Assembly: GCA_045590195.1 (NCBI GenBank)
Contig: JAZNQN010000021.1
Location: forward strand, 1,352 to 65,351
Length of the DNA stretch: 64,000 nt
From: Clostridia bacterium
GTDB taxonomy: Bacteria; Bacillota; Clostridia; UMGS1883; UMGS1540
Reading direction: 5' to 3'
The notes beneath the pieces are model-generated. The model saw only the letters and a program-made list of their open reading frames with translations, was not told where the DNA came from and searched no databases. Of this stretch, positions 1-64,000 are shown one piece after another. The number at the start of each line of letters is the position of its first letter. Within the stretch, counting starts at the first letter, position 1. The translations under genes were made by a program, and so were the position numbers.

Positions 1-923
1 ACCTTAATAATTTCAAGGTCATGGCGTTTTCCAACTTCAAAGTCGTTAGGGTCATGAGCAGGTGTAATTTTTACGCAGCCTGTTCCAAATTCTTTATCAA
101 CATATTCATCGGCAATAACAGGAATTTCTCTGTCTGTAAGTGGCAAGAGAAGTGTTTTACCAAGAATATCTTTGTAACGCTCATCTTCAGGATTTACCGC
201 AACAGCAGTATCGCCAAAAAGGGTTTCAGGTCTTGTTGTAGCAATTACAACAAAATCTTCTGTGCCCTTAATCTGATATTTAATATGCCAGAAATGGCCT
301 GCCTGCTCTGCGTGTTCAACCTCTTCGTTTGAAAGAGCTGTAATACAGTTAGGGCACCAGTTGATAATTCTTGGTCCTCTGTAAATTAAGCCTTTTTCAT
401 AAAGGTTAACAAAAACTTCTCTAACCGCTTTTGAGCAGCCTTCGTCCATAGTAAAGCGTTCGCGGCTCCAGTCGCAGGAAGTACCAAGCTTTTTAAGCTG
501 ACTTATAATTCTGCTTCCGTATTTATTCTTCCAGTCCCAAACTCTTTCTAAAAACTTTTCTCTTCCAAGGTCATAACGGGTTAAGCCCTCTTCTTTTCGG
601 TGCGCCTCCTCAACCTTAATCTGTGTTGCAATACCCGCGTGGTCAGTACCGGGAACCCACAAAGCCTCAAAGCCCTGCATTCTCTTAAAACGAATAAGAA
701 TATCCTGCAAGGTTTCGTCAAATGCGTGGCCCATATGAAGCTGACCTGTTACATTTGGTGGCGGAATAACTATAGAATATGGGGGTTTTTTGCTTTTTGC
801 ATCAGCCTTAAAATATTCCCCTTCAATCCATTTATTATAAAGCCTGTCCTCAACTTTTTGAGGATCGTAAGTTTTTTCAATAATTTTACTCAAATCAAAA
901 CACCTTCCACTTAGTTTAGTCAT
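1..923 (-). CDS. valS: Valyl-tRNA synthetase, N-terminal part (gene continues beyond the left window edge)
   Basis: Minus-strand translation from ATG at 921-923 gives [38 protein letters not shown]...[48 protein letters not shown], the class I HIGH-motif region typical of ValRS. Open to the window edge. Plus-strand ORFs 21-332 and 600-914 are antisense artefacts. Confidence 0.9.
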
Positions 924-1034
924 AAGTATACTATCTTAAATATAATATCATAAAAAACCGCTTGTGTCAATTATTAAAGAAATTTCCTATAACTTTATTT
1001 TCTGTGGAATAATTTTTTTGTTGAGATTACGCAT

Positions 1035-1075
1035 AAAAAATGACCCCAACTCGCAAAAGTTGAGGTCTTTATAAT
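1035..1075 (-). terminator. Rho-independent terminator for the 1080-1802 gene
   Basis: Hairpin gaccccaact-cgcaaa-agttgaggtc (1042-1067). On the minus strand it is followed by a T-run (plus-strand aaaaaa at 1035-1040). Confidence 0.6.
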
Positions 1076-1079
1076 TATA

Positions 1080-1802
1080 TCAATCTATTTCTACTGTCTT
1101 TTTTACAACACTGCCTTTGTTGAACAATTTAAAATCTTCAACAAGATAGGTTCCTTTGTTGTTATGGTCAAATATAATATATTTCACATTTTCTTCACTA
1201 TCAAAATAGGTAATCACTATATAGTGCTTTTTTAATTTAATATCCTTTGCTGTAGTTCTACCACCTATAGCCGCACCTACCACACCAAAAGCCATTGCAC
1301 CAGCCAAAGCACCGCCAGCACTTGATACGGCTTGTGTATGTTTGGTTATGTTTTTTTCAATAGTAATTGAACTTATTTTTTCTTTTTTTAGTTCAAAAGT
1401 GGTTCCTTGCCCGTCAATGATGATTTTATCAGAAGTAGAAACAACTTTACATACTGCCCCTTGCATAAGTGGTAATCCCGAAACAAATGTAAGTTTATAT
1501 TTAATTTTTCTATACATTTTTTCTTTATTTTTTAATGCTGTTTCTCTATTTTGTAAAACTTTTTCTTTATAAGTTAACTTTTTTTGAGGTGCAACATTAT
1601 CTTGTGTTTCATTTTTTGTTTCTGGAACATATTTTTTCCGTGTCTTTATTATATTTATTATGCTTATAGCAAATAAGCCCAAACCTATAAATATCATTAA
1701 AATTGATTTTTCCGCAATTCCACCGCCTAATAATATAGCACCTATTATCATTGAAAATGCAGATAAAATTGCACAACCTAAAATGCTTAACCCTTTTTTC
1801 AT
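1080..1802 (-). CDS. Hypothetical membrane protein (N-terminal TM helices, C-terminal Gly/Ala-rich segment)
   Basis: 240-aa ORF. RBS agggag 7 nt upstream of ATG. Two hydrophobic helices at the N-terminus. No family recognised. Confidence 0.6.
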   Translation of the reverse strand: MKKGLSILGCAILSAFSMIIGAILLGGGIAEKSILMIFIGLGLFAISIINIIKTRKKYVPETKNETQDNVAPQKKLTYKEKVLQNRETALKNKEKMYRKIKYKLTFVSGLPLMQGAVCKVVSTSDKIIIDGQGTTFELKKEKISSITIEKNITKHTQAVSSAGGALAGAMAFGVVGAAIGGRTTAKDIKLKKHYIVITYFDSEENVKYIIFDHNNKGTYLVEDFKLFNKGSVVKKTVEID

Positions 1803-1855
1803 TCTAAACTCCCTAAAACATTTAACTGCATAACTTTTATAATATTATAAGTATA

Positions 1856-1883
1856 TTTTACCATATTTTACACACGAAGTCAA
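1856..1883 (-). promoter_or_regulatory. Sigma-A-like promoter for the 1080-1802 gene
   Basis: Minus strand reads TTGACT - 17 nt - TAAAAT about 50 nt upstream of the start codon. Confidence 0.45.
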
Positions 1884-2104
1884 CAATTTTGCCAATTTTC
1901 GGCATAGTGCCCTGTTGTGGTTATCTCCTTCTTGTGGATATCCCCGAGGAAGTGAAATCTTCCGCTTTTTCCGACACAAAAAGCTTATAAAAAAGACTCC
2001 CTTGTGTAAAGAGAGCCTTTTTCTCGTAGATTATATTATCAATTCTAATTTTTTAGTCAAAATAATTATATCTCAATCTTATTTTTTAAATACAGAAAAC
2101 TGAG

Positions 2105-3439
2105 TTATAGAATAGATTTTCCTATGAGATTTATAAAATCATCATTGTTTTTTGTTGCCACAAGTTTATTAATAATTGTTTCGGTAACATCGGCAATATT
2201 TTGCGATGAAAAGGCTTTTCTTATATTCCACATTGCCTCAAGCTCTTCGGGGTTTAAAAGCAAATCTTCTTTTCTTGTTCCCGATTTATAAATATCAACT
2301 GCAGGGAAAATTCGCTTTTCGCTCATTTTTCTGTCAAGATGAATTTCCATATTGCCTGTGCCCTTAAATTCTTCAAAAATCATATCGTCCATTCGTGAGC
2401 CTGTTTCAATTAAGGCAGTTGCTAAAACTGTTAAAGAACCGCCGTTTTCAATATTTCGTGCTGCGCCGAAAAAGCGCTTTGGTTTATGAAGTGCTCCGGG
2501 GTCAAGTCCGCCTGAAAGCGTTCTTCCCGTTGGCGGAATTACAAGGTTATAAGCCCTTGCAAGCCTCGTAATGGAATCGAGTAAAATTACAACATCCCTT
2601 CCGTGTTCAACAAGGCGCTGTGCCCTCTCAAGTACAATTTCTGCAACTTTAATGTGGTGTTCCGGTGGCTCGTCGAAGGTTGAATAAATAACCTCTCCAT
2701 CAATTGAGCGCTGCATATCAGTTACCTCTTCAGGGCGCTCGTCAATAAGCAGCACAATCAGCTTTATGTTTTTATCAGAAGCTGTAATGCTTTTTGCAAT
2801 ATTTTTAAGTACAGTTGTTTTACCTGCCTTTGGCGGCGCAACAATAAGCCCTCTCTGGCCGTAGCCTATTGGGGCAATAAGGTCAATAAGTCTTGTAGAA
2901 AAATCCATTCTGCCTGATGCTAGCTTAATTCTCCTGTCAGGATAAATAGGCGTTAAAGTATCAAAAGGTTTTCGATTTATCGCCTTATCAAGCGAGTCGC
3001 CATTTACTGTGTCAACATAAATAAGGGCAGGAAAGCGCTCATCTTTTTTAAAGCGTGCCTTTCCCCAAACCTCGTCGCCGGTTTTTAAATTAAATCTTCT
3101 AATCTGAGTTGGTGATACGTAAATATCTTCGGCAGTACTTAAATAATTATCGCCACGCAAAAAGCCAAACCCGTCAGAAAGAACTTCGAGTATGCCTGAA
3201 ACCTGGCTAACGCCTTCTTTGCGAGGCGGCCCAATTTCGGGCATTTCCTTCTCCTGTTGCGACTCTTCCATTTTTGGCAAAAGCTTTTGTTTTTCCTCTT
3301 CTTCAAGGCGTTTTTTCTCGTCGTTTATTCTTTTAATTTCATCGGCAAGTTCGCTTTTTTTCATTTTGTACGCACTTTTAATATCAAGCTCCTTTGCAAT
3401 TTCACGAAGCTCAATAAGCGACATTTCGTTATAATTCAT
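2105..3439 (-). CDS. rho: Transcription termination factor Rho
   Basis: 444 aa. Rho N-terminal HeH domain ([33 protein letters not shown]) with an Asn/Glu/Lys-rich insertion, cold-shock-like RNA-binding region (FGFLR), Walker [17 protein letters not shown], and a C-terminal ATPase core. Confidence 0.95.
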
Positions 3440-3510
3440 TTAATCACTCCATATAAGAAAAATAAGATTTAAAAATCGGAAAATATCATTTGTAGAAAAT
3501 ATTGGGCGAC

Positions 3511-4155
3511 TTATAAAAAGTCGCCATCGAAATCAATTGAGCGCAAGATTTCTCTTGCAATAAGATGGGAAGCCACAGGGCCGGGATGAACACGGTCCCA
3601 AGCTAAAAACGAAGAATGTTTATATTTAAGATATTCATCAAAAGCGGCTTGCAAATCAACGAATTTAAGACTATATTTTTCGGCTAATTTTCGAACCACT
3701 TCGCCGTAGCGGTCCATTTCAGCGCGAACTGCATCAGCTTTATTAGGTTCCATATAATATGGCGAAATAAGGGTTAAAGATTTAAGTTTATCTTTTGAAG
3801 AAGTTATTAAATCTTCATAAACCTTTTCAAAAGTTTCAATATCGTGCCACTTTCTCTCCGGCGCGCCATACAGATGCCACACGTCGTTGATGCCAATACA
3901 TATAAAAAGATGGTCAGGCTCAAGTTCCATTATTTCGTTCCATCTGTCTTTTAAATTAAGAATATTATTTCCGCTTACACCCATATTGCAAACCCTGAAA
4001 GATTTATCGGGATAAGCTACTGACAAAATGGCATCGAAAGCGCTGACATATCCTGTTCCAAGCCCGCCAAAGCGTTGACCCTGAAAACCTTGCCTGCCGG
4101 CATCAGTAACAGAATCGCCGGCGAAAACAATGGTATCTTTATTTTCAAAAAGCAT
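3511..4155 (-). CDS. SGNH/GDSL-family hydrolase (lipase/acylhydrolase-like)
   Basis: 214 aa. N-terminal block IVFAGDSVTDAG (GDS catalytic Ser motif). RBS gagaggtg. Hairpin terminator downstream at 3513-3545. Confidence 0.75.
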   Translation of the reverse strand: MLFENKDTIVFAGDSVTDAGRQGFQGQRFGGLGTGYVSAFDAILSVAYPDKSFRVCNMGVSGNNILNLKDRWNEIMELEPDHLFICIGINDVWHLYGAPERKWHDIETFEKVYEDLITSSKDKLKSLTLISPYYMEPNKADAVRAEMDRYGEVVRKLAEKYSLKFVDLQAAFDEYLKYKHSSFLAWDRVHPGPVASHLIAREILRSIDFDGDFL

Positions 4156-4389
4156 AATATCACCTCTCTGTTAATATAGCTAGATTATATCAAAGCAAGC
4201 AGTATGTGTCAAGGAGAAAAAGCAATTTAAAAATAAAACAGACATAATTTGGGGGCTCTTGAAAAAAACAACCTCTCAGCCTTTTAAAAGCAAGTCAGCT
4301 CCTCTTATACAGTGGAGCCAAAAGCATATTTTACTACATAGTCAAATTTAAAAGCAACTTAACACTGCTACACAAAACTTTGCAAACGC

Positions 4390-4420
4390 AAAAAGAGCGA
4401 AGCTTTCGCTTCGCCCTTTT
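4390..4420 (-). terminator. Rho-independent terminator of the 4438-6765 gene
   Basis: Hairpin gcgaagc-tttc-gcttcgc (4397-4416) followed on the minus strand by UCUUUUU. Confidence 0.6.
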
Positions 4421-4437
4421 AATTTCCGAAAGGATTA

Positions 4438-6765
4438 TTATTTTGCTGTGATAGAAACAGTTCTTACTGAATTATGCCATTCAACGTTCATGTTGATAGC
4501 TTCAGCCATGTCTCTAAGACCGAGGAATGTTCTGTCGCTTGTGATAAATGGAGCGATGTTAAGTTCAACTTCCTGACCATCAATTTTAGCAATTTTGCTA
4601 TCAATTGAAAGTTCAACAATTCTGCCTTCGAAACGGAGAACAACTGAACGTGTAGCTTCGATCCATTCAACTTTTGCACCGAGGAGTTCGCAGATAGCTC
4701 TTACAGGAAGAACTGTACGATCTTCAACGATGTATGGAGCAACGTCAGCTTCGTAAGCTTCGCCATAAGCGTTGATTGTTTTATCATCAATTACGAGTGA
4801 AATACAATCTTTAGCTGCTGGAACAGGAGCTTCAACAGGAGTTGTAGGCTCTGGTGTTGTTGTAGGTTCAGTAGTTGGTTCTGTTGAAGGAGCAGGTGTA
4901 GTTGTTGGAGCAGATGAACCGCCGCCACCAAGCATAGGACCTGTGATTCCGCCGCCACCTGTTGAAGCTTTTGGTTTGTCACCAAGTGTAAGGTCGGCTG
5001 AATCAGCGCCAACGAGCTGTGCTACATATGTGTAACCTTCTGGGTTACCAGGTGTAACTTTTACATAAAGGGCTGTATCTACCAAGCTTGCATCTGTAAC
5101 TGTAACTTTGTTACCATTTACTGTGTAAGCAGCACCATCTACAGCGCTATCGTCTGCAGCTTTGTAAAGAGCGATTGTGCAGTTAGGAGCAAATCCGTTG
5201 ATATCAACATATTTGTAGTTAACTGTGAATTCTTTTTCAAGGTAGATAGCACCACCAAGAACAACAACTTCAGAAACTACAGGAGCTGTGTTAAGGTCAG
5301 GTTCAACTGTGAATGAGAGAACTTCAACCGCACCAGCTAAGAGTTCGTCTTCTTCGTAACCGAGGATTTCGTTAGGTGTGTTATCGTTTGACCAAGGAGC
5401 GAAGTAAACATCAACTGTTTCGCCGATCCATTTTTTGTCAATAACAAGGCTTGTGCCTTCAGCAATTTTTTCTTCGCCGATGTACCATTCAACAATAACG
5501 CCACCATCGAGGTCTTCAGGTGTGTTTGCAGCGTCAGCTACGTCTGTGAATGTGTAAGAAGCTTCAACTGTTGCACCAACAATAGCTTTATCGGCAGCAA
5601 CGTTTGAAAGAGCCATATTTGAAACTACAGGAGGCATGTTACCTGCAACGATTGCATTTGTGAATGTAATTGTTGCTGTATCTGTAAGTTCGTTACGGTC
5701 ATTTGTAACTGTAACGTCACATGTGAGCATTTCGTCACCATCAACATAGTCTTCTGTAGCGATTGTGTAAGAAGCAGCTGTGCCAACTTCTACGCCATCA
5801 ACTTTCCAGCTGTATGTGATTGTGTTTGTGCCACCAACTTTAGCATCAATTGTAGCTGATGCATTAGCAGCGATTGCTGTACCAACTGCAACTGTGTCGT
5901 CTCTTGTTTCAGCAACTGTAAGAACAGGAGCGATGTCAGGAACGTCTACAGCAGCTGTAGCAGCAGATGTAACTTCTTTTGTGTTTGTAGCATCATCATC
6001 AGAAGCAACTGTAGCTGTAACTTTAACAGAAATAGCTTTTTCAAAGTCATCAGCTTTTACTTCATATGTTTCGCCTGTAGCACCAGCAATAGCAGCGCCA
6101 TTAGCGAGCCACTGGTATGCATATTCAGGTGTGAGACCCCAGTTATCCTGGAAGTTTGAAACTGTAGCTGTGAGTGTATCACCGCTTACAGGAGCGTTGT
6201 TGTTGATAGCTACTTCAAATGTAGGAGCTGTGTGAGGTGGTACGATTTCAACAACTGCATCTGTAAATGACTGACTAGTTTCAGGAATTTCCATAAAGTC
6301 ATCAGCAGTAGTTGACTGATACAAATAAGCAAGATCAAGGTTTGCAGTTGCAGAATCACCATTAATTTCGCTTGCAACTGTAAAGTTGAATGTAAATATT
6401 ACACCATCAAATGTGCCAAACTGGTCGAATGCTGTAACATTCAAAGTGCCAGCTGCTGCATCATTAACAACATTAAATGAGTTCATAGGTCTTGTTGAAA
6501 GTTCTGCAGTATTTTCAAAATCAACATATGTGAGTAAATCTTTATCATATGTTATGATACAGCCAAATGCTGTAATATCTTCGTTAGAAGTTACCTTCCA
6601 AGGTACTGCAATTGAAGAACCAGTTTTTGCTGAAATTGTATTGTCAACAGCATCAATTGAGTAAGCAACTGTAGCACTAGCACTATCAGCGAAAGAAACA
6701 GTTGAAACCATTGTCAAAGCAACCATTACAGCAAGTAAAAGTGAAATAAGTTTTTTTGCTTTCAT
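4438..6765 (-). CDS. Secreted cell-surface protein: N-terminal cohesin-like domain, Ig-like repeats, Pro/Thr-rich linker, C-terminal copper-amine-oxidase-N-terminal-like domain
   Basis: 775 aa. Signal peptide MKAKKLISLLLAVMVALTMVSTVSFA. N-terminal domain GSSIAVPWKV...ITAFGCIITYDKDLLTYVD...GVIFTFNFTV follows the cohesin pattern. TTTPAPSTEPTTEPTTTPEPTTP linker. C-terminal VLPVRAICELLGAKVEWIEATRSVVL... resembles the Cu-amine-oxidase N-terminal-like wall-associated domain. Confidence 0.6.
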   Translation of the reverse strand: MKAKKLISLLLAVMVALTMVSTVSFADSASATVAYSIDAVDNTISAKTGSSIAVPWKVTSNEDITAFGCIITYDKDLLTYVDFENTAELSTRPMNSFNVVNDAAAGTLNVTAFDQFGTFDGVIFTFNFTVASEINGDSATANLDLAYLYQSTTADDFMEIPETSQSFTDAVVEIVPPHTAPTFEVAINNNAPVSGDTLTATVSNFQDNWGLTPEYAYQWLANGAAIAGATGETYEVKADDFEKAISVKVTATVASDDDATNTKEVTSAATAAVDVPDIAPVLTVAETRDDTVAVGTAIAANASATIDAKVGGTNTITYSWKVDGVEVGTAASYTIATEDYVDGDEMLTCDVTVTNDRNELTDTATITFTNAIVAGNMPPVVSNMALSNVAADKAIVGATVEASYTFTDVADAANTPEDLDGGVIVEWYIGEEKIAEGTSLVIDKKWIGETVDVYFAPWSNDNTPNEILGYEEDELLAGAVEVLSFTVEPDLNTAPVVSEVVVLGGAIYLEKEFTVNYKYVDINGFAPNCTIALYKAADDSAVDGAAYTVNGNKVTVTDASLVDTALYVKVTPGNPEGYTYVAQLVGADSADLTLGDKPKASTGGGGITGPMLGGGGSSAPTTTPAPSTEPTTEPTTTPEPTTPVEAPVPAAKDCISLVIDDKTINAYGEAYEADVAPYIVEDRTVLPVRAICELLGAKVEWIEATRSVVLRFEGRIVELSIDSKIAKIDGQEVELNIAPFITSDRTFLGLRDMAEAINMNVEWHNSVRTVSITAK

Positions 6766-6809
6766 GTTTTTTCTCCTTTAAATTTTTATTTATCTTAAAA
6801 CCAATAGTC

Positions 6810-8354
6810 TTATTCAGCGCTATTGATTGCAAGATTTGTATCGAGACCAGCAAGTACACGTTTAACTGCACCAAAGTCAACAGCATTAATTAAACCATCC
6901 ATTACGCCATTACCGATATCGGCAGCGAGGTAAAGTTTAATATTAGCTTCTGAATCAGGTTTATCAAGACCTGCAAGCATTCTCTTGATACCGCCGGCGT
7001 CAACCGCATTAAATGCAACAGCAGGATTTGAAGCAGCAGCAGCTTTACCATAGTACAATAACCCTGAACCTGTGCCAGGAACATATTCAATGTCATCTAC
7101 TGTAGTAGCAGCAGGTACAACACCAACGAAGTAATCGCGAGCAATTACATAGTATAATTTAGCTGTGCCAACAACGAGTGAATCAGCTGTATAGTCGATT
7201 TCAGCTGCATTATCAACAATAATAATCTTCGAGTCAGCTAAACCGTAAACATTGTTACCTACCAACTGAACATCTTCTTCTGCAATAGCTACGCCAGAAG
7301 AACTTACTGAAACTGATTTTTCTTCTTCGTATACAACTGCACCACCATAAGTGAGTGTTACTTTATAGTCGATTTTAATCGCATCCTGACCTTCTTCTGG
7401 TCTTGTTACAGTAACAACACCATCGCCATCAGGTGTATAACCTTCTGTTATAATAGTGTAAGAAATTGTAACGCCAGCTTCTTCAAAATCAGCAGGAACT
7501 GTAATTTTAGCTTTTGTTTCATCACCGTCTACATCCTCAGCTTTAAGGCCAACGATAGCAGCCTTAGCTTCTGCAACACGTGAAGCAACTGCAAATGTTA
7601 CTTTTGGAGAAGTAGCAGCATAGAATGTTGCGTTTTCTGTTTCAGCAATTGTGATAACAGCATCTGTATAAGAAGCAGCTGCAAAATCAGATGCAGGAAC
7701 CTTAAAGTGGTCAGCATTTGCAACCAATTCTGCACTTTCAAGAACTTCATCACCGATTTTAACTTCGAGAGTTTTAGCTTCCCAAAGAGCTTCAGCATCT
7801 GCATTTTCACCAAAATCGTAGGGAACTACAAGGAACTCATCCTCTATGTAGTATTTTTCTGCAACTGGTTCATTTGTAAAGTCAATTGCGGGAGCATCGA
7901 GTAATTCGATTGCATTTGCAACAACAGCTTCAGCGCCAGCGCCACCTAAAAATACGTTAATGTAGCAATCAGCAGCTGTCATAGCCAAATCGTCTTCTCT
8001 GTCTCTGAGTGGGAACTCGAACGAAATAGTATCACCATCAACAGTTGGCTGGTCGATATATTCAACCTGTTTTTCAAGTGGAGACATTGTAGCATCTGCT
8101 GCAACTTCATCAGAAGGAATATCTGAAAGTGCAGTATAAGCTTTATTGTCTCTTACAGCAATCAATGTATATTCGGTTAAACCGGAAACTGCTGCTGTTA
8201 CGGTAACAATTTTATCACCGTTTTCTGCTTTGTTGATTTCCACTTCTACATCACTGATAACAGCAGCATCAGCGGAAACAACAGCGGGCACCATTGACAA
8301 AAGCATTACAACTGCAACAACTGATGCAATGGATTTTAAGAACTTGCTTTTCAT
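6810..8354 (-). CDS. Secreted protein with C-terminal dockerin-like duplicated Ca-loop/helix segment
   Basis: The ORF track starts at 8423, but the RBS ggagaaaagg followed by ATG MKSKFLKS at 8352-8354 is the likely start. A signal peptide follows. C-terminus: NAVDAGGIKRMLAGL ... DIGNGVMDGLINAVDFGAVKRVLAGL, two similar segments resembling dockerin repeats. Confidence 0.5.
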   Translation of the reverse strand: MKSKFLKSIASVVAVVMLLSMVPAVVSADAAVISDVEVEINKAENGDKIVTVTAAVSGLTEYTLIAVRDNKAYTALSDIPSDEVAADATMSPLEKQVEYIDQPTVDGDTISFEFPLRDREDDLAMTAADCYINVFLGGAGAEAVVANAIELLDAPAIDFTNEPVAEKYYIEDEFLVVPYDFGENADAEALWEAKTLEVKIGDEVLESAELVANADHFKVPASDFAAASYTDAVITIAETENATFYAATSPKVTFAVASRVAEAKAAIVGLKAEDVDGDETKAKITVPADFEEAGVTISYTIITEGYTPDGDGVVTVTRPEEGQDAIKIDYKVTLTYGGAVVYEEEKSVSVSSSGVAIAEEDVQLVGNNVYGLADSKIIIVDNAAEIDYTADSLVVGTAKLYYVIARDYFVGVVPAATTVDDIEYVPGTGSGLLYYGKAAAASNPAVAFNAVDAGGIKRMLAGLDKPDSEANIKLYLAADIGNGVMDGLINAVDFGAVKRVLAGLDTNLAINSAE

Positions 8355-8574
8355 TTCCTTTTCTCCTTTCGAAAAATGAATGTTTATTATAGTTGTGACT
8401 TGCACAAATATAATCTTTACCATAGTAATTAAAATATTATCACTATGCTATTACATTATAAAACATTTTTTTGCTTTTTGCAATAGTTTTGTAACAAAAA
8501 AATAATTTTTTTTTTTGTAAATTTATTACAAAATAACGAAAATAACACAAAGCCTTTTATAGTGGGGTTTTCGC

Positions 8575-9354
8575 TTATTCGGCTTTTGGAATATCGCCAA
8601 CTCCGTCAAAAATATATGTGGGCCTATAAGGGGATTTATTAAGTGTATCTTTATCGGTAACACCGCTCATAACCAGCACTGTATCAAGGCCTGTTTCAAT
8701 TCCGGCGATTATATCGGTATCCATTCTGTCGCCAACCATTGCCGCCTCATCGCTATGGCAACCAAGCAGTTTAAGGCCTGTACGCATCATAAGGGGGTTT
8801 GGTTTTCCAACAAAATATGCATTTTTGCCCGTTGCAAGCTCAATTGGAGCAACCAGGGCACGGCAGGCGGGAATAATTCCGTTTTCAGAAGGGCCTGTCA
8901 TATCAGGGTTTGTTCCTATAAGTTTTGCACCGCGATTTACAAGCTCAACGGCTTTTAAAAGGCTTTCGTAATGATAGTTTGAGGTTTCGCCAACTATTAC
9001 ATAGTCGGGGTTTACATCGTTCATAGTAATTCCCGCATCATAAAGCGCATTTACAAGGCCCGGTGCGCCTATAACATAAGCGCTGCAGCCGGGCGCCTGG
9101 CTGGCTATAAACTTTGCAGTTGCCAGAGCGCTTGTATAAAAATGGTCCTCCGAAACATCAAGCCCCATTCGCTGAAGCTTTTGATGGAGCTCACGGGGAG
9201 AAAGCGAGCTTGAGTTTGTTAAAAACAAAAACTTTTTATTATTGGTATTGAGCCAGTTTAAAAATTCTGCTACGCCCGGAAGAAGTTTATTTCCGTGATA
9301 TATAACTCCGTCCATATCACATATAAAGCCTTTTTTTGAATGTAGTTTATTCAT
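8575..9354 (-). CDS. HAD-superfamily hydrolase, subfamily IIA (NagD-like sugar phosphatase)
   Basis: 259 aa. FICDMDGVIY (DxDG motif I), FLTNSS (motif II), GKPNP...VGDRMDTD (motifs III/IV). Confidence 0.8.
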   Translation of the reverse strand: MNKLHSKKGFICDMDGVIYHGNKLLPGVAEFLNWLNTNNKKFLFLTNSSSLSPRELHQKLQRMGLDVSEDHFYTSALATAKFIASQAPGCSAYVIGAPGLVNALYDAGITMNDVNPDYVIVGETSNYHYESLLKAVELVNRGAKLIGTNPDMTGPSENGIIPACRALVAPIELATGKNAYFVGKPNPLMMRTGLKLLGCHSDEAAMVGDRMDTDIIAGIETGLDTVLVMSGVTDKDTLNKSPYRPTYIFDGVGDIPKAE

Positions 9355-9431
9355 TTTATTTTCCTTTCATTATATATTACAATTCCTCAGTCACTTCGTG
9401 ACAGCTCCCTTTACACAAGGGAGCCTTGGGA

Positions 9432-11132
9432 TTAGCCTATTATTTTTTCGGTGTCAGCTTTTATTTTTTCGGCTTTGGCAGCCAAATCATCAGCAAAGAA
9501 GCCTGAATAAATTTTAAATTTAGGCTCTGTTCCCGATGGACGGAAAGCTACGAAGCTACCGTCCTCAGTAGTAAAGCGCAAAACGTTTGATGAGGGAAGG
9601 TTTGCCGACATTTCCTGCCCTGTTATCATATTTATCTTCTTATTATTAAGTATATCGGTAAATGTTACAACACGACTGCCGCCTATTTCTTTCGGCACGT
9701 TATTTCTTATTTTTTCCATAACTGCCTGCATTTTTGCCATTCCGTCGGCTCCTTCGAAATAAATATTATTTACCCATTCGCCGAAGTTACCATATTTTTT
9801 ATTGAGGGCACAAAGTGCATCATAAAGGCTCATACCGGAAAGTTTATAATCAGACGCCATTTCAGCAATCAAAAGTGCGGCGGAAACAGCATCTTTATCT
9901 CTTACATAGTCGCCGCAGAGATAGCCATAGCTTTCTTCAAAGCCGAAAATAAATTCTTTTTCGCCACTTTCTTCATATTCTTTTATTTTATCGGCAATAA
10001 ATTTAAAGCCTGTTAAAACATCGAAGCACTCAACGCCGTAGTAAGATGTTATTTTATTTATAATTTCGTTTGTTACAACTGTTTTTACAACAAAGCCGTT
10101 TTTTGGAAGAGTTCCCATCTGCTGGCGTTTTGAAAGAATATATTCTGTTAAAAGTGCGCCAACCTGATTACCTGTAAGGTTTATAAATTCGCCATCATCT
10201 TTTAAAACGGCAACGCCTACACGGTCGGAATCGGGGTCGGTTGCAATTATAAGGTCGGCCCCTTTTTCTTTGGCAAGTTTTATGGAGTATTCAAAGCCTT
10301 CGTAGTTTTCGGGGTTAGGGCTTTTAAGGGTTGTAAAATTGCCATCGGGCATTTCCTGTTCGGGCACAACGTAAACGTTTTTAAGGCCTGCCGCTTTCAA
10401 AACAGCACGCACAGGAATATTACCCGCTCCGTTAAATGGCGAATAGACAATTTTCATCTGCGCTTTTTTAATAACTTCGGGGTTAATTGAAAGCGAGAGA
10501 GCGCCTTTTTGGAATTCTTTATCAATTTCTTCGCCAACAAAGTTTATAAGGCCTTTTTCGACTGCCTCTTCCTCATCCATAACAGAAACGCCTGTGAAAA
10601 TATGTGTGGCAGACATATTATTTTTAATTTCATCGGCAACTTCGAAAACAACCTGTGCCCCATCGCTACCGTAAACTTTATAGCCATTATATTCTTTCGG
10701 GTTATGGCTGGCAGTTACAACTATACCTGCGCTACACTTAAGATAACGAACTGTAAAGCTAAGCTGCGGAGTTGGGCGAAGGGTATCGTAAATATAAACC
10801 TTTATCCCCTCTGCCGCAAGCACCTTTGCGCTTTCAAGAGCAAAAAGGCGAGAATTATTTCGGCTGTCAAAAGCTATTGCAACGCCGCCTTTCAAGCCAT
10901 TTTTATTAAGGTAATCGGCAAGACCTTTTGTTGCACGGCGAACTGTGAAAATATTCATATTATTAGTTCCTGCGCCCATAATGCCACGAAGGCCGCCTGT
11001 GCCGAATTCGAGATCATTTTCAAAGCGCATTTTTATATCATCGTCGCTTTTAAGGGAGAGCAAATCTGCACTTAAATCATCTGTAAGACCTTCGAAATTT
11101 TTCCACTGGTTGTATTTTTCAAGATAAGTCAT
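9432..11132 (-). CDS. pgcA: Phosphoglucomutase/phosphomannomutase family protein (alpha-phosphoglucomutase-like)
   Basis: GTGGLRG loop and active-site GIVVTASHNPKEYNGYK. About 566 aa, like PgcA. Start moved to ATG 11130-11132 (MTYLEKY), which has a GGAG RBS. The ORF-track start at 11165 lacks one. Confidence 0.85.
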   Translation of the reverse strand: MTYLEKYNQWKNFEGLTDDLSADLLSLKSDDDIKMRFENDLEFGTGGLRGIMGAGTNNMNIFTVRRATKGLADYLNKNGLKGGVAIAFDSRNNSRLFALESAKVLAAEGIKVYIYDTLRPTPQLSFTVRYLKCSAGIVVTASHNPKEYNGYKVYGSDGAQVVFEVADEIKNNMSATHIFTGVSVMDEEEAVEKGLINFVGEEIDKEFQKGALSLSINPEVIKKAQMKIVYSPFNGAGNIPVRAVLKAAGLKNVYVVPEQEMPDGNFTTLKSPNPENYEGFEYSIKLAKEKGADLIIATDPDSDRVGVAVLKDDGEFINLTGNQVGALLTEYILSKRQQMGTLPKNGFVVKTVVTNEIINKITSYYGVECFDVLTGFKFIADKIKEYEESGEKEFIFGFEESYGYLCGDYVRDKDAVSAALLIAEMASDYKLSGMSLYDALCALNKKYGNFGEWVNNIYFEGADGMAKMQAVMEKIRNNVPKEIGGSRVVTFTDILNNKKINMITGQEMSANLPSSNVLRFTTEDGSFVAFRPSGTEPKFKIYSGFFADDLAAKAEKIKADTEKIIG

Positions 11133-11305
11133 ATTAATCTCCATTCCGCCGCTCCGCATCGGCACAATATAATAATTTAAATTTCTCTTTCAAGCGGAGC
11201 AAGGGATGAAAGAGATTAAATGCGCATGTGCGTTTCGGCGTAAGCCGAAAATTTCGCACGCGCGATAAAATCCGCCAGAGGCTATCAACGTGAATTTTTT
11301 TCACG

Positions 11306-13033
11306 TTATACCTCCTTAAGTGGCGCAACATACGCCGTTTTATATTTATCATAAATAACCTTTCCGGGCATTGCTCCCGATGGTTTTTTTACATTTTTAA
11401 TTATGGTGTAATCAATTTCTACCATAGCGCTTTCACGGGCGCTGCTGTAATATGCCGCAAGGCGTGCCGCATATTCAATAACTTTATCGGGGATTTCTAC
11501 TCCCTGATTTTTTATGAGCACGTGTGAGCCGGGGGCATCTTTTATATGAAGCCACATATCATAGCTTTTTCCTATGCGGCAGGTAACGGTGTCGTTTTGC
11601 CTGTTATTTCTGCCAACCAAAATTTCGTAGCCTTCATAGGTAAACATCATAGGTTCAGAAGGCTTTTCTTTAACTTTTCCTTTTTTGCCGCCATCTGTTT
11701 TTATATATTTAAGCGATTGCAGCTCTTTTCTGATTTCGGTTAAATCGTTTTCTGTTTCAGCAATATCGATACTTGTTAAAACTGCTTCGAGATACTCGAT
11801 TTCGGCAAGGTTTTTCTCCATTTGCTCTTTTGTTATCTCTTTGGCGGTTTTAAGCTTTCTATATTTTGTATAATAAATTGCCGCATTTTTCTGAGGCGAT
11901 TTTGATTTATCAAGAGGAATTTTTATTATTTTGTTATCGTCGTAAAAATTTTCAACCTCTGCCTCTTCCTCGCCGCCTGACAGTTTATAAAGGTTTGCAG
12001 TTAAAAGGTCGCCATAAATTCTGAAAATATCGGCATTTTCGCACTCGGCAAGTTTTTCCTCGTGAAGCTGAAGTTTTTTTCGGCAACGCTCAAGAGCATT
12101 TGTAACCGTTTTTCTGACTGCGTGGCTTTTTGACCTCATTCTCTCCCACAAATCGCGGCGGAGGAAAAATGTATCCATAGCTTCGCTTATGCTTTCAAAA
12201 GCGCCAACTTTCGCCAGAGAGCCATAAAGGCTTATGTTATATGCCGCAAAGTCAATCATTTTTTCGGTTTCAGCATGGGAAATTATGCAGGGGGAAAATT
12301 CGCCTTTTTGAATTTTATCAAGGTTTTTCCAGAGCATTTTTGATGCGGCCAAAATACTTGCCCCTTCAAGCATTGACGAAACCTCGCCCGTTGCAAGAAA
12401 TGAAATTTCGCGGCCGAAAAGCGGGCTTGTTCCCGAAAAGGTTTTAACAATTGCTTTTTCAATTGGCTGAGGGGAGCATTTTAAAAGTATTTCGAAAATT
12501 TCGTCCTCTTTTACGGTTTGGGAATTTATTTTATCCTGCCGTGGCGGCAGAGAATAAGTTATTCCCGGCAGAATATGGCGCACGGTGGAAACACTTAAAT
12601 CTACTCTTTTAACACTGTCGATAACCTTGTCACCTACAGTTAAAATTATATTACTGTGTCTTCCCATTATTTCTGCATAAATGTGGCAAGAGATAACATC
12701 GCCAAGCTCATTGCGGCTTTCAATTTCTATATCCACAACCCTTTCAAAATCGGGCTGGGTTATTGTTTTTATTCTGCCGCTTCCTATATGCTTTCGCATA
12801 AGCATACAAAACATCGGCGCCGCAGAAGGGTTTTGTTTCGGGTGCCCGGTAAGATGAATTCTGGGGTTTCCGCTATCGGCACTTATAAGCAGAGTATATG
12901 TTTTTTTATCAGCTTTTACAAAAAGGCGGATTTCGTCTTTTTCAGGCTGATGTATTTTTTCTATTCTTCCGCCGACAAGTTTTTCGTTTAATTCTTTTAC
13001 TACCGCCGACACTGCTATTGCATCAAATGGCAT
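11306..13033 (-). CDS. rqcH: RqcH (NFACT / FbpA-family ribosome quality-control protein)
   Basis: 575 aa. N-terminus MPFDAIAVSAVVKELNEKLVGGRIEKIHQPEKDEI and PMFCMLMRKHI closely match the B. subtilis RqcH/YloA family. Coiled-coil middle region. C-terminal DUF814-like block. Confidence 0.85.
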   Translation of the reverse strand: MPFDAIAVSAVVKELNEKLVGGRIEKIHQPEKDEIRLFVKADKKTYTLLISADSGNPRIHLTGHPKQNPSAAPMFCMLMRKHIGSGRIKTITQPDFERVVDIEIESRNELGDVISCHIYAEIMGRHSNIILTVGDKVIDSVKRVDLSVSTVRHILPGITYSLPPRQDKINSQTVKEDEIFEILLKCSPQPIEKAIVKTFSGTSPLFGREISFLATGEVSSMLEGASILAASKMLWKNLDKIQKGEFSPCIISHAETEKMIDFAAYNISLYGSLAKVGAFESISEAMDTFFLRRDLWERMRSKSHAVRKTVTNALERCRKKLQLHEEKLAECENADIFRIYGDLLTANLYKLSGGEEEAEVENFYDDNKIIKIPLDKSKSPQKNAAIYYTKYRKLKTAKEITKEQMEKNLAEIEYLEAVLTSIDIAETENDLTEIRKELQSLKYIKTDGGKKGKVKEKPSEPMMFTYEGYEILVGRNNRQNDTVTCRIGKSYDMWLHIKDAPGSHVLIKNQGVEIPDKVIEYAARLAAYYSSARESAMVEIDYTIIKNVKKPSGAMPGKVIYDKYKTAYVAPLKEV

Positions 13034-13095
13034 AATATTTCTCCATTATAAATTTATTCATAATACATTATAGCATAAGTATACAGAAAATAAAA

Positions 13096-13126
13096 GTAAA
13101 AAATAAAAAATCCCGAAGGATTTTTA
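13096..13126. terminator. Bidirectional A/T-flanked hairpin terminator
   Basis: aaaaaatcccgaaggatttttt immediately after the stop of the 13124-14653 ORF. Confidence 0.45.
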
Positions 13127-14653
13127 TTTTATAATAAGTATTACCGGTTTTAAAGTTATTGCCTGTAAATTCAGTATCAAATTTTCGCCGTTTTGTGAAA
13201 AGGTTACTTCTTCCCACTCTCCCGAAGGCGAAAGGGCCTTTACCTCTTTTACCGCTCTTTCTGTGCAGAGAGTTATTTTTTCAATTTCATCAAAACCTGT
13301 ATTTACAATAGCACAGAAAATATCCCCTTCTTCTGTGTATGCGGCTTTCATATAAACCTCGTCGTCACCTTGAAAATATATGGGCAAGTTGCCGCTTTCT
13401 TTTAATATTTCAACAAGCTGATGTTTTCTTGACTGATTGAGGAAGGAATACGCCTCGGTATATGTAAAGTTTGCTTTTGGTGTTCCTGCAAAAACTGTTA
13501 TATTGCCCCCAAGGCTGTTTTTAAATCTCACGCTGCCGGGGAAAAGTGGAACTTCTTCTTTTCCTCCTTTAAGATGACATACCTGTGACAGCGCCTGGCA
13601 TTTATCTGAAAGAGGAACAATTTCGCAAATTTCTCTCTGTGCATTGGTTTTCTTTCCGATGTCAAGAATAACTTCGTAGCTTGTATTAGGCCCTGTCCAT
13701 TCTCTTATATCTACCCCAAGATATTCAGAAAAACCTCTTTCGATAAATATTTTTGCACTTTTACTTGACAACACAGCCGCTCCCGACAAAATTTTTAAAC
13801 ACTCTTCATTTGTAAAGTTTCTGGCGTCATCACCATCTAAAAATACTGCATTTGAAATTTTGTCGGAAAAATATAGTGGTATTCCCATTCTTTCTAAAAC
13901 GCAAGTTGCCCAGTAGCAGGTTTTATCATATTCGTTACCCAGCCCATAAGAAGGCACAGCCGAAAGAAAATTATTAGCACCAATAAAGGAAAGCGATGTT
14001 ATGATACCCGAAAGAGTTTCATAAAATCCACTGTATTTTGACAAAGTAGTACGATAGCGTTTTCCGCTTTCTATCTCAAAGTCACGAAGTCTTGTTATCC
14101 AGTGTTTAGCACCTGCCGCACCTTCTAAAATTGAAATTACAAAATGAGTGTGAAGCGAATTGGCACTTGTGCTGTATCTGTTCTGAGGGCAGGTATCGGT
14201 TTCGGCTAAAATAGTATCAACCTTATCCCCCATATGAATTTTCTGAACAGCAGCACGGTAAGCTTTGTAGCTTTGACCTCTTGCACCGGCAGGAGTATAG
14301 TTGCCGTTATTTATACGAACAGTTACTTCGTTTCCTTCTCCTGCTAAAATCTGGGCTATTTCGCCTGCAAATTCAGCCCCATTTCCACAGCAACAGAAAA
14401 TTCCGGGAAGGGCAGGGTTTACTTCGTCAATTCCCTCTCTTATTGCTTTTGCACTTTCTAAAAGAGACTCGCCCTGAGTTTCTATAAAAGCTTTTGTAAT
14501 AGCAAGGCTTTTTTCATCGGTTTTATTTGTAAATTCAAAAAGCTCTTCTCGGCTTATGGAAAAACCAATTTTTTCAGAAAGCTTTTCAAGATGAATGGGA
14601 CAGGCACAACCGCCACCTCTCCAGGCCATAAGGCGAAAGTCGTCATCAACCAT
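13124..14653 (-). CDS. Glycoside-hydrolase-like protein, C-terminal 509-aa part of an apparently split gene
   Basis: Long ORF with no recognisable catalytic motif. Its 5' end overlaps the upstream 164-aa ORF (14554-15048) by 100 nt in another frame. See the findings. Confidence 0.5.
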   Translation of the reverse strand: MVDDDFRLMAWRGGGCACPIHLEKLSEKIGFSISREELFEFTNKTDEKSLAITKAFIETQGESLLESAKAIREGIDEVNPALPGIFCCCGNGAEFAGEIAQILAGEGNEVTVRINNGNYTPAGARGQSYKAYRAAVQKIHMGDKVDTILAETDTCPQNRYSTSANSLHTHFVISILEGAAGAKHWITRLRDFEIESGKRYRTTLSKYSGFYETLSGIITSLSFIGANNFLSAVPSYGLGNEYDKTCYWATCVLERMGIPLYFSDKISNAVFLDGDDARNFTNEECLKILSGAAVLSSKSAKIFIERGFSEYLGVDIREWTGPNTSYEVILDIGKKTNAQREICEIVPLSDKCQALSQVCHLKGGKEEVPLFPGSVRFKNSLGGNITVFAGTPKANFTYTEAYSFLNQSRKHQLVEILKESGNLPIYFQGDDEVYMKAAYTEEGDIFCAIVNTGFDEIEKITLCTERAVKEVKALSPSGEWEEVTFSQNGENLILNLQAITLKPVILIIK

Positions 14654-15048
14654 AATAACTTTAGGATGGTGGGATCAACAGTTTTCATTGCGTTTTTTAT
14701 ATATTCCTTAAAACCCTCGTCATAAGGGCAGCAGGTATGTCTTTCACTGCCATCTTTTAAGCTTACATACTTTTGAAAAGCAAATTCTTCGTTAAGCTTA
14801 TATCCGTGGCCAATGGTTGCCTGAACCAAGATTCCGCACTCAAAGCCCATTTCAGCAAGGCGGTCGCGGAATTTATCGTACTTTTCACAGGCAATTGCAG
14901 CTTTATCTATAGCAGGGTCACCCTCAGGGGTAAGCTGAATACTGAAAAGCGCACAAGTGGCAATATTATTTTCATATTGCATTTTAATATCTTCGCATAT
15001 TTCATCAATATGATCTATATCAAGTGGCATTATACTGTAGTTTTGCAT
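14554..15048 (-). CDS. Glycoside-hydrolase-like protein, N-terminal 164-aa part (GH42-like Cys motif HTCCPYDEGFKEY)
   Basis: RBS aaaaaggagag before the ATG. CCPYDEGFKEYI resembles the Cys-cluster/FREWL region of GH42-fold enzymes seen in the three paralogs in this window. Ends in the overlap with the downstream frame. Confidence 0.5.
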   Translation of the reverse strand: MQNYSIMPLDIDHIDEICEDIKMQYENNIATCALFSIQLTPEGDPAIDKAAIACEKYDKFRDRLAEMGFECGILVQATIGHGYKLNEEFAFQKYVSLKDGSERHTCCPYDEGFKEYIKNAMKTVDPTILKLLWLMTTFALWPGEVAVVPVPFILKSFLKKLVFP

Positions 15049-15112
15049 ACCGCTCTCTCCTTTTTATTTTATGGGTTTAGTATAGCATATCACTTTTTAA
15101 AAAGCAATAGTT

Positions 15113-15852
15113 TTAAAATTCTCTTTCCGCTCTTATTTGTCTTGGAGTTTTACCCGTATGATTTTTAAGAATTTTACGAAAATACGAGGCGGAACTAAGG
15201 TTTAATATTTCGGCTATTTCGTCGAGCTTTTTGTCGGTAGTTAAAAGAAGGTTTATCCCCTTTTGCACTATTGCCCTTTGCCTGATAAGATTCGGTGTTT
15301 CCCCATCTTTTTTAAAAAGCATATATAAATACGGTGTGCTTATTCCGCTCATACTCGCAATATGCGGCATTGAAAGGGTTGGGTTTTCAAAAATTATATT
15401 TTTAATTTTTTCTGTCATGCTTTCGTTTTTTTCCAACATAAGAGGAGCAATTTCTGCAGCTGCCGCATAAAAGGAAGCCAGGGCTTCGCAGGTGATGTTT
15501 TTTCCGGTTGTCGGAATTTTTAAAAGAATATCTTTTATGTTATCATCACAATTTACAATTTGAAGCTCGTATTTTTTTCGTTTGCAATTCCCATTTCTTT
15601 ATACCCAAGTGACAAAAACTTAATTTCTTCCCCTTCCCAGTACGACTGATACGCAAGTCCAATAGGAATATGAAATACATCGCCCTGATTTATGTAAATT
15701 GTTTTATCTTTTGAAACTATTTTGGCGCTGCCCGAAAGCATAAATGCTATATAATTATAAGGGCAGCCGTTTCTTTGGTCGGTATAGTGTTTTTCGTATA
15801 AAACAAACTTATTAAAATTAAATTTATCATACAATAATATATTATTTCCCAT
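15113..15852 (-). pseudogene. AraC-family transcriptional regulator (N-terminal cupin + C-terminal HTH) interrupted by a frameshift in a T7/A7 homopolymer
   Basis: ORF 15553-15852 carries the cupin sensor domain (HIPIGLAYQSYWEGEE). ORF 15113-15439 carries the AraC HTH (LSSASYFRKILKNHTGKTPRQIR). Adding one A to the A7 run (plus strand T7 at 15572-15578) fuses them into a ~245-aa regulator reading ...GIANEKKYELQIVNCDD...LMLEKNESMTEKI. Confidence 0.7.
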
Positions 15853-15946
15853 TAAAAACCACCTTTTAACTATACAATATTACCCTTTTGTTATATTATA
15901 TTATGTTTTATTTTATCTGTCAATGTGTTATATTGTTATCGAGGTG

Positions 15947-16969
15947 ATGAAATTGAACAAACAAATAGTTTTTTCTAAAAAAGATACTGCCGAGCTTTGG
16001 GATATTGAATACAAAAAGCCTGGCATAAACCAGGCAAGTGTTGAAACACATTTCAGTGCAATAAGTTCAGGAACAGAAAAGGCAAATATTACAGGCAACC
16101 CTAATATTTCTTCTGTGCCGAACGCACCAGTTGTTTTTCCAAGATATTTAGGATACAGCAGTGCAGGTGTTGTAAAAGAAGTTGGAGAAAATGTTACTCA
16201 TATTGCCCCCGGCGACAGAGTAATTGTTTTTCAAGGTCAACACAAAAAATATAACACATTGTCAGCTGACAATGTTGTTAAAATTCCTTATGATGATATT
16301 CCTCTCGAAGAAGCGGCACTTATTTTTATTACAACATTCCCCCTTGCGGCAATTCGTAAAACAAGACTTGAAATTTCGGAAAGTGCTCTTGTTATGGGAC
16401 TGGGAATTTTAGGTCAGTTTGCAATTAAGTTTTTAAAAGCCGCCGGTGCAGCTCCCATTATTGCCGCCGACCTTTTGGAAGAACGCAGACAATCGGCTCT
16501 CTCTCTTGGTGCAGATTACGCCTTTGACCCTGCCGATCCCGATTTTGCCGAAAAAGTTAAAAATGTAAGCGGGGGCGGAGTTAATGTTTGTATCGAAGTT
16601 ACAGGCGTTGGCGCAGGACTTGACAGCACACTTGACTGTATGGCACGCTTTGGAAGAGTTGCACTGCTGGGCTGTACAAGAGATAAAAACTTTACCATAG
16701 ATTACTACAAAAAAATCCATTGGCCGGGTATTACACTTATTGGCGCTCACACTCAGGCGCGTCCCGATCAGGAATCGCACCAGGGTTACTATACTCATCG
16801 CGATGATATTTTAGCTACACTTAAGCTTTTGAATATGAAAAGAATTACTCTTTCTGATATGATAAAAGAAATTCACTCACCAAAAGAATGCGGCGAAGTT
16901 TACGAGAGGCTTATAAACGAGAAAAACTTCCCATGTGCAGTTTTGTTTGACTGGAGGGATATAAAATGA
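15947..16969 (+). CDS. Zinc-binding medium-chain alcohol dehydrogenase/reductase (MDR family)
   Basis: RBS gaggtg followed by ATG at 15947 (MKLNKQIVF). GroES-like N-terminus, Rossmann GLGILGQFAIKFLKAAGA. Stop overlaps the next gene (ATGA). Confidence 0.8.
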   Translation: MKLNKQIVFSKKDTAELWDIEYKKPGINQASVETHFSAISSGTEKANITGNPNISSVPNAPVVFPRYLGYSSAGVVKEVGENVTHIAPGDRVIVFQGQHKKYNTLSADNVVKIPYDDIPLEEAALIFITTFPLAAIRKTRLEISESALVMGLGILGQFAIKFLKAAGAAPIIAADLLEERRQSALSLGADYAFDPADPDFAEKVKNVSGGGVNVCIEVTGVGAGLDSTLDCMARFGRVALLGCTRDKNFTIDYYKKIHWPGITLIGAHTQARPDQESHQGYYTHRDDILATLKLLNMKRITLSDMIKEIHSPKECGEVYERLINEKNFPCAVLFDWRDIK

Positions 16970-17970
16970 GAAAAATAAAAATTGCAATTATAGGAGCTAA
17001 CGAAAACAGCCACGCCTCCCCCATAACCGACACACTTAGAAATTTAACCGATGTTTTTGAAGTTGTGGGTTACGCTTTACCCGAAAACGAAGAAGAAAAA
17101 TTTCCGGACATTATTGAAAGAAGCTATTTGGGGTTAAAAAAACTTACTTTAAACGAAATTTTAGAAGATAAAGAAATAGAAGCTGTTGCCGTTGAAACAG
17201 AGGAAATATATCTTACAAAATACACTACTCTTTGTGCAAAATATGGCAAGCACATACATATGGAAAAGCCGGGCGGCACTTCGCTTTCGGAATTTGAAGA
17301 AATGATTTCGGAAGTTAAGAAAAGCGGAAAGGTTTTTCACACCGGATATATGTACCGCTACAACCCCGTAATTTCTGATGTTTTAAAAAGAGCAAAGGCA
17401 GGTGAGTTTGGCGAGATTATAAGCATAGAAGCGCAAATGAACTGTCCGCACAAAAAAGAAATTCGCCAGTGGCTCGAAGTTTTCCCCGGTGGAATGATGT
17501 TTTTTCTCGGCTGTCACCTTATTGATTTTATATATAACATACAAGGCGAGCCTGAAAATATTATTCCACTAAACAGAAGCACAGGACACGAAGGTGTTAC
17601 AGCCGACGATTTTGGAATGGTGGTACTTGAATACAAACGAGGTGTTTCTTTTGCCAAAACAACTTCTGCCGAAAAGGGTGGTTTTTGGAGAAGGCAAATT
17701 GTAATTTGCGGTACAGAGAAAACCATTGAAATAAAACCCCTTGAAATGTATGCCGAAGGCGAAGGCGTTGCACCGCTTACTACATCTGCAAAGGAATATT
17801 CCACAAACGATTGGGGCGATGAAGGCAAGCGCTATAAAAGCGAAGCTTTTGACAGATATGCACCCATGATGCTTGGCTTTGCCGAAATGGTTCGCGACGA
17901 AAAGGTAAACCCCTATACCCCGGATTATGAACTTAAGCTTTATAAACTAATAACAAAGTGTTGTAAATAA
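16966..17970 (+). CDS. Gfo/Idh/MocA-family NAD(P)-dependent oxidoreductase
   Basis: MRKIKIAIIGANENSHA N-terminal Rossmann fold. 334 aa. Translationally coupled to the upstream dehydrogenase. Confidence 0.75.
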   Translation: MRKIKIAIIGANENSHASPITDTLRNLTDVFEVVGYALPENEEEKFPDIIERSYLGLKKLTLNEILEDKEIEAVAVETEEIYLTKYTTLCAKYGKHIHMEKPGGTSLSEFEEMISEVKKSGKVFHTGYMYRYNPVISDVLKRAKAGEFGEIISIEAQMNCPHKKEIRQWLEVFPGGMMFFLGCHLIDFIYNIQGEPENIIPLNRSTGHEGVTADDFGMVVLEYKRGVSFAKTTSAEKGGFWRRQIVICGTEKTIEIKPLEMYAEGEGVAPLTTSAKEYSTNDWGDEGKRYKSEAFDRYAPMMLGFAEMVRDEKVNPYTPDYELKLYKLITKCCK

Positions 17971-17997
17971 GAGCCTTACATTGTTATACAAAATAAA

Positions 17998-18025
17998 AAA
18001 ACCGCAGATTTAAAAATCTGCGGTT
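17998..18025. terminator. Bidirectional rho-independent terminator
   Basis: aaaccgcagattt-aaaa-atctgcggttt, flanked by A-run and T-run, between convergent genes. Confidence 0.75.
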
Positions 18026-18031
18026 TAATTA

Positions 18032-19438
18032 TTAGGATAAATCTTCTACATAAAGAGTTCTTACTGCATCGTCGCCTTTCGAGAGGGCATCGCTATCTCT
18101 TTTTTCAAAGAATTTAAGTGCAACCTGTGGAAAAAGTGCGTAGCTGAGAACGTCTTCAGGTTTCTGATAGTGGCCTTTTTCTTTAAGCTCTTTTTCATAG
18201 CCTTCAAGTTCAGGCTGAAGTAAATCGGCAGGGCGGCAAGTAATTAAAGGCTCGTCGCCAATTGCTTTTTTTCTTACTTCTTCGTTAACAGGTGCAGGAA
18301 GCTGACCGTATTCGCCACGAAGAACGCCTTTTGATTCTTTTGGAATCATTTTGTATCTCTCGCCTGAGAGAACGTTCATAACAGCCTGAGTACCAACAAT
18401 CTGGCTTGTAGGTGTTACAAGTGGAAGATAACCAAAGTCTTTACGAACTCTTGGAATTTCTGCAAGTACATCGTAATATTTATCTTCGGCACCTGCCTGC
18501 TGAAGCTGTGAAATAAGGTTTGAAAGCATTCCGCCCGGAACCTGATAAAGTAGTGTATTTGTATCAACTTTCAAAACTTTAGGATTAAGTGTTCCCTCTG
18601 CCTGAAGTTTTTCAGCAACGCCTCTGAAATGTTTTGCAATTTCAGAAAGTTTTGTAAGGTCGATACCTGTATCTCTGCCTGTATCTTTAAGTGTTGCAAC
18701 AAGTGCTTCTGTTGAAGGCTGTGCAGTACCGTTAGCAAGCGGAGAAAGCGCACAGTCGACAATATCAACATCGGCCTGAATAGCCATAAGGTTTACCATA
18801 TCGCCTGTACCTGTTGTGTTGTGGGTATGAAGGTGAATTGGTATCTGGATATCGCGTTTTAATGCTTTAACAAGTTCGTAAGCATCGAAAGGCAGTAAAA
18901 GGTTTGCCATATCTTTAATACAAATTGAATCGGCACCCATACTTTCAAGCTTTTTAGCAAGCTTTACAAAGTATTCAATGTTGTGAACAGGGCTTGTTGT
19001 ATAAGAAAGCGCCGCTTCACACCAGCCTTTGTATTTCTTTGTATATTTAATAGCTGCTTCAAGGTTTCTTACGTCATTTAAAGCATCAAATATACGAATA
19101 ACGTCGATACCATTTTCAATCGATTTTTTAACAAATTCCTCAACAACATCGTCTGCATAGTGTTTATAGCCGAGGATATTCTGACCACGGAAAAGCATCT
19201 GCAGTTTTGTGTTAGGCATATGTTTTTTGAATGTTCTGAGTCTTTCCCATGGGTCTTCATCGAGAAAACGCATACAAGCATCGAAGGTTGCGCCACCCCA
19301 GCACTCAAGTGACCAGTAGCCAACTTCATCGAGCATCTCAAGAGCGGGAATCATATCTTCGATACGCATACGTGTTGCCGCCTGACTCTGGTGAGCATCA
19401 CGCAAAATTGTATCTGTAATATATAATTTTTTAGCCAT
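18032..19438 (-). CDS. oadA: Oxaloacetate/methylmalonyl-CoA-type decarboxylase alpha subunit, carboxyltransferase (5S/HMGL-like) domain without a biotinyl domain
   Basis: 468 aa. MAKKLYITDTILRDAHQSQAATRMRIEDM...WSLECWGGATFD is the pyruvate-carboxyltransferase TIM-barrel. No C-terminal biotin attachment motif. Confidence 0.85.
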   Translation of the reverse strand: MAKKLYITDTILRDAHQSQAATRMRIEDMIPALEMLDEVGYWSLECWGGATFDACMRFLDEDPWERLRTFKKHMPNTKLQMLFRGQNILGYKHYADDVVEEFVKKSIENGIDVIRIFDALNDVRNLEAAIKYTKKYKGWCEAALSYTTSPVHNIEYFVKLAKKLESMGADSICIKDMANLLLPFDAYELVKALKRDIQIPIHLHTHNTTGTGDMVNLMAIQADVDIVDCALSPLANGTAQPSTEALVATLKDTGRDTGIDLTKLSEIAKHFRGVAEKLQAEGTLNPKVLKVDTNTLLYQVPGGMLSNLISQLQQAGAEDKYYDVLAEIPRVRKDFGYLPLVTPTSQIVGTQAVMNVLSGERYKMIPKESKGVLRGEYGQLPAPVNEEVRKKAIGDEPLITCRPADLLQPELEGYEKELKEKGHYQKPEDVLSYALFPQVALKFFEKRDSDALSKGDDAVRTLYVEDLS

Positions 19439-19458
19439 ATTTTTCTCCCTTCTTTAAA

Positions 19459-20655
19459 TTACATAAACAAGGTTAAGAACGCACCTGCAGCAATTGCAGA
19501 GCCTATAACACCCGCAACGTTGGGGCCCATAGCGTGCATAAGAAGGAAGTTTGAAGGGTCTTCTTTCTGGCCGACTACCTGGGACACACGTGCCGCCATT
19601 GGAACTGCCGAAACGCCGGCTGAGCCAATAAGTGGGTTTATCTTGTTCTTTCTTGTGAAAAGGTTCATAATTTTTGCAAGAATTACGCCGCCTGCTGTAC
19701 CGCCTGCAAAAGCAACAACGCCCATTACAACGATTTTAATTGTTCCCCATGTAAGGAACACATCAGCAGTTGCAGTTGCGCCAACAGAAATGCCGAGGAA
19801 TATTGTAACAATATTCATAAGCTCGTTCTGAACTGTTTTTGAAAGGCGCTCAACAACGCCACATTCGCGCATGAGGTTACCAAGCATAAGGCAACCAACA
19901 AGTGGGGCAGCCGATGGAAGCAGAAGTGCAACAAAAATTGTTACAACGATTGGGAAAATAATTTTCTCTGTTCTGCTTACTGAGCGAAGCTGTTTCATTT
20001 TTATCTGGCGTTCTTTTTTAGTTGTTAAAAGCTTCATAATAGGTGGCTGAATTACAGGAACCAGCGCCATATATGAATATGCCGCAACAGCAATAGGACC
20101 GAGAAGTTCCGGTTTAAGCTTACTTGTTACGAAAATAGCTGTAGGACCATCAGCACCGCCGATAATACCGATTGATGCCGCTCCGTTATAGTCAAATCCG
20201 AGAGCCATAGCACCAAAGAATGCAACAAACACACCAAGCTGAGCTGCGGCGCCTAAAAGAAGGCTCTTAGGGTTAGCAATTAGTGGGCCAAAGTCTGTCA
20301 TAGCGCCAACGCCGATGAATATAAGGCATGGGTAAATACCAAGTTTTACGCCAAGGTACAAAACATCGATAAGGCCAACTGCTTCGGTTGTGCCATCTGG
20401 AAGCGGCACGCCGTTTGCAAACATTTCCCAGTGAACATGTCCGCCCTCGAAAAGAGCTGTGTGATACATACCTGCACCGGGCAAATTAGTTAAAAGCATA
20501 CCAAAAGCTATTGGAAGGAGCAAAAGAGGCTCGAACTGTTTAACAATAGCAAGGTACAAAAGCACACAGGAAACAGCAAGCATTATAAGAACTTTCCAGT
20601 TTGCCGCTATCATAGCAAAGCCTGTTTGCCCTAAAAAATCTAAAATTACGTCCAT
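19459..20655 (-). CDS. oadB: Na+-translocating decarboxylase beta subunit (membrane pump)
   Basis: 398-aa polytopic membrane protein of the OadB/MmdB/GcdB family. Confidence 0.85.
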
Positions 20656-20680
20656 TTGTATACTCTCCTTTTCTTAAGGA

Positions 20681-21058
20681 TTAAGCAATTGTGCAAAGTG
20701 CGCTGCCGCTTTCAACAGAAGAACCTTTTGAAACTGCAACAGATGTAACTTTGCCATCAGCAGGAGCCATAATTTCGTTTTCCATTTTCATAGCTTCGAG
20801 TATCATAAGTACCTGACCTGCTTTAACAGTATCGCCTACTGCAACTTTAACATCTAAAATTGTGCCAGGCATTGGAGCTGAAACTGCTGCGCCTGCGCCT
20901 GTTGCTGCAGGAGCCGGTGCTGCTGCGGGAGCAGGAGCTGCTGCAGGAGCTGCTGCAGGAGCTGCTGCTTTAGGAGCAGGAGCTTTGCCATCATCTTCCA
21001 TAAGTTCAAGAGCGATTTCGTATTCTGTACCATTTACATTTACTTTATATTTTTTCAT
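20681..21058 (-). CDS. Biotin carboxyl carrier subunit of the decarboxylase complex
   Basis: 125 aa. Ala/Pro linker. Biotinylation motif LMILEAMKMENEIMAP (AMKM). Confidence 0.85.
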   Translation of the reverse strand: MKKYKVNVNGTEYEIALELMEDDGKAPAPKAAAPAAAPAAAPAPAAAPAPAATGAGAAVSAPMPGTILDVKVAVGDTVKAGQVLMILEAMKMENEIMAPADGKVTSVAVSKGSSVESGSALCTIA

Positions 21059-21081
21059 AATAAATCTTTCCTTTCTGGTAA

Positions 21082-21477
21082 TTAAAGTTTTTTAATACTT
21101 AAAATTCTGATAGCGCTGACATCTTTGCCCATTTCTTCGGCAAGTGCCGCTGAAACTGCTGCAACAAATTCGCCTTTATTGGGAATTTCGAATTTTGCAG
21201 GAGCTTCCTGTTTTGAAGCTTTAACCTTCTTCTCTTTTGGAGCTTTGTCCTCTTTAATAAAGAGCTGACAAATAGCACCCATAATTTTGCAAATAATAAT
21301 AATTGAAATAAGGCCGATAAATACAAGGCCAAAACCAAATCCAAAAACTGTAAGCGGAGTAATTTCTGCCACTGCTGTTTCAGCTACCTGCTGTGCTGTT
21401 TCCAAAGCTTCGGCAGTTTCTGTTACTGCTTCTGTTGTTGCCGGATTTGAAAAAATTGATAATAATTTTTCGAACAT
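21082..21477 (-). CDS. oadG: Decarboxylase gamma subunit (OadG-like membrane anchor)
   Basis: 131 aa. Single TM helix. C-terminal AAVSAALAEEMG...IRILSIKK typical of OAD_gamma. Confidence 0.7.
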   Translation of the reverse strand: MFEKLLSIFSNPATTEAVTETAEALETAQQVAETAVAEITPLTVFGFGFGLVFIGLISIIIICKIMGAICQLFIKEDKAPKEKKVKASKQEAPAKFEIPNKGEFVAAVSAALAEEMGKDVSAIRILSIKKL

Positions 21478-21558
21478 ACCTATTTCCTCCTTTCATATGT
21501 CAATAGATATCCGCTAAGATGGCGTGCAAAGAAAATTTGCACGCCACTTATGTGCTTA

Positions 21559-22551
21559 TTATAACTGTGAAAGTGCAACTGCAACTGCAACAGTCATACC
21601 AACCATTGGGTTGTTACCTGCACCGATAAGGCCCATCATTTCAACGTGAGCAGGAACTGATGAAGAACCTGCAAACTGTGCATCAGAGTGCATTCTTCCC
21701 ATAGTATCTGTCATACCATAAGAAGCAGGACCTGCAGCCATGTTATCAGGGTGAAGTGTTCTGCCTGTACCGCCACCGGATGCAACGGAGAAGTATTTTT
21801 TACCCTGTTCAATACATTCTTTTTTATATGTTCCTGCAACAGGATGCTGGAAACGAGTTGGGTTAGTTGAGTTACCTGTAATAGAAACGTCAACCTTTTC
21901 GTGATGCATAATAGCAACGCCTTCACGAACATCGTCACAGCCAAAGCAACGAACAGCAGCTCTTTCGCCTTTTGAATAAGCTGTTTCAGAAACAATTTTA
22001 AGCTCGCCTGTGTAGTAATCAAATTCAGTTTCTACAAAAGTAAAGCCATTTATACGTGAAATAATCTGAGCAGCATCTTTTCCAAGACCATTTAAGATTA
22101 CCTGAAGTGGCTCTTTTCTAACTTTGTTAGCTGATTTTGCAATACCGATTGCACCTTCAGCAGCTGCAAATGATTCGTGACCTGCCAAAAATGCAAAACA
22201 TTTTGTATCTTCGCTTAAAAGCATAGCGCCAAGGTTACCGTGACCGATACCAACTTTTCTGTCATCAGCAACAGAGCCGGGGATACAGAAAGCCTGAAGG
22301 CCTTCGCCCAGAATTTCAGCAGCTTCACTGGCGTTTTTGTAGCCTTTTTTAATTGCAATTGCAGCACCTACAATGTAAGCCCAGCAAGCATTTTCAAAGC
22401 AGATAGGCTGAATGCCTTTTACCATATTGTAAACGTCAAGCCCTTTGTCGTCACAAATTTTCTTTGCTTCTTCGATTGAAGCAATGCCGTATTTAGCGAG
22501 TACTGCATCAATCTGTTTTATTCTTCTTTCGTAGCTTTCAAACAATGCCAT
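21559..22551 (-). CDS. Uncharacterised GGGtGRT-family protein
   Basis: 330 aa containing VASGGGTGRTLHPDN. From memory, I take this to be the uncharacterised family named for the GGGtGRT motif. Strong RBS taaggaggg. Confidence 0.6.
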   Translation of the reverse strand: MALFESYERRIKQIDAVLAKYGIASIEEAKKICDDKGLDVYNMVKGIQPICFENACWAYIVGAAIAIKKGYKNASEAAEILGEGLQAFCIPGSVADDRKVGIGHGNLGAMLLSEDTKCFAFLAGHESFAAAEGAIGIAKSANKVRKEPLQVILNGLGKDAAQIISRINGFTFVETEFDYYTGELKIVSETAYSKGERAAVRCFGCDDVREGVAIMHHEKVDVSITGNSTNPTRFQHPVAGTYKKECIEQGKKYFSVASGGGTGRTLHPDNMAAGPASYGMTDTMGRMHSDAQFAGSSSVPAHVEMMGLIGAGNNPMVGMTVAVAVALSQL

Positions 22552-22565
22552 TATAAGTACCCTCC

Positions 22566-23270
22566 TTACTGCTGACGTGGATTGATAACGCGAGCTGCAT
22601 CATCAAATCTGCCGTACTGGCCGGATGCTTTCTGCATAGCTTCGTTTGCATCCATGCCTTTGCCTATCATTTCCATCATTTTACCAAGGTGAACAAATTT
22701 GTAACCGATAATGTGATCTTCATCATCAATTGCCATTTCTGTTATGTAACCTTCAGCAAGTTCGAGGTAACGAGCACCTTTTTCTTTTGTTGAGAATACA
22801 GTACCAACCTGGCTGCGGAGACCTTTACCAAGATCTTCAAGACCGGCACCGATTGGAAGACCGCCTTCTGAGAAAGCTGTTTGAGTTCTTCCGTAAACTA
22901 TCTGAAGGAAGAGTTCTCTCATTGCTGTGTTAATAGCATCACAAACAAGGTCAGTATTAAGAGCTTCAAGCAAGGTTTTACCAACGAGGATTTCACCAGC
23001 CATAGCAGCCGAGTGAGTCATACCGGAGCAACCACATGTTTCAACGAGAGCTTCTTCGATAATACCTTCTTTAACATTGAGTGTTAATTTACATGTTCCC
23101 TGCTGGGGAGCACACCAGCCGATACCGTGTGTAAGACCGGAGATATCGCTGATCTGTTTTGCTTTTACCCATTTACCCTCTTCAGGAATGGGAGCATTTT
23201 CGTGACGTACGCCTTTTGCAACGCAAGTCATCTGTTCAACTTCGTGCGAGTAATTCATCTTATGCTTCAT
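22566..23270 (-). CDS. NifU/IscU-like Fe-S scaffold-domain protein with C-terminal extension
   Basis: GWCAPQQGTCKLTLNVKEGIIEEALVETCGCSGMTHSAAMAGEILVGKTLLEALN aligns with the IscU core (GAPACGDVMKL...FKTFGCGSAIASSS). 14-nt gap to the GGGtGRT gene. Confidence 0.6.
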   Translation of the reverse strand: MKHKMNYSHEVEQMTCVAKGVRHENAPIPEEGKWVKAKQISDISGLTHGIGWCAPQQGTCKLTLNVKEGIIEEALVETCGCSGMTHSAAMAGEILVGKTLLEALNTDLVCDAINTAMRELFLQIVYGRTQTAFSEGGLPIGAGLEDLGKGLRSQVGTVFSTKEKGARYLELAEGYITEMAIDDEDHIIGYKFVHLGKMMEMIGKGMDANEAMQKASGQYGRFDDAARVINPRQQ

Positions 23271-23398
23271 ACCTTTCTGCCCACAAAATATTTAATTAGC
23301 AACGCCTCCGTGGGGGGATAACGCGCTTTCGGGGCGCCTTTCGGCACCCGTAAATCCAAAGATAATTAAATTATATCATTTATGGAAAAATTTTTCAA
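23271..23398 (-). promoter_or_regulatory. Promoter (TTGAAA - 17 nt - TGaTATAAT) and ~100-nt structured 5' leader of the IscU-like/GGGtGRT operon
   Basis: Minus strand: -35 at 23393-23398, extended -10 at 23370-23378. The leader holds a hairpin GGGUGCC-GAAA-GGCGCCC plus further GC-rich segments (CGAAAGCGCG, CCCCCCACGGAGGCG). Confidence 0.45.
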
Positions 23399-23412
23399 TA
23401 GTTTTTTTACAA

Positions 23413-25068
23413 TTATTTGTAAAATTTAATCATTTCTTCTGCGGCTTTTTTAGCACTTTCGCTTATATTATCGCCGCTTATAATTCTTGCAACCTCCAAA
23501 ACCCTTTCATGGTGGTCAAGAATATGTACATTTGTACTAAAGCTTTCATTTTCAAAGCTTTTTTCGATAAGGTAATGATTTTCGGCCAGAGAGGCAATTT
23601 GCGGAAGATGGGTTATACAAATAACCTGTTTCTTTTTGCCAAGGGAGCAAAGCTTTTCGCCTATTCTTCCCGCCGCTTTTCCGCTTACACCCGTATCAAT
23701 TTCGTCAAACACCAAAGTGCCAACGCCATCAGCATCGGACAAAACTGTTTTTATTGCAAGGCATATTCTTGACATTTCGCCGCCCGATGCAATATTTACG
23801 AGAGGTTTTAAATTTTCCTGAGGATTTGTTGAAACCATAAATTCTATTTTATCCTGCCCGTTTGATGCAAAATTATCTTTTTCCACCAAAACCCCAAAGC
23901 GTACTTTTTCCATATCGAGAAATTTAAGTTCTTCGTTTACGCCTTTTTCTATTTTTTCTGCCGCAGCTTTTCTTTTTGAAGAAAGTTTATCGGCGCAAAG
24001 CGAAAGTTTTTCACGAAGGGCTGTAAGCTCTTTTGAAAGCTCCGCCTCCCTTTCGCCCGAAAACTCAATGTTTTTAACTTCTTCGCGCAAAGTGTCGGCA
24101 TAAGAAAGAATTTCGGAAATCGAAGAGCCGTATTTTGTTTTAAGTTTGCTTATAAGATAAAGCCTTTCCTCTATCTGCGAAAGCTCCCCTTCATCAAAAT
24201 CAAGATTTGATCCATAAGAAGAAATTTCTCTTGCAACATCTTCTGCCCTGTACAAAATTTCGGAAAGTTCATCTATTTTCTTTGCCATTTCGCCATCGCA
24301 GGAAGCGGCATCAGAAAGAGTATTTACTGCGCCCGAAAGGCAGGCACAGGCATTTATATCGCCACCGTAAAGAGCCTCGTATGCACCAATTACGCTCATT
24401 TTTATTTTTTCGCTGTTTTTAATTATTTTAAGCTTTTCGGAAAGCTCTTCTTCCTCGCCTTCGATTAAATCGGCACTATCAATTTCCGAAAGCCAGAAAC
24501 GAAGTGAATCGAGTTTTCTCAGCTTTTCGCTTTCATCGCACTTAAGACTTTCAATTTCTTTTTCTGTTTCTTTTATTTTTGAATATATTTCTTTATACTC
24601 TGCCAAAAGGTTGCCGCTTAAAGCATAGTGGTCAACAAAGTCTATATGATTTGCTTTTGAAAGAAGCTTTTGGCCATCGTTCTGACCGTGAATATTTACG
24701 AGCAGGTGACCAATTTTTTTAAGCCCAGCAACAGATGACATTTCGCCGTTTACTTTGCAGACATTTCGCCCGTCATCAAATATTTCGCGGCTTATGGGAA
24801 TTTCGTTGCCTTCAAAAGGGCCGATTTCTTCTTCCAGAGCACTTTTTTCTGCATCTGAAAGCAGAAACATAGCCTCAACCTTTGCCCTTTTTTCGCCATG
24901 GCGGATTATGTCGCGGCTGCTCCTCTCCCCAAGCACCATATTAAGCGAATCAATTATAAGGGACTTACCTGCCCCCGTTTCGCCCGTTAAAACATTAAAG
25001 CCACCAAAAAGCGTTATTTCGCTTTTTTCAATAACGGCTACATTTGAAATAATAAGCTGACTTAGCAT
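23413..25068 (-). CDS. recN: DNA repair protein RecN
   Basis: 551 aa. Walker A GETGAGKS at the N-terminus. Long coiled-coil middle. C-terminal SMC-like signature region. Confidence 0.9.
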   Translation of the reverse strand: MLSQLIISNVAVIEKSEITLFGGFNVLTGETGAGKSLIIDSLNMVLGERSSRDIIRHGEKRAKVEAMFLLSDAEKSALEEEIGPFEGNEIPISREIFDDGRNVCKVNGEMSSVAGLKKIGHLLVNIHGQNDGQKLLSKANHIDFVDHYALSGNLLAEYKEIYSKIKETEKEIESLKCDESEKLRKLDSLRFWLSEIDSADLIEGEEEELSEKLKIIKNSEKIKMSVIGAYEALYGGDINACACLSGAVNTLSDAASCDGEMAKKIDELSEILYRAEDVAREISSYGSNLDFDEGELSQIEERLYLISKLKTKYGSSISEILSYADTLREEVKNIEFSGEREAELSKELTALREKLSLCADKLSSKRKAAAEKIEKGVNEELKFLDMEKVRFGVLVEKDNFASNGQDKIEFMVSTNPQENLKPLVNIASGGEMSRICLAIKTVLSDADGVGTLVFDEIDTGVSGKAAGRIGEKLCSLGKKKQVICITHLPQIASLAENHYLIEKSFENESFSTNVHILDHHERVLEVARIISGDNISESAKKAAEEMIKFYK

Positions 25069-25083
25069 ATCTTTTCTCCAAAA

Positions 25084-25542
25084 TTAATTATCTATCATAG
25101 AAGTGAGTGTTTTTGTAAGGGACGCGGCATCTTTTTCACTTTTTACCACAACCAAAACAGTATCGTCCCCTGCGATTGTGCCCAAAATTTCGCTATATCC
25201 CATTCCCTCAATTGTAATTGCCGCCGCCTGAGCCATTCCCGAAAGGGTTTTAATAACTATCTGATTCATAGCATAATCGGCGCTTACTACTGAATTTGAA
25301 AAAATTGTTTTAATTCTGCTTCCACTGCCTGCAATATTACTGCTTGAGCCCTGCTGAGCATAGCGATATCTACCGTCGCCCGTTTGCAGTTTCATAATAT
25401 TAAGGTCTTTGATATCACGGGAAACAGTTGCCTGTGTTACGTTGAAGCCCATTTTTTCAAGCTCACGTGTAAGCTCGTCCTGAGTTTCAATAACTTTTGA
25501 GTTTATAAGCGATAAAATTGTGTTATGTCTTTTTTGTTTCAT
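25084..25542 (-). CDS. argR: Arginine repressor
   Basis: 152 aa. N-terminal winged helix (QDELTRELEKMGFNVTQATVSRDIKDL). C-terminal oligomerisation/arginine-binding domain (GDDT). Confidence 0.9.
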   Translation of the reverse strand: MKQKRHNTILSLINSKVIETQDELTRELEKMGFNVTQATVSRDIKDLNIMKLQTGDGRYRYAQQGSSSNIAGSGSRIKTIFSNSVVSADYAMNQIVIKTLSGMAQAAAITIEGMGYSEILGTIAGDDTVLVVVKSEKDAASLTKTLTSMIDN

Positions 25543-25554
25543 AGCATAAAACCT

Positions 25555-26400
25555 CTATTTCAGTTTTTCGGAAAGCAAATTATAAAATCCGTTTCCATTT
25601 ATTTTTACAAGCCTTGTTTTATAATTTGATTTTTTAATATACACTCTGTCGCCGCCTGATATAACGCATCTTTCTTTTCCGTCGGCCGTAACGGCGCTTA
25701 CATCGGTTGCGTTTTGCGGTTTTGAAATTTTAATAATTTTTGTTGACGGAACAACTATTGGCCTCGCCCTCAAAAGATGCGGACATACTGGCGTTATAAC
25801 CATAGCATCAAGGGCGGGGTCGGCTATAGGGCCGCCTGCAGAAAGCGAATAAGCCGTAGTCCCCGTAGGAGTTGCAACAATTACACCATCGGCCAGGTAG
25901 TTTCCAAGCAATTCATCATCGATATAAATATCAATGTTTTCCATTCTTGCAAAGTCCATTCGTTTTATAACTATATCGTTAAGTGCGGCAACGGTTTCTT
26001 TTTTACCGTCGCGATGAAGAATTTTAGCCTCAATCATCATTCGCTCTTCAATTTCAAAACCTGTTTCAAGCTTTTTATATTCTTCTTCACAAAAGCTTTT
26101 GCTTTCACTTCCCGTAAGAAAGCCAAGTCTTCCTAAATTCACGCCCAAAACTGCTTTTTCGTAAGGGGCGGCATTATGTGCAACCTCAAGAAGTGTTCCA
26201 TCTCCTCCAAGGGCAATAATTATATCGCACTCTTCGTAAATGTTTTCACAAAAATTACCGCAAAGCTTATCAGAAAGCTTTTGTTGAAAATAAACTTCGG
26301 AAAAGGTTGAAAGCTTTTTTGCAATTTTTCTTGTATATTCAAAATTTTTATCTTTAATTTCGTTGGGAACTAATCCTATTTTCAAGTCATTCCACCCCAC
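25555..26400 (-). CDS. nadK: NAD kinase
   Basis: 281 aa. GGDGTLL motif and the DGxxxxTxxGSTAYSxSAGGP block. Confidence 0.9.
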   Translation of the reverse strand: MGWNDLKIGLVPNEIKDKNFEYTRKIAKKLSTFSEVYFQQKLSDKLCGNFCENIYEECDIIIALGGDGTLLEVAHNAAPYEKAVLGVNLGRLGFLTGSESKSFCEEEYKKLETGFEIEERMMIEAKILHRDGKKETVAALNDIVIKRMDFARMENIDIYIDDELLGNYLADGVIVATPTGTTAYSLSAGGPIADPALDAMVITPVCPHLLRARPIVVPSTKIIKISKPQNATDVSAVTADGKERCVISGGDRVYIKKSNYKTRLVKINGNGFYNLLSEKLK

Positions 26401-26450
26401 TTTAATATTATTATATCTATTTTTCTCTTAACAGTCAATAAAAATTTAAC

Positions 26451-26480
26451 AAAAAAACGAGGTGTTTAAACACCTCGTTT
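26451..26480 (-). terminator. Rho-independent terminator of the 26485-27744 gene
   Basis: Hairpin acgaggtgtttaaacacctcgt, followed on the minus strand by UUUUUUU. Confidence 0.7.
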
Positions 26481-26484
26481 CAAA

Positions 26485-27744
26485 CTAATTTAAAATATAA
26501 ACTTTTGCCTGACGTCTGCCAAAAGAAAGAGCTTCTGCACGGCTGTTATAGAAAAGGTCAACCCTGTTTCCGCGGATACCGCTTCCTGTATCGCCTGCTA
26601 CGCAGTAGCCATAGGTCCACGAGCCGTCAACCGCTTCGATATAAAGCTTTGTTCCAAGAGGAATAACTCTCGGGTCAACCGCAACAACACCATACTGCGC
26701 CTTCATACCGCTGGCAGTAATGCCATAATGCGGGTCGCCGGGATATTTTCCGCAGCTTTCATATGAAAGGTCGTAAGCAGATGCACTGCAGGTTATAACG
26801 CGTGAATAGCTGAATCCTTTTGATGAAATAACAGAATTTGTTTTACTGGTTGCAGATGATGGCGCGGGTTTTGTTGAAGCATAGGCAATTTTTGTGCCAA
26901 CTTCAACTATTTTCTTAACGGCATCTTTTTCAACAACAGTATTTACAACATTTCTTTCAATTTCAACGCCATCTTTGTATTTGACCTCATAGGTAACGGT
27001 TTTAAGCCCGTTTTTACCTGCCTGAGAAACCTTTGTTGTTCCTTTTGCCAAAGATGAATTGTTTCTTTTTTCAGTAGTGTACGGAATTACCTCAGAAACA
27101 TCCTCGTACTTAACCTTGACAGCAGAAATTTTAATTTTCATTCCCGCTTTAAGTTTTACCGAATCGTCAAGATTTACGTGAATTTCACTCTTTTCTTCGA
27201 TTCCAAGCTCGCTTATAAGCTCGCCAACTGAATAAGCAGACGAATTTACAGTTCTTTCACCATTTGCATCAATGATTACAAAATCTTTTGCACGCCTGAT
27301 TTCAATAAGCATATTTTCGCCTACTTTGCTTTGTGCATCCGGAACAACTCTGTCGTTTTCACCCAAAGTATAACCGGCCTGATCAAGAATATCCTGAACA
27401 GTTTTGCCGCTGCTGAGATATTCAGTAACTGTGCCTTCATCGGAAACAGAAACCTTAACCGCCCTGTAAACTGTAATAGCCATATCGTTTACAACAACTT
27501 CGTCTTTACCGGGTTCAACCCTGTCGAAATTGCCCAGTGTTATTCCTGCTTCTTCCAAAACGCCCGAAACAGTTGCCTCTCTTGTTTTTAAATTCAATGT
27601 CTTTTCTCCGTCGTGTATCACAACTGCATTGTTAGACCATGCAGCCATAAGCAAAATGAAGCTCAAAATAAGAAGTACTGAAACAGATGTCAAAATTGCA
27701 TATTTTTTTATCTCGTGTTTGGTGAGTTTTTTCATTTCAAACAT
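26485..27744 (-). CDS. Membrane-anchored DUF348-G5-3D domain protein (YabE-like cell-wall protein)
   Basis: N-terminal TM helix. Repeated DUF348-like units (GVLEEAGITLGNFDRVEP / DILDQAGYTLGENDRVVP). G5-like region. C-terminal 3D domain (VAVDPRVIPLGTKLYIE...GYCVAGDTGSGIRGNRVDLFY). Confidence 0.8.
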   Translation of the reverse strand: MFEMKKLTKHEIKKYAILTSVSVLLILSFILLMAAWSNNAVVIHDGEKTLNLKTREATVSGVLEEAGITLGNFDRVEPGKDEVVVNDMAITVYRAVKVSVSDEGTVTEYLSSGKTVQDILDQAGYTLGENDRVVPDAQSKVGENMLIEIRRAKDFVIIDANGERTVNSSAYSVGELISELGIEEKSEIHVNLDDSVKLKAGMKIKISAVKVKYEDVSEVIPYTTEKRNNSSLAKGTTKVSQAGKNGLKTVTYEVKYKDGVEIERNVVNTVVEKDAVKKIVEVGTKIAYASTKPAPSSATSKTNSVISSKGFSYSRVITCSASAYDLSYESCGKYPGDPHYGITASGMKAQYGVVAVDPRVIPLGTKLYIEAVDGSWTYGYCVAGDTGSGIRGNRVDLFYNSRAEALSFGRRQAKVYILN

Positions 27745-28296
27745 CCAATCACTCCTTTGCCACGTATTTTACAATAACTTTTGCCTTTTGTCAAATATTT
27801 TTTAACGAGTTTTTGAAAAGTTTTTAAAAAATTGTTACAAAAACCATTGCCGAAATCCTTGTTTTTTAAGGGTTTTGCCGATTTTGGAGCTTTTTTAAAA
27901 AAATGTTAAAAAAATTTCTGGAAATTGAATATTTTTACTATATTTTTACATTTTATTACATTTTTTTCCATTTTTAAAAAGGTGTATTTTTTCCTTATTT
28001 TTTCAGAAAAAGCCCATAAAAACGCGGTTTTCACCAAAATTGCACCCCTAAATGTATTGCTGTGTTTTTTTTAAAACCCCAATATGTAGTTGTTGATTTT
28101 TTGGAATTTTAAGGAAATTTATATGTAAAATCCTTCCAAAATCAAGCTTTTAAGGCACTGCTTTTGAGCCTTTAAAATTATTAAAATTTATTACAAAACT
28201 AATCCGCCAAAATCATTTAAATTCTGACGGATTACTGCAATTATTTTTTCAAAATATTATGAGTTTCTTCCTATTATTATATAATAATATATAAAA

Positions 28297-28893
28297 CTAC
28301 TGGCTGCAGGTATATGGGGCAAGCTCAAGTTTTACAAAATATCCCTTTTCGTGACTGCAAACAGGGCAATGCTCGGGAACATCTTTTCCGCTATGAATAT
28401 GGCCGCAATTAAGACACATCCATTTTGTTTCATTTTCGCAGGAGTAAAGTTTATTTTGTTCCATCATTTCCTGAAACATTTTAAAGCGGTCGCCATGAGT
28501 TTTTTCAATTTTGGCAATCATTTTAAAAGATGCGGCAATGCTTTGAAAACCTTCTTCTCTTGCCTTTTGTTCAAAGGCAGGGTAAGCGTCGCCGCTTTCT
28601 TCAAACTCGTTATGGGCGGCGCATTTTAAAATTTCTGCCATTGACTCGTTTATATCAACTGGATACGAGCCATCAATTTTAATATTCTCGCCTGCACATT
28701 CTTTTAAATGGTTATAAAAAATTTCGGCGTGTTCCTTTTCCTGACCTGCGGTAAATTTAAAAACTTCTTCAAGGGCATAATGCTTTTGTGCTCTTGCCTG
28801 AGAAGCGGCAAAGGTATAGCGGTTTCTTGCCTGGCTTTCGCCTGCAAAGGCACGCATTAAATTAAGCCTTGTTTCGCTTTGTTTAAAATCCAT
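28297..28893 (-). CDS. Rubrerythrin (diiron ferritin-like domain + C-terminal rubredoxin-like CxxC...CxxC)
   Basis: Start set to ATG 28891-28893 (MDFKQSE) with RBS aaggagg. The ORF-track start at 28953 has no RBS. ExxH diiron motifs. C-terminal CLNCGH...CPVCSH. Confidence 0.85.
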   Translation of the reverse strand: MDFKQSETRLNLMRAFAGESQARNRYTFAASQARAQKHYALEEVFKFTAGQEKEHAEIFYNHLKECAGENIKIDGSYPVDINESMAEILKCAAHNEFEESGDAYPAFEQKAREEGFQSIAASFKMIAKIEKTHGDRFKMFQEMMEQNKLYSCENETKWMCLNCGHIHSGKDVPEHCPVCSHEKGYFVKLELAPYTCSQ

Positions 28894-29042
28894 AGTAAAA
28901 TCCTCCTTATATATAATAAGGATATTTTTACCTTTTTTTATTTTTTTATTCAAAGTTTAAGAGAGCGGCAAAGCCGCTCCCCTAAAAAATGTTATAAAGG
29001 AAATTGCAATTTTCGTTTTTTGGAAAATCAAGATTTTCCTCT

Positions 29043-29867
29043 TTATAGCATAAACTCATAAAGGTCGCGTGTTACAACCATTTCGCTATTCTCGTGTGAC
29101 TGCAAAAACGATACAGGCATAAAGCGGGACTCATCCTGAAGGGAAATTTTGCGGGCTATACCCCACTGCCAGTCGCAGTAAAGATAAACTTTTAAAACTT
29201 TTGCTTTAAGAAGCTGTTTCATACCGAGAGTTACGCATCTTCTCGGGAAAATTTCAAGAGCACCACGCATTTTGTGAAGGCCGTTATTTACAATTGTTTC
29301 TTTTGAAATATCAAGCTTTCTTGTGCCGATATTTTTGTATTCTTCATCGGTAATATTTTCGTCCTGTGCAGGAGGCTCGTTAAATGCAATATGGCCGTTT
29401 ATGCCTACGCCTGTAAGGCAGATGTCAACTTTACCCAAGGTTTCAAAAAGTGCGTCAATTTCAGCTTCTTTTCCTGGTTCAGGGAAAAGGCGCTGGCTTT
29501 CAGGCATAATAAGGTCTTTATCAATTTTTGAATAGAGAAGATTATCCATAATCTGATGGAAGCTTAAAATACTTTCGTATTCAATGGTTTCATCATTATC
29601 TGTAAGATATTCATCCATATTGATAAACCAGCAATTTTTAAGGTTTATTCTTTCTTTATTGATAATTTCTGCAAATGGCGGATACTGCATAATTGGGCCA
29701 ACAGGGCAGATAATTACAGTTTTTTCGCCTTTTTTGTTGTTTTCGATAATGGTATCAGCCATAAGACGAGCCATTTCGTCATACATTTCGGCCTCTTTTT
29801 CCATAACACGCATTGGAATTTTTGCGTTTTCAAGCCATTTTTCAGGTGCGCAGGTATAAGTGTTCAT
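29043..29867 (-). CDS. Glucosamine/galactosamine-6-phosphate isomerase family protein (NagB/AgaI-like)
   Basis: 274 aa. FINMDEYL and GVGINGHIAFNEP blocks of the sugar-phosphate isomerase/deaminase family. Confidence 0.7.
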   Translation of the reverse strand: MNTYTCAPEKWLENAKIPMRVMEKEAEMYDEMARLMADTIIENNKKGEKTVIICPVGPIMQYPPFAEIINKERINLKNCWFINMDEYLTDNDETIEYESILSFHQIMDNLLYSKIDKDLIMPESQRLFPEPGKEAEIDALFETLGKVDICLTGVGINGHIAFNEPPAQDENITDEEYKNIGTRKLDISKETIVNNGLHKMRGALEIFPRRCVTLGMKQLLKAKVLKVYLYCDWQWGIARKISLQDESRFMPVSFLQSHENSEMVVTRDLYEFML

Positions 29868-29879
29868 TTTAAATTCTCC

Positions 29880-31043
29880 TTATTTTATAAATTTTCCGCC
29901 AATCATTACTTTGGCAGGATATAAATTTTCATCAGCAATATAAATATCAGCAAGCTTGCCCTTTTCAAGAGAGCCGATTTCTTTCTCCATTCCTATAACT
30001 TTGGCAGGAGTAAGGCTTGCCATTTTAGTAGCATCTACAAGCGGTATTCCGTTTTCAACTATGTTTCTGAGCATCTGTGAAAGCGGCTGAATACTGCCTG
30101 CAAAACGAGTTCCATCGGTAAGGCGGGCAACCCCATCGGAAACGATAAACTTTGTTGCCTCCTCATCGTCTTTCATACCGAGGGTATAAACTCTGCCATC
30201 GCGTGGCATTCCGCCTGCACGAAGACAATCGGAAACAATACAGAGCTTATCTGCCCCTTTGCATTTATAAGCAACCTTTAAAAGTTCGGGGATAATATGA
30301 TGATTATCTGCTAAAAGCTCAAGGGTAAGCCTTTCGTCGGTAAGGCCTATTTCCATAAGGCCTGCATATCTTTTGCCTTCTTCAACCCTTGCGGTTGACA
30401 TTGCGCAGTACCAGTGAGTACAGTTTGAAAGGCCTGCTTCAATACAGGGGTAAATTGTATCGCTTCTGCCATCATCGTGTCCGCCGGAAACTACAATTCC
30501 CTTTTCTTTTAGTGCTTTTGTCATTTCTACTGCTCCGGGAAGCTCGGTAGAAATAGTAACATTTTTAATAACATCGCTGTTATCTAAAATAAAATCGTAG
30601 CTGTCTTTACTTGGCACACGCAAAAATTCTGCTTTTTGTGCGCCCTTATTTTTATAAGAGATATAAGGCCCTTCAATATGTGCGCCCAAAACGCGGCATA
30701 TATCGGTTTTTTTCATATATTCTCTTGTTCTTTTAACCATAAACTCAATACTTTTTACAGGGGCGGTTACAGAAGATGTTAAAAGCGATGTTGTACCGCT
30801 GCTGCTATGAAATTTAAGGGCGTTTTCATAGTCTTCAATATCTTCATCCATAAAGTCGCCGCCAAAGCCGCCATGAGTATGAATGTCGACAAGGCCGGGG
30901 AGAACATATTTTCCCGTAGCATCATATTCTTCTCCCCCTGAAAGGGCGTAGCCTATTTCTACTATTTTATCGCCTTCAATTTTAATATCGGCGCCTTCTA
31001 AAATTTCGTCCTTTAAAACAAGATTACCGTTTTTAATTATCAT
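29880..31043 (-). CDS. nagA: N-acetylglucosamine-6-phosphate deacetylase
   Basis: 387 aa. GLVDIHTHGGFGGDFMD metal-binding motif. Amidohydrolase fold. Confidence 0.85.
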   Translation of the reverse strand: MIIKNGNLVLKDEILEGADIKIEGDKIVEIGYALSGGEEYDATGKYVLPGLVDIHTHGGFGGDFMDEDIEDYENALKFHSSSGTTSLLTSSVTAPVKSIEFMVKRTREYMKKTDICRVLGAHIEGPYISYKNKGAQKAEFLRVPSKDSYDFILDNSDVIKNVTISTELPGAVEMTKALKEKGIVVSGGHDDGRSDTIYPCIEAGLSNCTHWYCAMSTARVEEGKRYAGLMEIGLTDERLTLELLADNHHIIPELLKVAYKCKGADKLCIVSDCLRAGGMPRDGRVYTLGMKDDEEATKFIVSDGVARLTDGTRFAGSIQPLSQMLRNIVENGIPLVDATKMASLTPAKVIGMEKEIGSLEKGKLADIYIADENLYPAKVMIGGKFIK

Positions 31044-32410
31044 TTTATCACATCCTCAATTTTTGAAACAATGCCATAATCGGCATATTCGAAAATTCTT
31101 GCATCTTTATCGGGATTTATGGCAATTACGGTTTTTGCGCTTTCAATAGCACAGGTATGCTGAACAGCGCCCGAAATTCCAATTGCAATATAAATGGCAG
31201 GCGAAACGTTTTTGCCCGTAAGCCCAACCTGACATTCGTAAGGCAAAACCCCTTTATCAACCGCAGAGCGTGATGCCGCAACAGTGCCGCCTATTTCTTT
31301 AGCAAAGGCTTTTATTCTATCAAGAGCGTCTACCGCCCCCGCTCCTGTCGAAACCAAAATATTACTGCTTTCAGAAACAACTCTCGCCGTTGCCATTTGC
31401 GGAAGAGTAAGAGATTTTATTTTCGCAATAATGCTGCCGCTTCCTGCAGGGCGATACATATAAAGGGTTTCGCCGCTGCATTCAAAATGGGTACAGTCAG
31501 CACAAAGGCCGAGCGATAATTTTGCCGCCACTATGGGAGCCGTTCTTCTGCCCCAGATATCTGCATTCCACAAAACTGCCACAGGCTTTTTTAAAAGTAT
31601 CATATCGGCAATTTTTTGCGGATCTTTTTCCAAAATCAGCTCTACTTTTTCGGCTATTTCTTTTGTTTTTTCAAAAACCTCTTCCCCTATTGCAAAAGCA
31701 AAAGAAACTTTTTCGCCGCTTTTTTTCTCGAAAATTGCCTCCTCTTTCTCGGAAAGGCTTTTTTCGATTACTTCCATCAGCTCTCCCTTTGAAATAAACT
31801 TACATTTTCTCTGCCCCATACTGCTTTCAAAGGTTTTTAAAACCCTTGTAGGAGAGCCAGAAAGGCCGCATTTTTCAGTATCGGCGCCAACAAAATCGTT
31901 TGACAGCACTTCCACCTCGCCAACCTTTGAGCGAAGAGAAGGAAAACGCAGTTTGTTTATTCTTTCAACGGTTATAAGGGCTGGAAGGGGTGCCTTTTCA
32001 CATTCTGAAAGCCTTGTTCTGCAGGAAATTTCATTTTCGCTGCAATTAAGCTCCAAAACATTTGTAATTACGGGAACAGAAAGCATTTCGGACAAAAGCG
32101 GACCTGTTTGAGCAGTATCGCCATCAATACTCTGGCGGCCGCAGATAATAAGGTCATATTCCATTTTTTTAATGGCACAGGACAAAATGTAAGCCGTTGC
32201 AAGAGTATCGCTGCCTGCAAAGGCGCTATCGCAAAGCATTTTTACTTTTGCCCCAAGCCTTGTTAAGGGCAAAAGGGCATCTTTTGCCGATGGCGGCGCC
32301 ATACTTAAAACAGTTACATCGCCCGAAAGAGTTAGTGCCGCCTCTATGGCACACTGGTCGAAGGGGTTTATCTCCCCTTTTATAACTTTAACCAAAACTA
32401 AAATTTTCAT
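31040..32410 (-). CDS. Single-polypeptide electron-transfer flavoprotein (EtfB-like N-terminal half fused to EtfA-like FAD-binding C-terminal half)
   Basis: N-terminus MKILVLVKVIKGEINPFDQCAIEAALTL is an EtfB start. C-terminus GISGAVQHTCAIESAKTVIAINPDKDARIFEYADYGIV is the EtfA FAD domain. Total 456 aa. Confidence 0.7.
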   Translation of the reverse strand: MKILVLVKVIKGEINPFDQCAIEAALTLSGDVTVLSMAPPSAKDALLPLTRLGAKVKMLCDSAFAGSDTLATAYILSCAIKKMEYDLIICGRQSIDGDTAQTGPLLSEMLSVPVITNVLELNCSENEISCRTRLSECEKAPLPALITVERINKLRFPSLRSKVGEVEVLSNDFVGADTEKCGLSGSPTRVLKTFESSMGQRKCKFISKGELMEVIEKSLSEKEEAIFEKKSGEKVSFAFAIGEEVFEKTKEIAEKVELILEKDPQKIADMILLKKPVAVLWNADIWGRRTAPIVAAKLSLGLCADCTHFECSGETLYMYRPAGSGSIIAKIKSLTLPQMATARVVSESSNILVSTGAGAVDALDRIKAFAKEIGGTVAASRSAVDKGVLPYECQVGLTGKNVSPAIYIAIGISGAVQHTCAIESAKTVIAINPDKDARIFEYADYGIVSKIEDVIK

Positions 32411-33879
32411 ATTTCTTCACTGTAAATCGGCGCAAGAGCATCGTGCACCGCTTTATACTTTTCAAATAATTTAAGATATTTTTCGTGGTTTTCCATATTT
32501 GGCACAGTTTCGCTTATAATCTCGTTACATTTTTCCTGAGCATCGGCAAAAGAAGTAAAAAAGCCACAGGAAACACCTGCCATAATGGCACTTCCAAGGG
32601 AAGAATCGGAGCTTTTTTTCTCGATTAAGCCAATTCCAAGCACATCGGCAACAATCTGCCTCCAGAGAGGGCTTTTTGCGCCGCCGCCTATAATAAACGC
32701 CTTTTCTTTATGGTTTATATTTTTACTGTCAAGATATTTTTTACAATCAAGCAGCGAAAATGCAACGCCTTCAAGCACTGCACGGGTAAAATGTGCCTTT
32801 GTATGATGAGCCCTGACGCCTATAAAGCTGCCGCAAAGGTTAGGGTCAGCATAAGGGGTAAGCTCGCCGTTTAAATATGGATGAAACATAAGCCCTTCGC
32901 ATCCGGGCTCAATTTTCTCTGCGCCCTTATCAAGCTCTTTATAGTCGCCACCGAAGGTATCACGATACCACCTGAGAGATGCGGCGCAGCTTTTTGTAGC
33001 AGTTCCAGGGTACCAAAGGCCCTCTGTAACGTGGCTGTAGTTTACAAAATCGCGGTCGGGATAAGGCTTATCAGTTATAGTACAAATTCTGCCTGCAGTT
33101 GCAAGCTTAATTGTTATATCTCCCTTTTCGGTAGCGCCTGCTGCCAAAACCTCGAGGGCAGTATCGGTTGTGCCGCACAAAACTGCAGTGCCCTCGCAAA
33201 GGCCGCACTTTTTCGCCGCCTCAGCCGTAACTGTACCAACAATTTCCGAAGGTGCTTTAACAGTTGGGAGCATATCAGGAGTGATATGTGCCATAGCGCA
33301 AAGGCTTTCATCCCACGCCTTTTTGTTAAAATCAAAAAACATACTGCCCTGCGCCTCTATGTAATCGGTAACAAAATCGCCCGTTAAACAGTGGCGCACA
33401 TAGTCTTTTGAAAACATAATTTTACGAATCTTTTTAAAGGTTTCGCCCTCGTTTTCATAAAGCCAAAGCATTTGGGGAAGTGTCCAGATAGTTGAAGGCT
33501 TATGAAAGGTTTTCTTCATAATTTCTTCGCCGAAATTTTCTGAAAGAAATTTGCTCTGAGCCGTACTTCTTGTATCGGTCCAGTAAATTGAAGGGCGCAA
33601 TATATTAAAGTTTTCGTCACACAAAACGGCGGTGTGAGTTGCCGCATCAATGGAAATTGCGGCAATATCGTTTGCCGAAATGCCGCTGTTTTCCAAAATA
33701 TTCTTAACGTTCTCACGAAGAGCCTGATACCAGTCCTCTCCCTTTTGTTCTACAAAACCGTTTTGTGGGTAATATGTTTTATATTCGGTTGTGGAAACCG
33801 CTTTTATTTCTCCGCTTTCAGAAAGCAGTGTGGCTTTGGAAGCTCCGCCGCCAAAATCAATTCCCAGTACGTATTTCAT
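32407..33879 (-). CDS. FGGY-family carbohydrate kinase
   Basis: 490 aa. N-terminal YVLGIDFGGGASKATL. Two actin-like ATPase domains. Confidence 0.8.
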   Translation of the reverse strand: MKYVLGIDFGGGASKATLLSESGEIKAVSTTEYKTYYPQNGFVEQKGEDWYQALRENVKNILENSGISANDIAAISIDAATHTAVLCDENFNILRPSIYWTDTRSTAQSKFLSENFGEEIMKKTFHKPSTIWTLPQMLWLYENEGETFKKIRKIMFSKDYVRHCLTGDFVTDYIEAQGSMFFDFNKKAWDESLCAMAHITPDMLPTVKAPSEIVGTVTAEAAKKCGLCEGTAVLCGTTDTALEVLAAGATEKGDITIKLATAGRICTITDKPYPDRDFVNYSHVTEGLWYPGTATKSCAASLRWYRDTFGGDYKELDKGAEKIEPGCEGLMFHPYLNGELTPYADPNLCGSFIGVRAHHTKAHFTRAVLEGVAFSLLDCKKYLDSKNINHKEKAFIIGGGAKSPLWRQIVADVLGIGLIEKKSSDSSLGSAIMAGVSCGFFTSFADAQEKCNEIISETVPNMENHEKYLKLFEKYKAVHDALAPIYSEEI

Positions 33880-33891
33880 AGCAATAATCCT

Positions 33892-34689
33892 TTACTTATT
33901 AAGGTATGCGTAGTCTTCATCAGTTGTCATAAAGAAGCCACGGTTTTTGCCGGCCATAATCCAGAGATAGTAGTTTTTGCCCGCAGGAGCACACGCAAAT
34001 GGATGGTATCCTCTGTGAATTTCAACAGCATCGCCGCTTTTAACTTTAATAGTTTCGTCAATATCGCCTTCTTTTGTGTAAACCAGCTGAATGCCCATTC
34101 CGGCAGGCTCTTCAAACTCGTAGTAGTAAACTTCTTCTGTGTTGGCTTCAACCGGCATATTATCATCATCGTGTTTATGTGGTGGGAATGATGACCACTG
34201 GCCGCCTTCAACATAAGCTTCGCCAATATAAATAATATCAGCATCAACTCTTTCATCTAAAATAAAGTGAGCCTGACGCTGCCATCCCGGTTTGCCAAGG
34301 TCTTTAATAATTACATCTTCAGCATTTATGAGCTTTGGCTCGAAATCGCGGTCTGCAGGGCATTTTGCAACTGCAATTGTAACCTCGCCTACTGCTGTAA
34401 TTGTAAATTCAGTATTTCTAGGAACATAAACGCATGTTGCCGCACCATCGAACACATTTTTTCTTTTACCAATATTTTCAAAAGTGAAATTTTCGCCTGC
34501 AACTGTACATTTACCACCCAAAATTGTAAGGCCGTATTCTTTATCGGTTTCGCTGTATTTTTTGGTTTCGCCATCGCGAAGTTTAACCATATCAAGCTCG
34601 ATTAAATCAACGCTGCTGTTAGCTTTTGTAATAATTTCGCTTTTACCGTATTTACCATTCCAGCTTTTCTTTAAATTCATCAAATCCAC
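33892..34689 (-). CDS. iolB: 5-deoxy-glucuronate isomerase (IolB-type, KduI/IolB cupin family)
   Basis: QWSSFPPHKHDDDNMPVE...EEVYYYEF, DIDETIKVKSGDAVEIHRGYHPF and YYLWIMAG match B. subtilis IolB blocks (NWSSYPPHKHDQDNLPEE, SIDETMTV...PAGYHPV, YYLNVMAG). Confidence 0.75.
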   Translation of the reverse strand: MDLMNLKKSWNGKYGKSEIITKANSSVDLIELDMVKLRDGETKKYSETDKEYGLTILGGKCTVAGENFTFENIGKRKNVFDGAATCVYVPRNTEFTITAVGEVTIAVAKCPADRDFEPKLINAEDVIIKDLGKPGWQRQAHFILDERVDADIIYIGEAYVEGGQWSSFPPHKHDDDNMPVEANTEEVYYYEFEEPAGMGIQLVYTKEGDIDETIKVKSGDAVEIHRGYHPFACAPAGKNYYLWIMAGKNRGFFMTTDEDYAYLNK

Positions 34690-35584
34690 GCTCCTTTAAA
34701 AATTTAACTGTTTCCTCATAGGTTGGAACTGCATCTCTCGCACCAACTTTTGTGCATTTAATTGCAGAAACCGCGCTGGAGAAAACGCACGAGTTGTAGT
34801 AAGAAAATCCTTTTTCTGCCGCAAAAGCAAAGGCTCCGTGAAAAACATCGCCTGCGCCGTTTGAATCTACGGCGTCAACCTTAAACGACGGATATTCTCT
34901 TATTTCGCCGCCTTCGAGGATAATACCTCCTTTTTTGCCCTGAGTAATTACAATTACTTCAGGCGAAAAAAGCTCATAAAGTTTTTTGGCAGCATTTTTT
35001 GCGTTGCTCTCGCCCGTAAAGGAGAGGGCAAATTCCTCGGAAGGGATTAAAATATCTGCAAAGGGCAGCAATTTTTCTACCCCTTCATACATTCCGCCCG
35101 CATCATACAAAACCTTTGTTCCGCTTTTTTTGGCAAGGACAGCACCTTTTATGGCGTTTTCCATTTCGTTGCCGTCAACAAGCAAGATTTTTGCATTTTT
35201 AATCGCTTCCTGCTTTTTATTATCCAGCTCAAATTTTGGCAGGTTTTGTTTATTGAAAACGCAGGTTCTGCTGGCATTTTCAAGGCTTAAAAGAATATAT
35301 GATGCAAAAGATGATGCTCCTTCTACCCTGTCAACACACTCGGTTGATACGCCGAATTTTTCCAAATCGGCATACAAAAATTTTCCCGATGCATCGCAGG
35401 CGAGCGCACCTATATATGCACACTCAGCTCCCAGAGTTGCAGCGGTAGTAAGGGCGGTGGCGCAAGGGCCACCTCCACATTCTTTAACGCTTTGGCAGGG
35501 GAACTTTTTATCTTCCTCAGGATAAGTATTTATGGTAATAAGCGTATCGTGCACATTGGCACCAATACCAACTATTTTACTCAT
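34652..35584 (-). CDS. PfkB/ribokinase-family sugar kinase
   Basis: 310 aa. C-terminal DAVDSNGAGDVFHGAFA (anion hole/ATP motif). 3' end overlaps the iolB-like start by 38 nt. Confidence 0.75.
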   Translation of the reverse strand: MSKIVGIGANVHDTLITINTYPEEDKKFPCQSVKECGGGPCATALTTAATLGAECAYIGALACDASGKFLYADLEKFGVSTECVDRVEGASSFASYILLSLENASRTCVFNKQNLPKFELDNKKQEAIKNAKILLVDGNEMENAIKGAVLAKKSGTKVLYDAGGMYEGVEKLLPFADILIPSEEFALSFTGESNAKNAAKKLYELFSPEVIVITQGKKGGIILEGGEIREYPSFKVDAVDSNGAGDVFHGAFAFAAEKGFSYYNSCVFSSAVSAIKCTKVGARDAVPTYEETVKFLKERGFDEFKEKLEW

Positions 35585-36408
35585 GCTCTTCCCTCAGCCC
35601 CTAAAAGTTTAATTTTGCCCATAGCAAATTCTTTTACATTTTGTACTGCATCTTTCATAAACATATCAATTGCAACTTTATCTCTTGGAGTTTCAAAAAC
35701 TTTGTCAAGGAATGAGTAGCATACATCTGTTCCGAAGTTAACTTTTTTGATACCACGTTTAATAGATTCTATAATCTGCTCATCAGGAATACCGCTTCCG
35801 CCGTGAAGCACGAGAGGAATATTTGCCGCATCACGGATATCGCTTATTCTCTGCATATCAAGCTTTGGCTCTTTTTTGTATCTGCCGTGAGCAGTACCTA
35901 CCATAACGGCAAGGGAGCAAACGCCTGTTTTGTCCACAAATTCTGCCGCTTCTTCAGGCTTTGTAAATTCGCCCATATGGTCATCGTTAACAGTTCCAAC
36001 GTGGCCAAGCTCGCCTTCAACGGGAACGCCAATGCTCGCGCACAAATCCACAATTTTTTTGGTAAGGGCAACGTTTTCGTCAAAGCTATAAGCAGAGCCA
36101 TCTATCATAATGCCTGTAGCGCCGCCGCGAAGTGCTTTCATAACCTCTTTTTCAGAAGCGCCGTGGTCAAGATGAAAACAAATCGGAACCTTTGCCGCTT
36201 TAGCCGCCGCAACTGCAAGAGGCGCAACGTAGTAACCCTCGCCGTTTGTAAAAAGGCGTGAGTAACACTGAATTACAATCGGAGCCGAAAGCTCATCTGC
36301 AGCCGCAACAATACCCATTGCAGTTTCCATATTGTAAACGTTAAATGCAGGAAGTGCAAATTCTGCATTTTCTGTATATTTTAAAAGGTCTTTAAGATTT
36401 ACAAGCAT
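35581..36408 (-). CDS. Class II fructose-/tagatose-bisphosphate aldolase family protein (KbaY/IolJ-like)
   Basis: 275 aa. FHLDHGAS zinc-binding block. LHGGSG. Translationally coupled on both sides. Confidence 0.8.
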   Translation of the reverse strand: MLVNLKDLLKYTENAEFALPAFNVYNMETAMGIVAAADELSAPIVIQCYSRLFTNGEGYYVAPLAVAAAKAAKVPICFHLDHGASEKEVMKALRGGATGIMIDGSAYSFDENVALTKKIVDLCASIGVPVEGELGHVGTVNDDHMGEFTKPEEAAEFVDKTGVCSLAVMVGTAHGRYKKEPKLDMQRISDIRDAANIPLVLHGGSGIPDEQIIESIKRGIKKVNFGTDVCYSFLDKVFETPRDKVAIDMFMKDAVQNVKEFAMGKIKLLGAEGRA

Positions 36409-37493
36409 TCTGCCACAGCCTCCTCAATTGTTAAAATATCTACGTTTTCAGGTTTATACATATTCAAGAGATAGTATTCAGCCGCAGAAGTTGTAACCAA
36501 AGTGGTAGCGCCCATACGAATGGCATCTTCCCATCTTCTTTCTGCAACCTGTTTCATAACTGATGGCATATATTCGTTCATAATAAGGTTACCTGCAAAA
36601 ACTGTGTCTTTTTTAGTTAAAAGCATTTCGCAAAGTGAGCCGCATTTTGAAAGAATTTCACGGGTTTTATCAGTTTCGTCAACATCGCGCATCAAAAGTG
36701 CGTTATCCTGCGGAGTATAAGCTTTTCCGCTGTTTTTGGGGCTTATTGCACCTGAAGCAATTTTTTCTGCAATATAAGAAGTAAATGTTACAACCTCGGC
36801 AGAAAGAGCTATTCCCCATTCTTTGTATTCACGAAGGAAAACTTTTGCATCAGCCGCATCGTAGGCTACTATTTTCTTGTAGCCGTTTAATGCTTTCGCA
36901 GTATCTTCCATAACTTTTTTAGTTTCATCAGCTGCTCCGAATAAAAAGTCGAGAGCGTAGCCGCTGTCAGGCTCATCAGCGAGCACTGTAAAGCCTTCGC
37001 CCATTTTTTCCATAAGCTCAATAGCTTTTATTGCTTTATCAGGAGTTTTGTAAATTGCATCTTTACCAAGGAAGAAAAGTGTATCAGCATCTTTTGGAAG
37101 TGAATTTATTTTTGCAAGAAGGTCACTGCAGAAGCTGTCTTTTCCGAAAACATTACCTTTTTCTTCAATATTTGCAAGAAGAGTTTCAATGTGAGCAGGA
37201 ATTTTTCCCTCAAGTGCTGCTGCAAGGCGGGCCTCTTTAGTAAACTGAACAGGATCCCAGCCTGTCACGCAGTCGTTTGAGCAGGCGCCGCAAAGGGCAC
37301 ATTCGTAAAGGTTATCAATAATATCCTGCGAGAAAGGAACGCCTTCTCTTGCAACCATTGCAAGGGAAAGAGCTCTTGCCCTTGGAGTATTTCTTTCGTG
37401 GCCGGTAGCATTTCCTATCGGGCATATATGGCGGCACATCCAGCAAAAGCGGCATGCGTCAAATGTAGTTTTACTTTTTTCTGAAATCTGCAT
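36399..37493 (-). CDS. Fe-S oxidoreductase partner protein (2x[4Fe-4S] ferredoxin motifs plus a C-terminal domain of unknown function)
   Basis: CRFCWMCRHICP and CALCGACSNDC motifs. 364 aa. No CCG motifs. Overlaps the upstream FAD oxidase by 10 nt. Confidence 0.65.
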   Translation of the reverse strand: MQISEKSKTTFDACRFCWMCRHICPIGNATGHERNTPRARALSLAMVAREGVPFSQDIIDNLYECALCGACSNDCVTGWDPVQFTKEARLAAALEGKIPAHIETLLANIEEKGNVFGKDSFCSDLLAKINSLPKDADTLFFLGKDAIYKTPDKAIKAIELMEKMGEGFTVLADEPDSGYALDFLFGAADETKKVMEDTAKALNGYKKIVAYDAADAKVFLREYKEWGIALSAEVVTFTSYIAEKIASGAISPKNSGKAYTPQDNALLMRDVDETDKTREILSKCGSLCEMLLTKKDTVFAGNLIMNEYMPSVMKQVAERRWEDAIRMGATTLVTTSAAEYYLLNMYKPENVDILTIEEAVAECL

Positions 37494-37505
37494 TATAACC
37501 CCTCC

Positions 37506-38930
37506 TTAAAGTCCAAGTTTAAACGGATTCATAATTCCGTTTGGATCGAGCTGTTTTTTAATTCCTTCAAGAACCTGCATTGCAGGGCCGTACTGTTCTT
37601 TCATAAGGCGGCCAAGCTTTAAGCCAACGCCGTGATGGTCGTTAACAACGCCACCGTTTGCGAGCGCTGTTCTGACGCCAAGGTTCCAGATATCGTTATG
37701 AAGTCTTAACGCTTCATGTGGGTCCTGTGGAGGATTATCAACAATAAATCTGTCGTAAATCATACAGCCCCATTCATACCAGTGTGAGAAGTGAGCAATG
37801 TATCTTGCCATCGGGAAGTTGGTTTCAATAGCTTCTTTCATTGCCCAGTAAATTTTTTCAATGTTATCGTAAGTAGCAATTGTATCAATTGTACCAAACA
37901 TCTGAGGAAGGTCCATCATATGTCCCGGATAGAAGAATGTAATTTTTTCTTTCCACCATTTTTCGCCGTATTCGCTGCCCAAATCTTCTGCGCCGTATTT
38001 GCCGAAAATTTCCATAAGAATTTTATGTTCAACGGCTACAAGCTCTGCAGGGCCTTCGATAGCAATATTCATAAATGCACCTTTTTTCTCAACGCCTACA
38101 ATCTTTTTAATTAAGGTTGCAGTTTCAGCCTCGTCGTAAAGGCGCATTACAGAAGGTTTGAATTTCTGCAAAAGCTCACGGCTTGCGTTAAAGGCATCTG
38201 TCATATTCTGGAACAAAAATCCACGGAACTTTCTTTCCTCAGGCTGATCGTAAATTCTCATCTGAGCTTTTGTAATAACACCAAGTGTACCCTCTGAGCC
38301 TATGAAAATCTGATTGAGGTCTGGGCCTGCGGCGTGTTTTGGAACGGGAGATGTTTCAATAATATCACCGTTTGGCAAAACAACCTCCATCTGGAGCACC
38401 ATATCGTCAATTTTACCATATTTAGTAGAAGAAACGCCTATTCCACGGTGAGCCAAAAAGCCGCCAACTGTTGAACAGGTAAGTGAGCTTGGGTAATGCA
38501 TTGTTGCATAGCCTTTTTCGTTTGCCGCCCATTCAATATGTTTGTAAACGGAGCCTGTTCCACATTCTATGTACATGCTCTTTGTGTTAATATCGTAAAT
38601 TTTGTTCATTCTCTTTGTATCGAGAAGTATTCCGCCCGCTACAGGCAAAGCGCCGCCCTGTGAGCCGGCACCGCCGCCCCATGTTGTAACAGGAATTTTA
38701 TAGTAGTTTGCAATTTTTAAAACCTTTGAGGTTTCCTGCGCGTCTTTAGGCGATACAATAATATCGGCCTCAGGCATTCTGCCGCCGCGGTCTGTCCACA
38801 TTCTTGAAAGCCAGAAGTAGTCAACCCCGTGAGAAATTTTATCAATTTCTCTTGTTGAGCAGTTTTCTCTGCCAACGGCATCTTCCAGCTCGGACAAAAT
38901 CATATCCATCATAAAATCGTTAAGCTGCAT
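37506..38930 (-). CDS. FAD-linked oxidase / 2-hydroxy-acid dehydrogenase (GlcD/D-lactate dehydrogenase-like)
   Basis: FAD_binding_4-type N-terminal domain (VTTWGGGAGSQGGALP), C-terminal FAD-oxidase_C. Start placed at ATG 38928-38930 (MQLNDF), 9 nt after GGAGG. The ORF-track start at 38966 lacks an RBS. Confidence 0.75.
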   Translation of the reverse strand: MQLNDFMMDMILSELEDAVGRENCSTREIDKISHGVDYFWLSRMWTDRGGRMPEADIIVSPKDAQETSKVLKIANYYKIPVTTWGGGAGSQGGALPVAGGILLDTKRMNKIYDINTKSMYIECGTGSVYKHIEWAANEKGYATMHYPSSLTCSTVGGFLAHRGIGVSSTKYGKIDDMVLQMEVVLPNGDIIETSPVPKHAAGPDLNQIFIGSEGTLGVITKAQMRIYDQPEERKFRGFLFQNMTDAFNASRELLQKFKPSVMRLYDEAETATLIKKIVGVEKKGAFMNIAIEGPAELVAVEHKILMEIFGKYGAEDLGSEYGEKWWKEKITFFYPGHMMDLPQMFGTIDTIATYDNIEKIYWAMKEAIETNFPMARYIAHFSHWYEWGCMIYDRFIVDNPPQDPHEALRLHNDIWNLGVRTALANGGVVNDHHGVGLKLGRLMKEQYGPAMQVLEGIKKQLDPNGIMNPFKLGL

Positions 38931-39037
38931 TTTTTCCATCCTCCATTTTTTGAAAATTATTTTCATTTTTTGAAAAAATATTTACAATTACATTATACAC
39001 GAATAAAAATTTTTTTCAATAGTTTTTTAAAATTTTT

Positions 39038-39066
39038 TTGACAAATTCGGCAAAATATGATAAAAT
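39038..39066 (+). promoter_or_regulatory. Sigma-A promoter of the rpiR-family gene
   Basis: TTGACA (39038-39043) - 17 nt - TAAAAT (39061-39066). Confidence 0.55.
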
Positions 39067-39092
39067 TTTAAAAAAATGATACCGAGGTATGT

Positions 39093-39926
39093 ATGAACAG
39101 AACAATTTTACAGATAAAAGTTTTATATGATAAGATGGGCGGAGCCGAAAAAAAGATTGCCGACTGGCTTTTCGAAAACCCTTCGGCTATTATTCCCCTC
39201 TCAATTACAGAGCTTGCCGAGGCGTGTGGCTGCGGCGAAGCAACTATTGTAAGATTTGCAAAAAGGTTGGGGTTTCCCGGTTATCAGGCGCTTAAAATTG
39301 CCATTGCCCAAAATGACAGAGGCGAAAATGTCAGTAGTGCAGTTGACAAAAATGCCACCTGCACCGAAATTTTTTCAAAAATTTCAAACGATATTTACTG
39401 TTCCCTTGAAAAAACAAAACAGATTATTGACGAAGCCGCTTTTAAAAAAGCCGCCGAAATTATAATTTCTTCCAAAAACATTTATATTTTCGGGCTTGGA
39501 AATTCTTCGTCAATTGCAATTGATGCGGCACATAAATTTATGCGCGCAGGGCTAAACGCTTTTTCATACTGCGACAACCATATGCAGGCAATTGCCGCTT
39601 CTCACCTTTCAAAAGGCGATCTGGCAATCGGCATTTCCCATTCCGGTTCTTCCAAAGATATTGTTGAAGCTTTGGAAATTGCCGCAGAGCGTGGCGCAGA
39701 AACAATTTCGATTACAAACCGCGGAAAGTCGCCTATTGTTAAAAAAAGCTCCGTTGCTCTTTTTACTTCTTCAGACGAAACAGAACATTCTATTCTGGGG
39801 CTTAATTCCCGTATAGCAGCTCTCACAATTATTGATACGCTTTATGCATTTATTGTCAATAATACCCCCGCTGCACCGGAGGCAATCAGCAGAGTTGAAG
39901 TTGCTTTGAAGGATAAGAAATATTAG
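39093..39926 (+). CDS. RpiR/MurR-family transcriptional regulator (HTH_6 + SIS domain)
   Basis: 277 aa. N-terminal HTH ITELAEACGCGEATIVRFAKRLGFPGYQALK. C-terminal SIS phosphosugar-binding domain. Divergent from the catabolic cluster. Confidence 0.85.
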   Translation: MNRTILQIKVLYDKMGGAEKKIADWLFENPSAIIPLSITELAEACGCGEATIVRFAKRLGFPGYQALKIAIAQNDRGENVSSAVDKNATCTEIFSKISNDIYCSLEKTKQIIDEAAFKKAAEIIISSKNIYIFGLGNSSSIAIDAAHKFMRAGLNAFSYCDNHMQAIAASHLSKGDLAIGISHSGSSKDIVEALEIAAERGAETISITNRGKSPIVKKSSVALFTSSDETEHSILGLNSRIAALTIIDTLYAFIVNNTPAAPEAISRVEVALKDKKY

Positions 39927-39940
39927 AAGATATATACGCA

Positions 39941-39967
39941 AAAAAGCACCCGATCGGGTGCTTTTTT
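39941..39967 (+). terminator. Rho-independent terminator of the rpiR-family gene
   Basis: aaaaagcaccc-gatc-gggtgctttttt. Confidence 0.8.
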
Positions 39968-39989
39968 ATGGCTTTCAAGTACGAAATAG

Positions 39990-40175
39990 ATGCAAGATAT
40001 TTTAGCTAAATTTTGCACATTCGTGCAAAGCGAAATTATTGCTCCGCAATAGCTAAATTGTTTCTTGCGAAACAGCTAAATTAAATTCGCCTTTAGCGTG
40101 TGTAGCACATTTAGCTGCCGCAGGCAATTTAGCTGAACTTGTTCAATTTAGCTCGCCGCCAGGCGAATTTAGCTG
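39990..40175. repeat. Array of 7 copies of the palindromic half-site AATTTAGCT (3 as AGCTAAATT, then 4 as AATTTAGCT), each followed by a short GC-rich palindromic spacer
   Basis: Copies at about 40003, 40051, 40074 (AGCTAAATT) and 40108, 40127, 40145, 40166 (AATTTAGCT). Reverse copies are spaced 18-21 bp apart. Spacers are gccgcaggc / gaacttgttc / cgccgccaggcg. Joined, the half-sites give the perfect palindrome AATTTAGCTAAATT. Confidence 0.6.
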
Positions 40176-40217
40176 AAAAAAAAGACAGATTTCTTTGTCG
40201 AAATCTGTCTTTTTTTC
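40176..40217. terminator. Bidirectional hairpin terminator (tRNA-Arg 3' side); part of a ~33-nt repeat also found at 61748
   Basis: aaaaaaaagacagatttc-tttgtc-gaaatctgtcttttttt, an 11-bp stem flanked by A8 and T7. Confidence 0.75.
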
Positions 40218-40294
40218 TGGCGTGCCTGAAGGGATTCGAACCCCTGACCTACTGGTCCGTAGCCAGTCACTCTATCCAGCTGAGCTACAGGCAC
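40218..40294 (-). tRNA. tRNA-Arg (anticodon ACG), CCA encoded
   Basis: The reverse complement GTGCCTGTAGCTCAGCTGGATAGAGTGACTGGCTACGGACCAGTAGGTCAGGGGTTCGAATCCCTTCAGGCACGCCA folds as a cloverleaf: acceptor GTGCCTG/CAGGCAC, anticodon loop CTACGGA, T-loop TTCGAAT. Confidence 0.9.
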
Positions 40295-40480
40295 AATTAT
40301 TCACAACGACAATAATTATAGCACATCTAAAATTAAAATGCAACCTTTTTTTCAAAAAAAAATCAAAAAAATTAATTTTGGGTTTTTTAATGGTTATCAC
40401 CGGTATTTATTTGCCAAAAAAATTATTGTTACCTATTTATTTAAAAACCAGTCTACCACTTCACTGTTCCTCATCTCCAC

Positions 40481-40527
40481 CAAATAAAAAGATAAGCACA
40501 AACTATCGTTTGCGCTTATCTTTTTAT
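40481..40527 (-). terminator. Rho-independent terminator of the GH42-like gene
   Basis: Hairpin gataagcacaaac-tatc-gtttgcgcttatc (one mismatch) followed on the minus strand by UUUUAUUUGG. Confidence 0.6.
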
Positions 40528-40533
40528 TATCAA

Positions 40534-42666
40534 TTATTTTTCAACATATATTGCAAAAGACTGAAGTGCGTCAAGTTTGTAACTAATTACACATTTACCG
40601 TCAATATGCGAAATTTTAATATTTTCGTTTTCTTCAACGAGGTTGTAGTTTCCATCGTCAATAATCATTGTATCAGAAATTGGATAATAGTCACTGTTTG
40701 TAACGGTTACAACTTTAATGTTACCGTTTGAATCATATTTTGCAGATGTAATCAACGCTGAGTTATCCTTTTTGTCTTCGGTCTCAAACGATGCATAAGG
40801 CGCAACGCCGCTTTTTGAAAGAATTGAAGCAATACGCTCTCTTGTAGCAACGCTTGGATTGGAAGAATATTTTGCAAAATACTGAGTAGCAATATATGTA
40901 GCTGTTCCTTTGCCATAGCTGTTTTCCAAAACCATCGGATATCCGCTCATATACTCTCCGTCGATAGATTTTGCGCCCATAAGATTTACCTGCTCAATAA
41001 AAGTATTAAGAGTAATACCAAAAGTATTTTCTTTTACCATTGTAGGATGCGCCATAAAAAGAACATCTTCGCGCTCAATACCGAAAACTTTGTCAAGTCC
41101 TGCTCCGGGAAGCTCGGTATAGCAAAGACCACCGGGTCTTTTTTCTGCAAGAATATAATCTGCAATAACATGACCACCACCGGCAACAAATTCAGCAATT
41201 TTTTCTGCACACTCTTCAGATATAATATAAGTGCACGGCAAAATAAGAACCTTATACTTACTGAGAGAGCCTTTAAGAACTTCTTTTTCGCAGATAAAGT
41301 CAGAATTTATGTGTAAGTCTGTCATCATATAATTGGCACCGATGAGCGAGTTGAGGTAGTTATCCGTCATATGCTCCCCTGCCATAATATGATTTATCTG
41401 CTGCGACATATATACCGCTACATCCGATTTTCTCGTTGACTCGTTATAAACCTCAGAAAGGTCGTACATACGTTTTGCAAGTTCTCCCACCTCTCGGGTA
41501 CGCTTTAAAGGTTTTCCGTTTGGCTTACACATACCAAAATCGTTACCTTCGGTATCGCTAAGACGCGGACGCCAGCACCAGTACATAAGCCCCTTAATTC
41601 CATATCCTGCTCTCATAAGAAGTGTGGTTTTAAGCTCGTCGGCAGATGGTGTAAACGCAGAAACAACCGTATCAATAGGATTATCAAACTTAATAGAGCC
41701 ACCGCCTGCTTCAACAACAAATGTACTTTTACCAAGAGCCTTTGCAACGCTATCGGAAACAGTCATATAAAGCGATCTCATTTTTGTAGGCTTTCCGAAA
41801 AGGCTGATACCTATAATATCTGTACATTCCGAAAGTTTCCACGGGTCAATTCCGTTGTTAATTCCCGGAAGCATTTCTGTAATAGTTGGCTGAAGCGCTC
41901 CGTTTTCTTTAAAAATACGGTCGGCATCTTTAATGTGACCGGCAAGGTTTTGCTCCATAAATTCGCGCCAGTCTTCCCATGAGTTAAATCCGCCAAGCTG
42001 ACGGCAATATCCAGCAGGAGGATTTACCTGACTAAAATCAACATAGTACGACGGACCTTCGTTCCCCCATGTTTCGTTAAGTTTTTCAATATCTTTATAT
42101 CTTTCTTTAAGCCAGGTGCGAAATTTTGCCTTTGTGTGGCTGCAGTAACAAATAACTGCATCTCCCGGACGAGGACTATGTAAATTTGGTTCTCCCCACA
42201 AAACATATCCGCCAACTCGCGCATCACCTGCAAAATGACGCGCAACCTCTTTAAGATATCTGTGAGCATAAGATTGATATAGCGGATCGTCAAGACACGG
42301 AACGATATATTCTCCATGGGTAAGGCTCTGACCGAGAGAATCCACATAACCTTCGCTCACTCCGCGAAACTCTTCCATAAGCCAACGGGGTGAATAAAAT
42401 CCAACGCTGTTTGATGTGGCAATATTTATTATTGGAACCAGTCCATTTTTAACTGCACACTCAACAAAATAGTCAACTTTAGAAAAATCAAAACGACCTT
42501 TTTCATATTCAACATCGTGCCATTCAGCAAAGCCGTGTAAACAAGTATAGCCAAGCTCTGCCATAGTTTTCATATCGTTGTCCCATTCTTCCATTGGTGC
42601 GTGTTTTGTTCGGCAAAATGGCGCATACATAGCACCTGTCATAAACTTATCATTTATAGTAATCAT
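40534..42666 (-). CDS. Glycoside hydrolase family 42-like protein (beta-galactosidase-type TIM barrel + trimerisation-like domain)
   Basis: 710 aa. ICYCSHTKAKFRTWLKERY matches the GH42 Cys-cluster/FREWLKxRY block. FDFSKVDYFVECAVKNGLVPII is typical of GH42 barrel strand 2-3. No signal peptide. Confidence 0.75.
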   Translation of the reverse strand: MITINDKFMTGAMYAPFCRTKHAPMEEWDNDMKTMAELGYTCLHGFAEWHDVEYEKGRFDFSKVDYFVECAVKNGLVPIINIATSNSVGFYSPRWLMEEFRGVSEGYVDSLGQSLTHGEYIVPCLDDPLYQSYAHRYLKEVARHFAGDARVGGYVLWGEPNLHSPRPGDAVICYCSHTKAKFRTWLKERYKDIEKLNETWGNEGPSYYVDFSQVNPPAGYCRQLGGFNSWEDWREFMEQNLAGHIKDADRIFKENGALQPTITEMLPGINNGIDPWKLSECTDIIGISLFGKPTKMRSLYMTVSDSVAKALGKSTFVVEAGGGSIKFDNPIDTVVSAFTPSADELKTTLLMRAGYGIKGLMYWCWRPRLSDTEGNDFGMCKPNGKPLKRTREVGELAKRMYDLSEVYNESTRKSDVAVYMSQQINHIMAGEHMTDNYLNSLIGANYMMTDLHINSDFICEKEVLKGSLSKYKVLILPCTYIISEECAEKIAEFVAGGGHVIADYILAEKRPGGLCYTELPGAGLDKVFGIEREDVLFMAHPTMVKENTFGITLNTFIEQVNLMGAKSIDGEYMSGYPMVLENSYGKGTATYIATQYFAKYSSNPSVATRERIASILSKSGVAPYASFETEDKKDNSALITSAKYDSNGNIKVVTVTNSDYYPISDTMIIDDGNYNLVEENENIKISHIDGKCVISYKLDALQSFAIYVEK

Positions 42667-42858
42667 AAACTTCCTCCTTTTAGCAAAAAATTTTGCTTTA
42701 ATCCTGACAAATTTACATAATTCCTTTTATTTTCGTAGATTGTACCATAGGGATTATTTAAAGTCAAGCATATATAATTTATTTACACGAAAAATTAATT
42801 CAAAGTATTGATTTAAAAATATTGCTATGATATACTTCCTTATATATTATGCTAAAAA

Positions 42859-44859
42859 TTGGAGGCAGCAAATGAAAATTATAACAACAGTGAATATGCC
42901 GCTCAGGAGCTTAAAAAATACATTACTTGGCTCTCACGCGTAAAAATTATTCCCGAAATTTTTATAGGAGTTGCCGCTCCCGAAAAAATTGAAAACGACA
43001 CAATTGTTTTGGCTTTACTTGAAGATTTAAACCTTGATATAAGTGACCTTTCAGACCCATTTATGGAAGATATTTTAGATATAGATGTTAAAAATCTTAC
43101 AGGTTACATTGCAGGCAGCAACCGCCGAAGCGTTCTTCAGGCGGTTTACCGCTATTGTACTTCTGCAGGTTGCCGTTTTATCCGCCCGGGCGAAGGCGGC
43201 GACTATGTTCCCGAGGCTGACCTTTACAATCATTCATTCAAATTCAGAAAGAAAGCCGACTATCCTTTCAGGGGCGAATGTGTTGAAGGGGCAGTAAGCT
43301 ACGAGCATATGCGCGACACAGTTTACTGGATGCCAAAGGTTGGCATGAATATGTACATGATAGAGTGCCCTGTGCCCTATGCTTATATGAACCGTTGGTA
43401 CAGCCACAGCGGAAACAGCCGTTTACGCTCAGAAAGCCAGAAATGCAGCTACAAAATGCTCCAGAAATATACCGACCTTTTTGAAAAAGATGTTGACAAA
43501 GTTGGCGTTCAGCTTCACACCCTCGGCCACGGCTGGATGTTTGACCCACTTGGCCTTCACACGGGTGACCCCGAAAGCGAAGAAATTGCAAAAAATTCTC
43601 TCACAGAAGAACAAACCCGCCATCTTGCTATGGTAAACGGCAAAAGAGGCGTTATGCACGGACACACTTTCTACACTCATTTTTGCTATTCAAACCCTGA
43701 AACCCGCAAACTTTTGGTTGACCATATGTTTAACTACTGCAAAGAGAAAAAGCACGTTGACTATGTTCATATGTGGCTTGCAGATGCTACAAAAAACCAG
43801 TGTGAATGTGAAGAGTGTCAGAAAAAAGAGCCTTCCGACTGGTATGTTATGATGCTAAACGAGCTTGACGAAAAGCTTACAGCCGAAGGGCTTCAGACAA
43901 GAGTTGTATTTATTATGTATGTTGACACTGTCAGACCTCCTGTCACAGAACGCCTTAAAAATCCACAGCGTTTTGTTTTATTATCGGCAATTGGTATGCA
44001 CTACGAAACAGGCTACATAAACGAAGAATATAAGGGCGAAATTCCGCCTTATGTAAGAAATCAGGGCACAACTCCTTCAAATGCGCTCCGCCTTAAATGG
44101 CACCGCGACTGGAAGGCGTTATCGGGCAATATTCCAAGCATTATTTTTGAATACCGTTTTTATACTGATATGTACTGCGATTTAGGCCATATGCAGATTG
44201 CAAGAGAAACCTACCGCGATATGAAAGGCCTTGAAAATGTTTCCTTTAACGGCTGTATGAGCGACCAGACTCACAGAATGTACATGCCAACAGGGCTGCC
44301 CCTTGTTATGATGGGCGAAACACTTTTTGACAAAAATTTAGACTACGAAAAGCTTGTAGACGAGTATTTTGAAGGTGCATTCGGTAAAGACGGCACAGCT
44401 TGCCGCGAATATCTTGAACAGCTTTCAAAGCTTTTATGCCCTTCAAACTTCAGAATTGGTGGCGGAAACGGCGTTGAAGAGCTTGGCCTTGGCAACATTG
44501 AAGCCAACAAAGCCTGCTGGCTGAATAATGGCTATGTTGCAGAATGTGCTGGAAAAATTCCTGCGCTTGTTGATAAGTTTTATGAAACAATTCACAAAAA
44601 TATGGCAACTGCAGAAGACGAATGCCGTCGTCTTTCATGGTATTACCTTACATATCACGCCGAAATTGTAAAACGTTTTTCCTCTGTTTTGCTTGCCGGC
44701 GCACAAAATGGCAAGGAAAAGGCTTTGGAAGAATTTAAAAAGCTTAAAAAGTATCTTGAAGAGCACGAAATGGAATACCATAACGTTTTCGACTTTTTCC
44801 TTTTCTGCCGTGCTATAGGCTTAAAGGTTGACTTTAAATTCCCCGGTTATTACGAATAA
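42859..44859 (+). CDS. Glycoside-hydrolase-like protein with CxCxxC Cys cluster (DUF4838/GH42-like fold). Start uncertain.
   Basis: 666-aa ORF opening at TTG 42859 just after an in-frame TAA. NQCECEECQKK zinc-site-like motif. A strong RBS GGAGG at 42849-42853 is followed by an ATG (42872) in a different frame that terminates after 27 codons. Confidence 0.55.
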   Translation: MEAANENYNNSEYAAQELKKYITWLSRVKIIPEIFIGVAAPEKIENDTIVLALLEDLNLDISDLSDPFMEDILDIDVKNLTGYIAGSNRRSVLQAVYRYCTSAGCRFIRPGEGGDYVPEADLYNHSFKFRKKADYPFRGECVEGAVSYEHMRDTVYWMPKVGMNMYMIECPVPYAYMNRWYSHSGNSRLRSESQKCSYKMLQKYTDLFEKDVDKVGVQLHTLGHGWMFDPLGLHTGDPESEEIAKNSLTEEQTRHLAMVNGKRGVMHGHTFYTHFCYSNPETRKLLVDHMFNYCKEKKHVDYVHMWLADATKNQCECEECQKKEPSDWYVMMLNELDEKLTAEGLQTRVVFIMYVDTVRPPVTERLKNPQRFVLLSAIGMHYETGYINEEYKGEIPPYVRNQGTTPSNALRLKWHRDWKALSGNIPSIIFEYRFYTDMYCDLGHMQIARETYRDMKGLENVSFNGCMSDQTHRMYMPTGLPLVMMGETLFDKNLDYEKLVDEYFEGAFGKDGTACREYLEQLSKLLCPSNFRIGGGNGVEELGLGNIEANKACWLNNGYVAECAGKIPALVDKFYETIHKNMATAEDECRRLSWYYLTYHAEIVKRFSSVLLAGAQNGKEKALEEFKKLKKYLEEHEMEYHNVFDFFLFCRAIGLKVDFKFPGYYE

Positions 44860-44891
44860 ACTATTGCCAAAAAAATTAAAATATGTTATAC

Positions 44892-44921
44892 TAAACTCGG
44901 GTTTCTTTGAACCCGAGTTTT
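44892..44921 (+). terminator. Rho-independent terminator
   Basis: aaactcgggtt-tctttg-aacccgagttttt. Confidence 0.8.
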
Positions 44922-44941
44922 TATATTAAAGGTGGTTACTT

Positions 44942-46348
44942 ATGATTAAGAAAATTTTAGCTTTATCAGTACTTATTTGTATGCTGTTTTCAGTATGCGT
45001 TTTTGCTACCCCATCAGGCTGGGCTATGGCAGAGGTTGAATCGGCCAAGCGCGCAGGCCTTGTTCCAGAGGCGCTTTTAGAAAATTATCAAAGCGCTATA
45101 ACAAGAGAAGAATTCTCCGCTATGGCTATATTACTTTACGAAAAACTTTCAAAAAAAGAAGCTCCCGCCGGAGAAGCCGTTTTCAGCGACACTCAGAACG
45201 CTGACGTAAACAAAGCTTATGCTCTGGGAATTGTAAACGGTATGGGCGATGGTATTTTTGCCCCAACCGCTCTTATTACAAGAGAAGAAATTTCGGCAAT
45301 GTTTCTCCGCTGTATCAAAGCGGCTTTGCCCGAAATTTCTATAAGTGATTCACTTCCAAATACTTATCCCGATGCTGATGCGGTTTCTGCATGGGCTAAA
45401 GATGCCGTTAGGTTTGTTAATATGTGCGAAATTATGATTGGCGACGAAAACGGCAACATCAACCCCAAAAACAACACAACACGCGAGCAGGCAATGTTGA
45501 TGGTTTTAAGAATTTACAACGCATTTAAAGCTTCGGGTAATTTCTTCCTCGATATGTACGGTTTTGCAACTTCGGGTAACTCGGCTACAAATACGGCAAA
45601 CGGCTCTTTTGCAATTAAATCGCTTGACGGAAAGCTTTTTATCTCTGACAATAGTGGTATTACAGATGTCACATCAGGCATCAACTACACCAAAAACAAA
45701 GCAAGCGGAATGTATGTTGGTACAAGCAACATCTACTATATAAATACAGCCGACAGTGCACTTTATAAACTTACACTTGCCGACAAAACAGAAACAAAAA
45801 TTTATGAAGATGTTGTGGCATTTTCAATTGCAGGCGAATATATTTATATTAAAAATTCTAAAAATGATTTAATTGCCTTAAATCTTTCTAAAAACAATGC
45901 TGTTCCGTTAGTTTTGGGAATCACATCTATTCCGATGGGTGCAGCAAAAAATGTTTATTTTTCTCTCAGTGACGGAATTTATTCTTATGCTCCGTCTGAA
46001 GGAAAACTCAACGAAATTTATAAAGGTGCAGCCAAAAATACAGTTAACGTTAACACTACTTTCTACTTCCAAAACGAGGAAGGCTTTGTTTGCAGTTTCG
46101 ACGGTGAAAAAGTTAAAACAATTATTTCTGTCCCTGTAAGCAGTTTTTGCCTGTATTCCGGCGCCATTGCTTATACCACGGCTGACGGGCTTTACAAATA
46201 CGACCTTTCCGGAAGATTTAACATAAAAATACTTGATGATGCAAATGTTTCGGTAAACAGCCACGAAAAAACTCTTTTCATTAAATCAGCTGACGGAAAA
46301 ATAAGCTCACTTAACATTTACACAGGAGAAAAAACAGTTTTAAATTAG
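44942..46348 (+). CDS. S-layer-homology (SLH) domain cell-surface protein with C-terminal beta-propeller-like (DUF5050-like) region
   Basis: Signal peptide MIKKILALSVLICMLFSVCVFA. Three SLH-like segments (SGWAMAEVESAKRAGLVP, NKAYALGIVNGMGDGIFAPTALITREE, SAWAKDAVRFVNMCEIMIGDENGNINP). Repetitive Y/G/S-rich C-terminal half. Confidence 0.75.
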   Translation: MIKKILALSVLICMLFSVCVFATPSGWAMAEVESAKRAGLVPEALLENYQSAITREEFSAMAILLYEKLSKKEAPAGEAVFSDTQNADVNKAYALGIVNGMGDGIFAPTALITREEISAMFLRCIKAALPEISISDSLPNTYPDADAVSAWAKDAVRFVNMCEIMIGDENGNINPKNNTTREQAMLMVLRIYNAFKASGNFFLDMYGFATSGNSATNTANGSFAIKSLDGKLFISDNSGITDVTSGINYTKNKASGMYVGTSNIYYINTADSALYKLTLADKTETKIYEDVVAFSIAGEYIYIKNSKNDLIALNLSKNNAVPLVLGITSIPMGAAKNVYFSLSDGIYSYAPSEGKLNEIYKGAAKNTVNVNTTFYFQNEEGFVCSFDGEKVKTIISVPVSSFCLYSGAIAYTTADGLYKYDLSGRFNIKILDDANVSVNSHEKTLFIKSADGKISSLNIYTGEKTVLN

Positions 46349-46357
46349 CAAAAAACA

Positions 46358-46386
46358 TTGACAAAATGTGCAATTAATGCTAAAAT
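46358..46386 (+). promoter_or_regulatory. Sigma-A promoter upstream of asd
   Basis: TTGACA (46358-46363) - 17 nt - TAAAAT (46381-46386). Confidence 0.55.
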
Positions 46387-46429
46387 TAATAGTTAATTAA
46401 AGATATGTTTCAGTTTGGAGGAAATATTT

Positions 46430-47425
46430 ATGAAAAACTATAAAATTGCCGTTGTAGGCGCAACCGGTATGGTTGGCAGAACTTTCCTTAAAGTTTTAGA
46501 AGAATACAAACTTCCTGCAGAAAGCTACACTCTTTTTGCATCAGCAAGATCTGCAGGCAGCACTGTTAAATTTATGGGCAAAGATTACACCGTAAAAGAA
46601 CTTAACGAAAATTCCTTCGACGAAGGTTTTGACATTGCCCTTTTCTCAGCAGGTGGCTCAACAAGCGAAAAATTCGCTCCTATTGCCGCTTCAAAAGGCT
46701 GTGTTGTAATTGACAACTCAAGCGCATGGAGAATGAACCCAGAAGTTCCTTTGGTTGTACCTGAAGTTAACCCCGAAGAAATTAAAAACCACAAAGGCAT
46801 TATTGCTAACCCTAACTGCTCAACAATTCAGGCAGTTGTTGCAATTAAACCTTTACACGATAAATACAAAATTAAAAGAATTGTTTATTCTACATACCAG
46901 GCTGTTTCCGGCGCAGGCAGAGCAGGCTGGGAAGATCTTGAAAACGGTATGAAAGGCGAAGCTCCTAAAAAGTTCCCTTATCCTATCGCAGGTAACTGTA
47001 TTCCTCACATTGATGTGTTCCTTGAAAATGGTTATACAAAAGAAGAAATGAAAATGATACTTGAAACCCAGAAAATTTTGGGCGACAACAGCCTTAAAAT
47101 TACTGCTACAACCGTTCGTGTTCCTGTATTTAACGGCCACAGCGAATCAATTAACATTGAATTTGAAAAACAGTTTGACCTTGATGAACTTAAAAATGTT
47201 CTTAAAAATGCACCCGGCGTTGTAGTTGAAGATGACGTGGCAAACAACGTATATCCTATGGCTATAAACGCAACCGGACACGACGAAACTTTTGTTGGCC
47301 GTATCCGCCGCGACGAAAGCGTTGAATCAGGCGTTAACCTTTGGGTTGTTGCCGACAATATCAGAAAAGGTGCTGCTTCAAACGCAGTTCAGATTGCTAA
47401 AAAGTTTATGGAATATGGATTATAA
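46430..47425 (+). CDS. asd: Aspartate-semialdehyde dehydrogenase
   Basis: Start moved to ATG 46430 (MKNYKIAVVGATGMVGR) after RBS ggagg. Active-site NPNCSTIQ. 332 aa. Confidence 0.9.
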   Translation: MKNYKIAVVGATGMVGRTFLKVLEEYKLPAESYTLFASARSAGSTVKFMGKDYTVKELNENSFDEGFDIALFSAGGSTSEKFAPIAASKGCVVIDNSSAWRMNPEVPLVVPEVNPEEIKNHKGIIANPNCSTIQAVVAIKPLHDKYKIKRIVYSTYQAVSGAGRAGWEDLENGMKGEAPKKFPYPIAGNCIPHIDVFLENGYTKEEMKMILETQKILGDNSLKITATTVRVPVFNGHSESINIEFEKQFDLDELKNVLKNAPGVVVEDDVANNVYPMAINATGHDETFVGRIRRDESVESGVNLWVVADNIRKGAASNAVQIAKKFMEYGL

Positions 47426-47443
47426 TAGAAAGAAGGTATTTTA

Positions 47444-48331
47444 ATGAAAAAGCTTCCTTTCACCGGCTCGGGCGTTGCGCTTGTAACACCTTTCCGTGAT
47501 AACAAAGTTGATTTTGACAAACTTGGCGAGCTTATTGAGTTTCACATTGAAAATAAAACCGATGCCATTATCGTTTGCGGCACAACAGGCGAAGCTGCAA
47601 CAATGCCCGATGCAGAGCATTTAAGCGTTGTTGAATATGCAGTTAAAAAGGCTGCAGGCCGTATTCCGATTATTGCAGGCACAGGCTCAAACGATACACA
47701 TCACGGCATTAACCTTTCAGTTAACGCTGAAAAGCTTGGTGCAGATGCGCTGCTTCTTGTAACTCCTTACTACAACAAAGCTACTCAGAAAGGCCTTATT
47801 GAACACTACACAGCTATTGCAAATGCTGTTACAATTCCGATTATTTTATACTGTGTTCCCGGCAGAACAGGCGTTAACATTTTGCCTGAAACTCTTTTAA
47901 AGCTTTCTGAAATTCCTAACATTGTAGCCGTTAAAGAAGCAAGCGGTAACATCAGCCAGGTTGCAAAAATTGCGGCCCTCTGCGGCGACAAAATGGCAAT
48001 TTACTCAGGCGACGATAATATGACTGTTCCTATTATGTCACTTGGCGGCGTTGGCGTAATTTCTGTTATTGCGAACATTTTGCCTAAAGAAACTCACGAT
48101 ATGACTGAGCTTTACGCAAAAGGCGACCACGAAGGTGCACTTAAACTTCAGCTTAAAATGCTCGAAGTTATGGAATCGATGTTCTATGAAGTTAACCCAA
48201 TTCCTGTAAAAACTGCTATGAATATTTTGGGATACGATGTTGGGCATCTCCGCCTTCCTATGTGCGAAATGGAAGAAGGCAACAAAGAAAAACTTAAAGC
48301 CGCTTTAAAAAATTACGGTTTAAAATTTTAA
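47444..48331 (+). CDS. dapA: 4-hydroxy-tetrahydrodipicolinate synthase
   Basis: 295 aa. GVALVTPF, GTTGEAATM. Schiff-base Lys region IVAVKEASGN. Confidence 0.9.
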   Translation: MKKLPFTGSGVALVTPFRDNKVDFDKLGELIEFHIENKTDAIIVCGTTGEAATMPDAEHLSVVEYAVKKAAGRIPIIAGTGSNDTHHGINLSVNAEKLGADALLLVTPYYNKATQKGLIEHYTAIANAVTIPIILYCVPGRTGVNILPETLLKLSEIPNIVAVKEASGNISQVAKIAALCGDKMAIYSGDDNMTVPIMSLGGVGVISVIANILPKETHDMTELYAKGDHEGALKLQLKMLEVMESMFYEVNPIPVKTAMNILGYDVGHLRLPMCEMEEGNKEKLKAALKNYGLKF

Positions 48332-48337
48332 TATAAT

Positions 48338-48368
48338 GGGGTATGTTCTGCATACCCCCCAATTTTTA
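48338..48368 (+). terminator. Rho-independent terminator after dapA
   Basis: ggggtatg-ttctg-catacccc followed by ccaattttt. Confidence 0.7.
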
Positions 48369-48613
48369 AGGGAATTGAAAAAAGATTCAGAACGGACAAA
48401 CTGAACCCGCAAGGGGGTACCCGAAGGCGTATGTTATACGTCGAGAGGTGAAGTTTGTTCGTAGCAAAAAGACTTATATTCAAGAAAAATCGTAAAGATT
48501 TTTCCTCAATACAAGCTTTATACAATTTTTGTACAAATCGTACCCCTATATATTAACTTGTCTTTTTGCGATGTGAACTTTTTTACATTCCCGATAATAA
48601 AGTGAGGTAGCAA

Positions 48614-49366
48614 ATGATAAATATTATGCTTAGCGGTGCCAACGGCAAAATGGGCAAAGTTATTACTCGCCTTGCGGCAGATATGAAAGATATAAATATT
48701 TGTGCAGGTGTTGATATAAACACTGAAAGCGACTCTTTCCCGATTTTTGCATCGCCCTATGAATATAGCGGCACCCCCGATGTAATTATTGATTTTTCAC
48801 ACCCCAGCGTTTTCGATACTCTTATGGACTACGCCGTGGAAAAAGGCGTTGCAATTATTATGGCAACAACAGGCCTTTCCGATGAAAACCGCCAACGTCT
48901 TATAGATGAATCGGCTAAAATTCCTGTTTTCTTCTCAGCAAATATGTCGCTCGGGGTAAATTTACTTATTGACCTTGCCAAAAAAGCAACAGCTATTTTG
49001 GAAGAAAACTTTGATATTGAAATTATTGAGCGCCACCACAACCAGAAAATTGATGCTCCAAGCGGCACAGCCCTTGCTATTGCCGATGCTATTGCCGACA
49101 CTGCTATCGGCAACAAAAACTATGTTTACGACCGCCACAGCGTTCGCAAAAAACGCTCCAAGGACGAAATTGGTATTCACGCAGTTCGCGGCGGCACAAT
49201 TGTTGGCCAGCACGATGTTATTTTTGCAGGTGTTGACGAGATAATTGAAATTAAACATACCGCAACCAGCAAAGAGGTTTTTGCAGTTGGCGCACTTAAA
49301 GCCGCAAAGTTTATGAAAGATAAACCTGCAGGCTACTATAGCATGAACGATTTGTTTAAAGATTAA
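48614..49366 (+). CDS. dapB: 4-hydroxy-tetrahydrodipicolinate reductase
   Basis: 250 aa. N-terminal Rossmann MLSGANGKMGK. ERHHNQKIDAPSGTA catalytic block. Confidence 0.9.
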   Translation: MINIMLSGANGKMGKVITRLAADMKDINICAGVDINTESDSFPIFASPYEYSGTPDVIIDFSHPSVFDTLMDYAVEKGVAIIMATTGLSDENRQRLIDESAKIPVFFSANMSLGVNLLIDLAKKATAILEENFDIEIIERHHNQKIDAPSGTALAIADAIADTAIGNKNYVYDRHSVRKKRSKDEIGIHAVRGGTIVGQHDVIFAGVDEIIEIKHTATSKEVFAVGALKAAKFMKDKPAGYYSMNDLFKD

Positions 49367-49393
49367 AAAAATCCCCTGACGGGGATTTTTTAT
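49365..49393. terminator. Bidirectional rho-independent terminator
   Basis: aaaaaaatcccc-tgac-ggggatttttt between convergent dapB and the 49399 gene. Confidence 0.8.
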
Positions 49394-49398
49394 TTGTT

Positions 49399-51405
49399 CT
49401 AATTTTCTTTTTCAGCAACAAGTGCCACAAAGTGTTCAAAAATTGGAAGCTCTTTTCCGTTTTCAAAGTCAAACTTTTCGCCATCGCAATAAGCGGCGGT
49501 AAGTTTATATCCTTTTGGCACATCCCATGAAAGGGAGCTTTTATGATGCTCAACGCCGAAATTGAGGCCAAGCAACAATTTTCTCTCATCATTTCCGAAA
49601 ATATCAAAGCTTGTAAACTGATGGCGGTCGGCGCAGTGGGAGTATTCGTTATGAAACTCAACGCCCGATGCAAGGCCTTCGCCGCCAAAATATTCTTTCC
49701 ACCATGATGCAAGACGGTGGTCGCGGTAGAATGGAAAACGGTCGATTTCGTCAGAAAAACCAATGAAAAGAACATTTCCGCTCTTTGTAACGGCAGGAGT
49801 ATCATCATCGTATCTCATAATTACTTCGCCGCATTTTTCTGTATAATGCTTTGTATCATCAGGCATACGGATAAAGCAGCCTTTATAGTCCTTCGAATTT
49901 TCGTGTTTTACAAATTTTGCATCAGAAAGCGCTGTGCTGATGCCTGCAATTTTTTCAATTTTCTCGCTGCATTTGCCTATTACAATAAGCTTTCCGCCTG
50001 AAGCGAGATACTTTTCAAGCCTTTTACACTCATCGTCTTCAATTTCACGAAGTGAGCTTATAACAACCAGCTTTTGTTCGTCGGCACTTTCAGGAATTTG
50101 CGAAACAACCTTTGAAGGAATTGAAACCGCTCCGAAAAGCTCGTAAACACCAAACAAATGCTCAAATGGATAGCAGTAGTAATGGTTTATTTTGTCAGCA
50201 TTTTCAGGGTAGTAAACAGCGCAATCGGCCTCTTTTTCAGTATTTTCCATTATAGGCCTTAAAAGATGAACGTATTCCATTGCCTCTTTTGCCATTTTTC
50301 TTCTTGCGGCAACTGTGTTTTCTTCGTCATACGCTCTGTAAACAGGTGCGCCTGGATTTAACTCTTTTTTCCAGGGCGGAAGCTCTTCTGCCATAAAGCC
50401 GTAGCAGAAGAAAGAAATTCCGTAAGGAGTAAGGGTTGACAAAATGCTGTCCATTATGCGCTTTGGAGTTGTATCAGGCAGTCTGCCTGCCGCACCTTCG
50501 TGGTAAAAATGTGTATCCGCCATACAGGGTTTTCCTTTGGCCTGAGCCATAAGAAAATCTGTTTCAAACTTGTGAAAATATGGGTTTGGATTAAGTGGCG
50601 GATGAAGCTGCAGATTAAGCATATCAAGCTCATCAACACGGCACATAAGCGACAAGTTGTTGCTCATAAATACTGATGTTGGCTGATGATATGCCATATG
50701 GCTGATTTTGCTCAGCGGATACTGCATAAGCGGCAAGCCGTATTTTTCCTTAAGATGAGCTGAAAGCTTCTGATAAAGATTTACAAAGTTATCTTCAAAA
50801 AATGCGATAACTTTTCTTTCAAGCTCTGTATCTTCACGAAGCTCATCGGGCGACGGAAGCTCTGTTCCGTAGCGTTTTTTCCACGCTTCTTTTGAATACT
50901 TGTCATATGAAATACTTCCGCTGTTTTCACTTGGAAGGCAAAAGCCCTGAAAACTTTTGTGATGACCAAATTTTTCGTAAAGAGCATCGTATTTATCGGT
51001 AAGATATTTCAGAATCTGCGGGCAGGCAGGTGAAAGGCCAATTCTGCCGTATTTTGATTTTTCGCCTGTGTATGAAGTAAACATTGCATCTTCGTTTTCG
51101 AGAATATATGCTTTGTGTGTCATACCTGCTTCAGGCAAAAATGCAATGTCGTATTTGTCGGCCGCAGCAAAACACTCTTCCATAGGGTCTCGCTCGTCCC
51201 CTTCCCAATAGCTGCTTCTTGGGTATTTGTCGCTTTTCCACAAAACGCCGTCGTTACAGTTCCAGGTTTCAAGATGTGCCACAAAGTCAAAATGCATATC
51301 CTTCATATCTTTCATGCATTTATCTGCATATCCGTCATACCAAACTTCGGGAGTTCTTACCAAAAACAATGTTCCAACATTGAATTTTTTAAAATCAAGG
51401 CTCAT
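49399..51405 (-). CDS. Glycoside-hydrolase-like protein (divergent GH42-fold paralog: TIM barrel + trimerisation-like domain)
   Basis: 668 aa. LSPACPQILKYLTDKYDALYEKFG occupies the position of the GH42 Cys-cluster/FREWL block. The C-terminal KLVVISSLREIEDDECKRLEKYLASGGKLIVIG resembles the GH42 domain-B Rossmann-like fold. No signal peptide. Confidence 0.5.
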   Translation of the reverse strand: MSLDFKKFNVGTLFLVRTPEVWYDGYADKCMKDMKDMHFDFVAHLETWNCNDGVLWKSDKYPRSSYWEGDERDPMEECFAAADKYDIAFLPEAGMTHKAYILENEDAMFTSYTGEKSKYGRIGLSPACPQILKYLTDKYDALYEKFGHHKSFQGFCLPSENSGSISYDKYSKEAWKKRYGTELPSPDELREDTELERKVIAFFEDNFVNLYQKLSAHLKEKYGLPLMQYPLSKISHMAYHQPTSVFMSNNLSLMCRVDELDMLNLQLHPPLNPNPYFHKFETDFLMAQAKGKPCMADTHFYHEGAAGRLPDTTPKRIMDSILSTLTPYGISFFCYGFMAEELPPWKKELNPGAPVYRAYDEENTVAARRKMAKEAMEYVHLLRPIMENTEKEADCAVYYPENADKINHYYCYPFEHLFGVYELFGAVSIPSKVVSQIPESADEQKLVVISSLREIEDDECKRLEKYLASGGKLIVIGKCSEKIEKIAGISTALSDAKFVKHENSKDYKGCFIRMPDDTKHYTEKCGEVIMRYDDDTPAVTKSGNVLFIGFSDEIDRFPFYRDHRLASWWKEYFGGEGLASGVEFHNEYSHCADRHQFTSFDIFGNDERKLLLGLNFGVEHHKSSLSWDVPKGYKLTAAYCDGEKFDFENGKELPIFEHFVALVAEKEN

Positions 51406-51407
51406 AA

Positions 51408-52097
51408 TTATTCTCCTTTTAAACCGGCTTCTTTAATAAATCTGTCGGTATTAAACTGTACGTTTGTAATAGATTTTCCTATAACAACTGCGTGTGCACC
51501 TGCATCGATACCTGCTCTGAGGCGCTCAGGGGAAGTATATCTGCCCTCTGCAATAATAGGAGTATCAATAGCAGCTTTAAGCTTTCTTACAAGTTCCAAA
51601 TCAGGCTCGTCAACAAATGGCGAATAGGTTGTGTAACCGCTGAGTGTTGTAGCAACAATATCAGCGCCGGCTTTTGCGGCATTTACGCCTTCTTCAAAGG
51701 TTGCAATATCAGCCATAACCAAAACGCCAAGCTCGTTTTTAATTCTTGCAATAAGCTCGTTTATGTCAACTCCGTTGGGGCGTGGCCTTAAAGTTGCGTC
51801 AACCGCAATAATTTCAACGCCTAATTTTGCAATAGCCTCAGCGTGTTCAAAATCGGGTGTTATGTAAGGAATAGTGTCAGATGGTTCTGTTTTGTAAATA
51901 CCAATAATAGGAACACTTACTCTTTCTTTAATTGCCGCAATATCGGTAGGGCCGTCAGCTCTTATTGCAACAGCGCCGCCCATTTCAGCCGCAAGCGCCA
52001 TAGCCGCCATATGTTCAGGTGCTCTCAAAGGATTTCCCGGTTTAGCCTGGCAGGAAACTACAAGGCCGTTTTTCATACTTTTCAATAAATCGTTCAT
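51408..52097 (-). CDS. nanE: N-acetylmannosamine-6-phosphate 2-epimerase
   Basis: 229 aa. LVVSCQA...DGPTDIAAIKERVSVPIIG and KAGADIVATTLSGYT blocks of NanE. Confidence 0.85.
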   Translation of the reverse strand: MNDLLKSMKNGLVVSCQAKPGNPLRAPEHMAAMALAAEMGGAVAIRADGPTDIAAIKERVSVPIIGIYKTEPSDTIPYITPDFEHAEAIAKLGVEIIAVDATLRPRPNGVDINELIARIKNELGVLVMADIATFEEGVNAAKAGADIVATTLSGYTTYSPFVDEPDLELVRKLKAAIDTPIIAEGRYTSPERLRAGIDAGAHAVVIGKSITNVQFNTDRFIKEAGLKGE

Positions 52098-52099
52098 TT

Positions 52100-53065
52100 T
52101 TATTCTCCTTTTCCGTTTATAAATTTATAAAACATTTCATCAGTAACTTCTATGTTGTTTTCTTTTAAAACTGCAACCAAAGCCGCAAGCGACGGGGTGA
52201 AATTCTCATCGTATACAAGCTTTGCCTTGCTGATTTTTGCCATTTCTTCTTCACACATTTTTAAAAGCAGTGGCTTGTTTTTCAAAAATCCGCCACAAAT
52301 TAAAACTTTTTCGCCTTCTTTATTATCAATAACACCATTTGCCAGAAGGGCAATTTCTCTCGCCTCGCTTCTATAAAGCTTCAAAGCAAACTTATCGCCT
52401 TTTTCGGCCAGAGCATATATTTTCGGAGCAAGAGAAGCAATTTCCTTGCGAGTAAGATTTAAGGCTCTTCTTTTAAGCTCCATTCTGTCAAAATATTCTT
52501 TTATATTAAGGCCTTCTTCAAGATGAGAAAAAAGTGTTTTAACCTCGCCTATTTCCTCCATACCGTCAACTGACCTTAAGTAGCTTTTAAGGGCACTGCT
52601 TCCAAGGCCGCCGCCACTGCCGCCGTCGCCATAAATGGGGCCCCAGCCGCCGCTATAAGCAGCAGCTCCATTCTTATAGCCCATTGCCGTACTGCCCGTT
52701 CCGAGTAGACACACCGCCCTGCAGCCATAGTAAGATGCGCAGTATAAAATTGCATCGCCTTTAGATTCTCTTATAACTTTAACAGGTGTATCGTCAAAAC
52801 TTTTTTTAAGGCCACTATATACTTCATCAGTATTAGGGCCGCCAAGTGAAAGATATACGCTTACGATTTCTCCCTGTTTTTTTAAAATTTCGCTTGCCTC
52901 TTTTATGGTTTTATCAATGGGCAAAATCCCTTCTTTAACCGCCCCGAGGCCGTCAGTTTCAAGAGAAAAAACAATCTCGCCATTTCCGTTTAGCAAATCC
53001 CATTTTGTTTTGCTTCCGCCGGAATCAGCCGCAAGATAAAGTTTTTCCATATTCTTCACCTCCAA
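52100..53065 (-). CDS. BadF/BadG/BcrA/BcrD-type ATPase-fold sugar kinase (N-acetylglucosamine/N-acetylmannosamine kinase-like)
   Basis: 321 aa. LYLAADSGGSKTKW phosphate-1 motif. CLLGTGSTAMG. RBS ggaggtg before the ATG at 53065. 2-nt gap to nanE. Confidence 0.7.
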   Translation of the reverse strand: MEVKNMEKLYLAADSGGSKTKWDLLNGNGEIVFSLETDGLGAVKEGILPIDKTIKEASEILKKQGEIVSVYLSLGGPNTDEVYSGLKKSFDDTPVKVIRESKGDAILYCASYYGCRAVCLLGTGSTAMGYKNGAAAYSGGWGPIYGDGGSGGGLGSSALKSYLRSVDGMEEIGEVKTLFSHLEEGLNIKEYFDRMELKRRALNLTRKEIASLAPKIYALAEKGDKFALKLYRSEAREIALLANGVIDNKEGEKVLICGGFLKNKPLLLKMCEEEMAKISKAKLVYDENFTPSLAALVAVLKENNIEVTDEMFYKFINGKGE

Positions 53066-53137
53066 GTTTTATTATACTGCATATCAAAATATATACAAGA
53101 AATAAAATATACCAAAAATATAAAAATATATACTTTT

Positions 53138-53167
53138 TGTTGACCAAAACCCCAAAATAAAGTATAA
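53138..53167 (+). promoter_or_regulatory. Sigma-A promoter of the AraC-family gene
   Basis: TTGACC (53138-53143) - 18 nt - TATAAT (53162-53167). Confidence 0.5.
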
Positions 53168-53199
53168 TAAATATAAATTTATAAGCAGAGGTGATTATT

Positions 53200-54024
53200 T
53201 TGTATACTACACCCGACGTTTTGGAATGTATATATTTTAAACAGAAAGGCTCATATAAGGGTTTACGCCATGTTCACGATTATGAGCTTGATTTTTACAT
53301 AAACGGAAACCGCGATATGTATATTGATGAAAAGTATTATCGTATTTCAAAGGGTACTCTTGTTTTCAGAAAGCCGGGGCAAGTTGTTGAAAGCTGTGGC
53401 GACTATGATGTTTATACCCTCACTCTCGATTTCAGCCACGCCGTAAACATTCCCCCGGAAAAATATTTAAGGCACGAAAATCCCCATATTCAAAGCCTTT
53501 GTCATAACGAAATTTTCGATATAATTCCCTCTGTTTTTCTGCCTTATCATCAAAGCGAAATTCAAAATTTAATGCAAAAACTAACAGAATGTTCCTACCC
53601 CAACCCCATAAATAAAAACCAGCAACAAAGCCTTATTTCTGAACTTTTATTGCTGATTTTATCCGATGCCTGCCGCCATAACCGTGAATTTTCAAAAAAA
53701 CATAAAGAAAGCTATGTAGAAAAGGCTTGCAACTATATAAATAATAATTATGATAAAAACCTTTCAATTGATGATATTGCCTCTCATCTTTCACTTAACA
53801 AACACTATCTTATCCGTCTTTTTAAAAAGGAGCTTTCTCAAACGCCAAACAGCTATATTTTGGAAACCCGCCTTTTTTATGCAAGGCGAATGCTTATTCA
53901 AACCGAATTTTCCGTAAAGGAAATCTCGTTTGCCTGTGGATTTAATACCCCTTCTTATTTTATAAAATGCTTCCGCGAAAAACTCCAAAAAAGCCCCAGT
54001 GCTTACAGAAAAGAATATATGTAA
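53200..54024 (+). CDS. AraC-family transcriptional regulator (cupin + HTH)
   Basis: ORF opens at GTG 53191, but RBS GAGGTG (53188-53193) favours TTG 53200 (MYTTPDV...). Cupin-type N-terminal domain. C-terminal HTH FACGFNTPSYFIKCFREKLQKSPSAYRK. Confidence 0.8.
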   Translation: MYTTPDVLECIYFKQKGSYKGLRHVHDYELDFYINGNRDMYIDEKYYRISKGTLVFRKPGQVVESCGDYDVYTLTLDFSHAVNIPPEKYLRHENPHIQSLCHNEIFDIIPSVFLPYHQSEIQNLMQKLTECSYPNPINKNQQQSLISELLLLILSDACRHNREFSKKHKESYVEKACNYINNNYDKNLSIDDIASHLSLNKHYLIRLFKKELSQTPNSYILETRLFYARRMLIQTEFSVKEISFACGFNTPSYFIKCFREKLQKSPSAYRKEYM

Positions 54025-54257
54025 AACAAAAGACTGCCCTATGCGGAGTGTTCATAAGGACATTAATTTTAAAAGGCTGAACGAAGTAGTTGGTTTACCA
54101 ATACCGCTTCTTTATGACTTGATTTAATTTCTCTGCATAAGAAAACAATACCTTTGGTTTTAGTGGTATTTTATCCGCCTGCAAACTGCCGAAGGCAATA
54201 CCACTGCTAAGCAATATCACTTGTTAAAAACAAATACCACTCGCCGCAAGGCGAATA

Positions 54258-54292
54258 AAACTGCCGAGTGTCACAAAGAACACTCGGCATAA
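54258..54292 (-). terminator. Hairpin terminator downstream of the giant surface-protein gene
   Basis: gccgagtg-tcacaaagaa-cactcggc. The minus strand continues aguuuuauu. Confidence 0.5.
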
Positions 54293-54315
54293 GCTTGATT
54301 CTTTTTATTTTGTTT

Positions 54316-57300
54316 TTATAAATCAAATTCTTCAGATAATGTAACGCTTCTCATATTTCTTTCCCATACAAAAACCTTGGCATACGATGCGTTGAGAATG
54401 TTTGATTTCGGCAAACAAAGGGTTGTTCCTTCTGCACTTAATGTTTTTGAAGTAAATAACAGCATTTGTCTGTATTTGTCATAAACTGCCACATATACAG
54501 CTGCATCTGAAACATAATCTTCAACAGATACATCAAAATACCAATTTAAACCATCTTCATTAAAATCAACGCTCATTGATTTTAATTCATTACCCTCTGT
54601 CAAGGTGTATGTTGCTGCAAAAATGTCACTATCATCTATTCCATCTTTTACGGCAATTGCCTTAATGGTGGTTAAACCTGTAATTTCAATCGGGCCGCTG
54701 TAAATGGCAGATGCTCTGCTTGGAACAGTGTTGTCTGTGGTATAGTGTATAACTGCACCGTCAGTTTCTGTTGTAAGCTCTACATATGTACCAACCGGAA
54801 CCGCTCCTGCAGTAGGCGATGCTTTCGGCTTAGCTGCCTTTTCAATGCTGTAAACAAATCCAGCCGTAGCACTGTCATTCATACCGGCTTTTACCGCATA
54901 TGCAATTATAAAAGTATCTTCTTCAACCGTAATTTCTCCGGTGTATCTGATTCTCGAGCTGCTTTCAACGATACACGGACATGTACCGTCAAGTGTATAA
55001 TAAATTTCTGCCCCGTCAGTTTCTGTTGATAAAGTTATTGTAGTTCCCCTCTTAACAGCACTGCCACTTGCAATATTTGCTTTAACTTTTGCACATGCGT
55101 TTGAAGTATCTGTTACATTTCCTACATTTGCTCTTGTTGATGATTTTATATCTGTTCCGTCAAGAGAAATTTCTATCGAGCCCTCACCCGGCAGCTTACC
55201 ACTCAGCATTACCAGCGCTTTTCCGTTTTCGTCAGTTGTAATGGTGTCGTTTACCACACCAACTATGCTCGGCGACATTGATTTTACAGAAAGTGTCTTG
55301 TTTGCTCCGGCCGATTTCGGCGAAACTGAAATTTCAAGCAATGTGCCCGAATTGTACAAAATATCAACGCTTGAAGCTACTACTATACTTTCAGGTCTTG
55401 CTCCAACAGTCTGTGACAGTTCCGATTTTCCTGACATGGTTTTACCTGCGTAATTCTTCACATTACTTATCTGTACTGCCACATCTTCTGCCAAAGTACT
55501 ATCCGGAATAAATTTAAATACAGATGCATACTTATTTACTTTTTTATAATCATATTCTGCATTAACCGGCTCGATTGTTCCTGCCACCATAGCACCACCG
55601 GCTGTAACTTTCACATTATCGACATTGACAGAATTTATATTCATATACTGACTAAAAATAATCTGAATTTCATCGTCATATATATTTACCGTTTCAACCG
55701 TCGGTGCCGATTTTGAAACAATTTCCGTATTTACTTCTGTTTGCGGAGGTGGAACAGGCAAATACCCATTTTCATCCGCCGCAACATCTTTTTTGGTATT
55801 AGTGTTATAATATCCTTCTTTAGAGAATTTAACCAGCCATTGACCTGCAGGCACATCCCAGTGGAACATACCGTTGACATCAGTGTACAAGGGATTTACC
55901 TGGTCATATTCATCAGCATTCCAGAAAATTTCTTCTTTAGCATCACCTGCTACTCCGAACTCATCCAGAGGATAATCATAGTAGTAACATTCTGCTTTTA
56001 CACCTTCAATTCTGTTTGAAGGAACTGCCTCATAAACATATCCTGATGGATCAAGAATATTTGGTGTCTTGAAGTTAGGTGTCGGCATTTTGTCTCCATT
56101 GCCTCCTCCGCCACCGCCATTCGGGCCGCAATTTTCACCCGGCTGACAAGGCTTACATTCAGGAGAACTATGGCCTGCCCATGTTGCTCTGTATATCTGA
56201 TGGTCAAATTTGAAAAGCCATAAATTAATATTCAGTAAATATGCAGCTTTAACTGACGCTACAATCTGCATGGCTCTGCCTAATAACTTCTGTAACGACT
56301 CCTCCCCGCATTTGCTCAGATTATCCAGAAGTTTTTCTGCTTCTTCGTTACCGGAGTTGCAAATTTCCATAATGTTGTCATAACAGGATTGTGCTGTTTG
56401 TAGAATGTTTTCCTGATTGTTTGAATATGGCCAGCATTCATTATTGGCTATGGCATCATTGAATTCCTGCATTTTTTGCTCTGCCTGTTCTTTGGCATTA
56501 TCGTACAAAAGCCCCAAAGGATCAAGTAAATCTATTATATCATCAAGCTCATAGAAAAGTTGAAAATCGCTATACAAATCCATCGACACCGCACTCTCAT
56601 AACGAACAGTTGAGAGTGTCTTTGTTTCAGAATCGTAAACTGTCTTGATAGTGTACCCCGGCATCGACTCTGTTTTCAAATAGATTTTTTCGCCGTTTAC
56701 AACCAAAATTTCTTCGTAGCTTCCGTCATTTTCAAAATTTTCAATAATCTCTGATGATACTGTAATGTATCTGTCTTCCAGCGAATTTTCTTTTGCAGAA
56801 ATTTTTATAGTTGCGCTTCCAATACCGTCTTCCGTGATACTGCTTTCTATCACATCGGCACTGAAATAATGCTCAATTACATCAATTGATTCTTGTGAAG
56901 GATTTTTTGCAACCTCTGCTTTTAAATCTGTAATCATCTGTTCATCTGCAATAAAAGGTCGCTCATCTTCGTAAACCATTTTATAATCAACAGCTATTTT
57001 TTGCGGAATTTCGTGCGATGTAAATCGGGCGTGCCCCAGCCACGAAAGCGTAACTTCATCATATATCATAGGAATTTTGCGTATTTCCCCGTCATTACCC
57101 TGCGTTACTACATATACGTCAGATAACACGGTATCATCGCCACCGGTAAATTCGACTCTAAAAGTAAAATCGGGATAATTAGGCCAATAAAGATACGCAT
57201 CTAAAGGTTTTGGATTTTTATAATCAATTTCAGTTACATATTCCGCAAGAGTCATTGTAGATGGCAAATGTGCCTGGTTTATCATCGTCAGCTTTGAAAC

Positions 57301-60300
57301 CTCAAAATATGAAGCATCGTAAATCAGCGGCATCTCATCGGTTTCAATTCTTTCTGTTCTATCTACTCCTGTTTTTTCGATTATTGCATAAATTTTATGC
57401 TGGGAATATGAATACGGTTTATCAAGCTCAATTTGCAGTGCCCATGTTCCTACCTTGTTGGCTTTTGTAGTTCCTACTTCAACGCCATTATCATAAACAG
57501 TAACCATACCTTCAGGCATCGTAAAGCCACTTATATAAACCCGCGTACTTCCTGTTTTTTCAGGAACAATAATCTTACTTGCACTTACCTCAATACTTGC
57601 TGTACCTATAGGCTGAATAGCGTTGCCCCCGTCATTATCAAGGCTTAAATATGCATCTATATTATAAGTATTCTTCTCAGTAGCATAAATATAAAATCTT
57701 ACAACTGCTTTATTGAGATCAGTTCTGATTTTTAACTGCCCATTTCCAAGACTATATGCAGTGCCTTTGCCGTTTATAGTAACAGAACCCGGCACGAAAG
57801 CAATACCATCCGGTATATCAATTGTTACCTCACGGGCAGAAAGTGTATATTTGGGATCAATTTCATATTCTGCACGCAGAACTATATACTTTCCGGTTGC
57901 CGCTGATGGAGTGTTGGCAGTAAATCCGGTGTTTTCAGGAAGAGTATAATAAAGCTTACTTTCATCAAAATCAGGAACAACAACACCGGATAATTCTGAA
58001 ATTTCGCCATTTTTAACCACTGCATTTTTTGTTACATAGTCAACATTTAAAACCAGTCCGAGTTCATCCATTTTACCAAGATTTGAAACTTTACGCAAAA
58101 CATTGTTTTTCTTTATGAATAAAAGCGTATAATCTCCGTTTTCAACTTCGTCAGTTTTTCCTGCGTCTTCCACCGTGTATGTTTTGATAAATTCACCACG
58201 AGAATCAAATATCATCATATAATTGATGTTGTTTCCGCTTATTTCCGATACTTCAATATGTCCGTTTTCAACAAATAAGATTTCACCGCTTCCCATCTTA
58301 TCAGAATTAAGAACTACCTCAACAGGATTTGCTGTCATCTTTTGATTTTCATCAGTTGCAGTAATCTCTACAAGATCACCTGCACTCACTTCATCTTCAC
58401 CAATGATAAGCTCATAATTTTGCACTTCAAAATTGGTAATTTCTTTATTTTTCGTTTTATTTTTAACTACAAAACTTATATCATCTATATCTGAAAAAGA
58501 AACTATATCTGCTGTTTCGCCGGCTTTTTTCGCCGCTTTTTTCTTAAATGTCAAAGAAATTTTATTTGACGGAAGTTTTGTAAGAGATATCTCACCCATG
58601 TTAATATTTTCCTGTTTTGTCTTTCCGTCAATTACAGTTACCGTTTTGCTACAATATCCCAAAGCAGACAGTTTTGCACTACTTGAAACATTTGAAACGT
58701 TGGCTGAATACTCGCCATTGATGTCAGTTGAAGTATTTACTGTCTTAGTATATTCATCATTATATTTCTGCGTAAATGTAATATCAGCATCTACAATAGG
58801 TTCTCCATCACGATTTTGAACTTTTCCTGTTACACAAACCGTATCTATTTTCTCAAGCTTACACTTAATGTCATAGTTGTTATCTTCTATAACAAGCTCC
58901 TCACGCAAATGCGGATAATATACGTATGACAATTCTTCGCCCAAAATAATCTCATATTCATACGTTTTATCATCTTCACCTGCAAATGATCTACCTGTTG
59001 CTATAGCAGTATCCGAGCCTTTTTCATACCAATTAACGGTATAATCTCCGGCTATTTCTTCGCCATTTTCATCAATCGGTGTTATAAATGCCATTCCCTG
59101 ACCTATATACCGGTACTTGATATTTCTTTCCTTTGCAAAGTTCTCTGCATAAGAGTCGGCATCAACAATCCATATTATATCGTCACATTTTTCAAATGCG
59201 CTTTCTTCTATCATTGTTACAGTTTCCGGTATATAAATGGTTTTAAGATTTGTACATCTTTCAAAAATTCCGTATTGGAGATATGTTATGTTATACGAAA
59301 GATTTACCTGGCTGAGTTTTTCGCAACCATAAAATGCAAGCGCACCCAATTCTTTAACACTGTCCGGAAAAGTTATTTCTTCAAGGCTCGTGCAACTATA
59401 AAACGCATTGCCTCCGATAGTTTCAGTATTTTCGCCAAATGTAACAGTCTTTAAATTTTTACACTCGTAAAATGCTGCATACCCAATCGACCCCACATTA
59501 TCAGAAACAGTCATACCGGTAATACCGCTAAAACCTGCAAATGCATAATCTTTGACTTCGCTCATACTGCCAGGAATAACGATATTATTTGTTAACACGC
59601 CGTTTATATATAATTCCTCAGCCTGAGAAAGCGGATTTGCTTCCGAACCTTCAAATGTGATTTTAAGCCATGATTCCAGGTCGTCTATATATACCTTTGA
59701 CAGTGAATTACAACTGCCAAAATTGTAATTATTTATTGAGGTTACACTTGAGGGGATATGTATCTCGGTGAGACTGCTGCATCCTTGGAAAACCGAATAT
59801 GGAATCGCTTTTAAACCGTTTTTAATAACCACCTTTTCAAGTCCACGGCATTTTCCAAAAGCACCTTCACCCAAGGCTGTACCCCCGTCAACTCCTTCTT
59901 TACCGCTATCATCATTTCCGGTAGTGCCCAAACTTCCGGGCAATGTAATTTCTTTAATGGAAGAACAACCGTAAAAAGCATTTCCACCTATGCTTTTTAA
60001 CCCCTCCGGCAGAATTATTTCATTAAGTTTTGAACATCCGTAAAATGCCGTATGGCCTATGCTTTCAATTTTATTTCCTATATCAGCATTTTCTAAATTG
60101 CTGCACTCCCAAAAAGCACTGTTACCTATACTTTTCACACTGTCAGGAATTGTTATATCAGTAAGATATTTGTATCCGTAAAAAGTATTTTTTTTAATTT
60201 CGGTAACAGTGTCCGGAACAGTTATATCAGTTACAAGCTCGTTTTCAATATAAAGCTTACATGCAACATCATTGCCTTCATCCAAAAGTGCAATTTCATC

Positions 60301-61545
60301 ATAGTTATAATGTTTTGCATTTAGCAAACAACAGTCAAATTCTATGCCGCACCACGCTTCAATGCTGGTTATATACACACTCTCAAGCTTATGATTCATT
60401 GGAAATGCATTATATCCAATCCTATTTACACTTTCAGGTATATGAACACTCTTCATCCCCGAAAAATTGCAAAATGCATTATTTTTAATCTCATCAGTTC
60501 CTTCCGGAATAACAATGTTTTCAGTAAGTACACCACCTATATATAACTCATCTGCCACATTCAATGGGTTTGAGTTTTCGCTTTCAAAATAAATACTGCA
60601 CCATGAAGCTACATTATCTATGTATACTTTTTCCAAAGAATAACACTGATAAAAAGCATAGTTTTCTGCTGATGTTACACTGGCAGGTATTGTTATTTCC
60701 TTTAAGTTATCACAACTTGAGAAGGCAGAAAAAGGTATTGCAGTTACACCGTTTAATATAACTGCTTTTCCCAAACCGGTACATTCTGTAAAAGAATTAC
60801 TGCCCCACACTTCAACACTACCCGGTATAGTAATTTCGCTAATACCTGTACATCCCTTAAATGCATTGCTTCCGATAGATTTAAGCGAATCGCCAAGGTC
60901 TAAACTCTTTAAGGAAGTACAATCGTAAAACGCATCGCCTCCGATAACTTCGAGATTATCACCAAAATTTATTGACTCTAACTCGGTATGTTCCCTGAAT
61001 GCTCTATCTGCTATTTCGGTCACAGTTTCTGGCAATGAATAACTGATAAGTTTTTTTGCATACGGAACCACCATGAGCTTTGTTATATTCTTATCAAACA
61101 AAATTCCGTCAATACTTTTTAAATACTGGCTATTTTCGTCAACGAGTATTTCTGTAAGATTCTCTGTTCCGTAAGAATCAAAACCGAATGTAGATCTTAC
61201 ATTTTCAGAAATTGTAATCGAGGTTACATTTGGAGCATAGAAAGAGCTGATTTCCACAACAGGATATCCAGCATATTCCGAAGGCAATATAATTGCTCCT
61301 GACAAAGTATCTGAAGATACAGATATCCCTTTACCTATCAGTTGCCAATTATCATCGTACACATCATAAAAAGAATATGCCGGATTCATTGGTTCTTCAG
61401 GCGTTGGTTCTTCCGGCATTGGCTCATCTGTTGTTATATCTCTACCTGTTTCTATATCATCATAAGTTTCTGCGAGGGAGCTAATCGGTATCATCGATAT
61501 TATTATAGATAAAATCAAAGCCATACTGATTATTCTTTTTTTCAA
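54316..61545 (-). CDS. Giant (~2410 aa) secreted surface protein with two blocks of BspA-type leucine-rich repeats (LRR_5), Ig-like/BIG2 domains and two chitobiase/hexosaminidase-C-like domains
   Basis: Start assigned to TTG 61543-61545 (MKKRIISMALILSIIISMIPISSLA signal peptide), 7 nt after AGGAGGTG. The ORF-track ATG at 61587 precedes the RBS. Repeats have the form IPxSVxxIGxxAFxxCxxLxxIxIP. GGGGGGNG linker. TDGAEIYYTLDGTCP and TDGAVIHYTTDNTVP domains. Confidence 0.8.
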   Translation of the reverse strand: MKKRIISMALILSIIISMIPISSLAETYDDIETGRDITTDEPMPEEPTPEEPMNPAYSFYDVYDDNWQLIGKGISVSSDTLSGAIILPSEYAGYPVVEISSFYAPNVTSITISENVRSTFGFDSYGTENLTEILVDENSQYLKSIDGILFDKNITKLMVVPYAKKLISYSLPETVTEIADRAFREHTELESINFGDNLEVIGGDAFYDCTSLKSLDLGDSLKSIGSNAFKGCTGISEITIPGSVEVWGSNSFTECTGLGKAVILNGVTAIPFSAFSSCDNLKEITIPASVTSAENYAFYQCYSLEKVYIDNVASWCSIYFESENSNPLNVADELYIGGVLTENIVIPEGTDEIKNNAFCNFSGMKSVHIPESVNRIGYNAFPMNHKLESVYITSIEAWCGIEFDCCLLNAKHYNYDEIALLDEGNDVACKLYIENELVTDITVPDTVTEIKKNTFYGYKYLTDITIPDSVKSIGNSAFWECSNLENADIGNKIESIGHTAFYGCSKLNEIILPEGLKSIGGNAFYGCSSIKEITLPGSLGTTGNDDSGKEGVDGGTALGEGAFGKCRGLEKVVIKNGLKAIPYSVFQGCSSLTEIHIPSSVTSINNYNFGSCNSLSKVYIDDLESWLKITFEGSEANPLSQAEELYINGVLTNNIVIPGSMSEVKDYAFAGFSGITGMTVSDNVGSIGYAAFYECKNLKTVTFGENTETIGGNAFYSCTSLEEITFPDSVKELGALAFYGCEKLSQVNLSYNITYLQYGIFERCTNLKTIYIPETVTMIEESAFEKCDDIIWIVDADSYAENFAKERNIKYRYIGQGMAFITPIDENGEEIAGDYTVNWYEKGSDTAIATGRSFAGEDDKTYEYEIILGEELSYVYYPHLREELVIEDNNYDIKCKLEKIDTVCVTGKVQNRDGEPIVDADITFTQKYNDEYTKTVNTSTDINGEYSANVSNVSSSAKLSALGYCSKTVTVIDGKTKQENINMGEISLTKLPSNKISLTFKKKAAKKAGETADIVSFSDIDDISFVVKNKTKNKEITNFEVQNYELIIGEDEVSAGDLVEITATDENQKMTANPVEVVLNSDKMGSGEILFVENGHIEVSEISGNNINYMMIFDSRGEFIKTYTVEDAGKTDEVENGDYTLLFIKKNNVLRKVSNLGKMDELGLVLNVDYVTKNAVVKNGEISELSGVVVPDFDESKLYYTLPENTGFTANTPSAATGKYIVLRAEYEIDPKYTLSAREVTIDIPDGIAFVPGSVTINGKGTAYSLGNGQLKIRTDLNKAVVRFYIYATEKNTYNIDAYLSLDNDGGNAIQPIGTASIEVSASKIIVPEKTGSTRVYISGFTMPEGMVTVYDNGVEVGTTKANKVGTWALQIELDKPYSYSQHKIYAIIEKTGVDRTERIETDEMPLIYDASYFEVSKLTMINQAHLPSTMTLAEYVTEIDYKNPKPLDAYLYWPNYPDFTFRVEFTGGDDTVLSDVYVVTQGNDGEIRKIPMIYDEVTLSWLGHARFTSHEIPQKIAVDYKMVYEDERPFIADEQMITDLKAEVAKNPSQESIDVIEHYFSADVIESSITEDGIGSATIKISAKENSLEDRYITVSSEIIENFENDGSYEEILVVNGEKIYLKTESMPGYTIKTVYDSETKTLSTVRYESAVSMDLYSDFQLFYELDDIIDLLDPLGLLYDNAKEQAEQKMQEFNDAIANNECWPYSNNQENILQTAQSCYDNIMEICNSGNEEAEKLLDNLSKCGEESLQKLLGRAMQIVASVKAAYLLNINLWLFKFDHQIYRATWAGHSSPECKPCQPGENCGPNGGGGGGNGDKMPTPNFKTPNILDPSGYVYEAVPSNRIEGVKAECYYYDYPLDEFGVAGDAKEEIFWNADEYDQVNPLYTDVNGMFHWDVPAGQWLVKFSKEGYYNTNTKKDVAADENGYLPVPPPQTEVNTEIVSKSAPTVETVNIYDDEIQIIFSQYMNINSVNVDNVKVTAGGAMVAGTIEPVNAEYDYKKVNKYASVFKFIPDSTLAEDVAVQISNVKNYAGKTMSGKSELSQTVGARPESIVVASSVDILYNSGTLLEISVSPKSAGANKTLSVKSMSPSIVGVVNDTITTDENGKALVMLSGKLPGEGSIEISLDGTDIKSSTRANVGNVTDTSNACAKVKANIASGSAVKRGTTITLSTETDGAEIYYTLDGTCPCIVESSSRIRYTGEITVEEDTFIIAYAVKAGMNDSATAGFVYSIEKAAKPKASPTAGAVPVGTYVELTTETDGAVIHYTTDNTVPSRASAIYSGPIEITGLTTIKAIAVKDGIDDSDIFAATYTLTEGNELKSMSVDFNEDGLNWYFDVSVEDYVSDAAVYVAVYDKYRQMLLFTSKTLSAEGTTLCLPKSNILNASYAKVFVWERNMRSVTLSEEFDL

Positions 61546-61667
61546 ATTAAGCACCTCCTGAAAATAAAAAATTATTTCATTGTGCAACCATAGAGGTTTA
61601 CTACTATTTTCCTAATCTTTGCCCCATTGGCTCTGTTCTATAGTATTCGCATATTATCCACAACCTT

Positions 61668-61696
61668 ATTATAATCCATAAATCTTTATATTGCAA
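61668..61696 (-). promoter_or_regulatory. Consensus sigma-A promoter of the giant gene (TTGCAA - 17 nt - TATAAT)
   Basis: Minus strand: -35 at 61691-61696, -10 at 61668-61673, about 120-nt leader. Confidence 0.55.
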
Positions 61697-61752
61697 TCAT
61701 AATTTGTAAATTTTTTATTTAATGCTTTAACCTGCGTTAGCGAATTCAGCTA

Positions 61753-61786
61753 AAAAAAGACAGATTTCAATAAAATCTGTCTTTTT
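61753..61786 (-). terminator. Hairpin terminator of the 61825-63363 gene; second copy of the ~33-nt repeat seen at 40166
   Basis: aaaaagacagatttc-aataa-aatctgtcttttt. The 5' flank gcgaattcagctaaaaaaagacagatttc matches gcgaatttagctgaaaaaaaagacagatttc at 40163-40193. Confidence 0.7.
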
Positions 61787-61824
61787 CACGAAATAGCCAA
61801 ATGGTTTAGATGCCACTTCTACTC

Positions 61825-63363
61825 TTATAAATTTAACAGTTTTATATCAAATCTTCCGTTTTGCTTGAAATATCCTAAATTAAATATTTCTCCAGGATGT
61901 TTCTTTGCCCAGATTTTTGCTACTGTCTTTAATTCTTCAGCGGTAATCAATAGAATTTGTGTATCATTATTCAAAGAAAAATCAACACATTCTTGTATGC
62001 TTTGAGGTGTGAAATCAGGTGCAATTACCATAAACACGGTTACATCTTTATCTGATGTTTTTATGTATCTTTCAAACTGTTGAATGTGATCTTTTAAATT
62101 AACTGCTGTTTCCTTTGATTTATTATCCCACATAATATACTTATCTTTAAAGGATAATTTACCATCTGGATGTTCAGAACCGGTCAAAGTCAATGGCTTA
62201 TTTAATAACATTTTTTCAAACAAATAATTCGTTGCATCTTCAAATAAGTGTTCACATTGTAAATCTTTTTCAATGATATTATTTGCTCTCAGATTTTTCA
62301 AATCTCTATTTGCAAGTTGATTATAAAACGCAATAAGTTTTTCTCTTTCATCTTCCGTTTTAATTTCTATTCTTCTCATTGAATCATAGTATTCGAGAAT
62401 CCTATCAATTAACGCAACCTTATTCCCTGATACATTTAACCCAATATCACTACACCAAGCTGACAGCATTGTAACATCCAGTCCATCTCGTGGCGAAAAT
62501 CCACCGATTAAATTAGACGGTTGTATGGATTTCAAAATAATGTCTTTCAATTCGTTTACAGTAGGATTATTTGATATTTCAATTTTAGCTTTTGAAAAAT
62601 ATTGACTTGCTTTATTTACTATATCAATAAGATACTGTTTCTTTGTTTTCTTAACCACATAATCAACAAGTTTCTCATATCCATATGCTCGTATTTCAAT
62701 ATTATAATATTTTCTAATACATTGAGCTATATCGTCAGGAATCATATCACACATAACGCCATCAGAATTCTTTATCGCCACAATTAATCCTTTTGCTTGT
62801 AATACTTTTCTTGTATCTTCTATATCATCATAGGTGTGTAAAACATTTTCAGGAGTTGGAAATCTTCCTGATTTAGCTTCAAGCATATGAAACTCTTTAA
62901 TGGAAATCGACAAATACTTTCTTAGTGTTTCCAAAAGATTCTTCTCGTCAACTGAAATATCATCATTGTGCGCCCAAGCAGCATCTATCATATGCTTAAA
63001 CAGTGCAAAATCTTTAGATATTTTGCTTTCGTCAAAATTATTCGATTCATCAACAATAGATTTTTCATAGTTTAAAACCGCAGAATCAGTATCTTTGGTT
63101 GATGAAATAAAATCATCTTGATTTAACAAATAATCACGCAACAATATTGGTGCAATAATCCTAACTGCACGATTTGAATCAAGTTTAATTTCTTCTAATC
63201 TATTGCTAATATTATCGAAAGAAGTATATTGATTTGCTGTTTTCTTTAAAAAATCTTTGATCTCATCAAACTCTAATCGTCTATAATCGGCAACATAAGC
63301 AGAAGCAACTCTCTTTGCTATTGTAATATTAGGAATTTGTTCAACAAATTTAATAAAATCCAT
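61825..63363 (-). CDS. Orphan SAP/HeH-motif protein with C-terminal PD-(D/E)xK nuclease-like signature (candidate defence/restriction-like nuclease)
   Basis: Start set to ATG 63361-63363 (MDFIKFVEQ), 8 nt after GAGGTGG. 513 aa. SAP-like DGLDVTMLSAWCSDIGLNVSGNKVALIDRILEYY. C-terminal CEHLFED ... EHPDGKLSF ... IMWDNKSKE (E / PD / DxK spacing). Markedly AT-rich compared with neighbours. Confidence 0.55.
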   Translation of the reverse strand: MDFIKFVEQIPNITIAKRVASAYVADYRRLEFDEIKDFLKKTANQYTSFDNISNRLEEIKLDSNRAVRIIAPILLRDYLLNQDDFISSTKDTDSAVLNYEKSIVDESNNFDESKISKDFALFKHMIDAAWAHNDDISVDEKNLLETLRKYLSISIKEFHMLEAKSGRFPTPENVLHTYDDIEDTRKVLQAKGLIVAIKNSDGVMCDMIPDDIAQCIRKYYNIEIRAYGYEKLVDYVVKKTKKQYLIDIVNKASQYFSKAKIEISNNPTVNELKDIILKSIQPSNLIGGFSPRDGLDVTMLSAWCSDIGLNVSGNKVALIDRILEYYDSMRRIEIKTEDEREKLIAFYNQLANRDLKNLRANNIIEKDLQCEHLFEDATNYLFEKMLLNKPLTLTGSEHPDGKLSFKDKYIMWDNKSKETAVNLKDHIQQFERYIKTSDKDVTVFMVIAPDFTPQSIQECVDFSLNNDTQILLITAEELKTVAKIWAKKHPGEIFNLGYFKQNGRFDIKLLNL

Positions 63364-63589
63364 ATTATACCACCTCGAAGATATTATATCATAATAAGCA
63401 TAAATTGTCAAAAGAAAAACCGAATGATAAAGACATGGCATCTAAATCATTCGGTTTCTATGGCTTCCCTCGCTCCTTATTTTCTCCGAATTCGCCCTCG
63501 TTTCATCTGCCACCGGCAGCACTCGGCCTCATTCCAGTTAACAGCCGCTGCGGCTGTTTTGCGAAAGCTTTGATTAAAGTTCAAATTAA

Positions 63590-63625
63590 AAAGCCAAACA
63601 AAAAACACACCATACGGTGTGTTCT
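63590..63625 (-). terminator. Rho-independent terminator of the 63682-63960 gene
   Basis: aacacacc-atac-ggtgtgtt, with a minus-strand U-run (plus-strand aaacaaaaaa). Confidence 0.6.
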
Positions 63626-63681
63626 TTGCTTGGCATTGGACTCAATGATTGATACAATGCACCTTATTTCAAATACAAGGT

Positions 63682-63960
63682 TCAATCTTTTTCTTCACCC
63701 GATAATGTTTCAATTGCAAACCTTCCACCGAGCCGGAAGGCATATATAAATATTTCCCTCTCCAAAAGGCTGTTCATTTCAGAAACCGCATCATCGTATT
63801 TTTGTAAGATTTCATTCTGTGCCTCGGTTAATGTTTCTGTAAGACTTGTTCGATTTTTATCCATAAGCCGTAACAGGGGTTTTATCTCCGGGTGTTGAGC
63901 AGCATATTGCTCTTGCGGAAATATATTTCCATACCAAAATTCCTCAAGTAACTTTCTCAT
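63682..63960 (-). CDS. Hypothetical small protein (92 aa)
   Basis: RBS gaggaggg 5 nt before the ATG. MRKLLEEFWYGNIFPQEQ... has no recognisable motifs. A vaguely familiar Clostridial small-protein family that I cannot name. Confidence 0.5.
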   Translation of the reverse strand: MRKLLEEFWYGNIFPQEQYAAQHPEIKPLLRLMDKNRTSLTETLTEAQNEILQKYDDAVSEMNSLLEREIFIYAFRLGGRFAIETLSGEEKD

Positions 63961-64000
63961 TGTATCCCTCCTCGCATAAAGAAAACGACCGCATCACCGA

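What the first reader, a model, noticed from the sequence alone, without database searches (positions are those of the whole stretch)
61825..63363. AT-rich orphan gene: SAP/HeH motif plus C-terminal PD-(D/E)xK nuclease signature, a candidate single-gene defence nuclease
The 513-aa product has about 300 N-terminal residues of no recognisable family. A helix-extended-helix SAP-like motif follows (LSAWCSDIGLNVSGNKVALIDRILEYY, similar to the Rho N-terminal HeH in this window). A C-terminal ~120 aa carries the nuclease pattern: acidic helix (CEHLFED), then HPDG, then about 13 residues, then WDNKSK (E...PD...DxK). The gene is conspicuously more AT-rich than its flanks. It has its own RBS and terminator. 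It sits between a giant surface-protein gene and a small hypothetical gene, and its 3' terminator carries a repeat shared with the tRNA locus. I found no methyltransferase partner in the window. A Shedu-like, Mrr-like or orphan Type II/IIS restriction-like nuclease, or an abortive-infection effector, would all fit.
Basis: partly seen in the sequence, partly recalled or inferred. Interest (0 to 1): 0.72.

Follow-up and report, generated by a model that had tools for sequence, protein, structure and literature searches.

The report
Stand-alone FokI-type nuclease with SAP domain
This AT-rich gene encodes a DNA-cutting enzyme built like the restriction enzyme FokI but with no protective methylase partner; it belongs to a small, strongly conserved, horizontally spread and uncharacterised family that is most likely a single-gene barrier against foreign DNA.

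The parts
61825..63363 (-). CDS, 512 aa plus stop: wHTH-HeH-SAP-linker-FokI-type nuclease
   Evidence: ORF list. Homologs are nearly all 512 aa and start at the same Met. AF2 model has mean pLDDT 90.1.
63383..63411 (-). Sigma-70-type promoter TTGACA-17-TATAAT (TG-extended)
   Evidence: 12 of 12 consensus match. Conserved in homologous loci that have unrelated flanks.
63370..63376 (-). Ribosome-binding site GAGGTGG, 6 nt before the ATG
   Evidence: Read directly from the sequence. Invariant in aligned homologous loci.
62689..63363 (-). N-terminal module, aa 1-225: helical bundle (about 1-110), then a winged helix (about 117-220) that includes the conserved AW..DD.IS.DE..LL motif
62374..62688 (-). 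aa 226-330: first, degenerate HeH (about 226-287) and canonical SAP (Pfam aa 297-326 = nt 62386-62475)
   Evidence: Pfam SAP 28.8 bits, above the cutoff. Distant members show two tandem SAP-like motifs. PDB profile hits to Ku70 and other SAP domains.
62278..62373 (-). aa 331-362: flexible linker and short helices between the DNA-binding module and the nuclease
   Evidence: The only segment with pLDDT below 50 is residues 333-336. pTM is 0.65 for the whole chain and 0.86 for the N-terminal part alone.
61828..62277 (-). aa 363-512: FokI-type PD-(D/E)xK cleavage domain. E375 (62239-62241), D400 (62164-62166), D413 (62125-62127), K415 (62119-62121)
61754..61786 (-). Intrinsic terminator hairpin (14-bp perfect stem, 5-nt loop, T-run); near-copy of the terminator after tRNA-Arg(ACG) at 40177-40216
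   Evidence: I11. The consensus terminator scan did not list it.
63417..63457 (-). Hairpin AAACCGAATGAT-N17-ATCATTCGGTTT immediately upstream of the -35 box; terminator-like insulator at the left edge of the conserved cassette
   Evidence: I9. Conserved in L014-L016 and L048. Cassette homology to the closest loci starts at 63456-63463 in six of seven.
61797..61820 (-). Right-edge motif (window copy CATCTAAACCATTTGGCTATTTCG), inverted relative to 63431-63454; a copy of a dispersed 24-mer
   Evidence: Inverted repeat I2, 24 nt, 83% complementary. The motif is present at cassette ends in the clade with at least 91% identity. Exact copies occur after unrelated sequence in metagenomes and in L017.

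Best explanation
The gene encodes a solitary DNA endonuclease with the modular layout of a Type IIS restriction enzyme. An N-terminal DNA-binding module (helical bundle, winged helix, a degenerate HeH and a SAP motif) is tethered by a flexible linker to a FokI-type PD-(D/E)xK cleavage domain with catalytic residues E375, D400, D413 and K415. These points are shown. By analogy with FokI, the DNA-binding module would bind DNA, and the tethered catalytic domain would then cut at a distance, probably after pairing with a second catalytic domain. This step is inferred. No methyltransferase or other partner recurs beside the gene. It is horizontally spread, lower in GC than its hosts and lodged at variable sites, and distant relatives sit in toxin-antitoxin or defence islands and beside a prophage integrase. 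Its most likely role is therefore a single-gene, methylase-independent barrier to foreign DNA. In effect it would be a Type IV-like or otherwise non-self-directed restriction nuclease whose target is a DNA modification or DNA feature absent from the host chromosome. The role is inferred and the target is unknown.
Against: No PADLOC model matches consistently. In the close clade, neighbours are mostly ordinary metabolic or housekeeping genes; defence-type neighbours recur in only 2-5 of 148. dN/dS of 0.02-0.07 over the whole protein is stronger constraint than I would expect for a defence gene and is more typical of core functions. The family is almost absent from phages and plasmids. No known modification-reader domain (SRA, EVE, YTH, or a DpnI-like winged helix) was identified. 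The mechanism of self-protection is unknown. No experiment exists.
Confidence: 0.55

Rival explanations
1. Selfish mobile nuclease cassette. The roughly 1.68-kb unit (insulating hairpin, promoter, gene, end motif) would spread for its own sake. The FokI-type nuclease would cut at or near CCA-ending targets (tRNA gene 3' ends or the dispersed 24-mer) and the cassette would be copied in by repair. Alternatively the cassette would be moved in trans by an unlinked recombinase or an IS200/IS605-like transposase.
For: DNA homology to the closest loci has sharp limits, w63456-63463 to about w61780 in six of seven. Left junctions in the closest clade read ...CCA| followed by TAGAAACC or a close variant, including the 3' CCA of tRNA-Arg in L016 and of a tRNA-like 3' half in L020. 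A 24-nt inverted repeat lies just inside both ends. A co-oriented tRNA lies within 1 kb upstream in 24 of 80 loci, against my rough expectation of 1.5-3. Insertion sites differ at 96-98% protein identity. L101 and L108 diverge exactly after ...TTCCA|. Strong purifying selection fits a nuclease that must stay active to spread.
Against: 10 of 11 exact metagenomic copies of the end motif are next to unrelated sequence, so it is a lineage-wide dispersed repeat rather than a private element end. The repeat is absent below about 91% identity although the gene is still mobile. Each of the 80 listed loci comes from a different assembly, so there is no sign of proliferation. No empty or filled pair at one site was found. 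A nuclease aimed at tRNA gene ends would keep cutting its own host. Distant members look like cargo of islands rather than autonomous units.
Confidence: 0.15
2. Classical Type IIS restriction endonuclease whose cognate methyltransferase is encoded elsewhere in the genome.
For: Overall layout and fold are closest to FokI and N.BspD6I. FokI's own winged helix is not methyl-specific (PMC11037411). Only 64 kb of this genome and at most 10 kb flanks elsewhere were inspected.
Against: From general knowledge, restriction and modification genes are nearly always adjacent. None recurs in 93 loci. The one MT-A70 gene seen, in L006, is about 6.6 kb away within an integrase island. The single-gene cassette moves between distant hosts, which would be lethal without a co-transferred methylase. 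The recognition module is under strong purifying rather than diversifying selection.
Confidence: 0.1
3. Housekeeping or semi-core DNA-processing enzyme of these Clostridia, for example in repair, recombination, nucleoid or competence-related DNA handling, using SAP and winged-helix domains to bind chromosomal DNA.
For: dN/dS of 0.02-0.07 across all domains, with dS of 0.45-0.68. Uniform length of 512 aa. A strong constitutive-looking promoter. Mostly ordinary chromosomal neighbours in the close clade. From memory, SAP domains in eukaryotes serve chromosomal organisation and repair, as in Ku70 (the hit itself is).
Against: Carried by only about 0.1% of species representatives. No conserved synteny. 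GC is 0.10 below the flanks across hosts whose flank GC ranges from 0.29 to 0.61. Scattered across Clostridia, Kiritimatiellae, Desulfuromusa, high-GC soil bacteria and a haloarchaeal plasmid. Found as island or prophage cargo in distant members.
Confidence: 0.1
4. Regulated suicide (abortive-infection) nuclease. A non-specific cleavage domain would be held inactive by the N-terminal module until a phage cue releases it, killing the infected cell.
For: FokI-type domains are intrinsically non-specific and, from memory, are sequestered by the recognition domain until DNA is bound. The flexible linker fits this. Neighbours in distant members include toxin-antitoxin and Abi-type genes. WYL regulators are adjacent in some loci.
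Against: No sensor domain (NTPase, CARF/SAVED, TPR or similar) was detected. The whole N-terminal module looks like a DNA binder. There is no antitoxin-like partner.
Confidence: 0.08

Closest known systems
FokI (Type IIS restriction endonuclease; Pfam PF09254 FokI_cleav_dom)
   Different: No adjacent methyltransferase. The spacing between the two aspartates is 13 residues rather than 17. The N-terminal module has no sequence similarity to FokI's D1-D3 and carries HeH/SAP motifs that FokI lacks. The query itself scores below Pfam's cutoff (15.5 against 25 bits). Recognition sequence and cut position are unknown.
Nt.BspD6I / R.BspD6I (Type IIS nickase and its small catalytic subunit)
   Different: From memory, BspD6I works as a large nicking subunit plus a separate small subunit and belongs to an R-M system. 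Here there is one polypeptide and no partner gene. Whether this enzyme nicks or makes double-strand cuts was not tested.
Winged-helix fusion endonucleases / DpnI-like Type IV (m6A-dependent) enzymes (PMC11037411)
   Same: Stand-alone enzymes with a modular winged-helix sensor plus nuclease and no neighbouring methyltransferase. This is the logic used in that paper to predict modification dependence.
Eukaryotic SAP-domain proteins (Ku70, PIAS/SIZ1, DEK) and bacterial Rho N-terminal HeH
   Same: The same helix-extended-helix motif, with significant Pfam and PDB profile matches. Rho with its HeH is also encoded in this window at 2105-3439.
   Different: In those proteins SAP is not fused to a restriction-type nuclease. 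Bacterial SAP-nuclease fusions of this kind were not found in the searchable literature.

Membership tests
FokI cleavage-domain family (PF09254) / PD-(D/E)xK superfamily | FokI-type alpha/beta nuclease fold | tested here: met
FokI cleavage-domain family (PF09254) / PD-(D/E)xK superfamily | Sequence match to the Pfam model above its gathering score | tested here: inconclusive
   The query scores 15.5 bits against a cutoff of 25, E 0.012. However, 13 of 40 family members match at E <= 0.01, best 9e-8, and most database homologs carry a precomputed PF09254 call.
FokI cleavage-domain family (PF09254) / PD-(D/E)xK superfamily | Catalytic D...D-x-K (FokI D450, D467, K469) plus an upstream acidic helix | tested here: met
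   E375, D400, D413 and K415 are at least 90% conserved in 40 members at 21-48% identity. One member, P0133, has lost D-x-K. hhalign pairs them with FokI residues (weak alone at E 0.046, and the FokI sequence is from memory).
Type IIS restriction-modification system | Cognate methyltransferase encoded next to the endonuclease | tested here: not met
   No recurrent neighbour of any kind in 93 loci. No methyltransferase family among the 25 most recurrent families of 148 near neighbours. No methyltransferase motif in the 64-kb window.
Type IIS restriction-modification system | Sequence-specific recognition with cleavage at a fixed distance; transient dimerisation of cleavage domains | not testable with these tools
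   Only the architecture is seen: DNA-binding module, flexible linker and nuclease.
SAP domain (PF02037) | Helix-extended-helix motif matching the Pfam model above its cutoff | tested here: met
   28.8 bits against 23.9 at aa 297-326. 24 of 40 members match, best 1e-15. Helices 297-306 and 315-327 in the model. PDB profile hits to Ku70 SAP at E 2e-4.
Type IV (modification-dependent) restriction enzymes | Stand-alone nuclease without a methyltransferase | tested here: met
Type IV (modification-dependent) restriction enzymes | Recognised modified-base reader domain (SRA, EVE/ASCH/YTH, Mrr_N or DpnI-type winged helix) and cleavage only of modified DNA | tested here: inconclusive
Shedu (DUF4263) | DUF4263 nuclease domain | tested here: not met
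Mrr / NucS | Mrr_cat or NucS catalytic domain | tested here: not met
Autonomous mobile element (IS, homing endonuclease gene) | Private terminal repeats or a defined target, and presence/absence polymorphism at one site | tested here: inconclusive
   Sharp cassette limits and CCA junctions. However, the end motif is a dispersed repeat, there is no recombinase, and no empty/filled pair was obtained.

The most novel reading that the evidence does not exclude
The gene is the engine of a new kind of minimal mobile cassette. A FokI-type, cut-at-a-distance nuclease with a wHTH/SAP reader would recognise CCA-ending sites (tRNA gene 3' ends and a dispersed 24-mer 3'-flank motif) and so home its own 1.7-kb promoter-gene unit into the 3' flank of tRNA genes. 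That would be a Type IIS-style homing element unrelated to the known homing-endonuclease families.
Probability: 0.1. Interest if true: 0.85.

Novelty: new variant of a known kind. Interest (0 to 1): 0.55.

Why it matters
If confirmed, this would add a compact single-gene, methylase-free restriction-like system to the known defence repertoire. It is absent from PADLOC 2.0 and from the searchable literature. It would also be a bacterial example of a SAP/HeH motif used as part of a nuclease's targeting module. The FokI cleavage domain is the cutting domain used in ZFNs and TALENs, so a naturally solitary, very strongly conserved relative with a different linker and DNA-binding module could be of practical interest. 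The recurrent placement just 3' of tRNA genes, without an integrase, raises a separate question about how single-gene islets move.

Tried and rejected
1. Shedu, Mrr, NucS and RecB-like families: no sequence hits and lower or absent fold matches, so rejected.
2. PADLOC over the query and 40 members: nothing consistent.
3. PHROGs: nothing significant.
4. PDB by sequence with the single protein: nothing. The profile finds only SAP domains.
5. 'Terminal inverted repeats mean a private transposon': weakened, because the 24-mer is a dispersed motif next to unrelated sequence.
6. Empty-site test at this locus: the DUF6809 protein and the nuclease itself are not on record by exact sequence. The surface-protein N-terminus has no ortholog above about 36% identity. 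There is no protein-level synteny between the window and any fetched locus.
7. AFDB fold search: the library was unavailable.
8. Rfam on the gene flanks and on the tRNA locus: only the tRNA passes its threshold.
9. Conserved partner gene: none.
10. Phage or plasmid origin: 1 viral contig of 2.9 million and 1 distant archaeal megaplasmid hit.
11. Literature: three successful searches found no description of a SAP-FokI family; a fourth failed on term syntax.

Full report
OBSERVATION. The ORF at 61825..63363 lies on the minus strand and encodes 512 aa. A longer 538-aa reading from an upstream ATG is not supported, because homologs are almost all 512 aa and start at MDFIKF/MNF. A perfect TTGACA-17-TATAAT promoter lies at 63411..63383. 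GAGGTGG sits 6 nt before the ATG. A 14-bp perfect hairpin with a T-run follows the stop at 61754-61786. The gene's GC is 0.296 against 0.403 +/- 0.030 for 42 window ORFs, the lowest in the window. The terminator is a near copy of the one after tRNA-Arg(ACG) at 40177-40216, with 17-nt exact matches of both arms and the same AGCTaAATTCGC tail. The flanking genes are a 2423-aa leucine-rich-repeat surface protein and a DUF6809 protein.

NOT AN ORPHAN. A search of 5.8 billion proteins gave at least 527 homologs. The best 120 are 77-96% identical and nearly all exactly 512 aa. An exhaustive HMMER pass over 1.84 billion 50%-identity representatives gave 261 hits at E <= 1e-3, with the full-length architecture (about 500-610 aa) kept down to about 22% identity. 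The sources name them only 'SAP domain-containing protein' or 'hypothetical'.

WHAT THE PROTEIN IS. SAP passes Pfam's cutoff (28.8 against 23.9 bits, aa 297-326). It is called in 24 of 40 diverse members, and the family profile hits the Ku70, DEK and SIZ1 SAP domains in the PDB. FokI_cleav_dom is sub-threshold in the query (E 0.012) but reaches E 9e-8 in other members.

In 40 members at 21-48% identity to the query, E375, D400-G401, D413, K415, Q429, F430 and Y433 are at least 90% conserved. One member, P0133, has lost D-x-K. A profile comparison with the FokI cleavage domain pairs HPD400G with KPD450G, WD413NK415 with VD467TK469, and NL...QF.RYI with NL...MQRYV.

CONTEXT AND EVOLUTION.
- No partner gene. 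After clustering all ORFs of 93 loci, the most recurrent neighbour family (an ABC transporter) occurs in 12 loci. A Pfam census of 148 near neighbours gave 167 families, with no methyltransferase among the 25 most recurrent. The top ones were 23S_rRNA_IVP four-helix-bundle proteins (5), sigma-70 domains (4), ABC transporters (3), DUF559 (3) and WYL/WCX (2). The window has no N6/N4-methyltransferase motif.
- Variable position. The gene lies between DUF6809 and the surface protein in the window. It follows murA-ftsQ-ftsZ-tRNA-Asp at 96% identity, lies between His_Phos and MBOAT at 92%, and between an AlbA_2/HATPase gene and RbsD at 80%.
- Sharp cassette limits. DNA homology to the closest loci is confined to about w63463..w61780 at 88-92% identity.
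- Transfer. In L016 the same-anticodon tRNA-Arg gene is only 84% identical to the window's, while the cassette is 92% identical, which argues for horizontal transfer.
- Patchy and wide distribution. About 201 of 185,579 species-representative genomes carry a relative. The carrier MAGs are labelled as several Clostridia families and as Desulfuromusa, with further members in Kiritimatiellae, high-GC soil bacteria and a Natrinema megaplasmid. Labels come from MAG record titles, so binning errors are possible.
- Composition. Gene GC is below flank GC in 97% of 90 loci, mean -0.10.
- Selection. dN/dS is 0.02-0.07 in the N-terminal, SAP and nuclease parts alike, with dS of 0.45-0.68 between proteins 96-98% identical.
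- Island contexts in distant members. These include an OLD-TOPRIM nuclease, HD, MT-A70, integrase, rve and TIR genes. Others are HicAB, DUF4160/DUF2442 and Unstab_antitox, and a ResIII helicase, SocA_Panacea and AbiEii. The single viral-contig copy sits directly beside the integrase.
- Other close-clade neighbours. Some loci have WYL, DUF559 or YhcG neighbours.

tRNA ADJACENCY AND CASSETTE ENDS. A co-oriented tRNA gene lies within 1 kb upstream in 24 of 80 genome loci (hand count), involving at least 11 different tRNA species. My rough expectation from tRNA density in the remaining flanks is 1.5-3. In addition, 31 of 80 contigs end within 1.5 kb upstream, against 12 within 1 kb downstream. That fits repeated tRNA or rRNA arrays upstream of the gene.

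In the clade with at least 91% identity, the left junction reads ...CCA| followed by TAGAAACC or a close variant. In L016 the CCA is the 3' end of tRNA-Arg, and in L020 it follows a sequence that reads as a tRNA 3' half, although ARAGORN called no tRNA there. The right end reads ...GGCATCTAAACCATTCGGCTCTTCCA|, and the two ends are inverted copies of each other.

The 24-mer is not private to this gene, however. Three copies lie in L017 intergenic regions. Ten of 11 exact metagenomic copies lie after unrelated sequence, and most are followed by what looks by eye like a terminator hairpin. L101 and L108 diverge exactly after ...TTCCA|. The ends therefore mark recombination junctions, but the mechanism is unresolved.

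MECHANISM.
- Shown: an active-site-intact FokI-type nuclease is tethered by a flexible linker to a composite DNA-binding module. It is encoded alone and is horizontally mobile.
- Inferred from the FokI paradigm (established knowledge): the enzyme binds through the N-terminal module and cleaves at a distance, probably after dimerisation of catalytic domains.
- Inferred from the absence of a methyltransferase and from the logic in PMC11037411: the target is probably a modification or DNA feature absent from the host, giving Type IV-like behaviour.
- Unknown: the nature of that target and the means of self-protection.

RIVALS. The alternatives are a selfish homing-type cassette (0.15), a classical Type IIS enzyme with an unlinked methylase (0.10), a housekeeping DNA-processing enzyme (0.10) and an abortive-infection nuclease (0.08). 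The evidence for and against each is given in the Rival explanations section.

NOVELTY AND VERDICT. The kind is known (FokI-type nuclease, modular restriction-like enzyme). The combination is not described in PADLOC 2.0 or in the searchable literature: wHTH, HeH and SAP fused to a FokI domain, solitary, very strongly conserved, and often adjacent to tRNA genes. I rate it a new variant of a known kind, with interest 0.55. Its interpretation is narrowed to a FokI/Type IIS-like solitary nuclease, and the defence role remains probable but unproven.

Noticed in passing
window 61797-61820 and 63431-63454; L017 3959, 6680, 10131; L099-L109: An almost invariant 24-mer, CATCTAAAYCATTCGGCTCTTCCA, recurs after many unrelated sequences in related gut Clostridia, mostly just before what looks like a terminator hairpin. 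Sequences diverge exactly after its ...TTCCA end (L101 against L108). No Rfam family matches. It could be a 3'-UTR element, a REP/PATE-like repeat or a recombination site.
   Followed up: partly
L013-L092 (for example L016 5828-5904, L024 287-363, L047 491-566): The nuclease gene lies within 1 kb downstream of, and co-oriented with, a tRNA gene in 24 of 80 genomes, involving at least 11 different tRNA species and no integrase in the cassette. 31 of 80 contigs break within 1.5 kb upstream.
   Followed up: partly
window 40177-40216 versus 61754-61790: The terminator after tRNA-Arg(ACG) and the terminator after the nuclease gene are near-identical, including the AGCTaAATTCGC tail. It looks as if the cassette had been inserted between a CCA-ending sequence and a tRNA-type terminator and the unit then moved or was duplicated.
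   Followed up: partly
window 39981-40177 (minus strand); L057 363-599: The stretch after the tRNA-Arg terminator is rich in repeated AGCTAAAT(T) units. It is 77% identical to a stretch between tRNA-Asn and the nuclease gene in L057. No Rfam family reaches its threshold.
   Followed up: partly
window 1080-1802 (minus strand): A second strongly AT-rich ORF (240 aa, GC 0.299, GC3 0.187) has no Pfam family. It lies next to rho (2105-3439) and may be another foreign gene.
   Followed up: no
window 54316-61587 (minus strand): The 2423-aa leucine-rich-repeat (BspA-like) surface protein has no close ortholog among 5.8 billion proteins. The best match over its N-terminal 700 aa is about 36% identical, so this genome is poorly represented in public data.
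   Followed up: partly
L026, L028, L029, L031, L043, L055 (upstream); L070, L072 (downstream): A small four-helix-bundle gene (Pfam 23S_rRNA_IVP, about 115 aa) sits 42-170 nt upstream of the nuclease gene in six genomes, in the same orientation and 57 nt away in four of them. It sits just downstream in two more. This is the only near-recurrent adjacent gene.
   Followed up: partly
P0133, P0134, P0135, P0138, P0150 (alignment A3): One family member has lost the D-x-K motif (LYTAVAS in place of WDNKSK). Four members carry an N-terminal extension of about 100 aa that is charged and of low complexity, and in P0135 it starts with a Zn-ribbon-like CxxC...CxxC.
   Followed up: no
L093 8001-9518 and 9681-11042: The only viral-contig homolog (47% identity) lies directly beside the integrase of an integrative element that also encodes a replication initiation protein. 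This is the typical position of accessory or defence cargo.
   Followed up: partly
L022, L052, L053 (66-122 nt upstream); L041, L046, L051, L089: WYL/WCX regulators (BrxR/CapW-like) lie directly upstream of the nuclease gene in three loci, with a fourth cluster member about 3.1 kb upstream in L041. DUF559 (Vsr-like) nuclease genes lie within 1 kb in four loci.
   Followed up: partly
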